The notes beneath the pieces were generated by a model. The model was not told the DNA's origin and made no database searches. It worked only from the letters and a program-made list of their open reading frames with translations. A DNA stretch of 41,816 nucleotides from Candidatus Fervidifonticultor quintus (GTDB lineage: Bacteria > Sysuimicrobiota > Sysuimicrobiia > Sysuimicrobiales > Humicultoraceae), in NCBI GenBank assembly GCA_031459535.1, contig JAVKIJ010000019.1, positions 1 through 41,816 on the forward strand, written 5' to 3'. This document shows positions 1 through 41,816 of the stretch, one piece after another (position 1 is the first letter of the stretch; each line of letters starts with the position of its first letter). Both the position numbers and the translations under genes were made by a program.

Positions 1-175
1 CTCCGCGCTTAGGAACTGCGCGCCGTGGTCGTGGATCAAGAGCGGGCACCCAGGCCGGCGTCCCTCCAACCCATCCAGCGCCTGCTGGATCGTCAGCGTG
101 ACCGCCTCCCCCCAGGGTCCGGTTCAGACTCCAGTGCACCAGAAAGCGGCTGTACCCATCCAGGACGTCCACCAG
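1..175 (-). pseudogene. Fragment of an IS3-family transposase orfB, inverted near-identical copy of 1063-1239
   Basis: Reverse complement matches 1063-1239 except for one substitution and a 2-bp deletion near position 110 (frameshift); runs off the left window edge. Confidence 0.9.
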
Positions 176-177
176 CC

Positions 178-204
178 TGTATTGCCCACGTCGAAGTGAG
201 ACAA
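178..204 (+). repeat. IS left inverted repeat
   Basis: TGTATTGCCCACGTCGAAGTGAGACAA; 22/27 identical to the reverse complement of 1602-1628. Confidence 0.9.
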
Positions 205-289
205 TTGCGCCCTGAAATTATGTGAGGGTCCAGCGCCTCCCCTGGCTCAGGGAAGGGGTACAATTCGATGAGCCGGGAGTTGTTGGTAG

Positions 290-592
290 ATGCCAAGCCC
301 ACAGCGGCGACGCTGGACGGCGGAGGAGAAGTTGCAAATCCTGGAAGAGGCGCGAGCAGCCGGGGGAAGCGTCAGCGAGGTGTGTCGCCGGCATCAGTTG
401 GCCCCCGGGCAGTTCTATCTGTGGGAACGCCAAGGCCGGCAGGGCGCCCTCCAGGCGTTGCGCGATGGCAAGCGGGGCCGCAAGCCCACCGATCCGGTGG
501 CGCGCTTACAGGCCGAGATCGACCGGCTACGGGTGACCGTCGCCGAGTTGAGCACCGAGAACCTGCAGCTGAAAAAGGGGCTTTGGCCGTAA
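290..592 (+). CDS. IS3-family transposase OrfA (HTH plus leucine zipper)
   Basis: RRWTAEEKLQIL...SVSEVCRRHQL...FYLW HTH_Tnp_1 pattern followed by the coiled coil LQAEIDRLRVTVAELSTENLQLKK. Confidence 0.92.
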   Translation: MPSPQRRRWTAEEKLQILEEARAAGGSVSEVCRRHQLAPGQFYLWERQGRQGALQALRDGKRGRKPTDPVARLQAEIDRLRVTVAELSTENLQLKKGLWP

Positions 593-597
593 GGCCG
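574..597 (+). promoter_or_regulatory. Candidate -1 programmed ribosomal frameshift signal
   Basis: A_AAG_GGG (X_XXY_YYZ) at 574-580 at the end of orfA, followed by the GGCC-GTAA-GGCC hairpin at 585-596; orfB is in the -1 frame. Confidence 0.65.
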
Positions 598-1617
598 CAG
601 CGTCGCTACCTGCCGGAGGAGAAAGCGATGGCGCTCTAGACGGTCGAGGAGGCGCACCGACTCACGGGGCGCCCCATCCGGCAGATTCTCGAAGACCTGG
701 GGGTGGCGGCCGCCACCTACTACCGGTGGGAAGCCCGCGCGCAGACCGATGCGCTGGCGGATCGCTCAGTGCCGCCTCGTCGCCAGGCGCTCCCGCCGAC
801 GCCGGTGGAGGTGGACGCCGTCTGTGCGTTCGCGCTCCGCCATCCCACCATGGGGTATAAGCGGCTGGCGTGGCTGATGATCGACGAGGATGTGGCCTGT
901 CTACGGCCTTACCAGGTCTATCGGGTCCTTCTGGACGCGGACCTGCTGGCCCGGCGCCCGGTGGTGACGGAAGAGCTCAGGCAACCGGAAGTGCCCACCC
1001 AGCCGGATCAGGTCTGGCATATCGACCTCATGTACCTGTACGTCCGGCCCCGCTGGTACTACCTGGTGGACATCCTGGATGGGTACAGCCGCTTTCTGGT
1101 GCACTGGAGTCTGAACCGGACCCTGGGGGCGGAGGCGGTCACGCTGACGATCCAGCAGGCGCTGGATGGGTTGGAGGGACGCCGGCCTGGGTGCCCGCTC
1201 TTGATCCACGACCACGGCGCGCAGTTCCTAAGCGCGGAGTGGCGGCGTTTCGTGATCGGTGCCGGGCTGGTGGACGTCAAGACCCGGGTCGCTCACCCCG
1301 AGTCCAACGGGCGGCTGGAACGACTGCACCGCACGCATCGGGAAGAAGGGGTCGGCGGGTACGACCTGAGCGAGTACTACCAGGCTGTGGACGCCTTAAC
1401 CCGCTGGAGCCACTACTACAACTATCGGCGGCCTCACTCGGCTTTAGGCTACATGCCGCCCATTGAGTACTACCGCGGCGATCCCCAGGCTCGTTGGGGA
1501 GAGCGCCGGCGTAAGCTGGCGCAGGCCACCGAAGCACGCAGAGTGTACTGGAGGCAATCCGGCCATGGGAGACAGGACCCTCACATAATTGAGAGGGCGT
1601 TTTGTCTCACTTCGTGA
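577..1617 (+). pseudogene. IS3-family transposase OrfB with in-frame TAG at 637-639
   Basis: DDE motifs WHID, HDHGAQF, NGRLER. The frame reads RRYLPEEKAMAL*TVEEAHRLTGRPIRQILEDLGVAAATYYRW; the ORF track shows only 703-1617. Confidence 0.8.
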
Positions 1618-1628
1618 TGGGCAGGACA
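1602..1628 (-). repeat. IS right inverted repeat
   Basis: Reverse complement TGTCCTGCCCATCACGAAGTGAGACAA. Confidence 0.9.
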
Positions 1629-2045
1629 CGGGAGCCTTTGGCTCAAGTGACCTTCTTCTCCCATCGCTCTCGCGGCGCTGGTTGATGCACCCTATCACAG
1701 AGCCGTCTTGCTTACGGCAAGTGGTCTCCGACGCCCGGCGGTCGACCCGCTCAGGCAGTCCCGCCGTCGCTCCCTCGCGTGCGACGCGCGGGAGGCTCCA
1801 CCGCCTTTCCGCTCCAACCGGTTTCGCAGGACTATGGCCGAGGCGGCCTGGGCACTGATCTGGACGCGGCCAGTTGGCCAACGAACACCATCGGCTCACC
1901 TCGAAGGCCCTTTCGCCGCCGCGGCGGAGCGGCCCGTCCGCGCCCTGCTCATTTCACCGCGAGAAACTTGCCTTGACGCGGAGGCGGTATCGACCGCAGA
2001 CCATTTACCCTCGTCCAATCCTCACCTACGCCTGCGCAGAAGCCT

Positions 2046-2983
2046 TCACTCCAGCCGCAGCCGTTCAATTGCCCCTGTCTTCCTGTGCGCCCGCTGGAGG
2101 TCTGCGCCGACCAGGGACGAGTACCGCAACGTGGTATTCAGGCTCTCGTGGCCGAGCAGCCGGCGCACCTCGTCCAACCCCGCGCCGTTTCGGAGCCAGG
2201 CCGTCGCCGCGAAGTGCCGGAGGGCGTGCGGGTGCAGGCGGCGGTGATCGGGTAGCCCGGCCTTCTGGCTGAGCCGGTGCATGATCTGCACGAGATGGCG
2301 GTACTTCAGCGGTCGGCCGGCGCGGTCACAGAACAGGAAGGCCTCCGGCGACGGCAGCGGGTGACGCGCGAGCCACGCCTTGAGCGCGCGCGTCGTGGTT
2401 GGACCAATGAACGTAACGCGATCCTTCCGGCCCTTGCCCGCTCGCACGAACAGCCCCGGGTCGGACGCACGCCAGTCTTCGACCAGGAGGCGGAGGACCT
2501 CACCGGCGCGCAAGCCAGCATCAGCGGGCACCAGGACGAGGGCACGAATCCTGATACCTTCGAGGGTTTCGGGACACGCCGCGAGGATGGCACGGAGGTC
2601 TTCTTCAGCCGGCACGTCGGGCAGCGTCTTCGGCGTGCGCATGGTGAAACCCCGCAGCGGGTTCTCGGGGAGAGCCCCGGTCTCGACGCACCAGCGGCAG
2701 AACGTCTTAAAGGTGCGGTACGCCTGGTGCTGGCGCGATGCCGAGAGGCCTTGCTCCTGCAGGCGCGCGAAGAACGCCCGAACGGTGCTGGGATTCGCCT
2801 CGGGGACGGCGGCGAAAAACCGCTCCAGCCACCAGCGGTACGTCTTCACCGTCGCGGACGTACACCCGGCCACCTGCTTTGTCAGCAGGAACGCCTCAAG
2901 GGCCTCGCGTAGGGGGTGAGCAGGGGCTTTTTCGGCGGATTCTGCGAGGGGTCGAACGGCGGAAACCCGCGTCCTGACTGGCT
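2046..2983 (-). CDS. Tyrosine recombinase/integrase; 5' end unresolved, frame open into the tRNA (first GTG at 2873)
   Basis: Catalytic motifs GLR, GKGRKDR, HALRH, LGH, TTLRY; SAM-like N-terminal region LREALEAFLLTKQVAGCTSATVKTYRWWL begins upstream of the GTG. Confidence 0.9.
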
Positions 2984-3059
2984 TGGCGGGCCCGGAGGGA
3001 ATCGAACCCCCGACCAGAGGCTTAGGAGTCCCCTGCTCTATCCACTGAGCTACGGGCCC
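2984..3059 (-). tRNA. tRNA-Arg (anticodon CCT)
   Basis: 76-nt cloverleaf GGGCCCG...CT-CCT-AA...GGTTCGATTCC...CGGGCCCGCCA with encoded CCA; TAGAAT -10 box at 3077-3072. Confidence 0.95.
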
Positions 3060-3263
3060 GGACTCGGCCTCATTCTACCTCAAGAAGGTCACTCGTTTCA
3101 CCCGGAGACCCCTTCACTGATGCGGGCAACGCGGTGACCCCGGCGGCGCGTGGGCGGCACGCACAGGGAGCTGGCGGAAACCCGTGCGCGCCACGCCGCT
3201 GCTGAAGAGCACTTCGTTCTCGGGCGATTCCAGCCGAGCACGGATAGACCGTCAGGCGGCCGG

Positions 3264-4115
3264 TCATCCCTGCCAGAGCAGCTTGTGCAGCGCCGAGTGA
3301 TCGAGATCGCCGTCGCCCTGGGCTACGAGTCGCTCGTACAGCGCAATCGTGCTGGCGAGGTGAGGCAGCCGCAAGCCGGCCGCTGTGGCGAGATCCTGGG
3401 CCATCCGCAAGTCCTTGAGCTGCGCGGCCGCCCGTCCACCCGGCACGTAGGCCCGCTCGATCATGCGCGTCCCGTGGATCTGGAGGATCTTCGAGTCGGC
3501 GAACCCACCCCGCAGTGCCTGCTGCACCAGGCGGGGGGCGATCCCGCATGCCTCGGCCAGGGCGAGGGCCTCGGCCACGGCCTCGATCGCAAGCCCCACG
3601 ATCACCTGGTTGATCACCTTCACCGCATGCCCCGCGCCGGGCCCGCCCACGTGGACCACGTTACTGCCCAGCGCCTCGAGCACCGGCCTCGCGCGGGCAA
3701 CGTCTTCCGGCGCCCCGCCGGCCATGATGGCCAGGGTGCCGCTGGCGGCGCCCTCCGGCCCGCCGGAAACCGGCGCGTCCGCCCATCCGATGCCGCGGGC
3801 CGCCAGCCGAGCGGCGTTGGCCCGCGACCGCGCCGGATCCGACGAGCCCATGTCGATCACCAGGTGCCCCGCTCGCAGGTGCGGCTCGAGGCGGTGCAGC
3901 ACGCCGTCGGTGGCGTCGGAGTCGCTGAGCATGAGCAGGCACGTCCGGCTCGCTGCCGCCTCTTCCAGCGACGCGCACAGCGGGATCCCCGCCGCCAGCT
4001 CCGGGCTCAGCGGTGAGCGGTTCCATCCCCGCACGTCGAACCCGGCCCGCATCAGCGTGAGGGCCATGGGCCGGCCCATGAGCCCCATTCCGATCACGCT
4101 GACAGTCGAGGGCAT
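3264..4115 (-). CDS. NAD(P)-dependent oxidoreductase, 3-hydroxyisobutyrate/tartronate semialdehyde reductase family
   Basis: IGMGLMGRPMA Rossmann motif, DAPVSGGPEGA, KVINQ; start taken at MPSTVSV (ATG 4115). Confidence 0.92.
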   Translation of the reverse strand: MPSTVSVIGMGLMGRPMALTLMRAGFDVRGWNRSPLSPELAAGIPLCASLEEAAASRTCLLMLSDSDATDGVLHRLEPHLRAGHLVIDMGSSDPARSRANAARLAARGIGWADAPVSGGPEGAASGTLAIMAGGAPEDVARARPVLEALGSNVVHVGGPGAGHAVKVINQVIVGLAIEAVAEALALAEACGIAPRLVQQALRGGFADSKILQIHGTRMIERAYVPGGRAAAQLKDLRMAQDLATAAGLRLPHLASTIALYERLVAQGDGDLDHSALHKLLWQG

Positions 4116-4135
4116 CCGGGGGGCGCGCCTGCGGG

Positions 4136-5392
4136 CTACCGGATGATCTTGCCGAGACGGCGGTTGAGGGCGTGGAGCGTGGCCTTCACCGCGCCCGCGC
4201 CCGGATCGGGGCCGACCAGACAGGCACCCGCATGCCGCTCCGGCGGCATCCCGCCGTTGCTGAGCAGGACCGTGACGATCACGAAGGTGTCTGGCGGCGA
4301 CTGCATCAGTCGCACCTGGTCCACCGCCGCTGTCCAACCCTCGGGCAGAACTTGATTTACGGCTGCGACCGTAGCCTCGGCCAGCAGCTTCATGGGGACG
4401 TTCCCCAGGCTCGAGCCGCGCGCTTCGCCTTGGACGCGGCGGTCACCGAGGCTCATGTGCACCGTGGCGGCGGCCGTCGGTCCCTCGACGGAGAATTCGA
4501 AGCGGTTCAGCCGAAGCCGCGGCTGCGCCCCGGCGGTCGCTTCGGCCAGCGGCGCGCGCACCCTGGCCTTCTCGATCTTCGTCTGGGTGGACTGCAGGCT
4601 GGCGATGGTGATCAGGTCGTCGATTGTTGCGCCAACATGCACATCGGGCCGCTCGGTGGTGCGCTTGCCGCCAGCGATCCCCAGCGAGGCCGACAGTGCC
4701 AGATCGGGACGCCCGCCCGGCACCTCGACCGAGGCGATGGCCTCCAGCACCCGGTGCCCCAGCGCCTCGGCCTGGTCGCGGGGACGCGTGGTCAGGATCG
4801 CAAACTCGTCGCCCCCGTAGCGGCAGAGCAGGTCCCTGGACGGATCCACCTGGGCCGCCAGCGCCTTCGCCACCGCCTTGATCAACCGGTCGCCCATCAC
4901 GTGACCGAGTTGCTTGTTGACCTGCCCGAAGTTGTCCAGGTCGAGGAAGAGGAGCGCGACCTCGTGGCCACTGCGCAGCATCTGCTCGGCACGCTCCCGC
5001 AGCGTGGTGGACCAGGGCAGGTCGGTCAGGGGGTCCACCGGGCGCCCCAGCGCTCCCAGCACGTCCTCGCGCGTCACGATGCCGACCAGGCGGTCGTGCT
5101 CGACCACGGGCAGGTGCGTGACGCGGCGGTCTTCCATGAGGACATAGGCTGCGGCCAGGGGCATGTCCGGCGGCGCCGTGACCACCTCACGCGGCATCAC
5201 CTCGGCCACCGGACGATAGGGAAGGGCGCGGATCAGGTCGCGGAGCGTGATGACGCCCACCAGCCGGCCGTCCTCGACTACCGGGAGCGCAGTGGCGTCG
5301 CTCTTCGACAGCAGCGCCACGGCGTCGGCGACGGTTTGAGCGGCGCCGATCGTGGGGACGTCGTGCCGCATGACCTGTTCGAGCGTCTTCAT
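4136..5392 (-). CDS. CBS-pair + GGDEF diguanylate cyclase-like protein with an extra C-terminal domain
   Basis: Two CBS motifs (LPVVEDGRLVGVIT, LPVVEHDRLVGIVT), DPLTDLP, FLDLDNF, GHVMGD, RYGGDEF. Confidence 0.9.
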   Translation of the reverse strand: MKTLEQVMRHDVPTIGAAQTVADAVALLSKSDATALPVVEDGRLVGVITLRDLIRALPYRPVAEVMPREVVTAPPDMPLAAAYVLMEDRRVTHLPVVEHDRLVGIVTREDVLGALGRPVDPLTDLPWSTTLRERAEQMLRSGHEVALLFLDLDNFGQVNKQLGHVMGDRLIKAVAKALAAQVDPSRDLLCRYGGDEFAILTTRPRDQAEALGHRVLEAIASVEVPGGRPDLALSASLGIAGGKRTTERPDVHVGATIDDLITIASLQSTQTKIEKARVRAPLAEATAGAQPRLRLNRFEFSVEGPTAAATVHMSLGDRRVQGEARGSSLGNVPMKLLAEATVAAVNQVLPEGWTAAVDQVRLMQSPPDTFVIVTVLLSNGGMPPERHAGACLVGPDPGAGAVKATLHALNRRLGKIIR

Positions 5393-5607
5393 CCGACAGG
5401 ATTGTTCGCACCCGTGCGGTTCGTCCCTTCCTCCAAACGGATGAATCCGCGAGAAGAATTGACGGATCGATGGGTTGACGCGGTTCGGAGGGAGGTTCTA
5501 TGTAGAATGCCCGGAGGGTATCGGCGCGCCGCCTGGGGTCCCAGGAAAACCCCTGCCGGCGTTCGAACCTCAACATGGATGTGAGACCAGCAGACGGAGG
5601 GGTCCTC

Positions 5608-6066
5608 GTGGCACAGAAGCCTTTCGAGATCATTGCCGAGTGCATGATGGAGAGTCTGCCGGCCTCTGCTGATGTGGCCAGTTTGAGCGAGCGCATTGAA
5701 GCCGAGCGCCGGAAGCACCCGGGCGTCGTCCGGGCGGCGGTGCAGACGCCGGCCATTTTCCGTGACAGGGGCTACGTCTTGGAGACCCGTTTCCTGGTCT
5801 GGGCCGATGACGGCGCGGCCGCTGAGCGGATGGTCGAGAACCTGGTCAAGGCATCCGGGGTGACCTGCAGGGGGGTCCACCTGTCGGGCCGCGCCCTGGC
5901 CGAGGCGGACGTGCCCAAGCCTGCGGTCCCTGAGGCGAAGGCCAACGCGCCGGCACCAACGGCAGCGATCCGGCGGCCGGCCACGCGGCGGGCGAAGCGG
6001 ACGCAGCGGGCGCCCAAGAAGGCTGTGGCGAGGGGGCGCGCGAGGAGCCGACGCAGGACACGGTAG
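5608..6066 (+). CDS. Hypothetical protein with Arg/Lys/Ala-rich C-terminal tail
   Basis: GGAGG RBS at 5596-5600 before GTG 5608; coding-like codon usage; tail RRPATRRAKRTQRAPKKAVARGRARSRRRTR. Confidence 0.7.
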   Translation: MAQKPFEIIAECMMESLPASADVASLSERIEAERRKHPGVVRAAVQTPAIFRDRGYVLETRFLVWADDGAAAERMVENLVKASGVTCRGVHLSGRALAEADVPKPAVPEAKANAPAPTAAIRRPATRRAKRTQRAPKKAVARGRARSRRRTR

Positions 6067-6162
6067 CTGAACAACTGCACAGGCGCTGACGGGCGCGCCG
6101 GTTTGGATTCGTGCCCGGTTGGGTACTAGGGAAGTGACGACGGGTCCCAACGGTGACCGGCC

Positions 6163-6315
6163 ATGACCGGTACGTTGTTCGTGATCCTGCAAGCCGGCGC
6201 GAAACCCGAGCCCAGGGCCGAGTTGCAAACGGCTTTCATGTTCGTAATCCTGGTGGTGCTGGGAGCGATCTTCTTTCTCTGGTTGATCTACAGCCGCTTC
6301 AGTAGACCACCCTGA
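6163..6315 (+). CDS. Small single-pass membrane protein (50 aa), absent from the ORF track
   Basis: MTGTLFVILQAGAKPEPRAELQTAFMFVILVVLGAIFFLWLIYSRFSRPP; about 20 hydrophobic residues followed by basic residues; fills the gap between co-oriented genes. Confidence 0.6.
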   Translation: MTGTLFVILQAGAKPEPRAELQTAFMFVILVVLGAIFFLWLIYSRFSRPP

Positions 6316-6332
6316 TCGCGTCTGGCGGCACG

Positions 6333-7106
6333 ATGGGCGACCTCCGGATTGAGGGACTGACGATCGTACTTCGCGACGCCAGAGGCGCCCGGACCATTGT
6401 GCGGGACGTCTCCCTGCACGTCCCCGCCGGGACGTCGGTGGGGCTCGTGGGAGAGTCGGGCGCGGGCAAGTCCATGACGGCGTGCGCCGTGCTCCGGCTG
6501 CTCCCCACGGAGCAGGCGGTCATCGCGGCCGGTCGCATCGAATTCGCCGGTGTGGACCTGCTCTCGCTCCCCGAGGAACAGTTGCGCCCGTACCGCGGCG
6601 CGAAGATCGGCATGATCTTCCAGGAGCCCTCCAGCGCGCTCGATCCCCTGCTCACGGTCGGGGCGCAGGTGATGGAAGGCGTTGAGGCCCATTTCGGCAG
6701 ACGCGGGGCACGGGAGCGGGCGCTGGAAGCGCTGCGGCGGGTGGAGCTGCCGCCGGAGATCTTCGGGCGGTATCCCCACCAGCTCTCGGGCGGCCAGCGC
6801 CAGCGCGTGCTGATCGCCTCGGCCCTGGCGCCCGGCCCCAGCCTGCTGATCGCCGATGAGCCCACGTCCGGCCTGGATGTGACGGTCGGGGCCCAGATCA
6901 TGGATCTCCTCCACCGGTTGCAGCGCGAGCTGGGGATGTCGCTCCTGCTCATCACGCACAGCCTCGGGCTGGTGGCCCAGCGGACCGAGACCGTCTATGT
7001 CATGCGCCGCGGGGAGATCGTCGAGGCCGGCCCGACTTTGGACGTGTTCCGCGCGCCCAAACACCCCTACACGCAGGCACTGCTGCGCATGGCGCCCACC
7101 CTCTAG
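6333..7106 (+). CDS. Oligopeptide/dipeptide ABC transporter ATP-binding protein (OppD/DppD type)
   Basis: GESGAGKS, IFQEP, YPHQLSGGQRQR, IADEPT, ITH, HPYT. Confidence 0.93.
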   Translation: MGDLRIEGLTIVLRDARGARTIVRDVSLHVPAGTSVGLVGESGAGKSMTACAVLRLLPTEQAVIAAGRIEFAGVDLLSLPEEQLRPYRGAKIGMIFQEPSSALDPLLTVGAQVMEGVEAHFGRRGARERALEALRRVELPPEIFGRYPHQLSGGQRQRVLIASALAPGPSLLIADEPTSGLDVTVGAQIMDLLHRLQRELGMSLLLITHSLGLVAQRTETVYVMRRGEIVEAGPTLDVFRAPKHPYTQALLRMAPTL

Positions 7107-7193
7107 GGCGCATCCACCGACAGCCTGGCGCCGGTCGTTTCCTCCTCGAAAGTTGCCGCACTGTGCCATGGAATTGATGTAGAATTAGCAATT

Positions 7194-7226
7194 GTAAGAC
7201 AGACTTACGGGCGTGAGAGCCCTCAC
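7194..7226. promoter_or_regulatory. Candidate operator palindromes upstream of the peptide gene
   Basis: GTAAG-N5-CTTAC (7194-7208) and GTGAG-N4-CTCAC (7213-7226), just downstream of a TAGAAT -10-like box (7180-7185). Confidence 0.5.
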
Positions 7227-7240
7227 CCAAGGAGGATGCC

Positions 7241-7372
7241 ATGAAGAACGCGTTGCGGTTGCTCCTCGCTGCCCTTGCCGCCCTCTTGCTCGTGAGCGCG
7301 CTCCCCGGTCCCGTGCCTACAGGTCAGGCGCAGTGGCAACAGGCCGACCCTGACTGGCCGGGCGGCGGATAG
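7241..7372 (+). CDS. Small secreted peptide precursor (43 aa), candidate signalling propeptide
   Basis: AAGGAGG RBS at 7229-7235; MKNALRLLLAALAALLLVSALPGPVPTGQAQWQQADPDWPGGG has a Sec-type signal peptide and a short polar tail; below the ORF-track cutoff. Confidence 0.85.
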   Translation: MKNALRLLLAALAALLLVSALPGPVPTGQAQWQQADPDWPGGG

Positions 7373-7447
7373 TCGGCCCTAGGCTGACGGGAGAGGGGGA
7401 GGCCCGATGCGCCCCGGCGGTCGGAGAACACCGAGGGCTCTCACGGC

Positions 7448-7476
7448 TTGTCCTCCCGGCGCCGCGGTGCTACAGT
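7448..7476 (+). promoter_or_regulatory. Sigma70-type promoter of the HTH-TPR regulator, probably leaderless
   Basis: TTGTCC-N17-TACAGT with extended -10 TG (7468-7469); ATG 9 nt after the -10 box, no SD. Confidence 0.65.
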
Positions 7477-7485
7477 TGTCTTACT

Positions 7486-8799
7486 ATGGCTAAACCCTCT
7501 CCCAAAGTCGAGCGGGCATCGCGACCCGAGTGGTTGGTACAGTTCGGCCGGCGACTGAGGCAGGCGCGAGGATACGCCGGCATCACCCAGGAGCAGCTGG
7601 CCGGCGGGGACTGCAACAAGAGCTTCATCAGCCTACTGGAGAGCGGGCGGTCGTACCCGTCGGTCGAGACGGTAGCTGCGCTGGCCCGCCGGGCGGGCAC
7701 CTCGGTGGCCTCGCTGCTCCTCGACCCCGAGGCGCTCCGGTGGGAGACGGCTTACAACCTGTTGCACCTCGCCTGGCATCTGGATCCTGTGGAGCGCGGG
7801 GCCGAAGCCCTGCGGCTCGCCGAGATGGCCGAGGCCGTGGTGCCCGGCCACCCTGCAGAGCTCAGTGCCCGCGCGATCCTGGTGCGGGCTCGCATCGCGG
7901 TAATGACAGACCGCCTGGTTGAAGGGGCCCAGTTGGCCGATCAGGCGGCGGCGGTCGCGCGCCGCCACCAGTTGCCCGGCGCGCTGGGCAGGGCCCTGGT
8001 CCTGCGAGGCATCGCCGCCGAGCGGCGGGGAGAGTACAGAGTGGCGGTGACCGTCCTCGGGAAGGCGCTGGAGATCATGCGGCAGGCGCGGTCCGCGCAC
8101 ACCGAGGACGAGGTGTGGGCCTGCCTGTCCCTGGGCGCTGCGTGGGGCCGCACCGGTCAGTTGGCCCGCGCGCGGCGGAGTTACCGGCGTGCGCTCGAGC
8201 TCGCCACGCGCCTGGGACTTCAGCGAATGCGCGGACGCGCGCTCACCGGACTCGCCCTGGCCGAATGGGCGTCGAGGCGCCCCGACCAGGCAGTGGACCT
8301 GCTCGAGCAGGCCTACGACGCCTTCGAACAGATCGAGGACCTGGCCGAGATGAGCCGCGTGCTCAACAACCTGGGGCTGCTGCGGCGCGAACAGGGGCTC
8401 TACGCCGAGGCGCTGGCAGTGCTCCAACGGGCCCTTCGCCTCAGAGACCGGCAGCCTGACGTGCGGGGCCGCAGCGCCACCCTCGACGAGATCGCACAGG
8501 TGTACCTGGCGATGTCCCGGTGGAACGAAGCTGCTCGCATCGCACGCCGGGCGCTGAAGGACGCCAGCGCGTCCGGCGACCAGTCGCGCCAGGCCGCGGC
8601 GCAGGTGACACTGGCCCGGGCGCTGCGCGCCCAGGGTCGCTGGCAGGAGGCCGTGGAACTGCTACAGGTTGCGGTGCCGACGCTCTCGCGCCTGGGGATG
8701 CACGCGCAGGCCGTCTCTGCCTCGACCGAGCTGAATCTGTTGCTGACCTCGCTGCGCGCGGGGCCGGTTGAGGAGCACGAGGCGCACAAAGGAGCATGA
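7486..8799 (+). CDS. XRE/Cro-type HTH + tetratricopeptide-repeat transcriptional regulator (RRNPP-like architecture)
   Basis: FGRRLRQAR...ITQEQLAG...SFISLLESGRSYPS HTH; repeated TPR motifs (LSLGAAW, LTGLALAEW, LNNLGLL, LDEIAQVY); 437 aa. Confidence 0.9.
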   Translation: MAKPSPKVERASRPEWLVQFGRRLRQARGYAGITQEQLAGGDCNKSFISLLESGRSYPSVETVAALARRAGTSVASLLLDPEALRWETAYNLLHLAWHLDPVERGAEALRLAEMAEAVVPGHPAELSARAILVRARIAVMTDRLVEGAQLADQAAAVARRHQLPGALGRALVLRGIAAERRGEYRVAVTVLGKALEIMRQARSAHTEDEVWACLSLGAAWGRTGQLARARRSYRRALELATRLGLQRMRGRALTGLALAEWASRRPDQAVDLLEQAYDAFEQIEDLAEMSRVLNNLGLLRREQGLYAEALAVLQRALRLRDRQPDVRGRSATLDEIAQVYLAMSRWNEAARIARRALKDASASGDQSRQAAAQVTLARALRAQGRWQEAVELLQVAVPTLSRLGMHAQAVSASTELNLLLTSLRAGPVEEHEAHKGA

Positions 8800-9269
8800 C
8801 CGCCGTGGGAAGCCCGCTGCACAAGGAAGTGATCGGGGAACCTGCGGGCGACGCCATCTCGCAGGACGAACGCCGCAGGCTCATATGCCGGATGCCGTCG
8901 GGATGGGCAGTGCTTCATGACTGGCAGTACCTGCCCGGCTGTTCGCTGCTGGTGCCCGAACCGGCCGTTCGTGATTTTCACACGCTGTCGCTCGATCAGC
9001 GCCTGGTCTTCCTGCGGGACATGGCGCTGCTCGGCGAGGCCGTGCTGGCGGTGACCGGGGCCGCGACGATCAACTATTCGATCCTCGATGTCGCCCAGCG
9101 TCTGCAGGCCTGCGTCTGTCCCCGGTACGACTGGGAGCCTCGGGATAGGCGGTGGGGCCCATTTGACTGCTACGACATGCGCGAGGGGCAGAGGTTCGAC
9201 CCGGTGCTCCACGCGCGCCTCGCGACGACTCTGGCAAGTTACCTGGAGCGGCTGCTGCTGAAGTTCTGA
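8796..9269 (+). CDS. HIT-like protein with a degenerate histidine triad
   Basis: MPSGWAVL..WQYLPGCSLL, FLRDMALLGEAV, INYSIL, PRYDWEP resemble a HIT subfamily; ATGA overlap with the regulator stop codon. Confidence 0.7.
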   Translation: MTAVGSPLHKEVIGEPAGDAISQDERRRLICRMPSGWAVLHDWQYLPGCSLLVPEPAVRDFHTLSLDQRLVFLRDMALLGEAVLAVTGAATINYSILDVAQRLQACVCPRYDWEPRDRRWGPFDCYDMREGQRFDPVLHARLATTLASYLERLLLKF

Positions 9270-9430
9270 CGAATCAGGCCGCGGCCGAGGTCTACGCGCG
9301 GGTCTCATCGCAACCGATAGCCCGGACCCCTGACTGGACAATCGCCGCGCTGCTCGCGGAGCGAGGGCAGAGCGCGAGCGGCCCCTGCATGTTGGATCGT
9401 GCCTGCGCGACGGATGATCCGGAGGGTCGG

Positions 9431-9477
9431 TTGATCCTAGGATGATAACGTGTTACGATTTGGAAGAATGGTAACAC
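9431..9477 (+). promoter_or_regulatory. nikR promoter and candidate NikR operator
   Basis: TTGATC-N17-TACGAT with extended TG; perfect inverted repeat GTGTTAC-N14-GTAACAC (9450-9477) spanning the -10 box and start codon. Confidence 0.75.
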
Positions 9478-9902
9478 AACAGTCGGCCTTGCGGCGTTTC
9501 AGCATCTCCATGGCCGAGGATCTGGTGGCCCAGCTCGACGCCATGGTCCGGGCCAAGGGGTACCGCAACCGCTCCCATGCCGTGGCCGACATGGTGCGCG
9601 GCCAGCTCGTGGACTACCGGGCCGAGCGAGGGAATCACCCGATTGCGGGCACCATCACCCTCGTCTACGACCACCACAAGCGAGGCGTCCAGGCCCTGCT
9701 CACGGAGATCCAGCACCACCATCCTCACCTGATCATCTCCACCCTGCACGTGCACCTGGATCACCGCAACTGCCTGGAGGTGCTGGCCGTCCGCGGGCGC
9801 GCTCGTGACGTGAGGAGGATTGCTGACCGCCTGGTGGCGACGAGGGGGGTCAAACACGGGCGGCTCACGGTGACCACGACCGGGAAGGAGTTCACCGTCT
9901 GA
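9468..9902 (+). CDS. nikR: Nickel-responsive transcriptional regulator NikR
   Basis: RFSISM RHH strand, GYRNRS, YDHH, HVHLDHRNCLEV nickel ligands. Confidence 0.96.
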   Translation: MVTQQSALRRFSISMAEDLVAQLDAMVRAKGYRNRSHAVADMVRGQLVDYRAERGNHPIAGTITLVYDHHKRGVQALLTEIQHHHPHLIISTLHVHLDHRNCLEVLAVRGRARDVRRIADRLVATRGVKHGRLTVTTTGKEFTV

Positions 9903-9914
9903 GGGAGGTGTCGC

Positions 9915-10910
9915 ATGCACATTCCCGACGGCTTCCTCGACGCCAAGACGGCGCTGGCCGGTGGCGCCCTGGCCGCGGCCGGTCTCGGCCTCGCCCTGCG
10001 CAGCGCCAGGCGGACGTTGCCCGACCGGAGCGTGCCGCTGATCGGCGTCGCCGCCGCGTTCATCTTCGCCGCGCAGATGCTCAACTTTCCCGTGGCCGGC
10101 GGTACGTCGGGGCACCTGATCGGAGCCACGCTGGCGGCCGTCCTGCTGGGGCCCACTGCGGCCGTCGTGGTGATGTCGTCGGTCTTGATTCTCCAGGCGT
10201 TCCTCTTCGCCGACGGCGGCATCACGGCGCTGGGCGCCAACATCTTCAACATGGCGGTGGTGGCGCCGCTGGTCGGGTACGCCGTCTATCGGGGCGCCAG
10301 CCGTCTGTTGCGCGGCGATCTGCGCGCGCGGCTGACCGGCACCGCCTTCGGCGCGTGGTGCTCGACGGTCGCCGCGTCGGTCGCCTGTGCCGGGCAGCTG
10401 GCGGTATCGGGGACGGTGGCCTGGGATGTAGCCTTTCCGGCCATGGCGGGCATCCACATGGTGATCGGCGTCGGCGAAGCGCTGATCACCGCGCTCGTGG
10501 TGGCCGCCGTCGCCAAGGCGCGCCCGGAGCTGCTCGACGACCGCCCTTTGGCGACCGGCCGGGTCGGGTACCGGACGCTTGTTGGCTACGGCGCCCTCGT
10601 GGCGTTGGGGCTCGCCGTCTTCATAGCACCCTTCGCGTCTACCTGGCCGGACGGCCTGGAGATGGTGGCGGAGCGCCTGGGGTTCGCCGAGCGGGCCTCC
10701 GAGAGCCTGGTGGCCTCCTCGCCCCTGGCCGACTATGCCGTCGCGGGCATCGGTTCTCCTGCCGCATCCACGGCCGTCGCCGGGGCGAGCGGCACGGTGG
10801 TCGCCTTCGTCCTGGCGTATGGGCTGGCCCGCCTCCTCGTGCCGCGGGGCGCCCGCGGTCCCGGTCCCCACGCGGGAGGCGCGCACGGCAGTGCACCACG
10901 GCCTGTCTGA
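9915..10910 (+). CDS. cbiM: ECF Ni/Co transporter substrate-binding component CbiM/NikM fused to a PDGLE (NikN-like) domain
   Basis: N-terminal MHIPDGFL, AQMLNFPV.GGTSGHLIG, ADGGITALGAN, C-terminal PDGLE. Confidence 0.93.
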   Translation: MHIPDGFLDAKTALAGGALAAAGLGLALRSARRTLPDRSVPLIGVAAAFIFAAQMLNFPVAGGTSGHLIGATLAAVLLGPTAAVVVMSSVLILQAFLFADGGITALGANIFNMAVVAPLVGYAVYRGASRLLRGDLRARLTGTAFGAWCSTVAASVACAGQLAVSGTVAWDVAFPAMAGIHMVIGVGEALITALVVAAVAKARPELLDDRPLATGRVGYRTLVGYGALVALGLAVFIAPFASTWPDGLEMVAERLGFAERASESLVASSPLADYAVAGIGSPAASTAVAGASGTVVAFVLAYGLARLLVPRGARGPGPHAGGAHGSAPRPV

Positions 10911-11505
10911 TCCCTACCAGCCCGGGTCGAGTCTCGTCCACCGACTGACACCGGCGGTGAAACTCGCCGCCGCGTTGGGTTTCGTCTTCGCGGTGGTGCT
11001 GCTGCCGCGCGCGGCCTGGCCCGCCTACGCCGCCGCGGCCCTGGCGCTGGTTGCCGCGGCCGTCGCATCCAGGGTGCCCCTGCGCCGTCTCGGCGCCCGG
11101 CTCCTGGTCGTCGAACCCTTCGCCATTGGGGTGGCCGTGCTCTCCCTGCTGCAGCGCGACGGCGTCCCGGTGTTCCTTGCGCTGCTTACGAAGAGCACCC
11201 TGTGCCTGGCCTGCATCGTCCTGCTGGGCGCCACGACGCGCTTCTCGGATGTCCTGCGGACGTTGACACGCCTGCGCGTCCCGTCCCTGCTGGTGACCAC
11301 ACTGGCGCTGTTGTACCGGTATCTCTACGTGCTGGTGGAGGAGATGGGCCGGATGCATCGAGCGCGGCGGAGCCGAACCTTCGTGCGCGGCCGGTGGTTT
11401 GCCTGGCGGTCATCCGCCACCGTGATCGGCCATCTCTTCCTGCGCACGTCGGAGCGCGCCGAGCGCATCTACGCCGCCATGCGCGCGCGGGGGTGGAAGA
11501 CGTGA
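10891..11505 (+). CDS. cbiQ: ECF transporter transmembrane component CbiQ/NikQ
   Basis: SLVHRL.PAVKL, YRYLYVLVEE, ARRSR, ERAERIYAAMRARG; GGGAGG before GTG 10891. Confidence 0.92.
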   Translation: MHHGLSDPYQPGSSLVHRLTPAVKLAAALGFVFAVVLLPRAAWPAYAAAALALVAAAVASRVPLRRLGARLLVVEPFAIGVAVLSLLQRDGVPVFLALLTKSTLCLACIVLLGATTRFSDVLRTLTRLRVPSLLVTTLALLYRYLYVLVEEMGRMHRARRSRTFVRGRWFAWRSSATVIGHLFLRTSERAERIYAAMRARGWKT

Positions 11506-12248
11506 ACGCCGTCGAGGTTCACCATCTGGCCTACCGGTACGCCGACGGCACTGAGGCCCTGCGCGACGTAAGCTTCGCCGTCGCCAAGGGCGACCGGGTC
11601 GGTGTGATCGGCCCAAACGGCGCCGGCAAGTCCACCCTGCTGTGGCACCTCAACGGTCTGCTGCCTGACCATCCGGCCGGTGAGGCCGCCGTGCGGGTCT
11701 TCGGGACGCCCGTGGCGGAGCCGCACCTGCCCGCCATCCGCGCGCAGGTCGGCCTGCTGTTCCAGGATCCGGATGATCAGCTGTTCTGTCCCACCGTCTG
11801 GGAGGATGTCGCGTTTGGCCCGCAGCAGTTGGGCCGGCGGGAGCCGGAGCTGTCGGCCTGCGTCCGGGAGGCCCTGGCGCGCGTGGGCCTGGCGGGGTTC
11901 GAGGACCGCCATCCGTCCCGCCTCAGTCACGGCGAGAAGCGCCGGGTCTGCCTGGCTGGCCTGCTGGCGTGCGAGGCCCGCATCCTGGCCCTGGACGAAC
12001 CGTCCAGCGGTCTGGACCCGCGGGGGCGGCGCGAGCTCGTGGCCCTCCTGAAGAACCTGCCCGTAACCCAGATCATCGCCACCCACGATCTGGAACTGGT
12101 GGTCGAGGTGTGCCCGCGGGTGGTGGTCCTCGACGGCGGAGCGGTGGTGGCCGAGGGGCCGACGCTGCAGGTCCTCAACGACGAGGAGCTGATGCTGGCC
12201 CACGGTTTGGAGCGGCCCCACATCCTGCGGCACCGACACCCGCACTGA
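11502..12248 (+). CDS. cbiO: ECF transporter ATPase CbiO/NikO
   Basis: GPNGAGKST, FQDPDDQLF, LSHGEKRR, LDEP; GTGA overlap with cbiQ; His-rich end HRHPH. Confidence 0.93.
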   Translation: MNAVEVHHLAYRYADGTEALRDVSFAVAKGDRVGVIGPNGAGKSTLLWHLNGLLPDHPAGEAAVRVFGTPVAEPHLPAIRAQVGLLFQDPDDQLFCPTVWEDVAFGPQQLGRREPELSACVREALARVGLAGFEDRHPSRLSHGEKRRVCLAGLLACEARILALDEPSSGLDPRGRRELVALLKNLPVTQIIATHDLELVVEVCPRVVVLDGGAVVAEGPTLQVLNDEELMLAHGLERPHILRHRHPH

Positions 12249-12273
12249 GCCGCGCCAGAGTCCATTCCGGCAC

Positions 12274-12329
12274 TTGACGGGCGCCCGGTCATCAGTGTAG
12301 CATATGCTCGCTTCTTGAGCATATGCTCA
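12274..12329 (+). promoter_or_regulatory. Promoter and tandem palindromic operators of the SorC-family regulator
   Basis: TTGACG-N18-TAGCAT; AGCATATGCT (12299-12308) and TGAGCATATGCTCA (12316-12329), 19-bp period. Confidence 0.75.
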
Positions 12330-12350
12330 CACAGGTGTACATCGGCTCAC

Positions 12351-13367
12351 GTGGACGACGACCTGGAACTGCTCACCAAGGTGGCCACCCTCTACCACCT
12401 GCACGGGCTGACCCAGCGTCAGGTCGGAGCACGGCTGGGTCTGTCACGACAGACCGTCGGACGGATGCTCACCCGCGCCCGCGCCAGGGGCATCGTCGAA
12501 GTCCGCATCAGGTCACCCGTGTCAGTCTCGTCCGACCTGGCAGCCCGGCTGGAGGCTGCCTTCGGCCTGGCAGAGGCCGTCGTGGTGCGACCCTCAGACG
12601 AGAGCGACGACGCCGTCAAGGCCGCGCTGGGCGAGGCCGCCGCGCGGTTCTTGGAGCGCCATCTTCGAGCCGGAGACGTAGTGGGGCTGGCGTGGGGCAG
12701 CACCCTCTACCAGATGGCGCGCCAGCTCCGGTCGCGTCGCATCAGTCGCGTCAAGGTCGTGCAGTTGAACGGGAGCCTGGTGCGCAACACCCACGTCTCC
12801 CATGCGGAGTACATCGTCCAGCACACAGCGGAAGTCTTCGGCGGTGAGTCCACCCTGCTGGCTGCCCCCCTGATGGTGGACACCCAGGCCATCAAGGAGA
12901 GCATGTTGCAAGACTCCCGCATCGCGTCGGCGCTGGCCCTCGCCCGGCGCGCCCAGGTGGCGGTGTTCGGCATCGGCGCGGTGTCCCGCGACTCGTCGCT
13001 CGTACGCGCGGGTTATGTGGATCAAGCGCTCCTGCAGGACCTTCGCGAGATGGGCGCCGTGGGTGAGATCTGCGGGCGGTTCTACGACCTGGGCGGCCGG
13101 CCCTGCGCCTCGGATCTGGGGGATCGCACGCTAGCGGTAGAGCTGGCCGATTTCCGTACCAAGCGCCTTGCGGTGGGGGTGGCGGGAGGGAGCCGCAAGG
13201 TGGACGGGATCTTGGGCGCGCTGACCGGGCGGTACTGCAACGTGCTGATTACCGATGCGGTGGTAGCTGGAGCCCTGCTGAGACGACACGAGGCGGGCGC
13301 CCGGGAACTGGCGGCGGTGGCGCAAGGTCAGGACGGTGCGGCCCGGGGCGCGAGGCCTGAGGGCTAG
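12351..13367 (+). CDS. SorC/DeoR-family sugar-binding transcriptional regulator
   Basis: VATLYHLHGLTQ..VG.RLGLSR HTH; GLAWGSTL, VFGIG, GAVGEICGRFYD, LITD. Confidence 0.93.
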   Translation: MDDDLELLTKVATLYHLHGLTQRQVGARLGLSRQTVGRMLTRARARGIVEVRIRSPVSVSSDLAARLEAAFGLAEAVVVRPSDESDDAVKAALGEAAARFLERHLRAGDVVGLAWGSTLYQMARQLRSRRISRVKVVQLNGSLVRNTHVSHAEYIVQHTAEVFGGESTLLAAPLMVDTQAIKESMLQDSRIASALALARRAQVAVFGIGAVSRDSSLVRAGYVDQALLQDLREMGAVGEICGRFYDLGGRPCASDLGDRTLAVELADFRTKRLAVGVAGGSRKVDGILGALTGRYCNVLITDAVVAGALLRRHEAGARELAAVAQGQDGAARGARPEG

Positions 13368-13388
13368 ACGCCGAAACCAGAAAGGGGG

Positions 13389-14699
13389 ATGCCGATGAGG
13401 CTGGTCACAACCGTTGTGGTATGCCTGCTCGTAGTGGGGACGATGTCCACCGGGGGTCTGGCGCAGGCCCGATTCGACTGGCGCCAGGCAGAAGGGACCG
13501 AGCTCCGGGTGCTGGCGTTGCGGGCGTGGTTCACCGATCTGTTCAAGGAACGCCTGCCCGAATTCGAGCGGCGCACCGGCATCAAGGTCATCATCGAGGA
13601 TTTCCCCGAAGACCCGTTCCGACAGAAGCTGGCGGTGGAACTGGCGGCGGCCAGCCGCCGGGTCGACGTGTTCAACACCGGGACCTCCTACGAGGGACGT
13701 CGGTTTGCGACCTCGGGGTGGTACGCTGATTTGACACCCCTGCTGCGCGATCCCACGGCGACGAGTCCCGAGTGGGGCGGCACCGATTTCATGGACAGCG
13801 TCTGGAAGGCCCAGGAGTTCGACGGCCGGCATGTGGCCGTGCCGCTGCAGGTGGTCTCCCAGGTGCTGTTCTACCGCAAGGACCTGTTTGACGCGGCCGG
13901 GCTGCGCCCACCCCGGACGCTGGATGAACTGGAGGAGGCCGCCCGGCGGCTGCACCGGCCTCCAGACGTGTACGGCTTCGTCTCCCGCGGCCGGAAGACC
14001 CAGGCGCCTTATAGTTGGGCCCACTTCCTGTACGCGCACGGCGGCAGTTGGCTGACACCCGACGGAAGGACTGGCGTGGCATCGCCGGCGGCGGTGGCGG
14101 CGCTCGCACAGTACGCGCGCATCCTGCGGAACTTCGGCGATCCCGGCGTGCTCGATGCCGGGCCGATCGAGGTCCAGACGCTGTTCGCTCAAGGGCGCGC
14201 CGCCATGATCCTGGACGCCGGTTCCTGGGCCGGCATCTTCGGCGATCCGAACCGCTCGCGCGTCTTCGGCCGGTGGGCGGTGGCACCTGCTCCGTCGGGC
14301 CCTGCGGGCGTGACCTATGAGTTGTGGGCCTGGAGCCTGGCGCTGTCGCCGTACTCTGAGAAGAAGCGGGCCGGGTGGCTCTTCATCCAGTGGGCCACCA
14401 GCAAGGAGATGCAGCGCATCCTCCACGCGCGGGGATTCCCCATGCCCCGCAGTTCACTGTGGGCCGAGCCGGCATGGCGTACGACTATGGAGCCCACGTG
14501 GCTGGAGACGATGCTGATGCAACTGCGCACCGCCAGACCCATCGGGCACCCGCCCGTCGTAGCGACCGCCGAGGTGGTAGACCTGGTGGGGACGGCCATC
14601 AGCGGCGCCCTGGCCGGACGTGATGCCCGCGCAGAGCTGGAGGCGACGGCCCGTCGGGTCAACGACGTGCTGGAGCGGACCGAGCCCAAGCGCAGGTGA
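13389..14699 (+). CDS. Sugar ABC transporter substrate-binding protein
   Basis: Signal peptide; FERRTGIKV, LFYRKDLFDAAGL, PRTLDEL, LFIQWATS. Confidence 0.92.
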   Translation: MPMRLVTTVVVCLLVVGTMSTGGLAQARFDWRQAEGTELRVLALRAWFTDLFKERLPEFERRTGIKVIIEDFPEDPFRQKLAVELAAASRRVDVFNTGTSYEGRRFATSGWYADLTPLLRDPTATSPEWGGTDFMDSVWKAQEFDGRHVAVPLQVVSQVLFYRKDLFDAAGLRPPRTLDELEEAARRLHRPPDVYGFVSRGRKTQAPYSWAHFLYAHGGSWLTPDGRTGVASPAAVAALAQYARILRNFGDPGVLDAGPIEVQTLFAQGRAAMILDAGSWAGIFGDPNRSRVFGRWAVAPAPSGPAGVTYELWAWSLALSPYSEKKRAGWLFIQWATSKEMQRILHARGFPMPRSSLWAEPAWRTTMEPTWLETMLMQLRTARPIGHPPVVATAEVVDLVGTAISGALAGRDARAELEATARRVNDVLERTEPKRR

Positions 14700-14706
14700 C
14701 GAGTCA

Positions 14707-15588
14707 GTGTTCGGGCAGGACCGGCGGGTAGGATGGGGTTTCATCCTACCCGCCCTCCTCGTGTTGGCGGTCACGGTGATCTTCCCCGTAGCCTACACCG
14801 CCGTGATGAGCCTGACGCGCTGGTCGGCATCCTCGCTTGCGGCGCCCGAGTGGGTCGGGGCGGCCAACTACGCGCAGATCACCGTAGCCGACGCCCGGTT
14901 CTGGCACTCGCTGATGGTCACCGCCTACTTCTCGGGCGTCGCGGTGACCGCTGAGGTGATCTTGGGGGTGGCCCTCGCCCAGTTCCTCAACCGACCGTTC
15001 GCGGCCAAGGGGCTGGTCCAGACGCTCCTGCTCCTCCCGGTGGCCGGCACGCCCGCCGCCCTGGCACTGGTCTGGCGGAACATGTACAACCCCTCGTACG
15101 GCATTCTCAACTGGTTCCTGGCGAGCCTGGGGCTGCCGCCCCAGCGCTGGCTCTTCGGGCCGCAGTCGGTCCTGCCGTCTCTGATCCTGATGGATGTCTG
15201 GCAGTGGACCCCCTTTGTGGCCCTCATCGTACTGACGGCCATGATGGCGCTTCCCACCGATCCCCTGGAAGCCGCCATCGTGGACGGTGCCAGCCCATGG
15301 CAGGTCTTCTGGATGGTGACGCTGCCCATGGTCCGGCCCTCGATCATGGCGGCGGCCATCCTGCGGCTGATCGACGCACTCAAGACATTCGACCAGATCT
15401 TCATCACCACGCAGGGCGGCCCGGGGACCGCGTCGCAGACTCTGGTCCTGTACATCTTCGACCAGGCGTTCCGGTACTTCAACTTTGGGTATGCCAGCGC
15501 CCTGATCATGGTCCTCGTGGCGGTGATCTTGGGCAGCAACATGGTGCTGATCCGGTGGCGCAAGGGGGCCCATGGTGAAGCGGCCTAG
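14707..15588 (+). CDS. Carbohydrate ABC transporter permease 1
   Basis: DVWQWTPF, EAAIVDGA, FDQIFITTQGGPG. Confidence 0.93.
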   Translation: MFGQDRRVGWGFILPALLVLAVTVIFPVAYTAVMSLTRWSASSLAAPEWVGAANYAQITVADARFWHSLMVTAYFSGVAVTAEVILGVALAQFLNRPFAAKGLVQTLLLLPVAGTPAALALVWRNMYNPSYGILNWFLASLGLPPQRWLFGPQSVLPSLILMDVWQWTPFVALIVLTAMMALPTDPLEAAIVDGASPWQVFWMVTLPMVRPSIMAAAILRLIDALKTFDQIFITTQGGPGTASQTLVLYIFDQAFRYFNFGYASALIMVLVAVILGSNMVLIRWRKGAHGEAA

Positions 15589-16381
15589 CGCCTTGTTCTA
15601 TGTGATCCTGGTGCCCCTGCTGGCCGTCTTCGTGTTTCCCTACGCGTGGATGCTCTTCAACAGCTTCAGGACCACGGCGGATATCTATGCGTACCCACCG
15701 GTGCTGACCGCGCACCTTACGCTGGAGAACTTCCGGGCCGTCTTCAAGGAGACGCCGTTTCTTCGCTACACGGCCAACAGCGTGGCGGTCACGGCGGGAG
15801 CGGTGCTGCTGGGCCTCGTGCTGGGCCTGCCGGCGGCGTACGGGATCGCCCGCAGCGGCCGCGGCGGACTCGCCGTGTGGGTGCTGGTGTGGCGCATGTT
15901 TCCCGGCATTTCGTTCCTCGTGCCCTGGTTCGTGGCCTATCGGGTGCTGGGGCTGCTGGATACGTACACGGGACTGGTGGCCGCGCACCTGGTGATCACG
16001 GTGCCCCTGATCACGTGGGTGATGCTGGCGTTCTTCGAGGACGTGCCGGTGGAGATCGAGGAGGCGGCGCGGATCGACGGGTGCTCGCCCCTCGGGGTCT
16101 TCCTGCGCGTGGCATTGCCCCTGGTGCGCCCCGGCGTGCTCTCGGCGTCTATGCTGGGGGTGGTGTTCACCTGGAACCACTTCCTGTTCCCTTTGATCCT
16201 TGCCGGAGACCGCACGAAGACGCTGCCCGTCGTGGTGTACAACTTCATGACGTTCGAGGAGCTCAAGCTGGGCGGGGTATTCGCGTCGGCGGTGCTGATC
16301 GTGTTGCCCATCGTGGTCGGGGTACTGGCGGGGCAGAAACACTTCGTCTCGGGCCTGACGGCCGGGGGCCTGAAGGGCTAG
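15572..16381 (+). CDS. Carbohydrate ABC transporter permease 2
   Basis: EEAARIDGC, WNHFLF, GLTAGGLKG. Confidence 0.93.
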   Translation: MVKRPSALFYVILVPLLAVFVFPYAWMLFNSFRTTADIYAYPPVLTAHLTLENFRAVFKETPFLRYTANSVAVTAGAVLLGLVLGLPAAYGIARSGRGGLAVWVLVWRMFPGISFLVPWFVAYRVLGLLDTYTGLVAAHLVITVPLITWVMLAFFEDVPVEIEEAARIDGCSPLGVFLRVALPLVRPGVLSASMLGVVFTWNHFLFPLILAGDRTKTLPVVVYNFMTFEELKLGGVFASAVLIVLPIVVGVLAGQKHFVSGLTAGGLKG

Positions 16382-16392
16382 GGGGTGGATCG

Positions 16393-17157
16393 ATGCGTCT
16401 GACCGTGCTGGGGCGCTCTGGAGGATATCCCCGACCGGGAGAGGCATGCGCCGGGTACCTGGTGGAGGGCGGGGACGCCCGCCTGCTCCTCGACCTCGGC
16501 TACGGGGTGGTCTCGCGACTGCTCGCGCGGTGGGACCCTCGATCCATCGGTGCGGTCGTGCTGTCCCACCTGCACCCGGATCACGTAGCCGACTTTCCCG
16601 CCTTCCAACTGGCGCTGGAGTATGCGCCCTTCCCCCCGCAACGCTGGTCCGCGCGACCGCCGGTCCTGGCTCCCAGTGGCGCTCGCGAGCACCTCATGGC
16701 CTTCGGCCCCGAGGGCGAGGGCAGCCGGATCGTGGGCGATTTCGACTTTCACGTCATGGACGGTGCCGGCAGCCTGCAGCTCGTTGGATTCACCATTCGA
16801 TGGGAGCGCGTGCGCCACGCCGTGGAGGCGTATGCTGTGCGGTTGGAGCGCGACGGGCGGTCGCTGGTCTACACCGGCGATACCGGAGAGTGCGAGGGCA
16901 TCGAGCGGCTTGCCCAGAGAGCCGACGTGTTGCTGGCGGAGGCGACGTTCCCGGAGCGGCTGCAGGAGGCCGGGGCGGCGTTCGTGCACCTCTCCGGCCT
17001 GAGCGCCGGGCGGCTGGCTGCCCGGGCGGGGACGCGGCGGCTGCTTCTGACGCACTTCTTCCCGTGCACCGATCCCGTCGAGGAAGCAGACGCTGCGGCA
17101 GCGGAGTTTGGCGGACCGGTGGAGGCGGTGGTCGAGGGCGCCACCTACGAGATCTAA
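16393..17157 (+). CDS. MBL-fold metallo-hydrolase (RNase Z/phosphodiesterase-like)
   Basis: LTVLG, LLDLG, SHLHPDH, YTGDT, AEATF, HL, LTH. Confidence 0.9.
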   Translation: MRLTVLGRSGGYPRPGEACAGYLVEGGDARLLLDLGYGVVSRLLARWDPRSIGAVVLSHLHPDHVADFPAFQLALEYAPFPPQRWSARPPVLAPSGAREHLMAFGPEGEGSRIVGDFDFHVMDGAGSLQLVGFTIRWERVRHAVEAYAVRLERDGRSLVYTGDTGECEGIERLAQRADVLLAEATFPERLQEAGAAFVHLSGLSAGRLAARAGTRRLLLTHFFPCTDPVEEADAAAAEFGGPVEAVVEGATYEI

Positions 17158-17195
17158 AGAGGCGGTCACCACATCGGCAAAGGAGGCAGGAGGCA

Positions 17196-18209
17196 GTGGG
17201 CCGGATCACGATCCTGGGCGCGGGATTCATGGGGTCAGCGCTGAGTGTACCTGCCAGCGACAACGGGCACAGCGTTGCCCTGTGGGGTACCCACCTGGAC
17301 GGCCACATCATCGACGCCCTGCGTGCCGGTCGGGTCCATCCCAAACTGCAGCTCTCATTGCCGGCGTCCGTCACTCCCTTTGCGTCGGCGGAACTGGAGG
17401 CGGCGTTGGAGGGCGCTGAGATGGTCATCCTGGCCGTGACATCCGAGGGGGCGTTGCCGGTGCTGGAACGCGCTCACGGGTTGATGCGGCCCGGTGTGCC
17501 CTTGCTGGTGGCGTCCAAGGGTCTGGTGCCCTCCAACGGAGCGGTCTCGACGCTCTCGACGGCTATCCGGGCGAGGTGGGCGGCGCGGACCGTGACCATC
17601 GGAGGTCCCAGCAAGGCAGTGGAGCTCGCGAGACGGGTGCCCACCGAGGTCATGTACGCATCGCCGGACGCGCAGGCGCGAGCGCAGGCGCGCCGGTGGA
17701 TGGAGACGAGCTACTACTGTGTCCACGAGAGCACCGATCAGCAGGGGCTGGAGCTGTGCTCGGCCCTGAAGAACGCCTACGCCGTCGCCGTGGGGCTCTG
17801 CGATGGGTTGGTGGCAGCGGGGCGAGCCGAGGCCCTCTACAATCTCAAGGCCGCCCTCTTCTCCCACGCCATTGAGGAAATGGAGATCCTAGGCCAGTGT
17901 GTTGACATCCAGCCCCAGACGTTCTACGGCCTGGGCGGTGTCGGGGACCTCTTCGTCACCGCGGTCGCCGGCCGGAACCGAACCTTCGGCGAGATGCGGG
18001 GCAGCGGGCTGCCGACGGCGGTTGTGGTCGAACGGCTCAAGGCGCGGGACGAGTTGACCGAAGGGTACGCCGCCATTCACTGGTGCTGGCGGTTCGCACA
18101 CGATCACGCCGTTGCCGACCGGCTGCCCCTCCTCCAGGCAGTCTACCGAATCGTGTACGAGGAAGCCGATCCGGCCCGGGAGCTCGCCGCATCCTGTTTC
18201 GGCGGGTGA
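17196..18209 (+). CDS. NAD(P)H-dependent glycerol-3-phosphate dehydrogenase family protein
   Basis: ILGAGFMGSAL, SKG, GGPS.A.E, ALKNAYA, GVGDLFVT, GRNRTFG, EG; SD GGAGG before GTG 17196. Confidence 0.88.
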   Translation: MGRITILGAGFMGSALSVPASDNGHSVALWGTHLDGHIIDALRAGRVHPKLQLSLPASVTPFASAELEAALEGAEMVILAVTSEGALPVLERAHGLMRPGVPLLVASKGLVPSNGAVSTLSTAIRARWAARTVTIGGPSKAVELARRVPTEVMYASPDAQARAQARRWMETSYYCVHESTDQQGLELCSALKNAYAVAVGLCDGLVAAGRAEALYNLKAALFSHAIEEMEILGQCVDIQPQTFYGLGGVGDLFVTAVAGRNRTFGEMRGSGLPTAVVVERLKARDELTEGYAAIHWCWRFAHDHAVADRLPLLQAVYRIVYEEADPARELAASCFGG

Positions 18210-18286
18210 CGCGCCCGCCCTTGCACCACAAACCGCCGAAGTATACCGTATGTGGCAGCAGCATATATCGCCAGCTCTCTGGGACC

Positions 18287-18515
18287 ATGAGGAAAACAAC
18301 GCTCTGTCTGCCCGAGGATCTGGTCGTGCGCCTGCGACAGCTGGCCAAACGCGTGGGGCGTCCGTCCGCCGCCCTTGTCCGTGAGGCGGTGCAGCGGTAC
18401 GTGTCGGTTGAGGAGGCACCGGCGCCTAAGTCCGTAGGGGGCAGGCTACGACCCGGAGCTATCCGGGCGGAAGAGTGAAGCCTGGCTGCGCGCTCGATGG
18501 GCACGGCGTCGGTGA
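18287..18515 (+). pseudogene. CopG/RHH antitoxin (VapB-like), frameshifted in a G5 run at 18437-18441
   Basis: MRKTTLCLPEDL...SAALVREAVQRYV; removing one G gives ...PKSVGAGYDPELSGRKSEAWLRARWARRR* whose TGA overlaps the toxin ATG (TGATG). Confidence 0.75.
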
Positions 18516-18832
18516 TGCTGAACCTGGACACGTCGGCGGTCTTCTCCCTGTGTAACCGGGCCGAGATCGCCTATCTGTTGGAAGCACGACTCGGTCCGGC
18601 GGTGCTGGCGGCATTCCTTCAGGATCGAGAACGGGGCGTCTACACCCTGGACTACGGCGAAGATGATTCTCCCCGCAGTAGAGAGCTGGTCAGCCGGTAT
18701 CAGCGCCTCCCCCTGGGGTTCGCCGATGCGGCGGTCGTGGCGTGCGCCGAACGGCGTGGCGGGCGCGTGTTGACCCTGGACGAGCAGGACTTCCGGGTCG
18801 TCGAGGCCGAGGGGAAGATCACACTGGCGTGA
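18515..18832 (+). CDS. PIN-domain (VapC-like) toxin, short and probably internally deleted
   Basis: LDTSA, AEIAYL, LGFADAAVVA.AE, LTLD..DF; 105 aa, with an unusually short spacing between the first D and the E. Confidence 0.8.
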   Translation: MLNLDTSAVFSLCNRAEIAYLLEARLGPAVLAAFLQDRERGVYTLDYGEDDSPRSRELVSRYQRLPLGFADAAVVACAERRGGRVLTLDEQDFRVVEAEGKITLA

Positions 18833-18864
18833 GCCGACTTCCGTGAACTGGAGGCGGATGGAGA

Positions 18865-19725
18865 GTGGGGGTCGAAGAAAGGCACGTCAGGCTGAAGCCG
18901 CTCCCGTCTGACATCGGGGGACGGCTCGAGACGGTCGCCTCGGTCCTCCTCCAGCACCCGGTGCGCTTGGGCTACCTCTTTGGGTCAGCCGCCCGTGACC
19001 CCGCGAGGGCCAGCGATGTGGACATCGCCGTGCTGCCAGAGCAGGGGTTCTCCTACACGGCGCTGTACGCCGATCTGTCAGCGGCCCTCGGCACAGACCG
19101 TCTCGACCTCGCCGACCTGAGGTTCGCGACCCCCCTGTTGCAGTGGCAGGTCGTCACCGGCGGTCGCCGCTTGGTGGCTACCTCCGACCTCGAAGCCGCT
19201 GTGTACGAGCAGGCCGCTCGGAGCCGCTACCGCGATCACAGGGTGTGGTGGACGGGCCGGGCCGCCACCCCGGGAGGAGCGCTCGCCATGACCATGCGCC
19301 GGGACCTGATTCTACAATCCTTGGCTGAATTGGAGCGCGTCGCCCAGGAACTCGAGAAGTACCGATCAGTCACCGCCGATGCGTTGGCCAGGGATCTCAG
19401 CCTGCGGTGGACGGTGGAGCGCGGACTGCTGGCCGGGCTCGGAATTGTCTTTCGGGTCGCCGAGCACATCCTGGCGGCGCACTTCCACCGGGCCCCCGAC
19501 ACCTACGAGGGACTGCTAACTGACCTTCGGGATTGCGGGGTCCTCCCCGAAGAGCTCTACGCCCGCCTGCGGGGGTCTGGGGGGTTCCGCAACGTCCTGG
19601 TCCACGAGTACGTCACGGTGGACCTCAAAGAAATTGAGAATTCACTGCACGGGGCGCCGTTCACCTTCCGCGCCTTCGGCGAGGCGGTCTCGGGATGGCT
19701 TGCGCGCCTCGCTGATGCTCCCTGA
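18865..19725 (+). CDS. Fused MNT nucleotidyltransferase + HEPN (DUF86/HepT-like) protein, type VII TA-like
   Basis: YLFGSAAR...SDVDIAV and DLADL (MNT); VERGL and GFRNVLVHEY (HEPN RX4H-X-Y). Confidence 0.88.
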   Translation: MGVEERHVRLKPLPSDIGGRLETVASVLLQHPVRLGYLFGSAARDPARASDVDIAVLPEQGFSYTALYADLSAALGTDRLDLADLRFATPLLQWQVVTGGRRLVATSDLEAAVYEQAARSRYRDHRVWWTGRAATPGGALAMTMRRDLILQSLAELERVAQELEKYRSVTADALARDLSLRWTVERGLLAGLGIVFRVAEHILAAHFHRAPDTYEGLLTDLRDCGVLPEELYARLRGSGGFRNVLVHEYVTVDLKEIENSLHGAPFTFRAFGEAVSGWLARLADAP

Positions 19726-19752
19726 CGGAGGATATCTCCCCGCCGACCGCGC

Positions 19753-20436
19753 ATGGGTTCTTCCATGGACCCTGGTGCCGGCGGTCTTACGGCCGTAGTG
19801 CTCACGTGGTGGATCGTGAGCCTCTCGGGTGTCCTCATGCCCGGACCTGTCTCTGCCATGGCCGTCAGCGGGGGCGCGCGCCGGGGCCTCGTCGCAGGTC
19901 CGCTCATCACGGCCGGCCACGCGGCGGCAGAGATCTGCATGGTGGGCGCCCTGGTCGTGGGGCTGAGCCAGGTCCTGCAGCGGCCGGCGGTCGTCGGCGC
20001 GATCGGACTGCTGGGTGGCGCGGTGCTCCTCCCGATGGGCTGGAGCGTGGTGCAGACTGCGCGGCGCGCTCCGTCAGGGCCGTCGGCCGTGGGTGCGTCG
20101 GCGCAGCAGGACGGGAGCCTGGTGCGCGCCGGGATGCTCACGACCGTCGCCAATCCCTACTGGTATCTCTGGTGGGCGACCGTCGGGGCCGCCTATCTGG
20201 TCGCCTTCCGTCCGTACGGCATCGCCGCCGTGATCGTGCTCTTCCTTGCCGGCCACCTGGCGCTGGATCTGGGCTGGAACAGTCTTCTGGCCCTGGTGGT
20301 CGGCGCGAGGCGCGGGCGCGTGCCTGCACGAGTCTACCAGGTCGTGCTGGGAATCTGCGGGGCGTTCGTCATGGTCATGAGCGGCTATTTCGTGTATTCG
20401 GGGATCACGTTTCTGCTCTCAACGACCCAACGATAG
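19753..20436 (+). CDS. LysE-family transporter
   Basis: SGVLMPGP, GPLITAGH..E, NPYWYLWWATVG; multiple transmembrane segments. Confidence 0.9.
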   Translation: MGSSMDPGAGGLTAVVLTWWIVSLSGVLMPGPVSAMAVSGGARRGLVAGPLITAGHAAAEICMVGALVVGLSQVLQRPAVVGAIGLLGGAVLLPMGWSVVQTARRAPSGPSAVGASAQQDGSLVRAGMLTTVANPYWYLWWATVGAAYLVAFRPYGIAAVIVLFLAGHLALDLGWNSLLALVVGARRGRVPARVYQVVLGICGAFVMVMSGYFVYSGITFLLSTTQR

Positions 20437-20464
20437 AGAAACGATGCGGCTCGCAGCAGGGTGA

Positions 20465-21562
20465 TCAGCGGCGGCGTGGCTCGTGGCTCAGGAAGCCGCC
20501 CAGAGCCTCAAGACCCCGCACCAGGGTGTCCTGGTCGCAGCTGTACCGTATCCGCAGGTGGTGGGGAGATTCGAAATGGTCGCCCGGCGCGACGAGGACA
20601 CCTGTCGTGGCGAGGAGCTGCTCTGCGAGAGTTTCGGAGTCTACGTCCAGGCGATACCTGACGAACGCGGTGTGCCCCGCCATCGGGGGAACCCAGCTCA
20701 CAAGTGTCCGGTGAGCGGCGACCCAGTCCGCCAGGATCGCCCGGTGGTCGCGGATGATCGTCTTGGCGCGATCGAGATGACGGCTGAAGTTGGCCGGCTC
20801 GAGCGCGAGGCCTGCCAGGTACTCGCCGATTCCGGAGTGGCAGAGGGTGGTATAGTCCTTGTGCGCCCAGCAGTCCTCGACGAACTCCTCGGGTCCCACG
20901 AGCCAGCCGATCCGAATTCCAGTGATGCCGACCTTCGACAAGCTCCCGGTGCAGACCCCCTTTGCGTACCACTCAATCGGCGCCGCAGCCTGTTCTCCCT
21001 CCACTTCGAGCCACCGGAGGGCGCCATCGCAGAGGATCCACGCGCCGACCGACTCCGCGAGTCGGGAAATCCACCGCATTTCCTCCTGAGAGAAGACGGT
21101 GCCGGTCGGGTTGTTCGGATTCACACAGAGAATCAGCTTGGTCTTCCGCGTTACCAGCCGCTCCAGTTCCTGGGGGTCGAGGCGATATCCGCGTTCCTCG
21201 TCGAGCCAGCAGCGCTTCACCACCGCCCCCAGGCTCTCCGCGAGGCCGATGCACTGCATATAGGTGGGGACGATGGCCACCATCTCGTCGCCGGGCTCGA
21301 GGAGCCGATAGACAGCCAGGAGGTTCGCCTCTGCCGTCCCGGTGGTGACGAGGACGTTCCGCTGGGTGGCGCCTTTGTAGAGGGCGGCGATCTGACTGCG
21401 CAGGCGCTCTGAGCCGTTGGTCATCCCGTAGCTCAGAACCATGTCTGGGTCGAGGCCCGGGACGATGTCGCGGAGTTTGAGCTTCGTGATCCCTGCACTG
21501 GCCAGGTCGTAGGTACAAGGCTTCAGCAGCCAGCGCTCGAGCTGAAAGGGTTTGAGTTTCAC
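20465..21562 (-). CDS. PLP-dependent aminotransferase class I/II
   Basis: FQLERW, TTGTAEAN, NPNNPTG, SLSK.GITGIRIGW. Confidence 0.92.
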   Translation of the reverse strand: MKLKPFQLERWLLKPCTYDLASAGITKLKLRDIVPGLDPDMVLSYGMTNGSERLRSQIAALYKGATQRNVLVTTGTAEANLLAVYRLLEPGDEMVAIVPTYMQCIGLAESLGAVVKRCWLDEERGYRLDPQELERLVTRKTKLILCVNPNNPTGTVFSQEEMRWISRLAESVGAWILCDGALRWLEVEGEQAAAPIEWYAKGVCTGSLSKVGITGIRIGWLVGPEEFVEDCWAHKDYTTLCHSGIGEYLAGLALEPANFSRHLDRAKTIIRDHRAILADWVAAHRTLVSWVPPMAGHTAFVRYRLDVDSETLAEQLLATTGVLVAPGDHFESPHHLRIRYSCDQDTLVRGLEALGGFLSHEPRRR

Positions 21563-21596
21563 GGCGCCTCCTCCTCGAAGTCCCTGCCTCCGAGAG

Positions 21597-22601
21597 TCAT
21601 TCGAAGCGAATCCGGGGATCGATGACCGCGTACAGTACGTCGGTCAGTAGGTTAATGATGATGAACAGGAACGCGGTGAACAGCACGGCTCCCTGGATGA
21701 TGGGGTAGTCGCGCTTCTGGATGGCGTCGAAGATCAGCCGGCCGACCCCGGGCCAGCCGTAGACGACCTCGACCAGCACCGCGCCAGCCAACTGCATGCC
21801 GAAGCGTGTCCCGGCAACCGTGATCACCGGGATCAGCGCGTTCTTGAGGGCGTGGCGGACCAGCACCACCCGCTCCGCCAGACCCTTCGCCCGTGCCACG
21901 GCAACGTACTCGTGGTTGAGCACCTCCACCATGCTCGTACGGGTCATGCGCGACAGGGTCGTGATGGGAATGACCGCCAGCGAGAAGGCGGGCAGGACCA
22001 GGTGCTTCAGCCCGTCAGCCAGCGCGGCCCAGTTTCCCTGGATGAGGCTATCTACGAAGACGAGGCCGGTGATCCGGGGCAGGGTGATGCTCAGGTCGAG
22101 GCGGCCAGAGATCGGCAGCAGTTTCAGCCATACCCCAAAGACGTACAGCAGCATCAGCCCGAACCAGAAGATCGGGACGGACATGCCCAGCACACTGACG
22201 ATGGTCGCGCCCAGGTCCACCCGCGTGTTGTGGGCGGTCGCCGAGAGCGCACCCAGGCTGATGCCGATCAGCAGGGCAAAGCCGGTGGCGATTATCGTCA
22301 GCTCAAAGGTGGCCGGGAAGCGGCTCCAGATCTCATCTGCAACGGGCCGTTGGCTCATGATTGACGCGCCCAGGTCGCCCCGGATCAGCGCCCTGGCCCA
22401 GATTGCAAACTGGATGAGCACGGGCCGGTCGAGGCCCAGGTGGCGGCGCAGTTCCTGGGCGCGCTCCGGTGTGGCGAACCCGCCGAGCATGACTTCGGCC
22501 GGATCGCCCGGGATGAGGCGAATGAGGACGAACACCACGATGGCCACACCCACCAGCGTCGGGATGAGGGCCAGGATCCTGCGAACGATGTAGCCGGTCA
22601 T
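21597..22601 (-). CDS. Peptide ABC transporter permease (DppB type)
   Basis: PGDPA, GDLG.S, ARAKGL, HALKNALIP, DPRI. Confidence 0.94.
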   Translation of the reverse strand: MTGYIVRRILALIPTLVGVAIVVFVLIRLIPGDPAEVMLGGFATPERAQELRRHLGLDRPVLIQFAIWARALIRGDLGASIMSQRPVADEIWSRFPATFELTIIATGFALLIGISLGALSATAHNTRVDLGATIVSVLGMSVPIFWFGLMLLYVFGVWLKLLPISGRLDLSITLPRITGLVFVDSLIQGNWAALADGLKHLVLPAFSLAVIPITTLSRMTRTSMVEVLNHEYVAVARAKGLAERVVLVRHALKNALIPVITVAGTRFGMQLAGAVLVEVVYGWPGVGRLIFDAIQKRDYPIIQGAVLFTAFLFIIINLLTDVLYAVIDPRIRFE

Positions 22602-22609
22602 AGTCGCCC

Positions 22610-23341
22610 TCAGAGGTAGCCTACGAACGGCCTGCGCACCGCCGCGGAGTGGCCCCACGTGAGGAGGGTGACCACGTCGAAGATCGGCACGGGTGCGGCC
22701 TCCTGCATGGCGGACGCGAAGGGCGGCAAGTTGGTACACTCCAGAACGAGGGCGCCGATATCGAGATCAGTCTTGACGAGGCGGCGGGCCACATCCGCCA
22801 TCGCGCGGTGCATCTGCCGGATCTCGTCCTCAGTGAGGCTGTCGGCGTAGAGCAGGCGCAGAAACTCGGTCTCGCCCTCGATGCCTGCGATCACGACCGG
22901 CACCGTGCGAGACGTCCAGCCCAGCGGCTCGAAGTACGCGTCGGTCAGCGCCCGGCTGTCCGCCGTGATGATCCCCACGCGGCGGCCCGGGCCGAGCGCG
23001 CCGGCGATCCATGGGACCTGCAGGAGGCTGCTGCTGAGGACCGGTACGCGTACCGCGGCCTGCAACTCGCGCTGCAGGATCGAGAGGTAGCCGCAGCCGG
23101 TCCCGATGATCCGCGCGCCGGCCGCCTCCAGCGCGCGAGCCGCCTCGACGAAACGAGGCGCAGCCGCTCGAGCCCGGTCGGGGTTCTTGAGATCGGCGGG
23201 ATCCACACCGTCAACCAGTTCGTACCTGACCGGGAACGGGAAGGTGGTCGCGTTGCCGACGTCACCGGGAAGCCTCAGGATCCGGTCCCGTTGCATGAGG
23301 ATCCCCACCGCCTGTCCGAAGATCGCACGCCGGGATGCCAT
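22610..23341 (-). CDS. Aspartate/glutamate/hydantoin racemase family protein
   Basis: GILM, PGDVGNATTFPFPV, TGCGYL, LECTNLPP; SD AGGAGG before ATG 23341. Confidence 0.88.
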   Translation of the reverse strand: MASRRAIFGQAVGILMQRDRILRLPGDVGNATTFPFPVRYELVDGVDPADLKNPDRARAAAPRFVEAARALEAAGARIIGTGCGYLSILQRELQAAVRVPVLSSSLLQVPWIAGALGPGRRVGIITADSRALTDAYFEPLGWTSRTVPVVIAGIEGETEFLRLLYADSLTEDEIRQMHRAMADVARRLVKTDLDIGALVLECTNLPPFASAMQEAAPVPIFDVVTLLTWGHSAAVRRPFVGYL

Positions 23342-23352
23342 CCCAGTCCTCC

Positions 23353-24228
23353 TCATGAGCGTAGTGACCGCATGCGCGGATCGAGGATATCCCGGAGCCC
23401 GTCGCCCAGGAGCACGAACCCCAACGTCGCCAGCATGATGGCCAGACCCGGGAAGGTGGACGGCCACCAGACCCCCAGCACGAGCATGTCCTTCCCGCTG
23501 CTGATCATGGCACCCCACTCTGGCGTGGGCGGTGAAATCCCCAGGCCCAGGAACCCCAGTGCGGCGATGTACAGGATGGTCTCGCCCAGGGACAAGGCGG
23601 AAAACACCACGATCTGTGGCATCGCGTTCGGGAGCAGGTGCCGCACGATGATCCGCAGTGGGCCGACGCCAAGTGCCCGTGCCGCCTCGGTGAACTCCCG
23701 GGCTTTGAGGCTGAGCGTGACGCCGCGCACAATCCGCGCCATGGTCGGGGTGAAGACAATACCGATGGCGAGGACGGCATTCACCACGCCCTGGCCCAGC
23801 ACGGCCATGATGGCAATGGCGAGAATGATATAGGGGAAGGACAACAGCACGTCGACCACCCGCATCACGATCGCATCCAGCCGTCCGCCGAAGTAGCCGG
23901 CCGCCAGGCCGACCGATACGCCCAAGAGGTTCATGAGGAGGATGGCGATGACGCCTACCACCAGAGACACCCGCGCGCCGTAGATGACCCGGCTGAGAAT
24001 GTCGCGGCCCAACTCGTCGGTCCCGAACAGGTACCTCAGGTTGCCGGCCCACAGCCCCGGGACCATGCGGCGATCGAGGTTCTGTTGGAGCGGGTCGTGC
24101 GGGGCCAGCAGCGGCGCCAGCAGGCCGAGCAGCAGCAGGCCGCCGATGATGAGGACGCCAGCCAGCGCCAGGCGACTGCGACGGAGCCGCTTCCACAGCC
24201 CCGCGCCCCGGCCCACCCCGGGCGCCAA
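23353..24228 (-). CDS. Peptide ABC transporter permease (DppC type)
   Basis: FGTDELGRDILSR, EAARALG, PEWG, GDGLRDILDPR; start approximate. Confidence 0.92.
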   Translation of the reverse strand: MAPGVGRGAGLWKRLRRSRLALAGVLIIGGLLLLGLLAPLLAPHDPLQQNLDRRMVPGLWAGNLRYLFGTDELGRDILSRVIYGARVSLVVGVIAILLMNLLGVSVGLAAGYFGGRLDAIVMRVVDVLLSFPYIILAIAIMAVLGQGVVNAVLAIGIVFTPTMARIVRGVTLSLKAREFTEAARALGVGPLRIIVRHLLPNAMPQIVVFSALSLGETILYIAALGFLGLGISPPTPEWGAMISSGKDMLVLGVWWPSTFPGLAIMLATLGFVLLGDGLRDILDPRMRSLRS

Positions 24229-24235
24229 GACACCC

Positions 24236-25414
24236 TTAGAGAACGAGGAGGTCGCGGGACGCGGTGGAGAGGAATTCGACGCCATGCTCCGCCACGAGCA
24301 CCGTATCCTCGAGCTGCAACCCGCCCCAGCCGAGCTCGTAGTAGGGCGTCTCGATGTTGACCACCATGCCGGCTTGCAGGGGCTCCGCGGTCTCGGCCGC
24401 GATCGCCGGGGCGTCATAGGGCTCAAGCCCGATGCCGTGCCCGCAGTGGCGGCGGTCAAAGTGCGGGATCCCGGTGGCGCGCACAGCCCGGACGGCTGCC
24501 TCGAAGACCTCGGCGCCGGTGCGGCCGGGCCTGATGGCGCCGATGCCCGCGGCTTCGCCGGCCTGGATCGCCGCGTAGTAGGCGGCAAGGCGACGGTCTG
24601 GACGGCCCAACACCGCGGTCCTGGCCAAGTCGGCGTAGTATCCGTGGTACTCACAGCCGAAATCCACCATAAGCAGGTCGTTCAATCTCAACCGACGATC
24701 AGTCGGAAGACGGTCGACGAGCGCCGACGCACTACCAGCCCCCACATACCACAGGGTCGGACGGGCGCCGGCCGCCGTCATCACCTCGATTGCGCGATGC
24801 GCGAGTGCCGCCTCGCTGACTCCCGGCTGGGCAGTGGCCCAGACGGCGGCCATGGCCTCCTCTACGATAGCTGCGGCTGTTCGGAGCACCTGGATCTCAC
24901 CCGGTTCCTTCACCGCTCGGACTGCCCGGAACAGACCTGATGCCGGAACCAGGTCTACCTCCGGGAGGGCAGCCGCCAGCTGGGCGTAGAGCGCGGCAGG
25001 GAGGCCCATGTCGTCAACCCCCGCGCGACGCACTCCACTGTCCTTCAAGATGTCCGCAGCCGCCTGCACTGCATCCCGTGCCGGAACGGTCGTGCGGAGC
25101 AGTTCGGCCACCTCTGCGGCCTCGGCGTCAAGCTCGCCGTCCGCCTGCGAGACCATCATGAAGTTGCGGCCGTACGGTCGGAAGCGTGTGAGTGCCCCGC
25201 GAAACACGAGAGGGGAGGCATCCGTGATCGGCGCGATCAGGACCGGTGAATCTGCGTCCTGCAAGAGCACGCCGAGCAACGGGTGCCCCCCCGCAAACAG
25301 GCCGAGCGACTGCATATCCAGCGCGAAGCCGGTCATGTAGCGGACGTTCGCGGGCGACGCCGCTAGCAGGGCCTCAACACCGAGGTCCCGCATCGCCGCC
25401 TTGAGCCGCGCCAC
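24236..25414 (-). CDS. M24-family (Xaa-Pro) metallopeptidase
   Basis: NVRYMTGF, VK.P.EI, VDFG, YADLART, GHGIGL, IETPYY, LEDTV; start approximate. Confidence 0.9.
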   Translation of the reverse strand: MARLKAAMRDLGVEALLAASPANVRYMTGFALDMQSLGLFAGGHPLLGVLLQDADSPVLIAPITDASPLVFRGALTRFRPYGRNFMMVSQADGELDAEAAEVAELLRTTVPARDAVQAAADILKDSGVRRAGVDDMGLPAALYAQLAAALPEVDLVPASGLFRAVRAVKEPGEIQVLRTAAAIVEEAMAAVWATAQPGVSEAALAHRAIEVMTAAGARPTLWYVGAGSASALVDRLPTDRRLRLNDLLMVDFGCEYHGYYADLARTAVLGRPDRRLAAYYAAIQAGEAAGIGAIRPGRTGAEVFEAAVRAVRATGIPHFDRRHCGHGIGLEPYDAPAIAAETAEPLQAGMVVNIETPYYELGWGGLQLEDTVLVAEHGVEFLSTASRDLLVL

Positions 25415-25448
25415 CCGGGACGCCCCCGGCAGGATGATGTGGCCGGCC

Positions 25449-27008
25449 TCAGCGGCGGCGGACACTGTAGAATCGCGTGAGACCGTCAGCCGAGATCTCC
25501 ACACCCGCAAACGCTGCGCTGTGGGCCCAGGCGTACGCTGGATGCATTAGCGGCACGATGGGCGCATCCTCCATGTACAGTCTCTGGATCTCCCGGTAGA
25601 TTCGGTTGCGCTCGTCGAGATCGAACGTGCGCGCGGCCTGCGTCGCCATCTGGCGGAGCCTCTGACCCGGCGGCGTGTTCGGGTAATATGTGGCCGACTC
25701 CAGGCCCAAGAGAGCCACGCGGATCAGGAAGTCGGGCTGCGGGGGCGTGTACCAGCCTTTCATCGCCAGCTCCCCCTGCAGCGTATTGATGCTTCGCCAG
25801 TAGATCGCCGTGTCCAGGACCGAGAGCTTGGCGTCGATGCCTACCTTCGCCAGGTCGGAATGGACCTTCTCCGCCACCTGAAGGACATTAGGAATGAACG
25901 GCCGTTCCACGTTGAACGTCCACAACTGTGTGCTGAAACCTGCGGTGAGTCCGGCTTCGCCCAGCAGCGCCTTCGCCTTGGCCAGGTCATAGGGATACTT
26001 GGGCACGCCGGGATTGTAGCCGGGCATCCACGGCGGAAGCATACTCTCGGCGACGATGCCCAACCCCCCCTGGATCACCCGCATGATCGTGCCGCGGTCG
26101 ATGGCGTGGTTGAGGGCCCGACGAACCATGACGTTGTCGAGGGGCTTCTTCTGATCGTTGATCGCCACGTAACCGATGCACGAGCAGGGTTTGGTCAACA
26201 GGGCGAGCGCCCGATCGCCTTCTATGGCCGGCCGCTGGTCTGGCAGGATTCCCTTGAGAAAGTGGCCGGATCCTCGCTTGAGTTCCAGTAGACGGCTGCT
26301 TGGGTCGGGGACGACGCGGAAGACCACCTGGTCGAGACCCGGCGCGCCAGCCCAGTACTCTTTGTTGGCAACCAGGGTGATGTGGTCGTCCTTCACCCAC
26401 TCGGCGAATCTGAAGGGCCCCGAGCCGACCGGCTGTCGTGCAAAGCCGTCTCCCAGCCGTCGGACCGCGGTGGGGCTCACAATGGGCACCGGCCACGCCG
26501 CCATCATGTGGGCGAAGAGCGCGTAGGGTTCGCGGAGCGCGACTCGGACCGTGGTGGGGTCGACGGCCTCGGCCCGGACGATGAGCTCCCCGAGCCAGAT
26601 GCGAATGGAAGAAGTCCGTCCCCTGTAGTAATGGGGCGACTCTGGATCAAGCCGGTTAATGCTAAAGGCCACGGCCTCCGCATCCACCGGTGTGCCGTCG
26701 TGGAATCGCACGCCGCTACGGAGCTTGAAGGTCCACACGCGGCCCTGGAGGTTGTCCCAGGAGATCGCCAGGCCCGGCCGCACGGCCCCGGTGCTATCCA
26801 TCTGCAGCAGCGAGTCGAATACGTTGACGCCCACGTCCAGATCTTCGGTGATGGTCGTGAAACCGGGGTCGAGGAAGTTCGCGTCGGCGGACCGCACGAA
26901 CACCAGTGTGCCCCCTGGCTGGCTTGGAGCCGGCCAGCTTGGGCGCGTCAGAATGGCCACCGCGATCACAGCCACCAGTAGGGTGAGCACCCTCACTGCC
27001 TGCCTCAT
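25449..27008 (-). CDS. Peptide ABC transporter substrate-binding protein (family 5)
   Basis: LDP, WTFKLR.GVRFHDGTP, PVGSGPF, VRRALNHAIDR. Confidence 0.94.
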   Translation of the reverse strand: MRQAVRVLTLLVAVIAVAILTRPSWPAPSQPGGTLVFVRSADANFLDPGFTTITEDLDVGVNVFDSLLQMDSTGAVRPGLAISWDNLQGRVWTFKLRSGVRFHDGTPVDAEAVAFSINRLDPESPHYYRGRTSSIRIWLGELIVRAEAVDPTTVRVALREPYALFAHMMAAWPVPIVSPTAVRRLGDGFARQPVGSGPFRFAEWVKDDHITLVANKEYWAGAPGLDQVVFRVVPDPSSRLLELKRGSGHFLKGILPDQRPAIEGDRALALLTKPCSCIGYVAINDQKKPLDNVMVRRALNHAIDRGTIMRVIQGGLGIVAESMLPPWMPGYNPGVPKYPYDLAKAKALLGEAGLTAGFSTQLWTFNVERPFIPNVLQVAEKVHSDLAKVGIDAKLSVLDTAIYWRSINTLQGELAMKGWYTPPQPDFLIRVALLGLESATYYPNTPPGQRLRQMATQAARTFDLDERNRIYREIQRLYMEDAPIVPLMHPAYAWAHSAAFAGVEISADGLTRFYSVRRR

Positions 27009-27712
27009 CGTGTCCCTCCCGTCACAGGGGTTTTTGACGCGGCAGATGCCCGCATCGTTGCCAGATCCGCTTCTCGGCGCTCCAGTTGTTCGATGAACAT
27101 CCCAGCGGTCTCGCGTAGGTGCGCGACGGTCACGCTCCTGGCCCGGCGGGCGTCGCGCCGCAGGCACGCCTCCAGGATCTCCTGGTGGCACTCCATGGAG
27201 AGGGGGATGTTGCGCTCCAGGGTGATGTACAGCCGGACGTAGCGCTCAATGTGCTGACGCAGATGTTCAATCAACTGCACGAGCCGGTCGTAGCCTGATG
27301 CGCGGTAGATCGTCATGTGGAAGCGTCGATCCGCTGGGATCCAGCGCGACGGATCGCGGGTGCTCTCGCGCATCTCGTCCATCAGCGTCCGCAGCCGCCG
27401 GTCGTCATCACCCGTTAGGCGCCGGACGCCCAGCGAGGCCGCTTCGCCCTCCAAGAGCTGACGCATCAGGAAGATTTCCTGGATCTCCTGGACCGACAGT
27501 TCGGAGACCGTCGCACCGCGGTACGAGTGGGCGACCACGAGCCCCTCGGCGCTGAGTTGCCGCAACGCTTCGCGCACGGGCATGGGGCTGACCCCGAACT
27601 GCGCCGCCAGGTCCTCAATGATCAGCCGAGACCCCGGCGCCAGTTGGCCCGTGACGATTCGTTCCCGCAGGTCCCGGGCGATGGATTCCTGGATCGTCAG
27701 GAATCGGGACAT
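27005..27712 (-). CDS. GntR-family transcriptional regulator (FCD domain)
   Basis: LAAQFGVSPMPVREAL..L..EGLV; DRRFH, H.EIL.A, HL. Confidence 0.94.
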   Translation of the reverse strand: MSRFLTIQESIARDLRERIVTGQLAPGSRLIIEDLAAQFGVSPMPVREALRQLSAEGLVVAHSYRGATVSELSVQEIQEIFLMRQLLEGEAASLGVRRLTGDDDRRLRTLMDEMRESTRDPSRWIPADRRFHMTIYRASGYDRLVQLIEHLRQHIERYVRLYITLERNIPLSMECHQEILEACLRRDARRARSVTVAHLRETAGMFIEQLERREADLATMRASAASKTPVTGGTR

Positions 27713-27713
27713 C

Positions 27714-28520
27714 CTAGTACTGAGGCACGTCTGGGAGGAAACTCTTCCGTTCGCCGATGTGGAGATCCCGGAACTCGCGTGCCACTTCCACGAGCCTGGC
27801 TGCGGCCGCTTCAACAATCTTCATGCCCTTCTGGGCCGTCGCCAGCGTGGGGTCGCCGCCGATTCCGGTCTCAGTCTGGGTACTCCGCCAGTCCGTGAAC
27901 CTGACCGGTGAGGCCCCCATCAGATCCTCCCAGAAGTACCTCGTCTGCGCCCGGATGCCTGGGACAATCCGGTCGCGTCTCACATGCTCTGGGTCCAGCG
28001 CTAGGTAGACAGAGGTTTCGAACTCACACGCATGACTGGTCCCCCCGGGGAACGGCGACTCGCGGATCGCGCTGAACTCCTCGACGACGAGCGCCCAGTA
28101 GGAGACCGATGCGACCTTGGCAGGGCTCTGGAGTGTGGCCAGGCGAGCGGCCTGCTCCAGGAGGTGGGCGTTGCTCCCGTGCCCATTGACCAGGAGCACC
28201 CGGCGGAACCCCATGCGGCCGAAGCTCTTGGCCACGTCGGTGCAGTAATGGACGAAGTGGTCGGGGTCCACGGTGACGGTGCCGGGGAAGTCCATGTTGT
28301 GCTCGTTGAACCCGTAGTGGATGGGAGGCGCGCAGAGCAGCAGATCAGGCGCGGCGGCAGCGGCCCGCTCGCAGACCTCAGTGACCGAGAGGTTGTCGGT
28401 GTCCACGGGTAGGTGGGGGCCGTGCTGCTCGATGGCCCCCACGGGGACGAGCACCACACGGCGGGCCAGGGCAGCCTCCCTGACGTCCTCCCACGTCATC
28501 TTGGCCAGAGAGTGACTCAT
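27714..28520 (-). CDS. Creatininase-family amidohydrolase
   Basis: PVGAIEQHGPHLPVDTD, HNMDFPGT, NGHGSN, HACEFETS, GDP. Confidence 0.93.
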   Translation of the reverse strand: MSHSLAKMTWEDVREAALARRVVLVPVGAIEQHGPHLPVDTDNLSVTEVCERAAAAAPDLLLCAPPIHYGFNEHNMDFPGTVTVDPDHFVHYCTDVAKSFGRMGFRRVLLVNGHGSNAHLLEQAARLATLQSPAKVASVSYWALVVEEFSAIRESPFPGGTSHACEFETSVYLALDPEHVRRDRIVPGIRAQTRYFWEDLMGASPVRFTDWRSTQTETGIGGDPTLATAQKGMKIVEAAAARLVEVAREFRDLHIGERKSFLPDVPQY

Positions 28521-28533
28521 GAGAGCACTTTGT

Positions 28534-28551
28534 GATATTTGATCAAATATC
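28534..28551. promoter_or_regulatory. Perfect 18-bp palindrome, candidate GntR operator
   Basis: GATATTTGATCAAATATC, AT-rich, 13 bp upstream of the first gene of the GntR-containing operon. Confidence 0.7.
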
Positions 28552-28697
28552 GCACCTGTCACTTCGCCGCTGAGGGCGCGATTTCCTCCGGCAGTACAGT
28601 TGGCGCTCATCGAGTCCGTTGAAGGCCGTATCAAGAGGTCCGAAGGAACTGGCGAACTGACTAGGGGGTCGTCTCGGCAGTCGCACTCACGGACCTA

Positions 28698-28857
28698 CCA
28701 ATCACCAGCGGTAGGTAGCCAGGGTCGCCTGGGTGCACCCGGCGACCTGCTTGGTCAGCGGGAACGCTTTCGACCGCCTCGCGCAAAGGGTGAGCGTTGG
28801 CCTTTTCGCCGGATTTTGGAAGGGCCTCAGTGGCTGAAACCCGCGCCCTGACTGAAT
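28698..28857 (-). pseudogene. Remnant of the 5' part of an integrase homologous to 2046-2983
   Basis: Translates as NSVRARVSATEALPKSGEKANAHPLREAVE[+1]AFPLTKQVAGCTQATLATYRW*, colinear with KPVRTRVSAVRPLAESAEKAPAHPLREALEAFLLTKQVAGCTSATVKTYRWW. Confidence 0.88.
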
Positions 28858-28933
28858 TGGCGCGCCCGGCGGGACTTGAACCCACGACCTTTGGCTCCGC
28901 AGGCCAACGCTCTATCCACTGAGCTACGGGCGC
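28858..28933 (-). tRNA. tRNA-Arg (anticodon GCG)
   Basis: 76-nt cloverleaf GCGCCCG...TTGGC-CT-GCG-GA-GCCAA...GGTTCAAGTCC...CGGGCGCGCCA; TGcTACAAT promoter at 28985-28977. Confidence 0.95.
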
Positions 28934-29096
28934 GCGGTGAAGCGACCACCGGCCCCTGCCGATGGTCGGCAGGCGTATTGTAGCAGGTTGTCGCCAGCCT
29001 CGCCAGGACGAGCTCGATCTCGCAGAGCGGTCTCGCCCTCACCTGCAAGGCCGCTGCCTTCGCCCGGCCCCCTCACCCTCGCCGCGACCTACCCAC

Positions 29097-30410
29097 TCAC
29101 GCGCGGTAGGGGCCGCCCCGCAGCCTCGAATACCAGATGGCCGCCACCGCGGTACCGGCGCCGGTCAGGAGAAACGCCGTGCTGTACGCCGCAGGCGCGT
29201 AGTGGCCCCCACTGTCGGCACCGTGAGCGGTCAGGATGACGCCGATAGCCCACTGGAACAGGAACGACCCGCCGATGCCGAGCAGGTTGACGAAGGTCAT
29301 CGCCTGCCCGCCGACGTGGCTGGGGAAGGCGAGGCCGGCGTGGGCGAGTAACATGATGCCAAAACCGGCCGAGAAGCCGAAGGCTAGGTAGGCGGTGCGG
29401 ATGACCGGCAGCGGGGGCCGCAGGCTCAGTACTAGGTGGCTAGCCGCGAAGGCCAGCATGGCCCAGGTGACGGTGCGGACGAGCCCGAACCGCTGCGCCA
29501 CCCAGCCCGAGGACCCGTAGCCGGCGACCACGCCGCCGCTCAGCAGCAGCAGGGTGTTGCCTACCGCGATGGGGGACAGTCGCGCGACGTCGTAGAGATA
29601 AGGCCCGCCCCACAACCCCTGAACAGCGAACTGCATGCCGGCCACGAAGAAGTGCATGACTCCCATCCGCCACAGGGCGTTGTTGGTCAACAGTGAGGTC
29701 AGGGGACCGGGCGTGTCTACGGCAGGTCGTGGAGGCGAGACGCCCCGAGGCGCTGTCCGGTCCGAGGCGTGGCGGTCCGGGACGCCGCGATCTGGCCTCT
29801 CGCGGTCCGGGGCGTCGCGGTCCGGGACGTTGTGTTCCGGGGTATCGCGGCCCGGGCTGTCACGCGTGCCGAGGGTGATACTCAGCGCCGCCAGCCCCGT
29901 CAGCGCGGCGGCAGCGACGAACACCGGCCGCCAACCGGCCGCCGCGGCCAGCGCTGCCAGTGGCGTGGCCGCGGCCAGGGCACCCAGGGCCCCGATGCCG
30001 ACGAACAACCCAGAGACGGCCGGGTACGCGCGACCCGGGTACCACGCCCTGAAGGCCTTGAGCGCGCCCATCAGGACCCCGGCCATACCGATGCCGAGGA
30101 GGGTCCGTCCAAGGGCCAGGGTCGCGAAGTCGCGCGCCGCGCCAAACGCCAGGCTGCCGGCAGCGGCTGCCGTCATCAGTGCCGGCGTTACGCGGCGCGG
30201 CCCGTACCGGTCCAGCGCGGCGCCCAGCGGCAGCTGCGTGGCGGCAAAGGCCGCGTAGAACAGGCCGGTCATGAAGCCCAACTGTGACGCGCTCAGGGCG
30301 AACTCACGGGCCAGGGCAGGCGCGATGACGGCGTTTGTCGAGCGGAAGAACTGCGAAAGGAAGTACGCCGCCAGGAACGAGGCGAACAGTGTGGACCGGT
30401 TGGGTTTCAA
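29097..30410 (-). CDS. MFS transporter
   Basis: GAALDRYGPRR motif A, GRTLLGIG; about 12 hydrophobic segments. Confidence 0.92.
   Translation of the reverse strand: MKPNRSTLFASFLAAYFLSQFFRSTNAVIAPALAREFALSASQLGFMTGLFYAAFAATQLPLGAALDRYGPRRVTPALMTAAAAGSLAFGAARDFATLALGRTLLGIGMAGVLMGALKAFRAWYPGRAYPAVSGLFVGIGALGALAAATPLAALAAAAGWRPVFVAAAALTGLAALSITLGTRDSPGRDTPEHNVPDRDAPDRERPDRGVPDRHASDRTAPRGVSPPRPAVDTPGPLTSLLTNNALWRMGVMHFFVAGMQFAVQGLWGGPYLYDVARLSPIAVGNTLLLLSGGVVAGYGSSGWVAQRFGLVRTVTWAMLAFAASHLVLSLRPPLPVIRTAYLAFGFSAGFGIMLLAHAGLAFPSHVGGQAMTFVNLLGIGGSFLFQWAIGVILTAHGADSGGHYAPAAYSTAFLLTGAGTAVAAIWYSRLRGGPYRA
29757..29861. repeat. Degenerate 15-bp tandem repeat (7 units) in the MFS central loop
   Basis: Units resembling GCGGTCCGGGRCGYY; encodes (D/x)-x-P-D-R pentapeptides. 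Confidence 0.8.
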
Positions 30411-30453
30411 AGATCGGCGGTGCGCTCAGCGACCGACGTGCTGTCTCTCCAGA

Positions 30454-30846
30454 CTACCCGGCGTTGGGATCGTCCTGCCACATGCCAAACACATTCATGT
30501 CTGGATCGGAGAGCACCGCAAACCAACCCATCCGCGGCACCGGGGACTTGGGTCGGAGCACCGTCGCCCCCAGGCTCCGGGCCTTCCCCAGCGCCTCGTC
30601 GATGGACGCGACCGTGACGTAGTTGAGCCAGTTGCGGGCGTCGGGGGTGGGCCGCTTCATCAGTCCACCGTTGATCCCGCCGGGCTGGGTGGGCATCCCT
30701 TTCTCGTCGGTGGGGACAGTGGCGATCATCCAGTAGTCCATCCCCGAGACCTTGTCAATCGTCCACCCGAAGAGGGCCCGGTAGAAGCCCGCAAGTTTCT
30801 GCGGGACATCGCTGTAGATCTCGAAGTGCGCGACCGGATTCGGCAT
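30454..30846 (-). CDS. VOC-family (glyoxalase/bleomycin resistance) protein
   Basis: VAHFEI, FYRALFGW, GINGG, GWFAV..DPD.N.FGMWQ. Confidence 0.92.
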   Translation of the reverse strand: MPNPVAHFEIYSDVPQKLAGFYRALFGWTIDKVSGMDYWMIATVPTDEKGMPTQPGGINGGLMKRPTPDARNWLNYVTVASIDEALGKARSLGATVLRPKSPVPRMGWFAVLSDPDMNVFGMWQDDPNAG

Positions 30847-30869
30847 GGGAGCCTCCTCTAGCGAGGTAC

Positions 30870-30964
30870 TGGCGGAGGAGGCGGGATTTGAACCCGCGAG
30901 ACGGGCTCATCACCCGTCCACCCGCTTAGCAGGCGGGCCGGTTACCGGGCTACCGTACTCCTCC
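30870..30964 (-). tRNA. tRNA-Ser (anticodon GCT)
   Basis: 95-nt cloverleaf GGAGGAG...CCCGC-CT-GCT-AA-GCGGG, long variable arm, GGTTCAAATCC, CTCCTCCGCCA. Confidence 0.93.
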
Positions 30965-31085
30965 CGGACGTGCGCGACTGCGGTTTGCACGCGCCACGTG
31001 GGCGCCCAACCGCACAGCTTAGCGTAACACACCCCCCCAGGCGTCACAAGGTGAGGTCTTCGGAAGCCTCGAAGGGGCGGGGATC

Positions 31086-31656
31086 TCACCTGTTGTTGAA
31101 GATCAGGTCCAGATCGAGGGTGAAGCTGGCCAGCACGGGATCCAGCGATATGGATCTGGGCGGCTCCAGGATCTGTGGATCCCGGTCAGGCGCATAGACC
31201 TCTACCGCGCGTCGCTGCCAGTCGATCAGCACGGCCAGCCGGGCACCATTCGCTATGTACACCCGCATTTTCTCCCGCAGGGTCCGCAGCGAATCGCTGC
31301 TGGAGAGAATCTCAAAGACCACGTCAGGGCAGAGCGGCAGAACCTTCCTGTTGCCCGGGGCTCAGAGCCTCCCAGCGCTCGAGGCGCAGCCACGACGCGT
31401 CAGGCGACAGGAGCGAACCGTCGGGCAGATGAAAGCCAGTCGACGGCCCAAACACGATGCCGCGGCCTTCGGTCGTGGCCCAGTTGTGCAACTGCCTGAC
31501 GAGTGCGGCCTCCGATCTCCCTGCCCTACCGCCGGTAGGCGTCACAATCAGTTCCCCGGCGGCGTTTCGTTCGATCTGCAGGCCGGGATTACGCCTCGCC
31601 AGCTCGAAGATCTCCTCGTCGGTTGGACGCCGCGCCAGTCTGAGGCTGATCGCCAA
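31086..31656 (-). pseudogene. Uma2-family (DUF820) endonuclease, frameshifted near 31341
   Basis: IER.A.GELIV, SPDASW in one frame and LPLCPDVVFEILS, GARLAVLID in another; SD GGGAGG before TTG 31656. Confidence 0.85.
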
Positions 31657-31984
31657 AGCCTGCCTCCCTGTTCCGTGTGACCTGATTGTAACACCGCTGA
31701 ACAACCACGGTGTCTCCCACAGGTGTCTTGCCCAATATAGCTATCGGCCCGTTTGCGCGGAAAGTCCGCTCGGCGCGCTTGTGATGTTCTTTGAACTCGG
31801 AACTTGCCCGCGCTGCCGCGCTCACGGCCCCCGTCCGAACGGAAGGGAGCGGCCTGACTCTGGCAGAAGCCGCACTCCGTGAGCCGATGATCACCGCCGC
31901 GCACGCGGCGCCGGCGTGGCGACCTGGACCTTCTGGCGGCGCCGCAAGCCGTCGAGTTGCTGCCGAACCTAAGAGCAGAGGAGC

Positions 31985-33061
31985 GTGGATCGCCTGATGC
32001 CGGACGTTGAACCCCGCTATGCCCCAGAACGCCTGAAGGTCTTCGCAATCGAAGCGCTGAGGCGCGCGGGCGCCACCGACGAAGACGCGCTGCTCACCGC
32101 CGAGGGCCTCGTGCACGCCGACCTGAGGGGCATCCACACCCACGGAGTCGTGCGCGTCCCCATCTACGTGGCACGCCTGCGGCGCGGGTCTTTCAACGCG
32201 AGCGCCACGCTGACAACGGTGACGGTCCGCGGCCCGGTGGCGCTCGTGGACGCCGGCGCGGGCCTGGGCATCGCTATGGCCAGCCGCGCGATGGACATGG
32301 CCATCGGCCTGGCGGCGGAGCACGGTGTAGGCCTCGTGGGGGTGCGCAACAGCAGCCACTGCGGCATGCTGGCCGGCCTGGCGCTGCGTGCGGTGGCAGC
32401 CGGGATGATCGGCGTCGCAATCAGCAACGCCGACGCTCAGGTGGCCCCGTGGGGCGCCAGGGCCAAGTTCCTGGGCACGAACCCGATGGCCATCGCCGTC
32501 CCCGCAGGCCAGGAGCCGCCCATTGTCCTTGACATGGCCACCAGCGTCGTCCCGCATAGTCGCGTTCAGGCAGCCGCGGCGCTCGGCCAGGCCATCCCCG
32601 CGGGATGGGCCATCGACCGCGAAGGCCGGGTCACCATCGACCCCCATGAAGCGCTCCACGGAGCGCTCTTGCCCTTCGGCGGCGCCAAGGGGTCGGCTAT
32701 CTCGCTGATGATCGACGTCCTGGCCGGCCTGCTTACGGGCGCTCTCTCGGGGCCGGACATCGCGCCGCTCTATGAGGATCTTGAGCGGCCGCAGGGGCTG
32801 GGGCACCTGGTGATGGCCCTCCACCCGGAGGCCTTTGGGCCGGCCGGTGCCTTCACGGCGCGGGTGGATGCCTTGATCCGCCGTGTTCGAGCACTGCCCC
32901 CGGCCGAAGGGTGCGACCGCGTCTACCTGCCGGGAGAAATCGAGCATGCGCGGATGCTTGAGTACCGGCGGTCCGGCATCCCGCTCCCCTCTGAGGCGCG
33001 TGCGGCCGTCGAGCGCGTGGCCGACGAACTTGAGCTGACCGCTCCTCTCCCGGAGACCTGA
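31985..33061 (+). CDS. Ldh_2-family oxidoreductase (malate/L-lactate/ureidoglycolate dehydrogenase family)
   Basis: ADLRGIHTHG, RNSSHCG, GTNPMA, LDMATS, GGAKGS, YLPGE. Confidence 0.93.
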   Translation: MDRLMPDVEPRYAPERLKVFAIEALRRAGATDEDALLTAEGLVHADLRGIHTHGVVRVPIYVARLRRGSFNASATLTTVTVRGPVALVDAGAGLGIAMASRAMDMAIGLAAEHGVGLVGVRNSSHCGMLAGLALRAVAAGMIGVAISNADAQVAPWGARAKFLGTNPMAIAVPAGQEPPIVLDMATSVVPHSRVQAAAALGQAIPAGWAIDREGRVTIDPHEALHGALLPFGGAKGSAISLMIDVLAGLLTGALSGPDIAPLYEDLERPQGLGHLVMALHPEAFGPAGAFTARVDALIRRVRALPPAEGCDRVYLPGEIEHARMLEYRRSGIPLPSEARAAVERVADELELTAPLPET

Positions 33062-33090
33062 GAGGGGCCCACGGGGCCGGCTGGGCGGCC

Positions 33091-34452
33091 TCAGCCCGCG
33101 AAGCGCTCCAGGATCAGGGCGACGTGCTTGATGCCTTGGATGTAGTCGTCCAGGCGGATGTTCTCGTTGGGGCCGTGCACGTTGGCTCGCGCGTGACCGA
33201 TGCCGGTACCGACCGCGGGCAGGTTGGATGGTGCGCAGACGACGTGCATGGGGCCGGTCCCTGCCTGCGTAGGCAGGATGACGGGTGGCACCCCGTAGAC
33301 CTCCTCGGCGGTCTCGGCGACGACCTTCACGATCGGCGCGTCGGCTGGCGTCTTCCAGGGCTCTTCCATGCCACAGACGCGGACGGCGATGTCGCCGAAG
33401 CCCTCGCGCTGCAGGTGGTCCCGCAGCTTGGCCAGGATGTCCTCGGGGCGCTGGGCTGGTACCAGGCGGAAGTCCACCTTGGCGCTGGCGCGGCGCGGCA
33501 GCACGGTCTTGGACCCCGGACCCTGGTAGCCAGCGGTCAGGCCGCAGATGGTGCAGGTGGGCTCGAAGAGGTTGCGCCGCACCAGGTCCGTACCGGTCAG
33601 GTGCTTCACGAACGCCGCAATGCCCAGGTCCTGCAGTGCCGCCGCATCGTCTCGCCCGGCGGCAATGCGCTCGACCTGCGCCAGCTCGGCGGCGGTGGGC
33701 TGGAGGACGTCATCGTAGAAGCCCTGGATGCGGACCTGCTCGTCCGGCCCTTTCAAGGTCTCTAGCGCCCAGACCAGCCGCCAGGCGGGATTGGGCACGA
33801 TGCCGCCAGAGGCAGAGTGCAGGTCGCGGCGGGCGCCTGCGGCTTCCAGCTCCACGTAGAGGATGCCCTTGACGCCCAGGTAGATGTTGAGGACGTCGTT
33901 GTGGTCCTTGGCGCCGGACTCCCACAGACAGGCGTCGGCGCGGGCCAGCTCCGGATGGGCGCGCAGGGCATCGCCCAGGTGCGGGCTGCCGATCTCCTCC
34001 TCGCCTTCGATGAGGAACCGCACAGTGACGGGCAGGCGGCCGCGAACCCGCAGCCAGGACTCTACCGCCGCAACGCGGGCCATGATGTTCCCCTTGGTGT
34101 CCTGGGCGCCGCGGGCGAAGAGCCGGCCATCGCGGATCTGGGCGCCGAAGGGGTCGGAGTCCCACTCATCTAGCGGGTCGGGCGGTTGGACGTCGTAGTG
34201 ATCGTAGATGAGCAGGGTCCGGGGGCTGTCGCCAGGGATCTCCGCGACGACGAGCGGGGGACCGCCCGGGGCCGGCTCAGTGCGCGCGGGGATGCCCTTG
34301 GCCCGCATCTGCGATGCGAGGAGCTGGGCGCACGCCTCGACCCCGGCACCCTGCGCGGAGACCGACGGCTGGCGGCAGAGGCGTTGCAAGTCGCTGATGA
34401 ACGCGCCAGCGTGCGCGTCAATGTAGCGGAAGAGGTCGCGTTCGCTCTTCAT
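33091..34452 (-). CDS. M20/M25/M40-family metallopeptidase
   Basis: HYDVQP, RGAQDTKG, EGEEEIGS, HGPNEN. Confidence 0.93.
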   Translation of the reverse strand: MKSERDLFRYIDAHAGAFISDLQRLCRQPSVSAQGAGVEACAQLLASQMRAKGIPARTEPAPGGPPLVVAEIPGDSPRTLLIYDHYDVQPPDPLDEWDSDPFGAQIRDGRLFARGAQDTKGNIMARVAAVESWLRVRGRLPVTVRFLIEGEEEIGSPHLGDALRAHPELARADACLWESGAKDHNDVLNIYLGVKGILYVELEAAGARRDLHSASGGIVPNPAWRLVWALETLKGPDEQVRIQGFYDDVLQPTAAELAQVERIAAGRDDAAALQDLGIAAFVKHLTGTDLVRRNLFEPTCTICGLTAGYQGPGSKTVLPRRASAKVDFRLVPAQRPEDILAKLRDHLQREGFGDIAVRVCGMEEPWKTPADAPIVKVVAETAEEVYGVPPVILPTQAGTGPMHVVCAPSNLPAVGTGIGHARANVHGPNENIRLDDYIQGIKHVALILERFAG

Positions 34453-35081
34453 CGCCTTCCCCCGACAGACTCGCCGCCGGGCGACCGGGGGGCCTGGAAT
34501 CCCGCCAGCAGCCTCATCCCGGAGGCCAGCTTGGTCCGGGCGCCGTGCGCATTGCCCTTTTCATAGTGGTAGAGACCGGCGGCGATGTGGATGATGCCTC
34601 GATAGAAGTCCCGTTCCTCGGCCGGCGCCCGGCGCCAGAGGTCCTCGAAGTACTCGTGGCATTCGAAGAACAGGCCGGCGTCGAGCAGCACGAGCCCCCG
34701 GCGGATCGCACCGGCCCGACCGCGCTCAGGCGGTCGGGCCGCCAGCTGACGCAGGGCGGCTTGTAGGCGGTGCGTCTGGCGGTCCATGTAGGCGAAGTGC
34801 GGCTGGAATCCGTCGGGCAGGCGGACGGTGCCGTCACGCAGCTCCAGTAAGCCCTCCCTGACAATCCAGGGAAGGGCAGCCCGGCTGCGCGCCCCCAGGT
34901 GGCGGGCGCGACTGGCGACCCCAGCGAGCGGCCGGTCCGCTGCCGGCCCGCCGGCCCGCGCGCCTGCCAGATCGCAGAACGCCGCCAGCCACATGGCGGC
35001 ATCGCGGTGCACGCCGCGCCTGGGCCGCCTGATCGCCTCGAGCGCCAGCGCGCTGAGGGCGTGCTTGAGGCGCACGTACAT
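34449..35081 (-). CDS. DUF309 domain-containing protein with N-terminal extension
   Basis: GLFFECHEYFEDLW...FYRGII.IA.GLYH...GN. Confidence 0.85.
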   Translation of the reverse strand: MYVRLKHALSALALEAIRRPRRGVHRDAAMWLAAFCDLAGARAGGPAADRPLAGVASRARHLGARSRAALPWIVREGLLELRDGTVRLPDGFQPHFAYMDRQTHRLQAALRQLAARPPERGRAGAIRRGLVLLDAGLFFECHEYFEDLWRRAPAEERDFYRGIIHIAAGLYHYEKGNAHGARTKLASGMRLLAGFQAPRSPGGESVGGRR

Positions 35082-35082
35082 C

Positions 35083-35110
35083 GGTTAGGTGACCTTGGTT
35101 AGGTGACCTT
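35083..35110. repeat. Exact 14-bp tandem duplication
   Basis: GGTTAGGTGACCTT twice. Confidence 0.9.
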
Positions 35111-35443
35111 GCTCTTCTGCTCGACGAAGTTGATTCGCAAATTTGCCACCAGGGTCTCGATCTCGCGGCGCTCGGCATCCGCGACCCGGGGTCGGACCAC
35201 CTCGGCGAGCGCCGCAGCCGCATCAATGGCCAGTTGGGCGTCGTCGAGGTTGCGCTCGATCTGCTTGGTTCGAGGATTGGGCACCAGACCCATGGCCTCC
35301 CAGGCCCTGGCCGCCAGCAGGCTGAGGCAGGTGGTGATCAGCGCCCCGGCGTTGACCGGGACCTCCGGTTCGGTGCCCGCCTCGGCCTCCGAGGGAGACT
35401 GCGGCGGTCGAGGAGCGTTAGTCTCGGCATCCACGGGCTTCAC
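35099..35443 (-). CDS. DUF1844 domain-containing protein
   Basis: AWEAMGLVPNP...L..AQLAID...LRINFV. Confidence 0.85.
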   Translation of the reverse strand: MKPVDAETNAPRPPQSPSEAEAGTEPEVPVNAGALITTCLSLLAARAWEAMGLVPNPRTKQIERNLDDAQLAIDAAAALAEVVRPRVADAERREIETLVANLRINFVEQKSKVT

Positions 35444-35527
35444 CTCGTGTGGACGGAGTCATCATCTCGCGTCCAGCATTCTAGTATTGTCGGGAGGTCG
35501 CTGTCATCACGTCTGCGCGCCCGGGCG

Positions 35528-37555
35528 CTACGTCGGGAGCTGCTGCGGCCGCTGCCGGGTAACCCACTGCAGCGCCGCCACCGCCAGGACGGCGACGAGG
35601 GCGACCGCGTCCTGCAAGCCCGCCGGATAGATGAGCGCCACGCCCGCTGCAGCCAGCACCACACGCTCCGGGATGGTCGCAGCCCGTAGCAGCCACCCGG
35701 TCAGGGCCGCCGCTAGGGCGACGAGACCCGTCATGGCGGTGATCGTCACCGCGACGGCGGTCTGCCAGTCGGCCTGCAGCAGCAGGCCGAGCCCGTTCCT
35801 GTGAATGGTGAACATGAACGGGACGACGAACGCCGGCAGCGTGTATTTCCAGGCCATCATCATGGTGCGGAACGGCCGGCCGCCGGTCAGGGCCGCCGCT
35901 GCCAGCGGGGACAGACCCACCGGCGGCGACACCTCCGACAGGATGGAGTAGTAGAAGATGAACATGTGCGCGGCCAGCTCCGAGACGCCCAGCTTGGTGA
36001 GCGCGGGCGCCACGATGACGGCCGCGACGATGTACGTGGCGGTAATCGGCAGCGCCAGCCCCAGGATCCACAGGGCCACGGCCGCGAAGACCAGCGTGGG
36101 GAGCAGCTGGTTGCCGGCGTAGGTGATGATCACGTCGGAAATCTTCAACCCCAGCCCCGTGAGGTTGACCACCCCCACCACGATGCCGGCCGCCGCGGTG
36201 GTGACGGCGACGTTGAGGACCTGCCGGCTGCCGTTGTCCAGCGCGGCCACGAGACCCCGGGGGTTGACCAGGTAGCCTCCCAGCCGCACGCCGTCCTGGG
36301 TCAGCACACCCCTATCACTGGGTCCGGCGCGCCGGGCGGCGATCAGCGTCGTCTCTGGTCTCAGCACGCTGGTCGCCGCGGCGACAATCGTCGCCCAGAA
36401 CACCGCCTTGATGGCGGTGAAGCCTATGATCATGAAGATGGGGATCAGGACCAGCGACGACAGCAGGTACCAGTACCGGAGGGCCAGCTTCCAGGCACTG
36501 CCTGCCGCAATCTCCACGACCCGCAGCGCCATCCGCCGCGCGTCGAACTCGATCATGAGCATGATGGAGAAGTAGTAGAGCACCGTGGGGATGATGGTCA
36601 TGACCAGGACCTTCAGATAGGAGATCTTGAGCATCTCGGCGATGATGAACGCGGCAGCACCCAGTATCGGTGGGGAGATCACCGCGCCGATCCCACCGGC
36701 TGAGAGCAGCCCGCCGGCCGCCTCGCGATCGTAGCCTGCCCGCTTCAGCAACGGGTAGGTAATGGCGCCCACCGAGACCGTGGTGGCGACGCCGCTGCCC
36801 GAGGGCCCGCCTAGCAGGAACGACGCGATGGTGACCGCCTGGCCCGGCCCGGTGCGGCGACCGCGCGTCAGGGCCAGGGCCAGGTCCACGAAGAACCGGC
36901 CGGCACCCGAGGCGTCCAGCACGGCGCCGTAGATGGTGAACAGAATGATGAAGGTCGCCGAGACCTGGAGCGGCACGCCGAAGATGCCTTCCAGCGTAAT
37001 GAAGAGCTGGCCGACCACACGGACCAGGTCGTAGCCCCGGTGTGTCCACGGCTCTGGGAGATGCGGCCCGACGAAGGCGTAGACGAGGAAGGCGATGACC
37101 AGCAGCAGCAGGGCGTTTCCCACCGTGCGGCGCGTCGCCTCCAGCACCAGCAGGATGGTGACGATGCCCAGCGCCATGTCCAGCGTCGTGGGCGTGTACG
37201 ACCGGTAGATGAACGCTTCGAAGTCCACCAGGATGTATCCCATGGCCACGACGGCTGCGGCGGCCAGCGCCACGTCCCACGGGGTTGGTGTTCGACGCTG
37301 CAACGTCCGCCGCGTGGCGGGATAGAGCAGGAACGCCAGGACCAGGACGAACATCAGGTGCCGTGCCAGGTGAATCTGCAGCACGAAGGTGGCCGTGGCC
37401 GCATAGAGGTGGTAGAGGGACATGGCCACGGCCAGGGCTGTCGCCAGCACTCCCCAGACGCCGGCGAGCCGGCGGGTCTTGCCCTCGTACTCCTCGACGA
37501 TCTCCTTGAGTTCTTCCTCGGTTTTCGCCGGCGCGACCTCATCGGGCGCTTGCAT
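35528..37555 (-). CDS. TRAP transporter fused permease subunit (TAXI-associated 4TM/12TM fusion)
   Basis: EATRR..G, EGIFG, SGSGVATT, PPILGAAAF, GLALPITATY, SPPV. Confidence 0.93.
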   Translation of the reverse strand: MQAPDEVAPAKTEEELKEIVEEYEGKTRRLAGVWGVLATALAVAMSLYHLYAATATFVLQIHLARHLMFVLVLAFLLYPATRRTLQRRTPTPWDVALAAAAVVAMGYILVDFEAFIYRSYTPTTLDMALGIVTILLVLEATRRTVGNALLLLVIAFLVYAFVGPHLPEPWTHRGYDLVRVVGQLFITLEGIFGVPLQVSATFIILFTIYGAVLDASGAGRFFVDLALALTRGRRTGPGQAVTIASFLLGGPSGSGVATTVSVGAITYPLLKRAGYDREAAGGLLSAGGIGAVISPPILGAAAFIIAEMLKISYLKVLVMTIIPTVLYYFSIMLMIEFDARRMALRVVEIAAGSAWKLALRYWYLLSSLVLIPIFMIIGFTAIKAVFWATIVAAATSVLRPETTLIAARRAGPSDRGVLTQDGVRLGGYLVNPRGLVAALDNGSRQVLNVAVTTAAAGIVVGVVNLTGLGLKISDVIITYAGNQLLPTLVFAAVALWILGLALPITATYIVAAVIVAPALTKLGVSELAAHMFIFYYSILSEVSPPVGLSPLAAAALTGGRPFRTMMMAWKYTLPAFVVPFMFTIHRNGLGLLLQADWQTAVAVTITAMTGLVALAAALTGWLLRAATIPERVVLAAAGVALIYPAGLQDAVALVAVLAVAALQWVTRQRPQQLPT

Positions 37556-37566
37556 GGTTCTCTCCC

Positions 37567-38052
37567 TTATGGCGGACGTGAACGCCGCAGCCACCGGGCC
37601 GCCAGCGGGATCCGCCGGACCACGATCCGCACCGCCTCGCCGACACCGATCCGGTAGAGGAGCAGCTCCTCGCCATCAACGACCAGGCGCTGCTGGCCCG
37701 CCTGACCGATCCGGGTGGTAAATCCTTCGAGGGTGGGACCGGTGGTCCTGGCGGCCAGCAGCGCACCGCGCCGTTCGTACGGGGGATCCAGCCTTAGATA
37801 CTCGAAGACCGCTTCGCTGGTGGAGAGGACCTCGACGAGGTGCAGCCAGCCCCCGGCCACCACGAACCGCTCGACCGTCGGGGCGTTGAAGATGGAGTTG
37901 GTGTATGCCAGATCTACGGTGGATCCCTCATCCACGGGCACCCGCCACAGCAGCCGGCCCGACGGGTCGTGGCAGACGTCCAGGACCCCGATGGGGAACA
38001 AGAAAACAACGGCCGCGGCCGCCACAGCGGCGGTGCCCGCAGCCGCCAGGAT
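37567..38052 (-). CDS. DUF1850-like protein of TAXI-TRAP operons; start unresolved
   Basis: N-terminal hydrophobic anchor, YTNSIF.AP..E.F; typical position between the TAXI SBP and the fused permease. Confidence 0.75.
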   Translation of the reverse strand: MLAAAGTAAVAAAAVVFLFPIGVLDVCHDPSGRLLWRVPVDEGSTVDLAYTNSIFNAPTVERFVVAGGWLHLVEVLSTSEAVFEYLRLDPPYERRGALLAARTTGPTLEGFTTRIGQAGQQRLVVDGEELLLYRIGVGEAVRIVVRRIPLAARWLRRSRPP

Positions 38053-38062
38053 CCGACGCCGT

Positions 38063-39040
38063 CTAGAACCCTTCGACGCCGCGCTCCTTGAAATAGCGAA
38101 CCGCGCCCGGGTGGAAGGGCAGCGGCGAGCGGCCTGCCACGCCGATGAGGGTGATGTTGGTGGCCTCCTTGTGCACCTGCGCCAGGTCGGCACGCCGCTC
38201 ATAGACCAGCTTCGTGATCTGGTAAGCCAGTTCGGCGTTGAAGTCCTTGTGGGAGATCAACAGGTTGGCCACGCCGATGGTCGGCGCATCGGCCGGCATG
38301 CCCGGGTAGAACTCCTTCTGGATCACCGACCGGAAGTAGAGGTTGCCCCACTTCTTCTGCATGGCTGGCAGCAACGCGTCCAGGGGCACCAGGCGGATGC
38401 GCATGCCCGGGGAGGCCGCCAGGTCCAGGACGGCGGCGGTGGGCAGCCCGCCGCTCCAGAAGAAGGCGTCCAGCTTGCGGTCTTTGATGGCGTCCGCCGA
38501 GGCCGCGGGCGAGAGGCGTTCCCTGCGGATGTCCCGGTCGGGGTGCAGGCCCGCCGCTTCCAGGATGCGCAGCGCCGTCACCTCGGTGCCGCTGCCAGGC
38601 GGGCCCACAGAGACCCGCTTGCCGCGGATATCGGAGATGGTGGTGATGCCGGTGCCGTCTACGGTCACTAGGTGGTTGAAGTTGTTGTACAGGGGCGTCA
38701 GCGTCACGATCGGCACCGGATTCCCGCGGAAGGCTTCCTCGCCTCGCAGAGCGTCCACGGCCGTGTCAGCCAGGACGAACGCCAGGTCGGCCCGCTTGGC
38801 CGCGAGCAACCGGATGTTGTCCACCGATGCGGGCGTCACCTCGGCGGTGGCGACCACGCCCGGAATATTCTTAGAGATCAGCGAGGCCAGGCCCCCGCCC
38901 AGGGGAAAGTACACCCCGCCGGTCGTCCCGGTGGCAATTGACAGGCGCACCGTAGGTCCGGCGGCGGCCGGGACCAGGACCCACGCCGTCAACGCCAGGG
39001 CCAGGACGGTTGTCATCATCCGCAATGTGCGTGCGCTCAC
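38063..39040 (-). CDS. TAXI-family TRAP transporter solute-binding subunit
   Basis: IATGTTGGVYFPLG, SVDNI, GKRVSVGPPGSGT, PFHPGAVRYFKE. Confidence 0.95.
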   Translation of the reverse strand: MSARTLRMMTTVLALALTAWVLVPAAAGPTVRLSIATGTTGGVYFPLGGGLASLISKNIPGVVATAEVTPASVDNIRLLAAKRADLAFVLADTAVDALRGEEAFRGNPVPIVTLTPLYNNFNHLVTVDGTGITTISDIRGKRVSVGPPGSGTEVTALRILEAAGLHPDRDIRRERLSPAASADAIKDRKLDAFFWSGGLPTAAVLDLAASPGMRIRLVPLDALLPAMQKKWGNLYFRSVIQKEFYPGMPADAPTIGVANLLISHKDFNAELAYQITKLVYERRADLAQVHKEATNITLIGVAGRSPLPFHPGAVRYFKERGVEGF

Positions 39041-39164
39041 CGGAATCCCTCCTCACGCGTCTGCGGGCAGCCGGTCCTCCCGCCAACCGCAGAATGCCTC
39101 GGCGTGCGCAATTTCGGCGGCGCGCATCAGTAGCCCTGCCGGGGGCCGGTACGCTGCGGGCGCG

Positions 39165-40055
39165 TCAGCGCAGGCGCGGATCCAGTACCTCGCGCAGCCC
39201 GTCGCCGACCAGATTCAGGGCCAGCACGGTGACGAAGATGGCCAACCCGGGCCACAGGGCCAGGTGGGGCGCCCGCGATAGGTAGGCCTGCGCCAGGTTC
39301 AGCATCGAGCCCCACGACGGCGTTGGGGGCTGCGTCCCGAGGCCGAGGAAGCTCAGCGCGGCCTCGGCGGTGATCGCCGCGGCCATGGCCAGCGATGCCT
39401 GGACCAGCACTGGCGAGAGGCTGTTGGGCAGGATGTGACGCCAGACGATGCGGGCATCGGAGGCGCCCTGCGCCCGGGCCGCCTCGACGTAGGTGCGCTC
39501 GCGTTCGCTGAGCACCTGCGCCCGGCTCAGGCGCACGAAGCCCGGCGTGAACACGATGCCGATGGCGATCATGGCCTTCGTCAGCCCGGCGCCCAGCACC
39601 GCTGCAATGGCCAGCGCCAGCACCAGGAGGGGAAACGACTGCAACGCGTCAGTGAGGCGCATCAGGAACGTGTCGAACCGGCCGCGGTAGTAGCCGGAGG
39701 CCAACCCCAGCGGGAGCCCGACACTGACGGCGAGCCCCACGGAGACCACGCCGGCCAGCAGCGAGGTCCGCGCGCCATAGATCACCCGGCTGAGCTCGTC
39801 GCGGCCCAGGTCGTCGGTCCCCAGCGGGTGGGCCCGCGACGGCCCCTGGAGCAGATTGCCGAAGTCGGGCTTCGCCGGATCAGCGGGCGCGACCCATGGA
39901 GCCAGCGTCGCTGCCACCGTGACCACCAACACGACCCACAGGCCGAGCAGGGCCATGCGGTTGCGCGCATAGCGATGCAGCAAGTATCGAAACCCCGCGG
40001 TCCGCATCAGCGGGGACGGCCGCGGCACCGCCAGCGCGCTCTCGCGAATGGCCAC
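39165..40055 (-). CDS. Peptide ABC transporter permease (DppC type)
   Basis: HPLGTDDLGRD, EAARAQGA, PSWG, GDGLREVLDPR. Confidence 0.94.
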   Translation of the reverse strand: MAIRESALAVPRPSPLMRTAGFRYLLHRYARNRMALLGLWVVLVVTVAATLAPWVAPADPAKPDFGNLLQGPSRAHPLGTDDLGRDELSRVIYGARTSLLAGVVSVGLAVSVGLPLGLASGYYRGRFDTFLMRLTDALQSFPLLVLALAIAAVLGAGLTKAMIAIGIVFTPGFVRLSRAQVLSERERTYVEAARAQGASDARIVWRHILPNSLSPVLVQASLAMAAAITAEAALSFLGLGTQPPTPSWGSMLNLAQAYLSRAPHLALWPGLAIFVTVLALNLVGDGLREVLDPRLR

Positions 40056-40056
40056 C

Positions 40057-41013
40057 TCAGCTCTTCCCCTCTACCAGGCGGATCCGCGGGTCCAGCACCG
40101 AGTAGAGGACGTCCACGCCGAAGTTGACGAAGACGATGGACACGGCACTAAAGAGCACCACGCCCTGGACCATGGGGTAGTCGCGGGTCAGAATCGACTG
40201 GACCGCCAGTTGCCCCAGCCCCGGAACCGCGAAGATCGTCTCGGTGATCACCGCGCCGCCCAGCAGACCGGCAAGCTGGATACCCATGACCGTGGCCACC
40301 GGGATCATGGCGTTCTTCAGCGCGTGACGAAGGACGACCACGCGTTCGGCGAGCCCTTTGGCGTGCGCGGTACGCACGTACTCGGTCCCCAGCACCTCCA
40401 GCATGCTGGACCGCAGCAACCGCATGACCAGCGCGGCCAGCGCCGTCCCCAGGACGGTGGCAGGCATGACCATGAGTTTGAGGTTGCGGCCAGCATCGAC
40501 CCATGGCTCCACGTAGCCTGAGGGTGGCAGCCAGCGTAGGTTGACTGCGAACAGGTAGATGAGCATGATGCCCAGCCAGAAGTTGGGGATGGAGATGCCG
40601 GCCAGCGCCACCGTAGTAGCGGTGTAGTCGAGGACCGACTGACGTCTCCACGCGGCCAGGATGCCGGCGGGGATGGCAATGGACCATGAGACCAGCAGGG
40701 AGATCAGGGCCAGCTCCACGGTGACCGGCAGCTTGAGGAGCAGCACGTCGAGCACCGGCCGGCCGTCGCGCACCGATCGGCCCAGATCGCCGCGCAGCAG
40801 GCGGCCCAGCCAGATCAGGTAGCGGATGAGCACGGGCTTGTCCAACCCCATCTGCCGGCGCATGGCCTCTACGGCCTCCCGCCCCGCCTCTCCCCCGGCC
40901 ATGAGCAGCGCCGGGTCGCCTGGGATCAGGTTGATGAGCACAAACACGATGACGCTTACCAGGAAGAGCACGGGGATCGTGAGCAGGAGGCGCTGGGTGA
41001 GATAGCGGGTCAT
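40057..41013 (-). CDS. Peptide ABC transporter permease (DppB type)
   Basis: PGDPA, GDLGRS, AHAKGL, HALKNA, LDPRI. Confidence 0.94.
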   Translation of the reverse strand: MTRYLTQRLLLTIPVLFLVSVIVFVLINLIPGDPALLMAGGEAGREAVEAMRRQMGLDKPVLIRYLIWLGRLLRGDLGRSVRDGRPVLDVLLLKLPVTVELALISLLVSWSIAIPAGILAAWRRQSVLDYTATTVALAGISIPNFWLGIMLIYLFAVNLRWLPPSGYVEPWVDAGRNLKLMVMPATVLGTALAALVMRLLRSSMLEVLGTEYVRTAHAKGLAERVVVLRHALKNAMIPVATVMGIQLAGLLGGAVITETIFAVPGLGQLAVQSILTRDYPMVQGVVLFSAVSIVFVNFGVDVLYSVLDPRIRLVEGKS

Positions 41014-41040
41014 GCGCGGCCGCTCGGTTCGGGGACGGCA

Positions 41041-41066
41041 GGGAGGGGTGGTCAGCCACCCCTCCC
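41041..41066. other. Perfect 11-bp stem-loop between the SBP and permease genes (mRNA stability/attenuation hairpin)
   Basis: GGGAGGGGTGG-TCAG-CCACCCCTCCC, no U-tract. Confidence 0.7.
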
Positions 41067-41074
41067 GGGACTCC

Positions 41075-41816
41075 CTACGGGTTCAGCCAGACGCTACGCA
41101 AGCGCATCATGCCATCGGGGACGAGCACGAATCCTTGGAGCTTCGGGCTCATGGTCTTGTACTGCTTGGGCCACCAGAGGAAGAAGTAGGGAAGGTCTTC
41201 GTTGAGGATGGTGAGCACCTCGGCGTAGGCCCGACGGCGGTGATCGGGCGTGGTGAGGATGCGCGCGGCGTCCAGCAGCGAGTCGACCCGCGGGTTGCTA
41301 TACGCGCTGTTGTTCAGGCCCCCGCCGGTCACGAAGAACGCGTAGATGTTGCCATCGGGATCGGGCCGGCCGCTCCAGCCGAGCAGCGCCGCCTGGAACC
41401 GGTGTGTCGGCGGCGTGATCTGCGACAGCAGCGTGCCGAACTCGACGATCTCCAGGTTGACCTGGATGCCAGCCTCAGCCGCCATGGACTGGATGATCTG
41501 GCCGACCTGCTGGGCGACCCGCAGGGGTGTCACCTTCAGGGTGAAGGCAAACCCGTTGGGCTGCCCGCCCTCGCGCAGCTTGGCCCGCGCCAGGTCCAGG
41601 TTGCGCTCTGGGATGCGGGCGTTGGGCCCCGCGTCCGAGGCCAGCATGCCGGGCGGGAATGGGCCGTTGGCCGGGAGCGCGGTGTCGCCGAAGACGACGC
41701 GTACCAGTGTCCGCCGGTCAATGGTCGCGTTGAGGGCCTGGCGCAGCGCGCGGTTGTTGAACGGTGGCCCCGCTACCATCAACCACATCCCCTGCCATTC
41801 CAGGCCATTGGTCTCC
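41075..41816 (-). CDS. Peptide ABC transporter substrate-binding protein, C-terminal part (truncated by window edge)
   Basis: PFNN..LRQALN..IDR, GWSGRPDPDG, YSNPRVD.LL. Confidence 0.9.
   Translation of the reverse strand, partial: ETNGLEWQGMWLMVAGPPFNNRALRQALNATIDRRTLVRVVFGDTALPANGPFPPGMLASDAGPNARIPERNLDLARAKLREGGQPNGFAFTLKVTPLRVAQQVGQIIQSMAAEAGIQVNLEIVEFGTLLSQITPPTHRFQAALLGWSGRPDPDGNIYAFFVTGGGLNNSAYSNPRVDSLLDAARILTTPDHRRRAYAEVLTILNEDLPYFFLWWPKQYKTMSPKLQGFVLVPDGMMRLRSVWLNP

Follow-up and report, generated by a model that had tools for sequence, protein, structure and literature searches.

Close to its left end, the window (the whole 41,816-nucleotide stretch analysed, which is the entire contig C50) carries what is very probably int(C), one half of a tyrosine integrase gene that has the attachment site within its own reading frame. 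The same architecture is present in related elements, the distal starts of these elements agree in phase with int(C), fused open reading frames exist in the databases, and no local start is conserved. The translation start that is actually used, and the role of the repeated motifs as arm sites, we infer.

The preliminary description had reported an integrase frame on the minus strand that is open from 3074, across all of tRNA-Arg(CCT), to the stop at 2046, with a GTG at 2873-2871 as the earliest in-frame ATG, GTG or TTG. Translation from 3110 to 2046 bore out the open frame, with a stop codon just ahead of it at 3077-3075 and the closing stop at 2048-2046, and the GTG was confirmed from the ORF list and the comparison of loci. 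Ahead of this internal GTG, int(C) itself lacks a start codon. The features concerned are the following.

2046..2984, minus strand: int(C), tyrosine recombinase, 312 codons counted from the A of CCA, plus the stop at 2046-2048
2871..2873, minus strand: first canonical in-frame start, GTG, within the SAM-like domain, not conserved
2984..3059, minus strand: tRNA-Arg(CCT), complete, CCA encoded (ARAGORN), presumably the integration target as regenerated by the element
2984..3033, minus strand: presumed att core, the tRNA 3' part from the anticodon loop to CCA, its extent taken from relatives

Read in the integrase frame, the presumed att core gives …PKPLVGGSIPSGPA. The same tRNA-Arg(CCT) is also the target in L001, L004, L005, L061, L065, L066, L071 and L095.

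Judged by its domains, the window protein is an ordinary XerD-like bacterial tyrosine recombinase and not an SSV homologue. With residues counted from CCA, the N-terminal SAM-like domain PF13495 covers residues 29-101 (E=1.3e-8) and the catalytic domain PF00589 residues 127-289 (E=1.3e-30, exceeding the curated cut-off); no other Pfam family was found in the protein at E<=0.01. In an 18-sequence alignment, the invariant columns R237, K262/K265, R334/H335, H357 and Y366 (P0019 numbering), which we take to be the catalytic residues of tyrosine recombinases (R, K, H-x-x-R, H/W, Y), are all present. The protein thus has all three characters used to define the superfamily, namely PF00589, PF13495 and the conserved catalytic columns. 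Among 8000 scored candidates, 828 homologues were found at E<=1e-3, with called lengths of 243 to 395 aa and the whole tRNA gene translated in many of them. The sources name the homologues as bacterial and the window genome contains two tmRNA genes, which together argue against an archaeal host.

A homologue at E<=1e-60 is present in 28 of the 94 genomes of the phylum. We tabulated 69 loci at an identity of at least 55%, 11 of them without the N-terminus and 9 without a full upstream tRNA (3 of these 9 at contig edges), and based the counts on the remaining 49, each with a complete tRNA upstream on the same strand. There are duplicate rows among the loci (L001 and L013, L007 and L068, and, judged from identical rows only, L076 and L078). 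The frame is open into the tRNA in 45 of the 49 loci, across the whole tRNA in 31 and partway in 14, and closed in 4. An in-frame ATG, GTG or TTG between CCA and the domain is missing in 31 of the 49. Query codon 46 lies 135 nt past CCA in 27 of these loci and 134 nt past it in 8. Because the same arrangement recurs across loci, the pattern seen in the window exceeds chance. In four more distant loci (L014, L015, L026 and L030, with about 46-61% identity), an ordinary ATG precedes the domain by 10-13 codons; L014, L026 and L030 are 100-200 nt away from a tRNA, and the L015 locus is without one. The preliminary description had allowed that homologues might share a conserved start codon and ribosome-binding site downstream of CCA, and in the window clade they do not.

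These data also bear on one alternative, an ordinary integrase that starts locally, at GTG 2873 or at another internal codon, with the open frame through the tRNA as a by-product of high G+C content, which makes stop codons infrequent. The window has 68% G+C and numerous long spurious ORFs, and NCBI-named homologues are annotated with 275-286 aa, starting at internal codons. However, GTG 2873 lies inside PF13495, the match of which begins at profile position 2 (residue 29), 9 residues before the GTG. It is not conserved either, as the second window copy reads GTC at this position (confirmed by alignment, as previously claimed) and L004 and L019 have no equivalent. L004, which is 80% identical, from the same genus and behind the same tRNA, is without any ATG, GTG or TTG across the compared stretch. 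A local start further has to contend with the many loci that have no start codon ahead of the domain, and chance explains neither the fixed 135-nt spacing nor the distal starts described next. We consider this alternative highly improbable.

If the gene is split, as we favor, its missing 5' part should be sought at the other end of related elements. Perfect repeats of the tRNA 3' part, 45-69 nt in length, were found 3.6-8.2 kb downstream in L034, L067, L069, L074, L075, L083, L048 and L041; with L074 set aside, the repeats measure 49-69 nt and lie 5.4-8.2 kb downstream. L042 has a weaker distal repeat (29 nt, 93% identical, ~16 kb downstream). All nine show a full tRNA and a displaced 3' fragment around an integrase segment, as in the Islander definition. 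In tRNA coordinates, the direct repeats that bound the related elements (45-69 nt) run from positions ~13-32 to 75/76.

Ten elements were scanned uniformly for a GGAGG-like Shine-Dalgarno sequence with ATG, GTG or TTG outside the repeat. Nine were applicable, L087 being left out of the start count as its int does not adjoin that tRNA; the int phase of L034 was set apart from the uniform scan owing to an in-frame stop in its int. Of the 9 applicable elements, 7 have a strong Shine-Dalgarno sequence with ATG or GTG in the phase of int(C), 35-58 codons upstream of the distal repeat, in agreement with the earlier prediction of a start and int(N) at the far end.

L034: ATG, 43 codons upstream
L067: GTG, 43 codons upstream
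L069: ATG, 58 codons upstream
L075: ATG, 38 codons upstream
L083: GTG, 38 codons upstream
L048: GTG, 38 codons upstream
L041: GTG, 35 codons upstream

The out-of-phase frames had such a start in 1 of 18 cases (L074), and the uniform scan found no in-phase combination in L074 and L042. The int phase varies between elements (0, 1 or 2), and int(N) tracks it. In L067, which has the 134-nt spacing, int(N) is displaced into the matching phase. The promoter that had likewise been expected at the far end was not located, as promoter scans found no promoter-like site upstream of the L034 or L069 int(N). Between its repeats, L034 carries a Prim-Pol, a DNA methylase, an IS110-type transposase and a second integrase.

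Related genomes also contain 40-55 nt partial copies of tRNA-Arg(CCT), the window's own target. The earlier prediction holds for this target as well: in L153, a 55-nt tRNA-Arg(CCT) fragment is preceded by AGGAGGTG, 6 nt, an ATG and then 43 codons in phase 0, and this int(N) aligns to those of L034 and L069. Among the five tRNA-Arg(CCT) fragments with upstream sequence, L153 is the only one with a strong Shine-Dalgarno sequence and ATG; L149 has an in-phase ATG with an unclear Shine-Dalgarno sequence, and no such combination was found upstream of the fragments in L148, L150 and L152. The attP-like contig L053 shows no canonical start in frame ahead of the core, and L073 and L084 have weak start candidates only at this position.

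Natural fused forms are found in the databases. P0019 (390 aa) and P0014 (344 aa) consist, in a single ORF, of an ATG with a non-tRNA N-terminus, the 3' half only of a tRNA, and int(C). The P0019 int(N) is similar to those of L153 and L034. Residues 30-100 of P0019, searched against 5.8 billion proteins, matched P0019 alone. An AlphaFold2 model of P0019 from an 18-row alignment had a mean pLDDT of 54.9, was confident for the SAM-like domain only and fell below 50 in residues 27-101, a weak hint that int(N) may be disordered. Together, the Shine-Dalgarno sequences and starts at the distal repeats and the fused database ORFs point to an attP inside the int ORF, as in SSV-type integrases.

We propose that the free element would be a circle of about 5-8 kb, on which a promoter, a Shine-Dalgarno sequence and an ATG or GTG would be followed by ~15-35 element-encoded codons. 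The gene of the circular form would continue with the 45-69 nt tRNA 3' copy read as codons, ~28 poorly conserved codons, and the SAM-like and catalytic domains, and the ~28 codons behind the tRNA-derived core would overlap repeated DNA motifs. Recombination with the chromosomal tRNA gene would put int(C) straight behind the regenerated tRNA, and the Shine-Dalgarno sequence, start codon and int(N) would end up at the element's opposite end, beside the displaced tRNA 3' fragment. Since the Shine-Dalgarno sequence and start would be moved to the far end, integration would remove the translation start of int. In the integrated state, integrase synthesis would then be off and int(C) silent in situ, and excision would require integrase supplied in trans by another copy. 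This integrase might come from a relative that is episomal or superinfecting, or possibly be replaced by the second recombinase of some elements. We lean slightly toward the broader reading that a XerD-like bacterial lineage, widespread in a phylum of hot-spring bacteria, independently evolved self-splitting, with a built-in off switch, excision via related copies or a second recombinase, and the core as a tolerant translated linker. If true, the off switch would explain why a single genome contains several int(C) copies as well as 5' relics, located behind different tRNAs, and a change of tRNA target would rewrite part of the integrase protein.

Alternatively, int(C) could be expressed in place. 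It would share a transcript with the tRNA, translation would begin at a non-canonical codon or at one within the tRNA, integration would not inactivate the gene, and the distal ORF would be a small gene in its own right. One feature of the window is relevant here.

3072..3101, minus strand: promoter-like site upstream of the tRNA, from a consensus scan alone, function not implied

A scan for a terminator-like site between tRNA-Arg(CCT) and int found none, and co-transcription is therefore possible. In-place expression would also fit with the whole tRNA being open in frame in so many loci, and with the absence of internal stops from most int(C) copies (L034 has one in frame). Contigs from an RNA library cover parts of int(C) at a depth of 3-5, like the neighbouring genes, which is not proof of transcription. 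A start lies close behind CCA in a minority of loci (for example a fifth-codon ATG or GTG in the C47 paralogue, L031, and in L055 and L061), so that local initiation is possible in some copies. However, the start codon position is not conserved inside or after the different tRNAs (Arg, Gly, Ala), and the window reads ACG where the C47 paralogue reads ATG. If the distal ORF were a small gene apart, one would not expect it to follow int(C) through three phases, nor to be fused to it as in P0019 and P0014. Expression in place thus appears unlikely to us.

The stretch behind CCA contains two sequence motifs that recur at the DNA level.

2958..2981, minus strand: motif B, immediately 3' of CCA, with DNA-level conservation behind five different tRNAs of the window genome
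2911..2933, minus strand: motif A, encoding EKAPAHPL in the window (codons 17-24), with third positions nearly invariant among relatives

Motif B is read in a different frame in the relatives L007 and L067, and L067 has an additional copy at attR, upstream of the core. In 4 of 6 elements, 15-19 nt of motif A, with a centre particular to each element, are repeated ~50 nt ahead of the core at attR, a repeat that 0 of 300 shuffles reached; the motif is probably an attP arm-type binding site overlapping the coding sequence. The motifs repeated on both sides of the core occur in differing reading frames. Among 24 distinct relatives, variability at the three codon positions is flat over codons 0-27 after CCA (0.86/0.82/0.95 bits) and 0.77/0.64/1.23 bits in the SAM domain. 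Flat variability and repeated motifs indicate that conservation after CCA is partly at the DNA level and not a classic coding signature.

The same data could mean that the stretch after CCA is untranslated attP arm DNA only and that the integrase begins close to the SAM domain, at a rare codon. Flat variability, motif B in another frame, and motifs that repeat as DNA on both core sides in different frames would all be explained. On the other hand, the stretch contains no stops, its length is constant modulo the phase set by the distal start, int(N) is displaced accordingly in the 134-nt variant L067, and no rare-start candidate is conserved. We therefore regard an untranslated stretch as highly implausible and favor translated codons that overlap DNA motifs.

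The preliminary description had also drawn on a second copy of the int 5' end in the window.

28698..28933, minus strand: tRNA-Arg(GCG) with a frameshifted int(C) 5' relic (tRNA 28858-28933, relic ~160 nt)

This copy is genuine: the ~160 nt behind tRNA-Arg(GCG) are homologous to the 5' end of int. It has a 1-nt insertion ~30 codons past CCA (alignment column 179), and two of the eight synonymous pairs listed earlier as coding-like (GAG/GAA and ACA/ACC) lie past this frameshift. Before the frameshift we counted, by eye, ~6 synonymous versus ~11 non-synonymous differences between the window copies. The claim of a coding-like substitution pattern after CCA is thus unsupported as stated, and the conservation is mostly that of DNA motifs. 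It is true that both copies have the same phase relative to the tRNA, but this is automatic with ungapped homology and provides no independent evidence. Similar int(C) 5' relics are found behind tRNA-Gly(CCC) on C128 and tRNA-Arg(CCG) on C64. Between G000 and G004, the host flank is 95.8% identical and the int and tRNA stretch at the same tRNA 78.5%, which we count as evidence of mobility. The two int copies were rejected as orthologues for dN/dS analysis, as int diverges far more than the flank.

The closest known parallel is archaeal. The parts of PMC8371274 and PMC7253208 that deal with the SSV1, pTN3 and pT26-2 integrases (type I, 'suicidal') describe attP within the int ORF and its splitting by integration into a tRNA gene. 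They also describe int(N) and int(C) at opposite ends of the element with the catalytic domain in int(C), and related copies and relics that pile up within a single genome (PMC8371274, PMC7253208). As far as these descriptions go, all four features (attP in the int ORF, split at a tRNA gene, catalytic int(C), multiple copies and relics) have a counterpart in the family described here, the first two in relatives that retain both ends. In the same parts, SSV-type integrases are called exclusive to archaea or so far restricted to them (PMC8371274, PMC7253208), whereas the present host is bacterial (tmRNA genes), the starts are led by Shine-Dalgarno sequences, and int(N) is short, with ~15-35 element-encoded plus tRNA-derived codons. 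The archaeal families carry Phage_integr_3 (PF16795) according to the portion of PMC8371274 concerned, whereas the present protein has PF00589 and PF13495 (XerC/D-like) and no Phage_integr_3. Given the unrelated domain content, an independent origin of the split architecture in the present integrase family appears likely.

Bacterial precedents differ in the part of the gene that is affected. Myxococcus phage Mx8 IntP is a bacterial tyrosine integrase with attP in its own coding sequence, and integration alters the gene, as described in part of PMC6070905; Mx8 and SSV integrases both reach across attP (PMC4383910). In Mx8, on that description, crossover is at the 3' end, and the prophage retains the promoter, the start and the greater part of the protein, gains a new C-terminus and stays active. 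In the elements described here, it is the 5' end with Shine-Dalgarno sequence and start that would be removed, the core precedes the domains, and int(C) keeps the stop. Mycobacteriophage BPs and its relatives show integration-dependent immunity, in which attP lies inside a regulatory gene and integration changes the product (PMC4557955, in the part treating this system). To judge from that account, the integration state is likewise written into gene structure, but the split gene of BPs is a repressor and not an integrase. The part removed in BPs is the 3' end of the repressor gene.

In P4/Islander-type islands, a tyrosine integrase lies beside the regenerated tRNA and the displaced 3' fragment at the other end (PMC4383910). 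In ordinary islands of this type, int lies away from the att core and is equipped with a promoter and a start of its own, an arrangement that matches L014, L026 and L030 (and L015 in its ordinary start, at a tRNA-less locus) but not the window clade. No report of a 5'-split bacterial integrase was found in the openly accessible papers that were searched. A bacterial family that has this design in an unrelated, ordinary XerD-like protein would imply two or more origins of it, and the paradox of 'suicidal' integration would become testable in bacteria. Gene callers assign arbitrary N-termini to such integrases, and island finders that bar overlap of tRNA fragment and CDS would miss these elements; an integrase frame that adjoins CCA without a start codon would be a simple marker of the class.

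The far end of the window copy itself was sought in the 138-contig assembly. BLAST found no further tRNA-Arg(CCT) 3' repeat of more than 15 nt, and with five tRNAs as queries it returned other tRNAs and 13-18 nt chance-level matches and nothing else. Matches on C30 (15 nt) and C67 (13 nt) were rejected as distal att sites, as they lie in apparent coding sequence without int(N). The int(N) DNA of L034, L067 and L069 matched only tRNAs and motif A in the assembly, tblastn with the short int(N) peptides gave noise alone, and tblastx of four elements against the window genome, done for cargo homologues, gave integrase-integrase matches only. Fragmentary Logan contigs of four public runs contained none that joins int(C) to a distal end; loose ends at 2983/2984 in public runs were rejected as tRNA flanks of other organisms. 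IMG/VR held no close relative (top match 47% identity across 75 residues).

From its surroundings, the window copy is an orphan int(C). Its frame is intact and its catalytic-domain columns are conserved, and beyond it come an IS3-like element and then the end of the contig.

290..1617, plus strand: IS3-like insertion sequence, orfA 290-592 and orfB 703-1617, with Pfam HTH_Tnp_1 and rve/rve_3

The contig begins ~2 kb beyond the int stop, within IS copies: the IS3-like element lies ~430 nt past the stop, and the edge of the contig is occupied by a partial copy in inverted orientation (2-172). The IS3-like element truncates the element's cargo, whatever that was. The public runs that contain this DNA are labelled hot springs metagenome, which echoes the thermophilic habitat of the archaeal cases as a parallel only.

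The integrase frame of the window lies in a bacterial assembly of 138 contigs (3.1 Mb, 68% G+C) with tmRNA genes, of which the window is one contig in full. The preliminary description of this frame, including its coordinates, is confirmed: translation shows it open from 3074, thus across the entire tRNA-Arg(CCT) gene, and the earliest ATG, GTG or TTG in frame, a GTG, lies at 2873-2871. If the codon opening with the last A of CCA is taken as the first, the frame comprises 312 codons and this GTG is residue 38, within the SAM-like domain.

2984-3059, minus strand: tRNA-Arg(CCT) (ARAGORN)
Stop codon 2048-2046, minus strand: tyrosine recombinase frame, directly behind tRNA-Arg(CCT) (translation)
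Residues 29-101 from CCA, minus strand: SAM-like N-terminal domain, PF13495 (Pfam)
Residues 127-289 from CCA, minus strand: catalytic domain, PF00589 (Pfam)

The public gene call for this integrase is 323 aa long and begins at a CTG inside the T-arm. The genome carries two tmRNA genes with slightly unlike tags (ANTQYALAA, ANTNYALAA), consistent with the stated 5% contamination or with a bin of two strains.

In a search of 5.8 billion proteins, 828 of the 8000 scored candidates matched the integrase at E≤1e-3. The best 120 of these 828 are 65-100% identical, yet are called at 243-395 aa, and many fetched proteins have a whole tRNA gene translated as their N-terminus. Public calls of this kind include P0001, P0004, P0021 and P0023, among others; NCBI-named relatives are cut to 275-286 aa. 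Within the phylum, 28 of 94 genomes contain a match at E≤1e-60 (the tally takes in two genomes flagged as unpublished, both without a match). No close relative was found in IMG/VR.

From the phylum genomes and a metagenome scan, 69 loci at ≥55% identity were tabulated, more distant loci being excluded. Eleven lack the N-terminus and nine a full upstream tRNA (three at contig edges); the other 49, of which a few rows duplicate one record, have a full same-strand tRNA upstream. In 31 of the 49 the integrase frame crosses the entire tRNA without a stop; in another 14 it extends into the tRNA, and in the other 4 it is closed. Query codon 46 lies 135 nt from CCA at 27/49 loci and 134 nt from it at 8/49. 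A canonical in-frame start between CCA and the domain is absent from 31/49. At three loci, including the paralogue on contig C47 of the same genome, the fifth codon is ATG or GTG; in the window it is ACG. Four relatives at 46-61% identity (L014, L015, L026, L030) start with an ordinary ATG placed 10-13 codons ahead of the domain; L014, L026 and L030 lie, in the textbook manner, 100-200 nt from a tRNA, and the L015 locus has no tRNA.

Direct repeats of the tRNA were then sought downstream of the integrase in related loci. The 3' part of the tRNA recurs as a perfect copy of 45-69 nt at a distance of 3.6-8.2 kb in L034, L067, L069, L074, L075, L083, L048 and L041, and L042 has a weaker 29-nt copy. 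L087 does not count as applicable, as its integrase is not adjacent to that tRNA. A scan with uniform criteria sought a GGAGG-type Shine-Dalgarno sequence 5-16 nt ahead of an ATG, GTG or TTG outside the repeat, with the ORF entering the repeat. Such a start was found in the phase of int(C), the integrase part behind the regenerated tRNA, in 7 of 9 applicable elements, 35-58 codons upstream of CCA, and in only 1 of 18 out-of-phase frames; it was absent from L074 (a 3.6-kb element with truncated integrase) and L042. The spacing from GGAGG to start, read by eye, is 8 nt in five elements and 6 nt in one. Relative to CCA, the int(C) phase varies among elements, and in each shifted variant (134 nt and 127 nt) the distal start shifts along with it. 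A single ORF across attP predicts such agreement, and an unrelated neighbour gene would not be expected to show it.

Five further tRNA-Arg(CCT) fragments, the window's own target, have upstream sequence, and L153, from a related genome, alone is convincing: its 55-nt fragment is preceded by AGGAGGTG, 6 nt and an ATG, from which 43 codons run in phase 0, and this int(N), the start-bearing part, can be aligned to its counterparts in L034 and L069. Upstream of the L149 fragment lies an in-phase ATG with no clear Shine-Dalgarno sequence, and L148, L150 and L152 have neither; older int(C) relics lie behind some of the five. Two database proteins on short contigs, P0019 and P0014, join an ATG and non-tRNA N-terminus, only the 3' half of a tRNA and int(C) in a single ORF, and look like the un-integrated form. 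The proposal of an int(N) with a start at the far end is supported at family level by 7/9 elements, L153 and the fused P0019 and P0014. Comparison of these relatives places the att core within the integrase ORF and the predicted start codon beyond it, on the far side, the local start being missing from most copies.

Further results run counter to this scheme. L073 and L084 offer weak start candidates only, on the attP-like contig L053 the stretch from the upstream second-integrase stop to the core contains no canonical start in frame, and int(C) of L034 contains an in-frame stop. Scans upstream of int(N) in L034 and L069 gave no sigma-70-like promoter. L070 (9867-10052) is the L067 element with the same end and a rearranged attL: the 60 nt past CCA are host flank seen behind attR, and the integrase starts at residue 22. 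It is a rearranged or imprecisely recombined copy.

The 5' region of the frame was compared with the second copy in the window and with relatives.

2958-2981, minus strand: motif B, just past CCA; third positions conserved too
2911-2933, minus strand: motif A; third positions conserved too
28858-28933, minus strand: tRNA-Arg(GCG), then ~160 nt homologous to the integrase 5' end (relic 28698-28933)

As described earlier, the GTG 'start' reads GTC in this relic. The relic carries a 1-nt insertion ~30 codons past CCA, and of the eight synonymous pairs listed as a coding signal, two sit beyond this frameshift. Over 24 distinct relatives with equal spacing, variability in codons 0-27 is flat (0.86/0.82/0.95 bits at the three codon positions), and the SAM domain has the usual third-position excess (0.77/0.64/1.23 bits). 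In 5 of 6 two-ended elements the att core is flanked on both sides by a 15-19 nt direct repeat, which 0-1 of 300 shuffles matched; in four of these elements it corresponds to motif A, the centre of which is element-specific, and in L067 to motif B, and its far copy is read in a different frame. Given this and the third-position conservation, we read both motifs as DNA sites overlapping a weakly constrained protein leader, probably arm-type integrase-binding sites of attP. The leader takes up codons of Arg, Gly, Ala and Pro tRNAs. AlphaFold2, run on P0019 with a shallow alignment, gives a pLDDT of <50 at residues 27-101 and of 77-91 in the SAM-like domain, which hints that the leader is probably unstructured.

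For the window copy itself, no matching distal tRNA fragment, int(N) or L034-like cargo is present in the 138-contig assembly (88.85% complete). An IS3-like element (HTH_Tnp_1 and rve) lies ~430 nt past the integrase stop.

290-592: orfA of the IS3-like element
703-1617: orfB of the IS3-like element
2-172: inverted partial second copy, at the contig edge

Public-contig depth is very high at 1351-1650, and the repeat is therefore common to other community members.

The second full copy, on C47, is 78% identical and directly behind tRNA-Ala(TGC). Its surroundings (C47:14000-22734, locus L135) encode a type I R-M methylase (HsdM), a Schlafen/AlbA_2-HATPase_c_4 gene and a Mutator-family transposase fragment behind int(C); this is a small defence-like islet, in which no distal att site was found. 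Both copies are thus int(C) halves, partnerless in the data. They are not old vertical relics: the same-tRNA copy in the sister species (G004) has 78.5% DNA identity and the adjoining host gene 95.8%, so that acquisition or replacement at tRNA-Arg(CCT) postdates the species split.

Further relics lie behind tRNA-Gly(CCC) (C128:3102-3390) and tRNA-Arg(CCG) (C64:9960-10064), and homology starts at CCA in all copies and relics of this genome. Three of its tRNAs have no more of int(C) right past CCA than a 5' relic, 26 to ~210 nt long; in L048, L148 and L149 such a relic adjoins the distal repeat of a fresh element. Together these suggest that one tRNA is used serially, relics being left behind. 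Weak resemblance to motif B after tRNA-Asp(GTC) and, less clearly, tRNA-Val(CAC) (C106:34269-34347, C51:19330-19404) may mark older relics.

An integrase ORF split by its own integration is supported at family level by good comparative evidence. The long ORF across the core would be the translated form, integration would silence the gene, excision would require integrase in trans or a second recombinase, and motifs A and B would be bound. The layout corresponds to that of the SSV-type 'suicidal' integrases, described as found in archaea alone, or in archaea alone so far (PMC8371274, PMC7253208), but the window protein matches PF00589 and PF13495 and not Phage_integr_3, named for archaeal SSV-type families, and by sequence is not SSV-type. 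This would be the archaeal split-integrase design in a bacterial, unrelated lineage of recombinases. Among bacteria the closest precedent is Mx8 IntP, where attP lies within the 3' end of int and integration yields a new, still active C-terminus (PMC6070905, PMC4383910). No report of a 5'-split bacterial integrase was found in full-text searches, which covered few subscription journals.

The elements are small. Genes between the repeats of L034 include Prim-Pol, a DNA methylase, an IS110-type transposase and another integrase, which has its own ATG; a second integrase also lies behind the first in L035 and L046 and ahead of int(N) in L053. Such an additional tyrosine recombinase is present in many elements; it shares 42-47% identity with the first and varies in orientation.

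L034, 5814-6845, minus strand: second recombinase
L035, 3929-4744, minus strand: second recombinase
L046, 293-1177, plus strand: second recombinase
L053, 1-921, plus strand: second recombinase
L057 and L071: second recombinase

In L053 it ends one stop codon before the core-entering ORF, in the same frame. In L039 (G005:C48, 13647-13724 and 19701-19765), an integrase 44% identical lies at the element's far end, in antiparallel orientation to tRNA-Glu. The 5' end of this integrase and the displaced tRNA fragment (65 nt) overlap, and the gene may therefore be split with the opposite polarity.

Follow-up and report, generated by a model that had tools for sequence, protein, structure and literature searches.

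Positions 7241 to 8799 of the window (the whole 41,816-nt stretch of DNA that was analysed, with a GC content of 68%) hold two adjacent genes that probably constitute an RRNPP-like peptide signalling (quorum-sensing) cassette. The first encodes a putative propeptide of 43 residues and the second a 437-residue regulator with an HTH domain and TPRs; 113 bp separate the peptide stop at 7372 from the receptor ATG at 7486, and both genes are on the same strand. The preliminary description had reported the small ORF, its AAGGAGG sequence and its distance from the HTH and TPR gene, and each of these features was found again at its coordinates. The features of the locus are as follows.

7181–7200, forward strand: operator-like block O1, AGAATTAGCAATTGTAAGAC, 41–60 nt before the peptide ATG, conserved among clade-i loci
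7185–7197, forward strand: 13-nt core of O1
7212–7224, forward strand: 5′ arm of a long-range stem, CGTGAGAGCCCTC, just before the ribosome binding site; 13 nt, 100% complementary to 7433–7445
7229–7235, forward strand: Shine-Dalgarno sequence AAGGAGG of the peptide gene, 5 nt before its ATG
7241–7372, forward strand: candidate propeptide gene, 43 aa (ORF translation, homologue alignment)
7241–7303, forward strand: basic N-terminus and apolar stretch of the propeptide, residues 1–21
7304–7369, forward strand: acidic Gly/Pro-rich tail of the propeptide
7343–7369, forward strand: putative mature signal region, ADPDWPGGG (from tail comparisons among homologues)
7389–7402, forward strand: conserved purine-rich box downstream of the peptide stop, GGGAGAGGGGGAGG (clade-i alignment)
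7433–7445, forward strand: 3′ arm of the long-range stem, GAGGGCTCTCACG (complementarity, covariation, RNAalifold)
7448–7476, forward strand: promoter-like element of the receptor gene, TTGTCC, 17 nt, TGcTACAGT (extended −10)
7481–7493, reverse strand: operator-like site O2, a second copy of the 13-nt core, lying across the receptor start codon (18.4 bits, offset −5)
7486–8799, forward strand: receptor gene, 437 aa (ORF, Pfam, AlphaFold2)
7540–7710, forward strand: XRE-type HTH (HTH_31), receptor residues 19–75 (Pfam)
Receptor residues about 81–436, forward strand: all-helical TPR superhelix (Pfam, AlphaFold2)

The cassette loci lie outside Bacillota; they belong to Candidatus Sysuimicrobiota (CSP1-3), a phylum of uncultured, mostly hot-spring and subsurface bacteria. 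Related loci come from metagenome-assembled genomes (MAGs) of this phylum, or from MAGs labelled Armatimonadota or Chloroflexota, and the high-GC host that had been suggested is borne out by the GC content of the window. A literature search turned up no paper on RRNPP systems in Armatimonadota, in metagenome-assembled genomes or in a further phylum, and the terms quorum, diderm, monoderm and outer membrane do not occur in the two papers on Candidatus Sysuimicrobiota. The largest survey of RRNPP systems reportedly covered only Firmicutes and viruses (PMC10075063).

The receptor has relatives at 33–89% identity. Of 44 homologous loci, 17 have, like the window, a homologous small ORF in the same position upstream of the receptor, so that the pairing of peptide and receptor goes beyond chance. 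In the window and in these 17 loci, with receptors 35–88% identical, the peptide gene lies directly upstream on the same strand, at a spacing of 96–134 bp. The preliminary description had named beforehand the lack of such an ORF beside homologous receptors as the observation that would speak against it; the ORF is there, looks secreted and is variable at its C-terminus. The homologous ORFs are 42–48 codons long, 28 database clusters match the peptide, and some sources annotate its homologues as 'hypothetical protein'. Two pairs with differing tails occur in each of two MAGs, JBGQGY (L003 and L007) and LDXQ (L020 and L025).

The peptides share an anatomy rather than a sequence. All 40 distinct peptides have K or R within the first eight residues, an apolar stretch of 15–22 residues (median 16) and a net acidic tail; a proline ends the apolar stretch in 36 of the 40, and often follows the likely cleavage region. 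These N-terminal heuristics (K/R, apolar stretch, Pro) may indicate secretion of the Sec type. The tail ends in GG in 37 of the 40 peptides, yet there are 28 distinct C-terminal 8-mers, and the last ten residues are of low complexity (40% Gly, 15% Pro, 12% Asp); something other than recognition by the receptor may have constrained this GG-ended composition. Close relatives with differing signal peptides have the same tail, and ADPDWPGGG is the same in the window and in L001, though the signal-peptide parts of these two differ. The L022 peptide carries the tail unit APELPGEN twice in tandem; the repeated unit aligns with DPDWPGGG of the window, which lends weight to the initial guess that the last eight or nine residues would be the signal. 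Tandemly duplicated pheromones are reported for RRNPPA systems (PMC11343458).

The receptor matches the Pfam families HTH_31, TPR_12 (1.4e-26), TPR_MalT and other TPR families; among its matches to 20 Pfam and 13 NCBIfam families there is no RRNPP-specific model. As modelled with AlphaFold2 (mean pLDDT 92.7, pTM 0.83, 23 helices forming a continuous TPR superhelix), its fold is a TPR superhelix of the peptide-binding kind. In a profile search against PDB sequences generic TPR proteins scored 9e-25 and RapF 1.2e-9, and Foldseek placed eukaryotic LGN/Pins TPRs (TM by query 0.55–0.63) ahead of Rap and PlcR, which stand at ranks 28–50 with TM by query of 0.43–0.50; the matches include the peptide-bound complexes Rap-Phr and PlcR-PapR. 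As to the initial assignment of an RRNPP-type receptor, sequence searches place the protein in no named RRNPP family, and generic peptide-binding TPR proteins are better structural matches than Rap and PlcR. Across 16 receptors the HTH is the more conserved part (mean pairwise identity 0.71, against 0.48 for the TPR region).

Docking of peptide residues 14–43 with TPR residues 80–437 gave ipSAE values of 0.26, 0.52 and 0.45 (median 0.45; best control 0.02), with at least 61% of contacts in common between runs and a partner pLDDT of at least 40 and below 50. In the calibration 116 of 157 solved complexes and 2 of 215 mismatches came up to the mark; at scores of 0.60 or below, 18 of the 157 and both mismatches did so. 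The docking gives weak support for binding of the peptide by the TPR domain; a pass of this kind is, in the tool's own wording, more often wrong than right unless the interaction was likely beforehand. Co-variation of receptor and tail was discarded as uninformative: a partial Mantel test of tail against TPR given the HTH gave r = 0.30 (p = 0.004), and is not specific, since the signal-peptide control gave r = 0.43 (p = 0.0002).

Only the peptide-receptor pair is syntenic across loci, and its gene contexts differ between sub-clades. An ABC ATPase with a partial oligo_HPY domain is present at 6333–7106, upstream of the peptide ORF, where the preliminary description had placed an OppD-type ATPase; as a member of the module it was rejected, since tblastn of seven neighbour proteins against the 44 loci found it only in the near-identical L001, as it did the 50-aa ORF before the ATPase and the 157-aa ORF that follows the receptor. 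In the 44 loci the pair shows no linkage to an Opp system; genes of Opp/Dpp-type importers (SBP_bac_5, OppC_N) are present within the window. A conserved neighbour was also sought as a regulated target, and among 42 ORFs of 13 peptide-carrying loci none recurs with every pair. In the loci examined the pair is accompanied neither by genes for modification, immunity or export nor by phage genes.

Receptors also occur without the peptide. On a quick IQ-TREE tree, from which five short rows were left out (L010, L025, L035, L040, L042), the peptide is absent from 7 of the 19 rows in the clade of the window itself (for L017, one of the seven, the upstream sequence is too short to tell) and from all 15 rows of a further receptor clade. 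The peptide-less relatives gave no match to the peptide profile, and nhmmer detected no remnant of the cassette in their DNA; within 700 bp downstream of 22 peptide-less receptors there was no small ORF that combined a Shine-Dalgarno sequence with a signal-like N-terminus.

Judged from its conservation, an operator-like core is common to the peptide promoter and the receptor start. The O1 block is kept in all 12 clade-i loci having upstream sequence, and its core, scored with a matrix built without the clade-ii loci, recurs at −86 to −98 in five of five of the latter (12.7–23 bits), on the opposite strand in four. The core has one other match in the window, inverted and at the receptor start (O2); two matches occurred in 0 of 100 shuffles. 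The same offset and strand score at least 12.6 bits in L001, L002, L006, L007, L009, L013 and the peptide-less paralogue L015, where the expected best among about 106 positions is −4.7, and O2 was also found as an inverted repeat with 7185–7201 (17 nt, 88%).

An operator-like site at the peptide promoter would also suit the strongest of the alternatives, which we consider unlikely: that the exported peptide is a regulated product rather than a ligand—a secreted or membrane-anchored effector, or a bacteriocin-like or surface peptide—with O1 as its control site, while the TPR domain senses some other thing or oligomerises. The peptide-less paralogues, which show that this receptor type is able to work without a neighbouring peptide, are in keeping with this explanation, as are the low complexity of the nearly always GG-ended tail and the weakness of the docking support. 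It accounts less well for the lack of accompanying modification, immunity and export genes, for a TPR region that diverges much faster than the HTH, and for one-to-one adjacency, several divergent pairs per genome and a tandem tail unit, all typical of signal-receptor pairs.

The two arms of a long-range stem both lie outside the peptide ORF and bracket it. Across 12 loci 90.6% of the cells of the stem are paired, a value reached in 0 of 500 shuffles and compared with 29–62% in slid controls; both sides are changed in 5 of the 12 stem pairs, the stem core was independently predicted by RNAalifold, and in clade ii the same relative positions form a stem whose sequence differs. RNA duplex energies of the whole 5′ and 3′ flanks were set aside, being low in GC-rich sequence anyway and having no control. 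Between the peptide stop and the 3′ arm is the purine-rich box, a GGGGAGGG-like form of which lies within the intergenic regions of clade-i loci. In the promoter-like element that follows, the TG-TA---T pattern and the TTG show little or no variation across the 12 aligned loci. The 9 nt between the end of the element and the receptor ATG contain no Shine-Dalgarno sequence, which suggests that the receptor may be translated from an mRNA with little or no leader. A generic sigma-70 promoter and terminator scan of 7050–7560 returned 0 promoters and 0 terminators, passing over this element because only 8 of 12 consensus positions match, so that it is conservation across loci on which the promoter reading rests.

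A covarying stem around an ORF with a signal-like N-terminal segment and a Pro/Gly/Asp-rich C-terminus could also be the mark of a cis-acting leader of the secretion-monitor or arrest kind, the translation and membrane targeting of which would reshape the conserved mRNA structure and thereby adjust how strongly the downstream regulator is expressed. SecM, MifM and VemP are leader peptides of this kind. We regard this as quite improbable at the present locus: both arms of the stem are outside the ORF, the receptor appears to own a conserved promoter-like element some 9–10 nt from its ATG, the downstream gene encodes a cytoplasmic HTH-TPR regulator and not a component of secretion or membrane insertion, and the tail is hypervariable (28 distinct 8-mers among 40 peptides), whereas arrest motifs are conserved.

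Judged by its pattern of change, the small ORF is a real, conserved, coding gene. Differences at codon positions 1, 2 and 3 number 24, 21 and 59 across five independent close pairs, gaps in the 12-locus alignment come in multiples of three where it covers the coding part, and ORF length stays within 42–48 aa. A Shine-Dalgarno sequence of GGAGG or longer precedes 14 of the 18 upstream ORFs (the window included, and L002–L010, L013, L016, L020 and L025 among them), and the AAGGAGG of the window also occurs in L001; the scan found none for L021, L022 and L023. When the peptide profile was run against 8,778 six-frame segments from all loci and the window (414 kb), the 18 matches (E ≤ 1.2e-9) were all training ORFs and no copy appeared elsewhere in the 414 kb, the next best having E = 0.018. 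That the ORF is untranslated and the conserved feature consists of structured RNA or DNA sites only is very improbable, for although the stem and O1/O2 are strong conserved non-coding features around the ORF, and long open frames arise easily in high-GC DNA (many overlapping ORFs are present in the window), it has a third-position excess (59 of 104 differences), gaps in threes, a strong Shine-Dalgarno sequence at the right distance, physicochemical features kept in 40 of 40 peptides despite sequence variation, and a protein profile that splits the 18 ORFs from all else.

In the signalling reading, the 43-residue product would be a propeptide directed by its basic, apolar N-terminus to the Sec pathway, and its acidic Gly/Pro-rich C-terminal end, about ADPDWPGGG in the window, would be released outside the cell. 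The released peptide would be taken up again and bind the concave TPR face of the neighbouring HTH regulator, and binding would alter occupancy by the regulator of a shared operator, at the peptide promoter (O1) and at its own start codon (O2). The outcome would be a density-dependent feedback loop, with a direction of regulation and a regulon that we can only infer.

The operational signature of the program RRNPP_detector comprises a propeptide of 10–100 aa, its secretion, a receptor of about 250–500 aa, peptide-binding TPRs and direct gene neighbours (PMC10075063). The pair agrees with four of the five RRNPP_detector criteria (a 43-aa propeptide, a 437-aa receptor, TPRs and adjacency at 113 bp), and for secretion the observations are the N-terminal features described above; it lies beyond the strict range of the named RRNPP family (Rap, Rgg, NprR, PlcR, PrgX and AimR), Bacillota and their mobile elements, which is a described range and no mechanistic requirement. 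The closest parallels are NprR-NprX and PlcR-PapR of the Bacillus cereus group, in which, as here, an XRE-type HTH is fused to TPRs in a cytoplasmic receptor of 250–500 aa, and an adjacent small gene encodes a propeptide with a Sec-type N-terminus and an active C-terminal end (here both putative); the fold matches of the receptor model include the PlcR-PapR complex 2qfc. NprR has about nine TPRs, and its propeptide is about 43 aa. Those systems are from Bacillota, whereas the present one is from Candidatus Sysuimicrobiota; its peptide gene is upstream of the receptor, while the usual RRNPP order has the peptide downstream; its tails are acidic, Gly/Pro-rich and GG-ended, a long-range stem brackets its peptide ORF, and no RRNPP-specific sequence model matches.

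Rap-Phr systems of Bacillus and its phages and plasmids give the best bacterial structural matches (RapJ-PhrC 4gyo, RapF 3ulq, phi3T Rap 8rtc and pLS20 Rap 6t3h), although these are modest (TM by query 0.47–0.50, rmsd 10–13 Å). They likewise have secreted propeptides with a C-terminal pheromone (secretion and pheromone both being predicted here), several paralogous pairs per genome and peptide-less receptors, but Rap has no HTH and acts on response regulators. AimR-AimP, the arbitrium system of Bacillus phages, also pairs an HTH and TPR receptor with a propeptide of about 43 aa, and the mature C-terminal peptide of AimP, variable with a Gly-rich end retained, resembles the variable GG-ended tails described here; it is phage-borne with the receptor gene first, whereas no phage genes accompany the present pair in the loci examined. 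The LGN/Pins TPRs, which match the fold most closely (E = 2e-11, TM by target 0.66–0.81), are alike in fold only, being eight-repeat superhelices with extended peptides in the inner groove; they are eukaryotic scaffolds with no DNA-binding domain, at 17–18% identity.

The broader proposition, for which we put the chances at about even, is that RRNPP-type quorum sensing exists beyond Bacillota as an independent or anciently shared family of Candidatus Sysuimicrobiota, with 'pherotypes' numbering in the dozens, genomes that carry several orthogonal pairs, receptors that eavesdrop without a peptide of their own, dual-operator feedback and, enclosing the pheromone mRNA, a conserved 5′–3′ RNA clamp for which no parallel has been described in known RRNPP loci. 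Peptide signalling through intracellular TPR receptors is regarded as characteristic of Bacillota, together with their phages and plasmids. The cassette bears on the question of whether such systems are ancient in Bacillati or convergent. If confirmed, it would carry this mode of signalling into a deep-branching lineage that is uncultivated and lives in hot springs and subsurface soils, supply compact, orthogonal peptide-receptor-operator parts, probably of thermophile origin, and provide a testable handle on the social behaviour of organisms known only from MAGs and enrichments.

The preliminary description had proposed a 43-aa secreted propeptide beside an HTH-TPR receptor in a high-GC organism. 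The small open reading frame (ORF) translates exactly to the peptide given there, its ribosome-binding site and the receptor ORF lie where they were placed, and the window is 68% G+C. In Pfam the receptor matches numerous TPR families (e.g., TPR_12 at 1.4e-26, and TPR_MalT) besides HTH_31 at residues 19-75; the peptide has no Pfam match. The features of the pair are as follows.

Gene pair and associated sites in the window
7181-7200: operator-like site O1, a 20-nt block, AGAATTAGCAATTGTAAGAC, 41-60 nt upstream of the peptide ATG
7212-7224 with 7433-7445: long-range stem, a 13-bp perfect inverted repeat enclosing the ribosome-binding site and the entire peptide ORF
7229-7235: ribosome-binding site AAGGAGG, with the ATG 5 nt further on
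7241-7372 (+): 43-aa peptide ORF
7486-8799 (+): 437-aa receptor ORF, starting 113 bp past the peptide stop

Relatives of the receptor in the protein collection number 106 at E ≤ 0.001, about 75 of them 40-89% identical, and their source labels, where given, are mostly Armatimonadota. An alignment of 36 receptors (A1), used to scan a single genome from each species, yielded 44 loci, numbered from L001. A small secreted-looking ORF beside receptor homologues, the check suggested in the preliminary description, is present upstream in 17 of these (L001-L010, L013, L016, L020-L023 and L025) as well as in the window; it encodes 42-48 aa with a basic and then apolar N-terminus, on the same strand and 96-134 bp before the receptor start. 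The 27 loci scored as lacking the peptide include L017 and L034, each with less than 140 bp of upstream sequence, too little to judge. A profile of the 18 peptides was compared with 8,778 six-frame stop-to-stop segments of the 44 loci and the window, and matched the same 18 ORFs (E ≤ 1.2e-9), the best match beyond them having E = 0.018; across the 414 kb covered, the peptide thus has no copy away from a receptor. In a collection of 5.8 billion proteins the profile matches 28 clusters of 42-44 aa, a few of them named 'hypothetical protein'. Differences within five close, mutually independent pairs number 24, 21 and 59 at the first, second and third codon positions, gaps in the coding part of a 12-locus DNA alignment of the cassette (A2) are multiples of three, and most copies follow a Shine-Dalgarno sequence that is GGAGG or better. 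By these sequence criteria, the small ORF appears to be translated.

Forty receptors went into a quick maximum-likelihood tree, five short rows being left out. The window groups with L001 in a well-supported clade of 19 rows (clade i), 12 with the peptide and seven without; a second clade (clade ii) has four rows, all with the peptide, and a third has 15 rows, none with it. Peptide presence requires at least four changes on the tree, compared with a shuffled mean of 12.8 and with none of 500 shuffles this low. Neither a relic of the cassette nor a downstream peptide candidate was found at the peptide-less paralogues, which resemble 'solo' receptors. Loci with a taxon name (Candidatus Fervidifonticultor, Geohabitans and CSP1-3) belong to Candidatus Sysuimicrobiota, kingdom Bacillati, and others are labelled Armatimonadota. 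The nearest locus to the window, L001 (JAILZB010000269.1; receptor 88% and ATPase 91% identical), carries the label of a Chloroflexota metagenome-assembled genome (MAG), at odds with its tree position among Sysuimicrobiota loci; the conflict probably arose in binning or labelling.

The 18 genomic and 28 database peptides give 46 records, 40 of them distinct. All 40 have K or R within the first eight residues and a net acidic tail; between these is an unbroken stretch of 15-22 apolar or small residues (median 16), terminated by Pro in 36. Gly makes up 40%, Pro 15% and Asp 12% of the ten C-terminal residues; 37 of the peptides end in GG, and there are 28 distinct C-terminal 8-mers. The tail is constant between close relatives while the signal-peptide part changes, ADPDWPGGG ending the peptides of both the window and L001. 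L003 and L007 come from one MAG, and L020 and L025 from another; within each of these two MAGs the two pairs differ in their tails. The propeptide of L022 (4724-4870, +; Candidatus Geohabitans tengchongensis) contains the unit APELPGEN twice, as tandem 8-residue C-terminal units with three residues between them, which suggests two signal copies per precursor. APELPGEN aligns to the DPDWPGGG of the window in the pattern x-P-acidic-hydrophobic-P-G-x-x, suggesting a released signal of about 8-9 residues.

The O1 block is found in all 12 clade-i loci having upstream sequence. A 13-nt core matrix gives 12.7-23 bits in five of five clade-ii loci, none of which was used in building it, at positions -86 to -98; the core is on the opposite strand in four of the five. 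A like site over the receptor start codon, O2, is on the minus strand, its offset from the ATG being -5 in every case; the window, L001, L002, L006, L007, L009, L013 and the solo L015 have it at 12.6-18.4 bits, compared with an expected best of -4.7 over ~106 positions. Part of the O2 site is constrained by Met-Ala-Lys coding. In the window the stretches 7185-7201 and 7477-7493, which contain the two core copies, are inverted repeats of each other over 17 nt, and two core matches were reached by none of 100 shuffles. The occurrence of the site at both genes, in one orientation or the other, is consistent with an operator bound by the conserved HTH. L002 (4632-4651, +) and L009 (2650-2669, +) have an additional, weaker operator-like block, at 17.2 and 19.2 bits, some 30 bp ahead of the main block.

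The long-range stem occupies columns 34-45 and 298-309 of A2. Over the 12 loci its 12-pair helix is 90.6% paired, as high as none of 500 shuffles, with slid controls at 29-62%; five pairs are altered on both sides, and some cells are U-G. RNAalifold recovers the stem core unaided, and clade ii has a stem of other sequence at a like relative position. We read the stem as a putative RNA clamp on a peptide transcript of ~230 nt, which may stabilise the transcript, guide its processing or insulate it from the receptor promoter; a covarying stem around a whole propeptide ORF is not known to us from any RRNPP locus described. In the cross-locus alignment a TTG-17-TGnTAnnnT pattern stops 9-10 nt before the receptor ATG, without a Shine-Dalgarno sequence, and suggests a separate receptor promoter and a receptor mRNA that is leaderless or nearly so. 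This element was not called by a generic promoter scan.

Comparison of neighbours across loci limits synteny to the peptide-receptor pair; the surrounding features are as follows.

Features around the pair (window, unless a locus is named)
703-1617 (+): rve-type integrase
2046-2873 (-): phage-integrase-family recombinase
4136-5392 (-); L002 7870-9129 (+); L009 6323-7582 (+): CBS-GGDEF diguanylate-cyclase-like gene, 61% identical
6163-6315 (+): 50-aa hydrophobic ORF ahead of the ABC ATPase, 88% identical in L001
6333-7106 (+): orphan OppD/DppD/NikD-like ABC ATPase, 257 aa, oligo_HPY limited to the first 27 positions
8796-9269 (+): 157-aa ORF, its ATG overlapping the receptor stop (ATGA)
9450-12248 (+): nickel/cobalt uptake cluster of ECF type, consisting of the regulator NikR and then CbiM-PDGLE, CbiQ and an ABC ATPase
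18865-19725 (+): one 286-aa ORF matching a Pol-beta-type nucleotidyltransferase and a HepT-like RNase
L003, L005, L008: HisRS-MFS-TrpR
L002, L009: PAS kinases with Memo and CBS-GGDEF
L013: response regulator and hybrid kinase
L007 3315-4562 (+): subtilase (Peptidase_S8), directly upstream of the peptide gene
Second clade: MGMT and divergent gamma-glutamyltranspeptidase upstream, aldehyde dehydrogenase downstream
L021 2521-4662 (-), L023 2542-4329 (-), L025 2488-4278 (-): the gamma-glutamyltranspeptidase, divergent and upstream of the peptide gene

The preliminary description had pointed to an OppD-type ATPase immediately upstream, an argument that fails because the ATPase (6333-7106) is common to the window and L001 only. 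All of its NCBIfam matches are under their cut-offs, and neither a permease nor a binding protein lies beside it. Two Opp/Dpp-type importer loci occur elsewhere in the window at more distance, and no importer is linked to the pair. The L007 subtilase or the second-clade gamma-glutamyltranspeptidase could be a processing enzyme, or a mere neighbour. The 157-aa ORF, also common to the window and L001 only, has no Pfam or NCBIfam match and is grouped with HIT-family hydrolases by a protein atlas (feature score 0.93; structural TM 0.81). The CBS-GGDEF gene is about 2 kb or less from the pair in three loci, on differing sides and strands. The integrase and recombinase, ~4-6 kb upstream, hint at a mobile or rearranged region. 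A nucleotidyltransferase and an RNase of the types matched by the 286-aa ORF are normally the separate partners in a toxin-antitoxin pair; their presence in one ORF may be an artefact of the way ORFs were chosen, or a fusion.

An AlphaFold2 model of the receptor on A1 (mean pLDDT 92.7, pTM 0.83) has an HTH of five helices and, after it, an unbroken superhelix of ~18 helices. In a Foldseek search of the PDB the top matches are LGN/Pins TPR domains, which clasp peptides (E = 2e-11, TM by target 0.66-0.81), followed by engineered consensus TPR proteins and then by bacterial RRNPP complexes: RapJ-PhrC (4gyo), RapF (3ulq), phage phi3T Rap with pheromone (8rtc), pLS20 Rap (6t3h) and PlcR-PapR (2qfc), with TM by query of 0.43-0.50. 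Generic TPR proteins predominate in sequence searches, with RapF at 1.2e-9. Mean identity among 16 peptide-paired receptors is 71% in the HTH versus 48% in the TPR region, the pattern that a conserved DNA target and a diverging ligand would give. TPR residues 80-437 and peptide residues 14-43, each as an alignment, were co-folded with no interface given; ipSAE was 0.26, 0.52 and 0.45 (median 0.45), compared with 0.02 for the best of three controls. The ipSAE mark is passed by 116 of 157 solved complexes and two of 215 mismatched pairs, those passing at ≤ 0.60 being 18 of the 157 and both mismatches. The runs have at least 61% of contacts in common, with partner pLDDT of at least 40 and below 50. 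We take this as weak support for peptide-receptor binding, which nudges the odds and proves nothing. A co-variation test of tail against receptor was non-specific.

In the mechanism we propose, the propeptide would be exported via Sec, its tail set free extracellularly, imported, and bound in the TPR groove of the receptor; the peptide-bound regulator would alter its hold on O1 and O2, closing a feedback loop, and solo receptors would listen without speaking. Beyond the existence of the genes and their co-evolution as a unit, we infer every step. Points that count against this mechanism are the reliance on sequence heuristics in judging secretion, the low-complexity tail with its nearly fixed GG end, the non-specific co-variation test and the absence of an importer linked to the pair.

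The RRNPP-like reading of the preliminary description holds in part: the pair agrees with four of the five criteria of the RRNPP_detector signature (PMC10075063), the fifth being a SignalP call on the propeptide, and the receptor matches no RRNPP-specific Pfam or NCBIfam model. That survey took in 7,974 Firmicutes and 47,982 viral genomes only, and a paper on RRNPPA evolution refers to Firmicutes (PMC9765709). Literature searches pairing RRNPP systems with Armatimonadota and with MAGs returned no papers, the two returned for Actinomycetota describe no such system in title or abstract, and none of the searches gave a report outside Bacillota; the sources leave subscription journals mostly uncovered, so that this does not prove absence. 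We file the cassette as one that works like an RRNPP system, placed in none of the named subfamilies, and in a phylum new for such systems.
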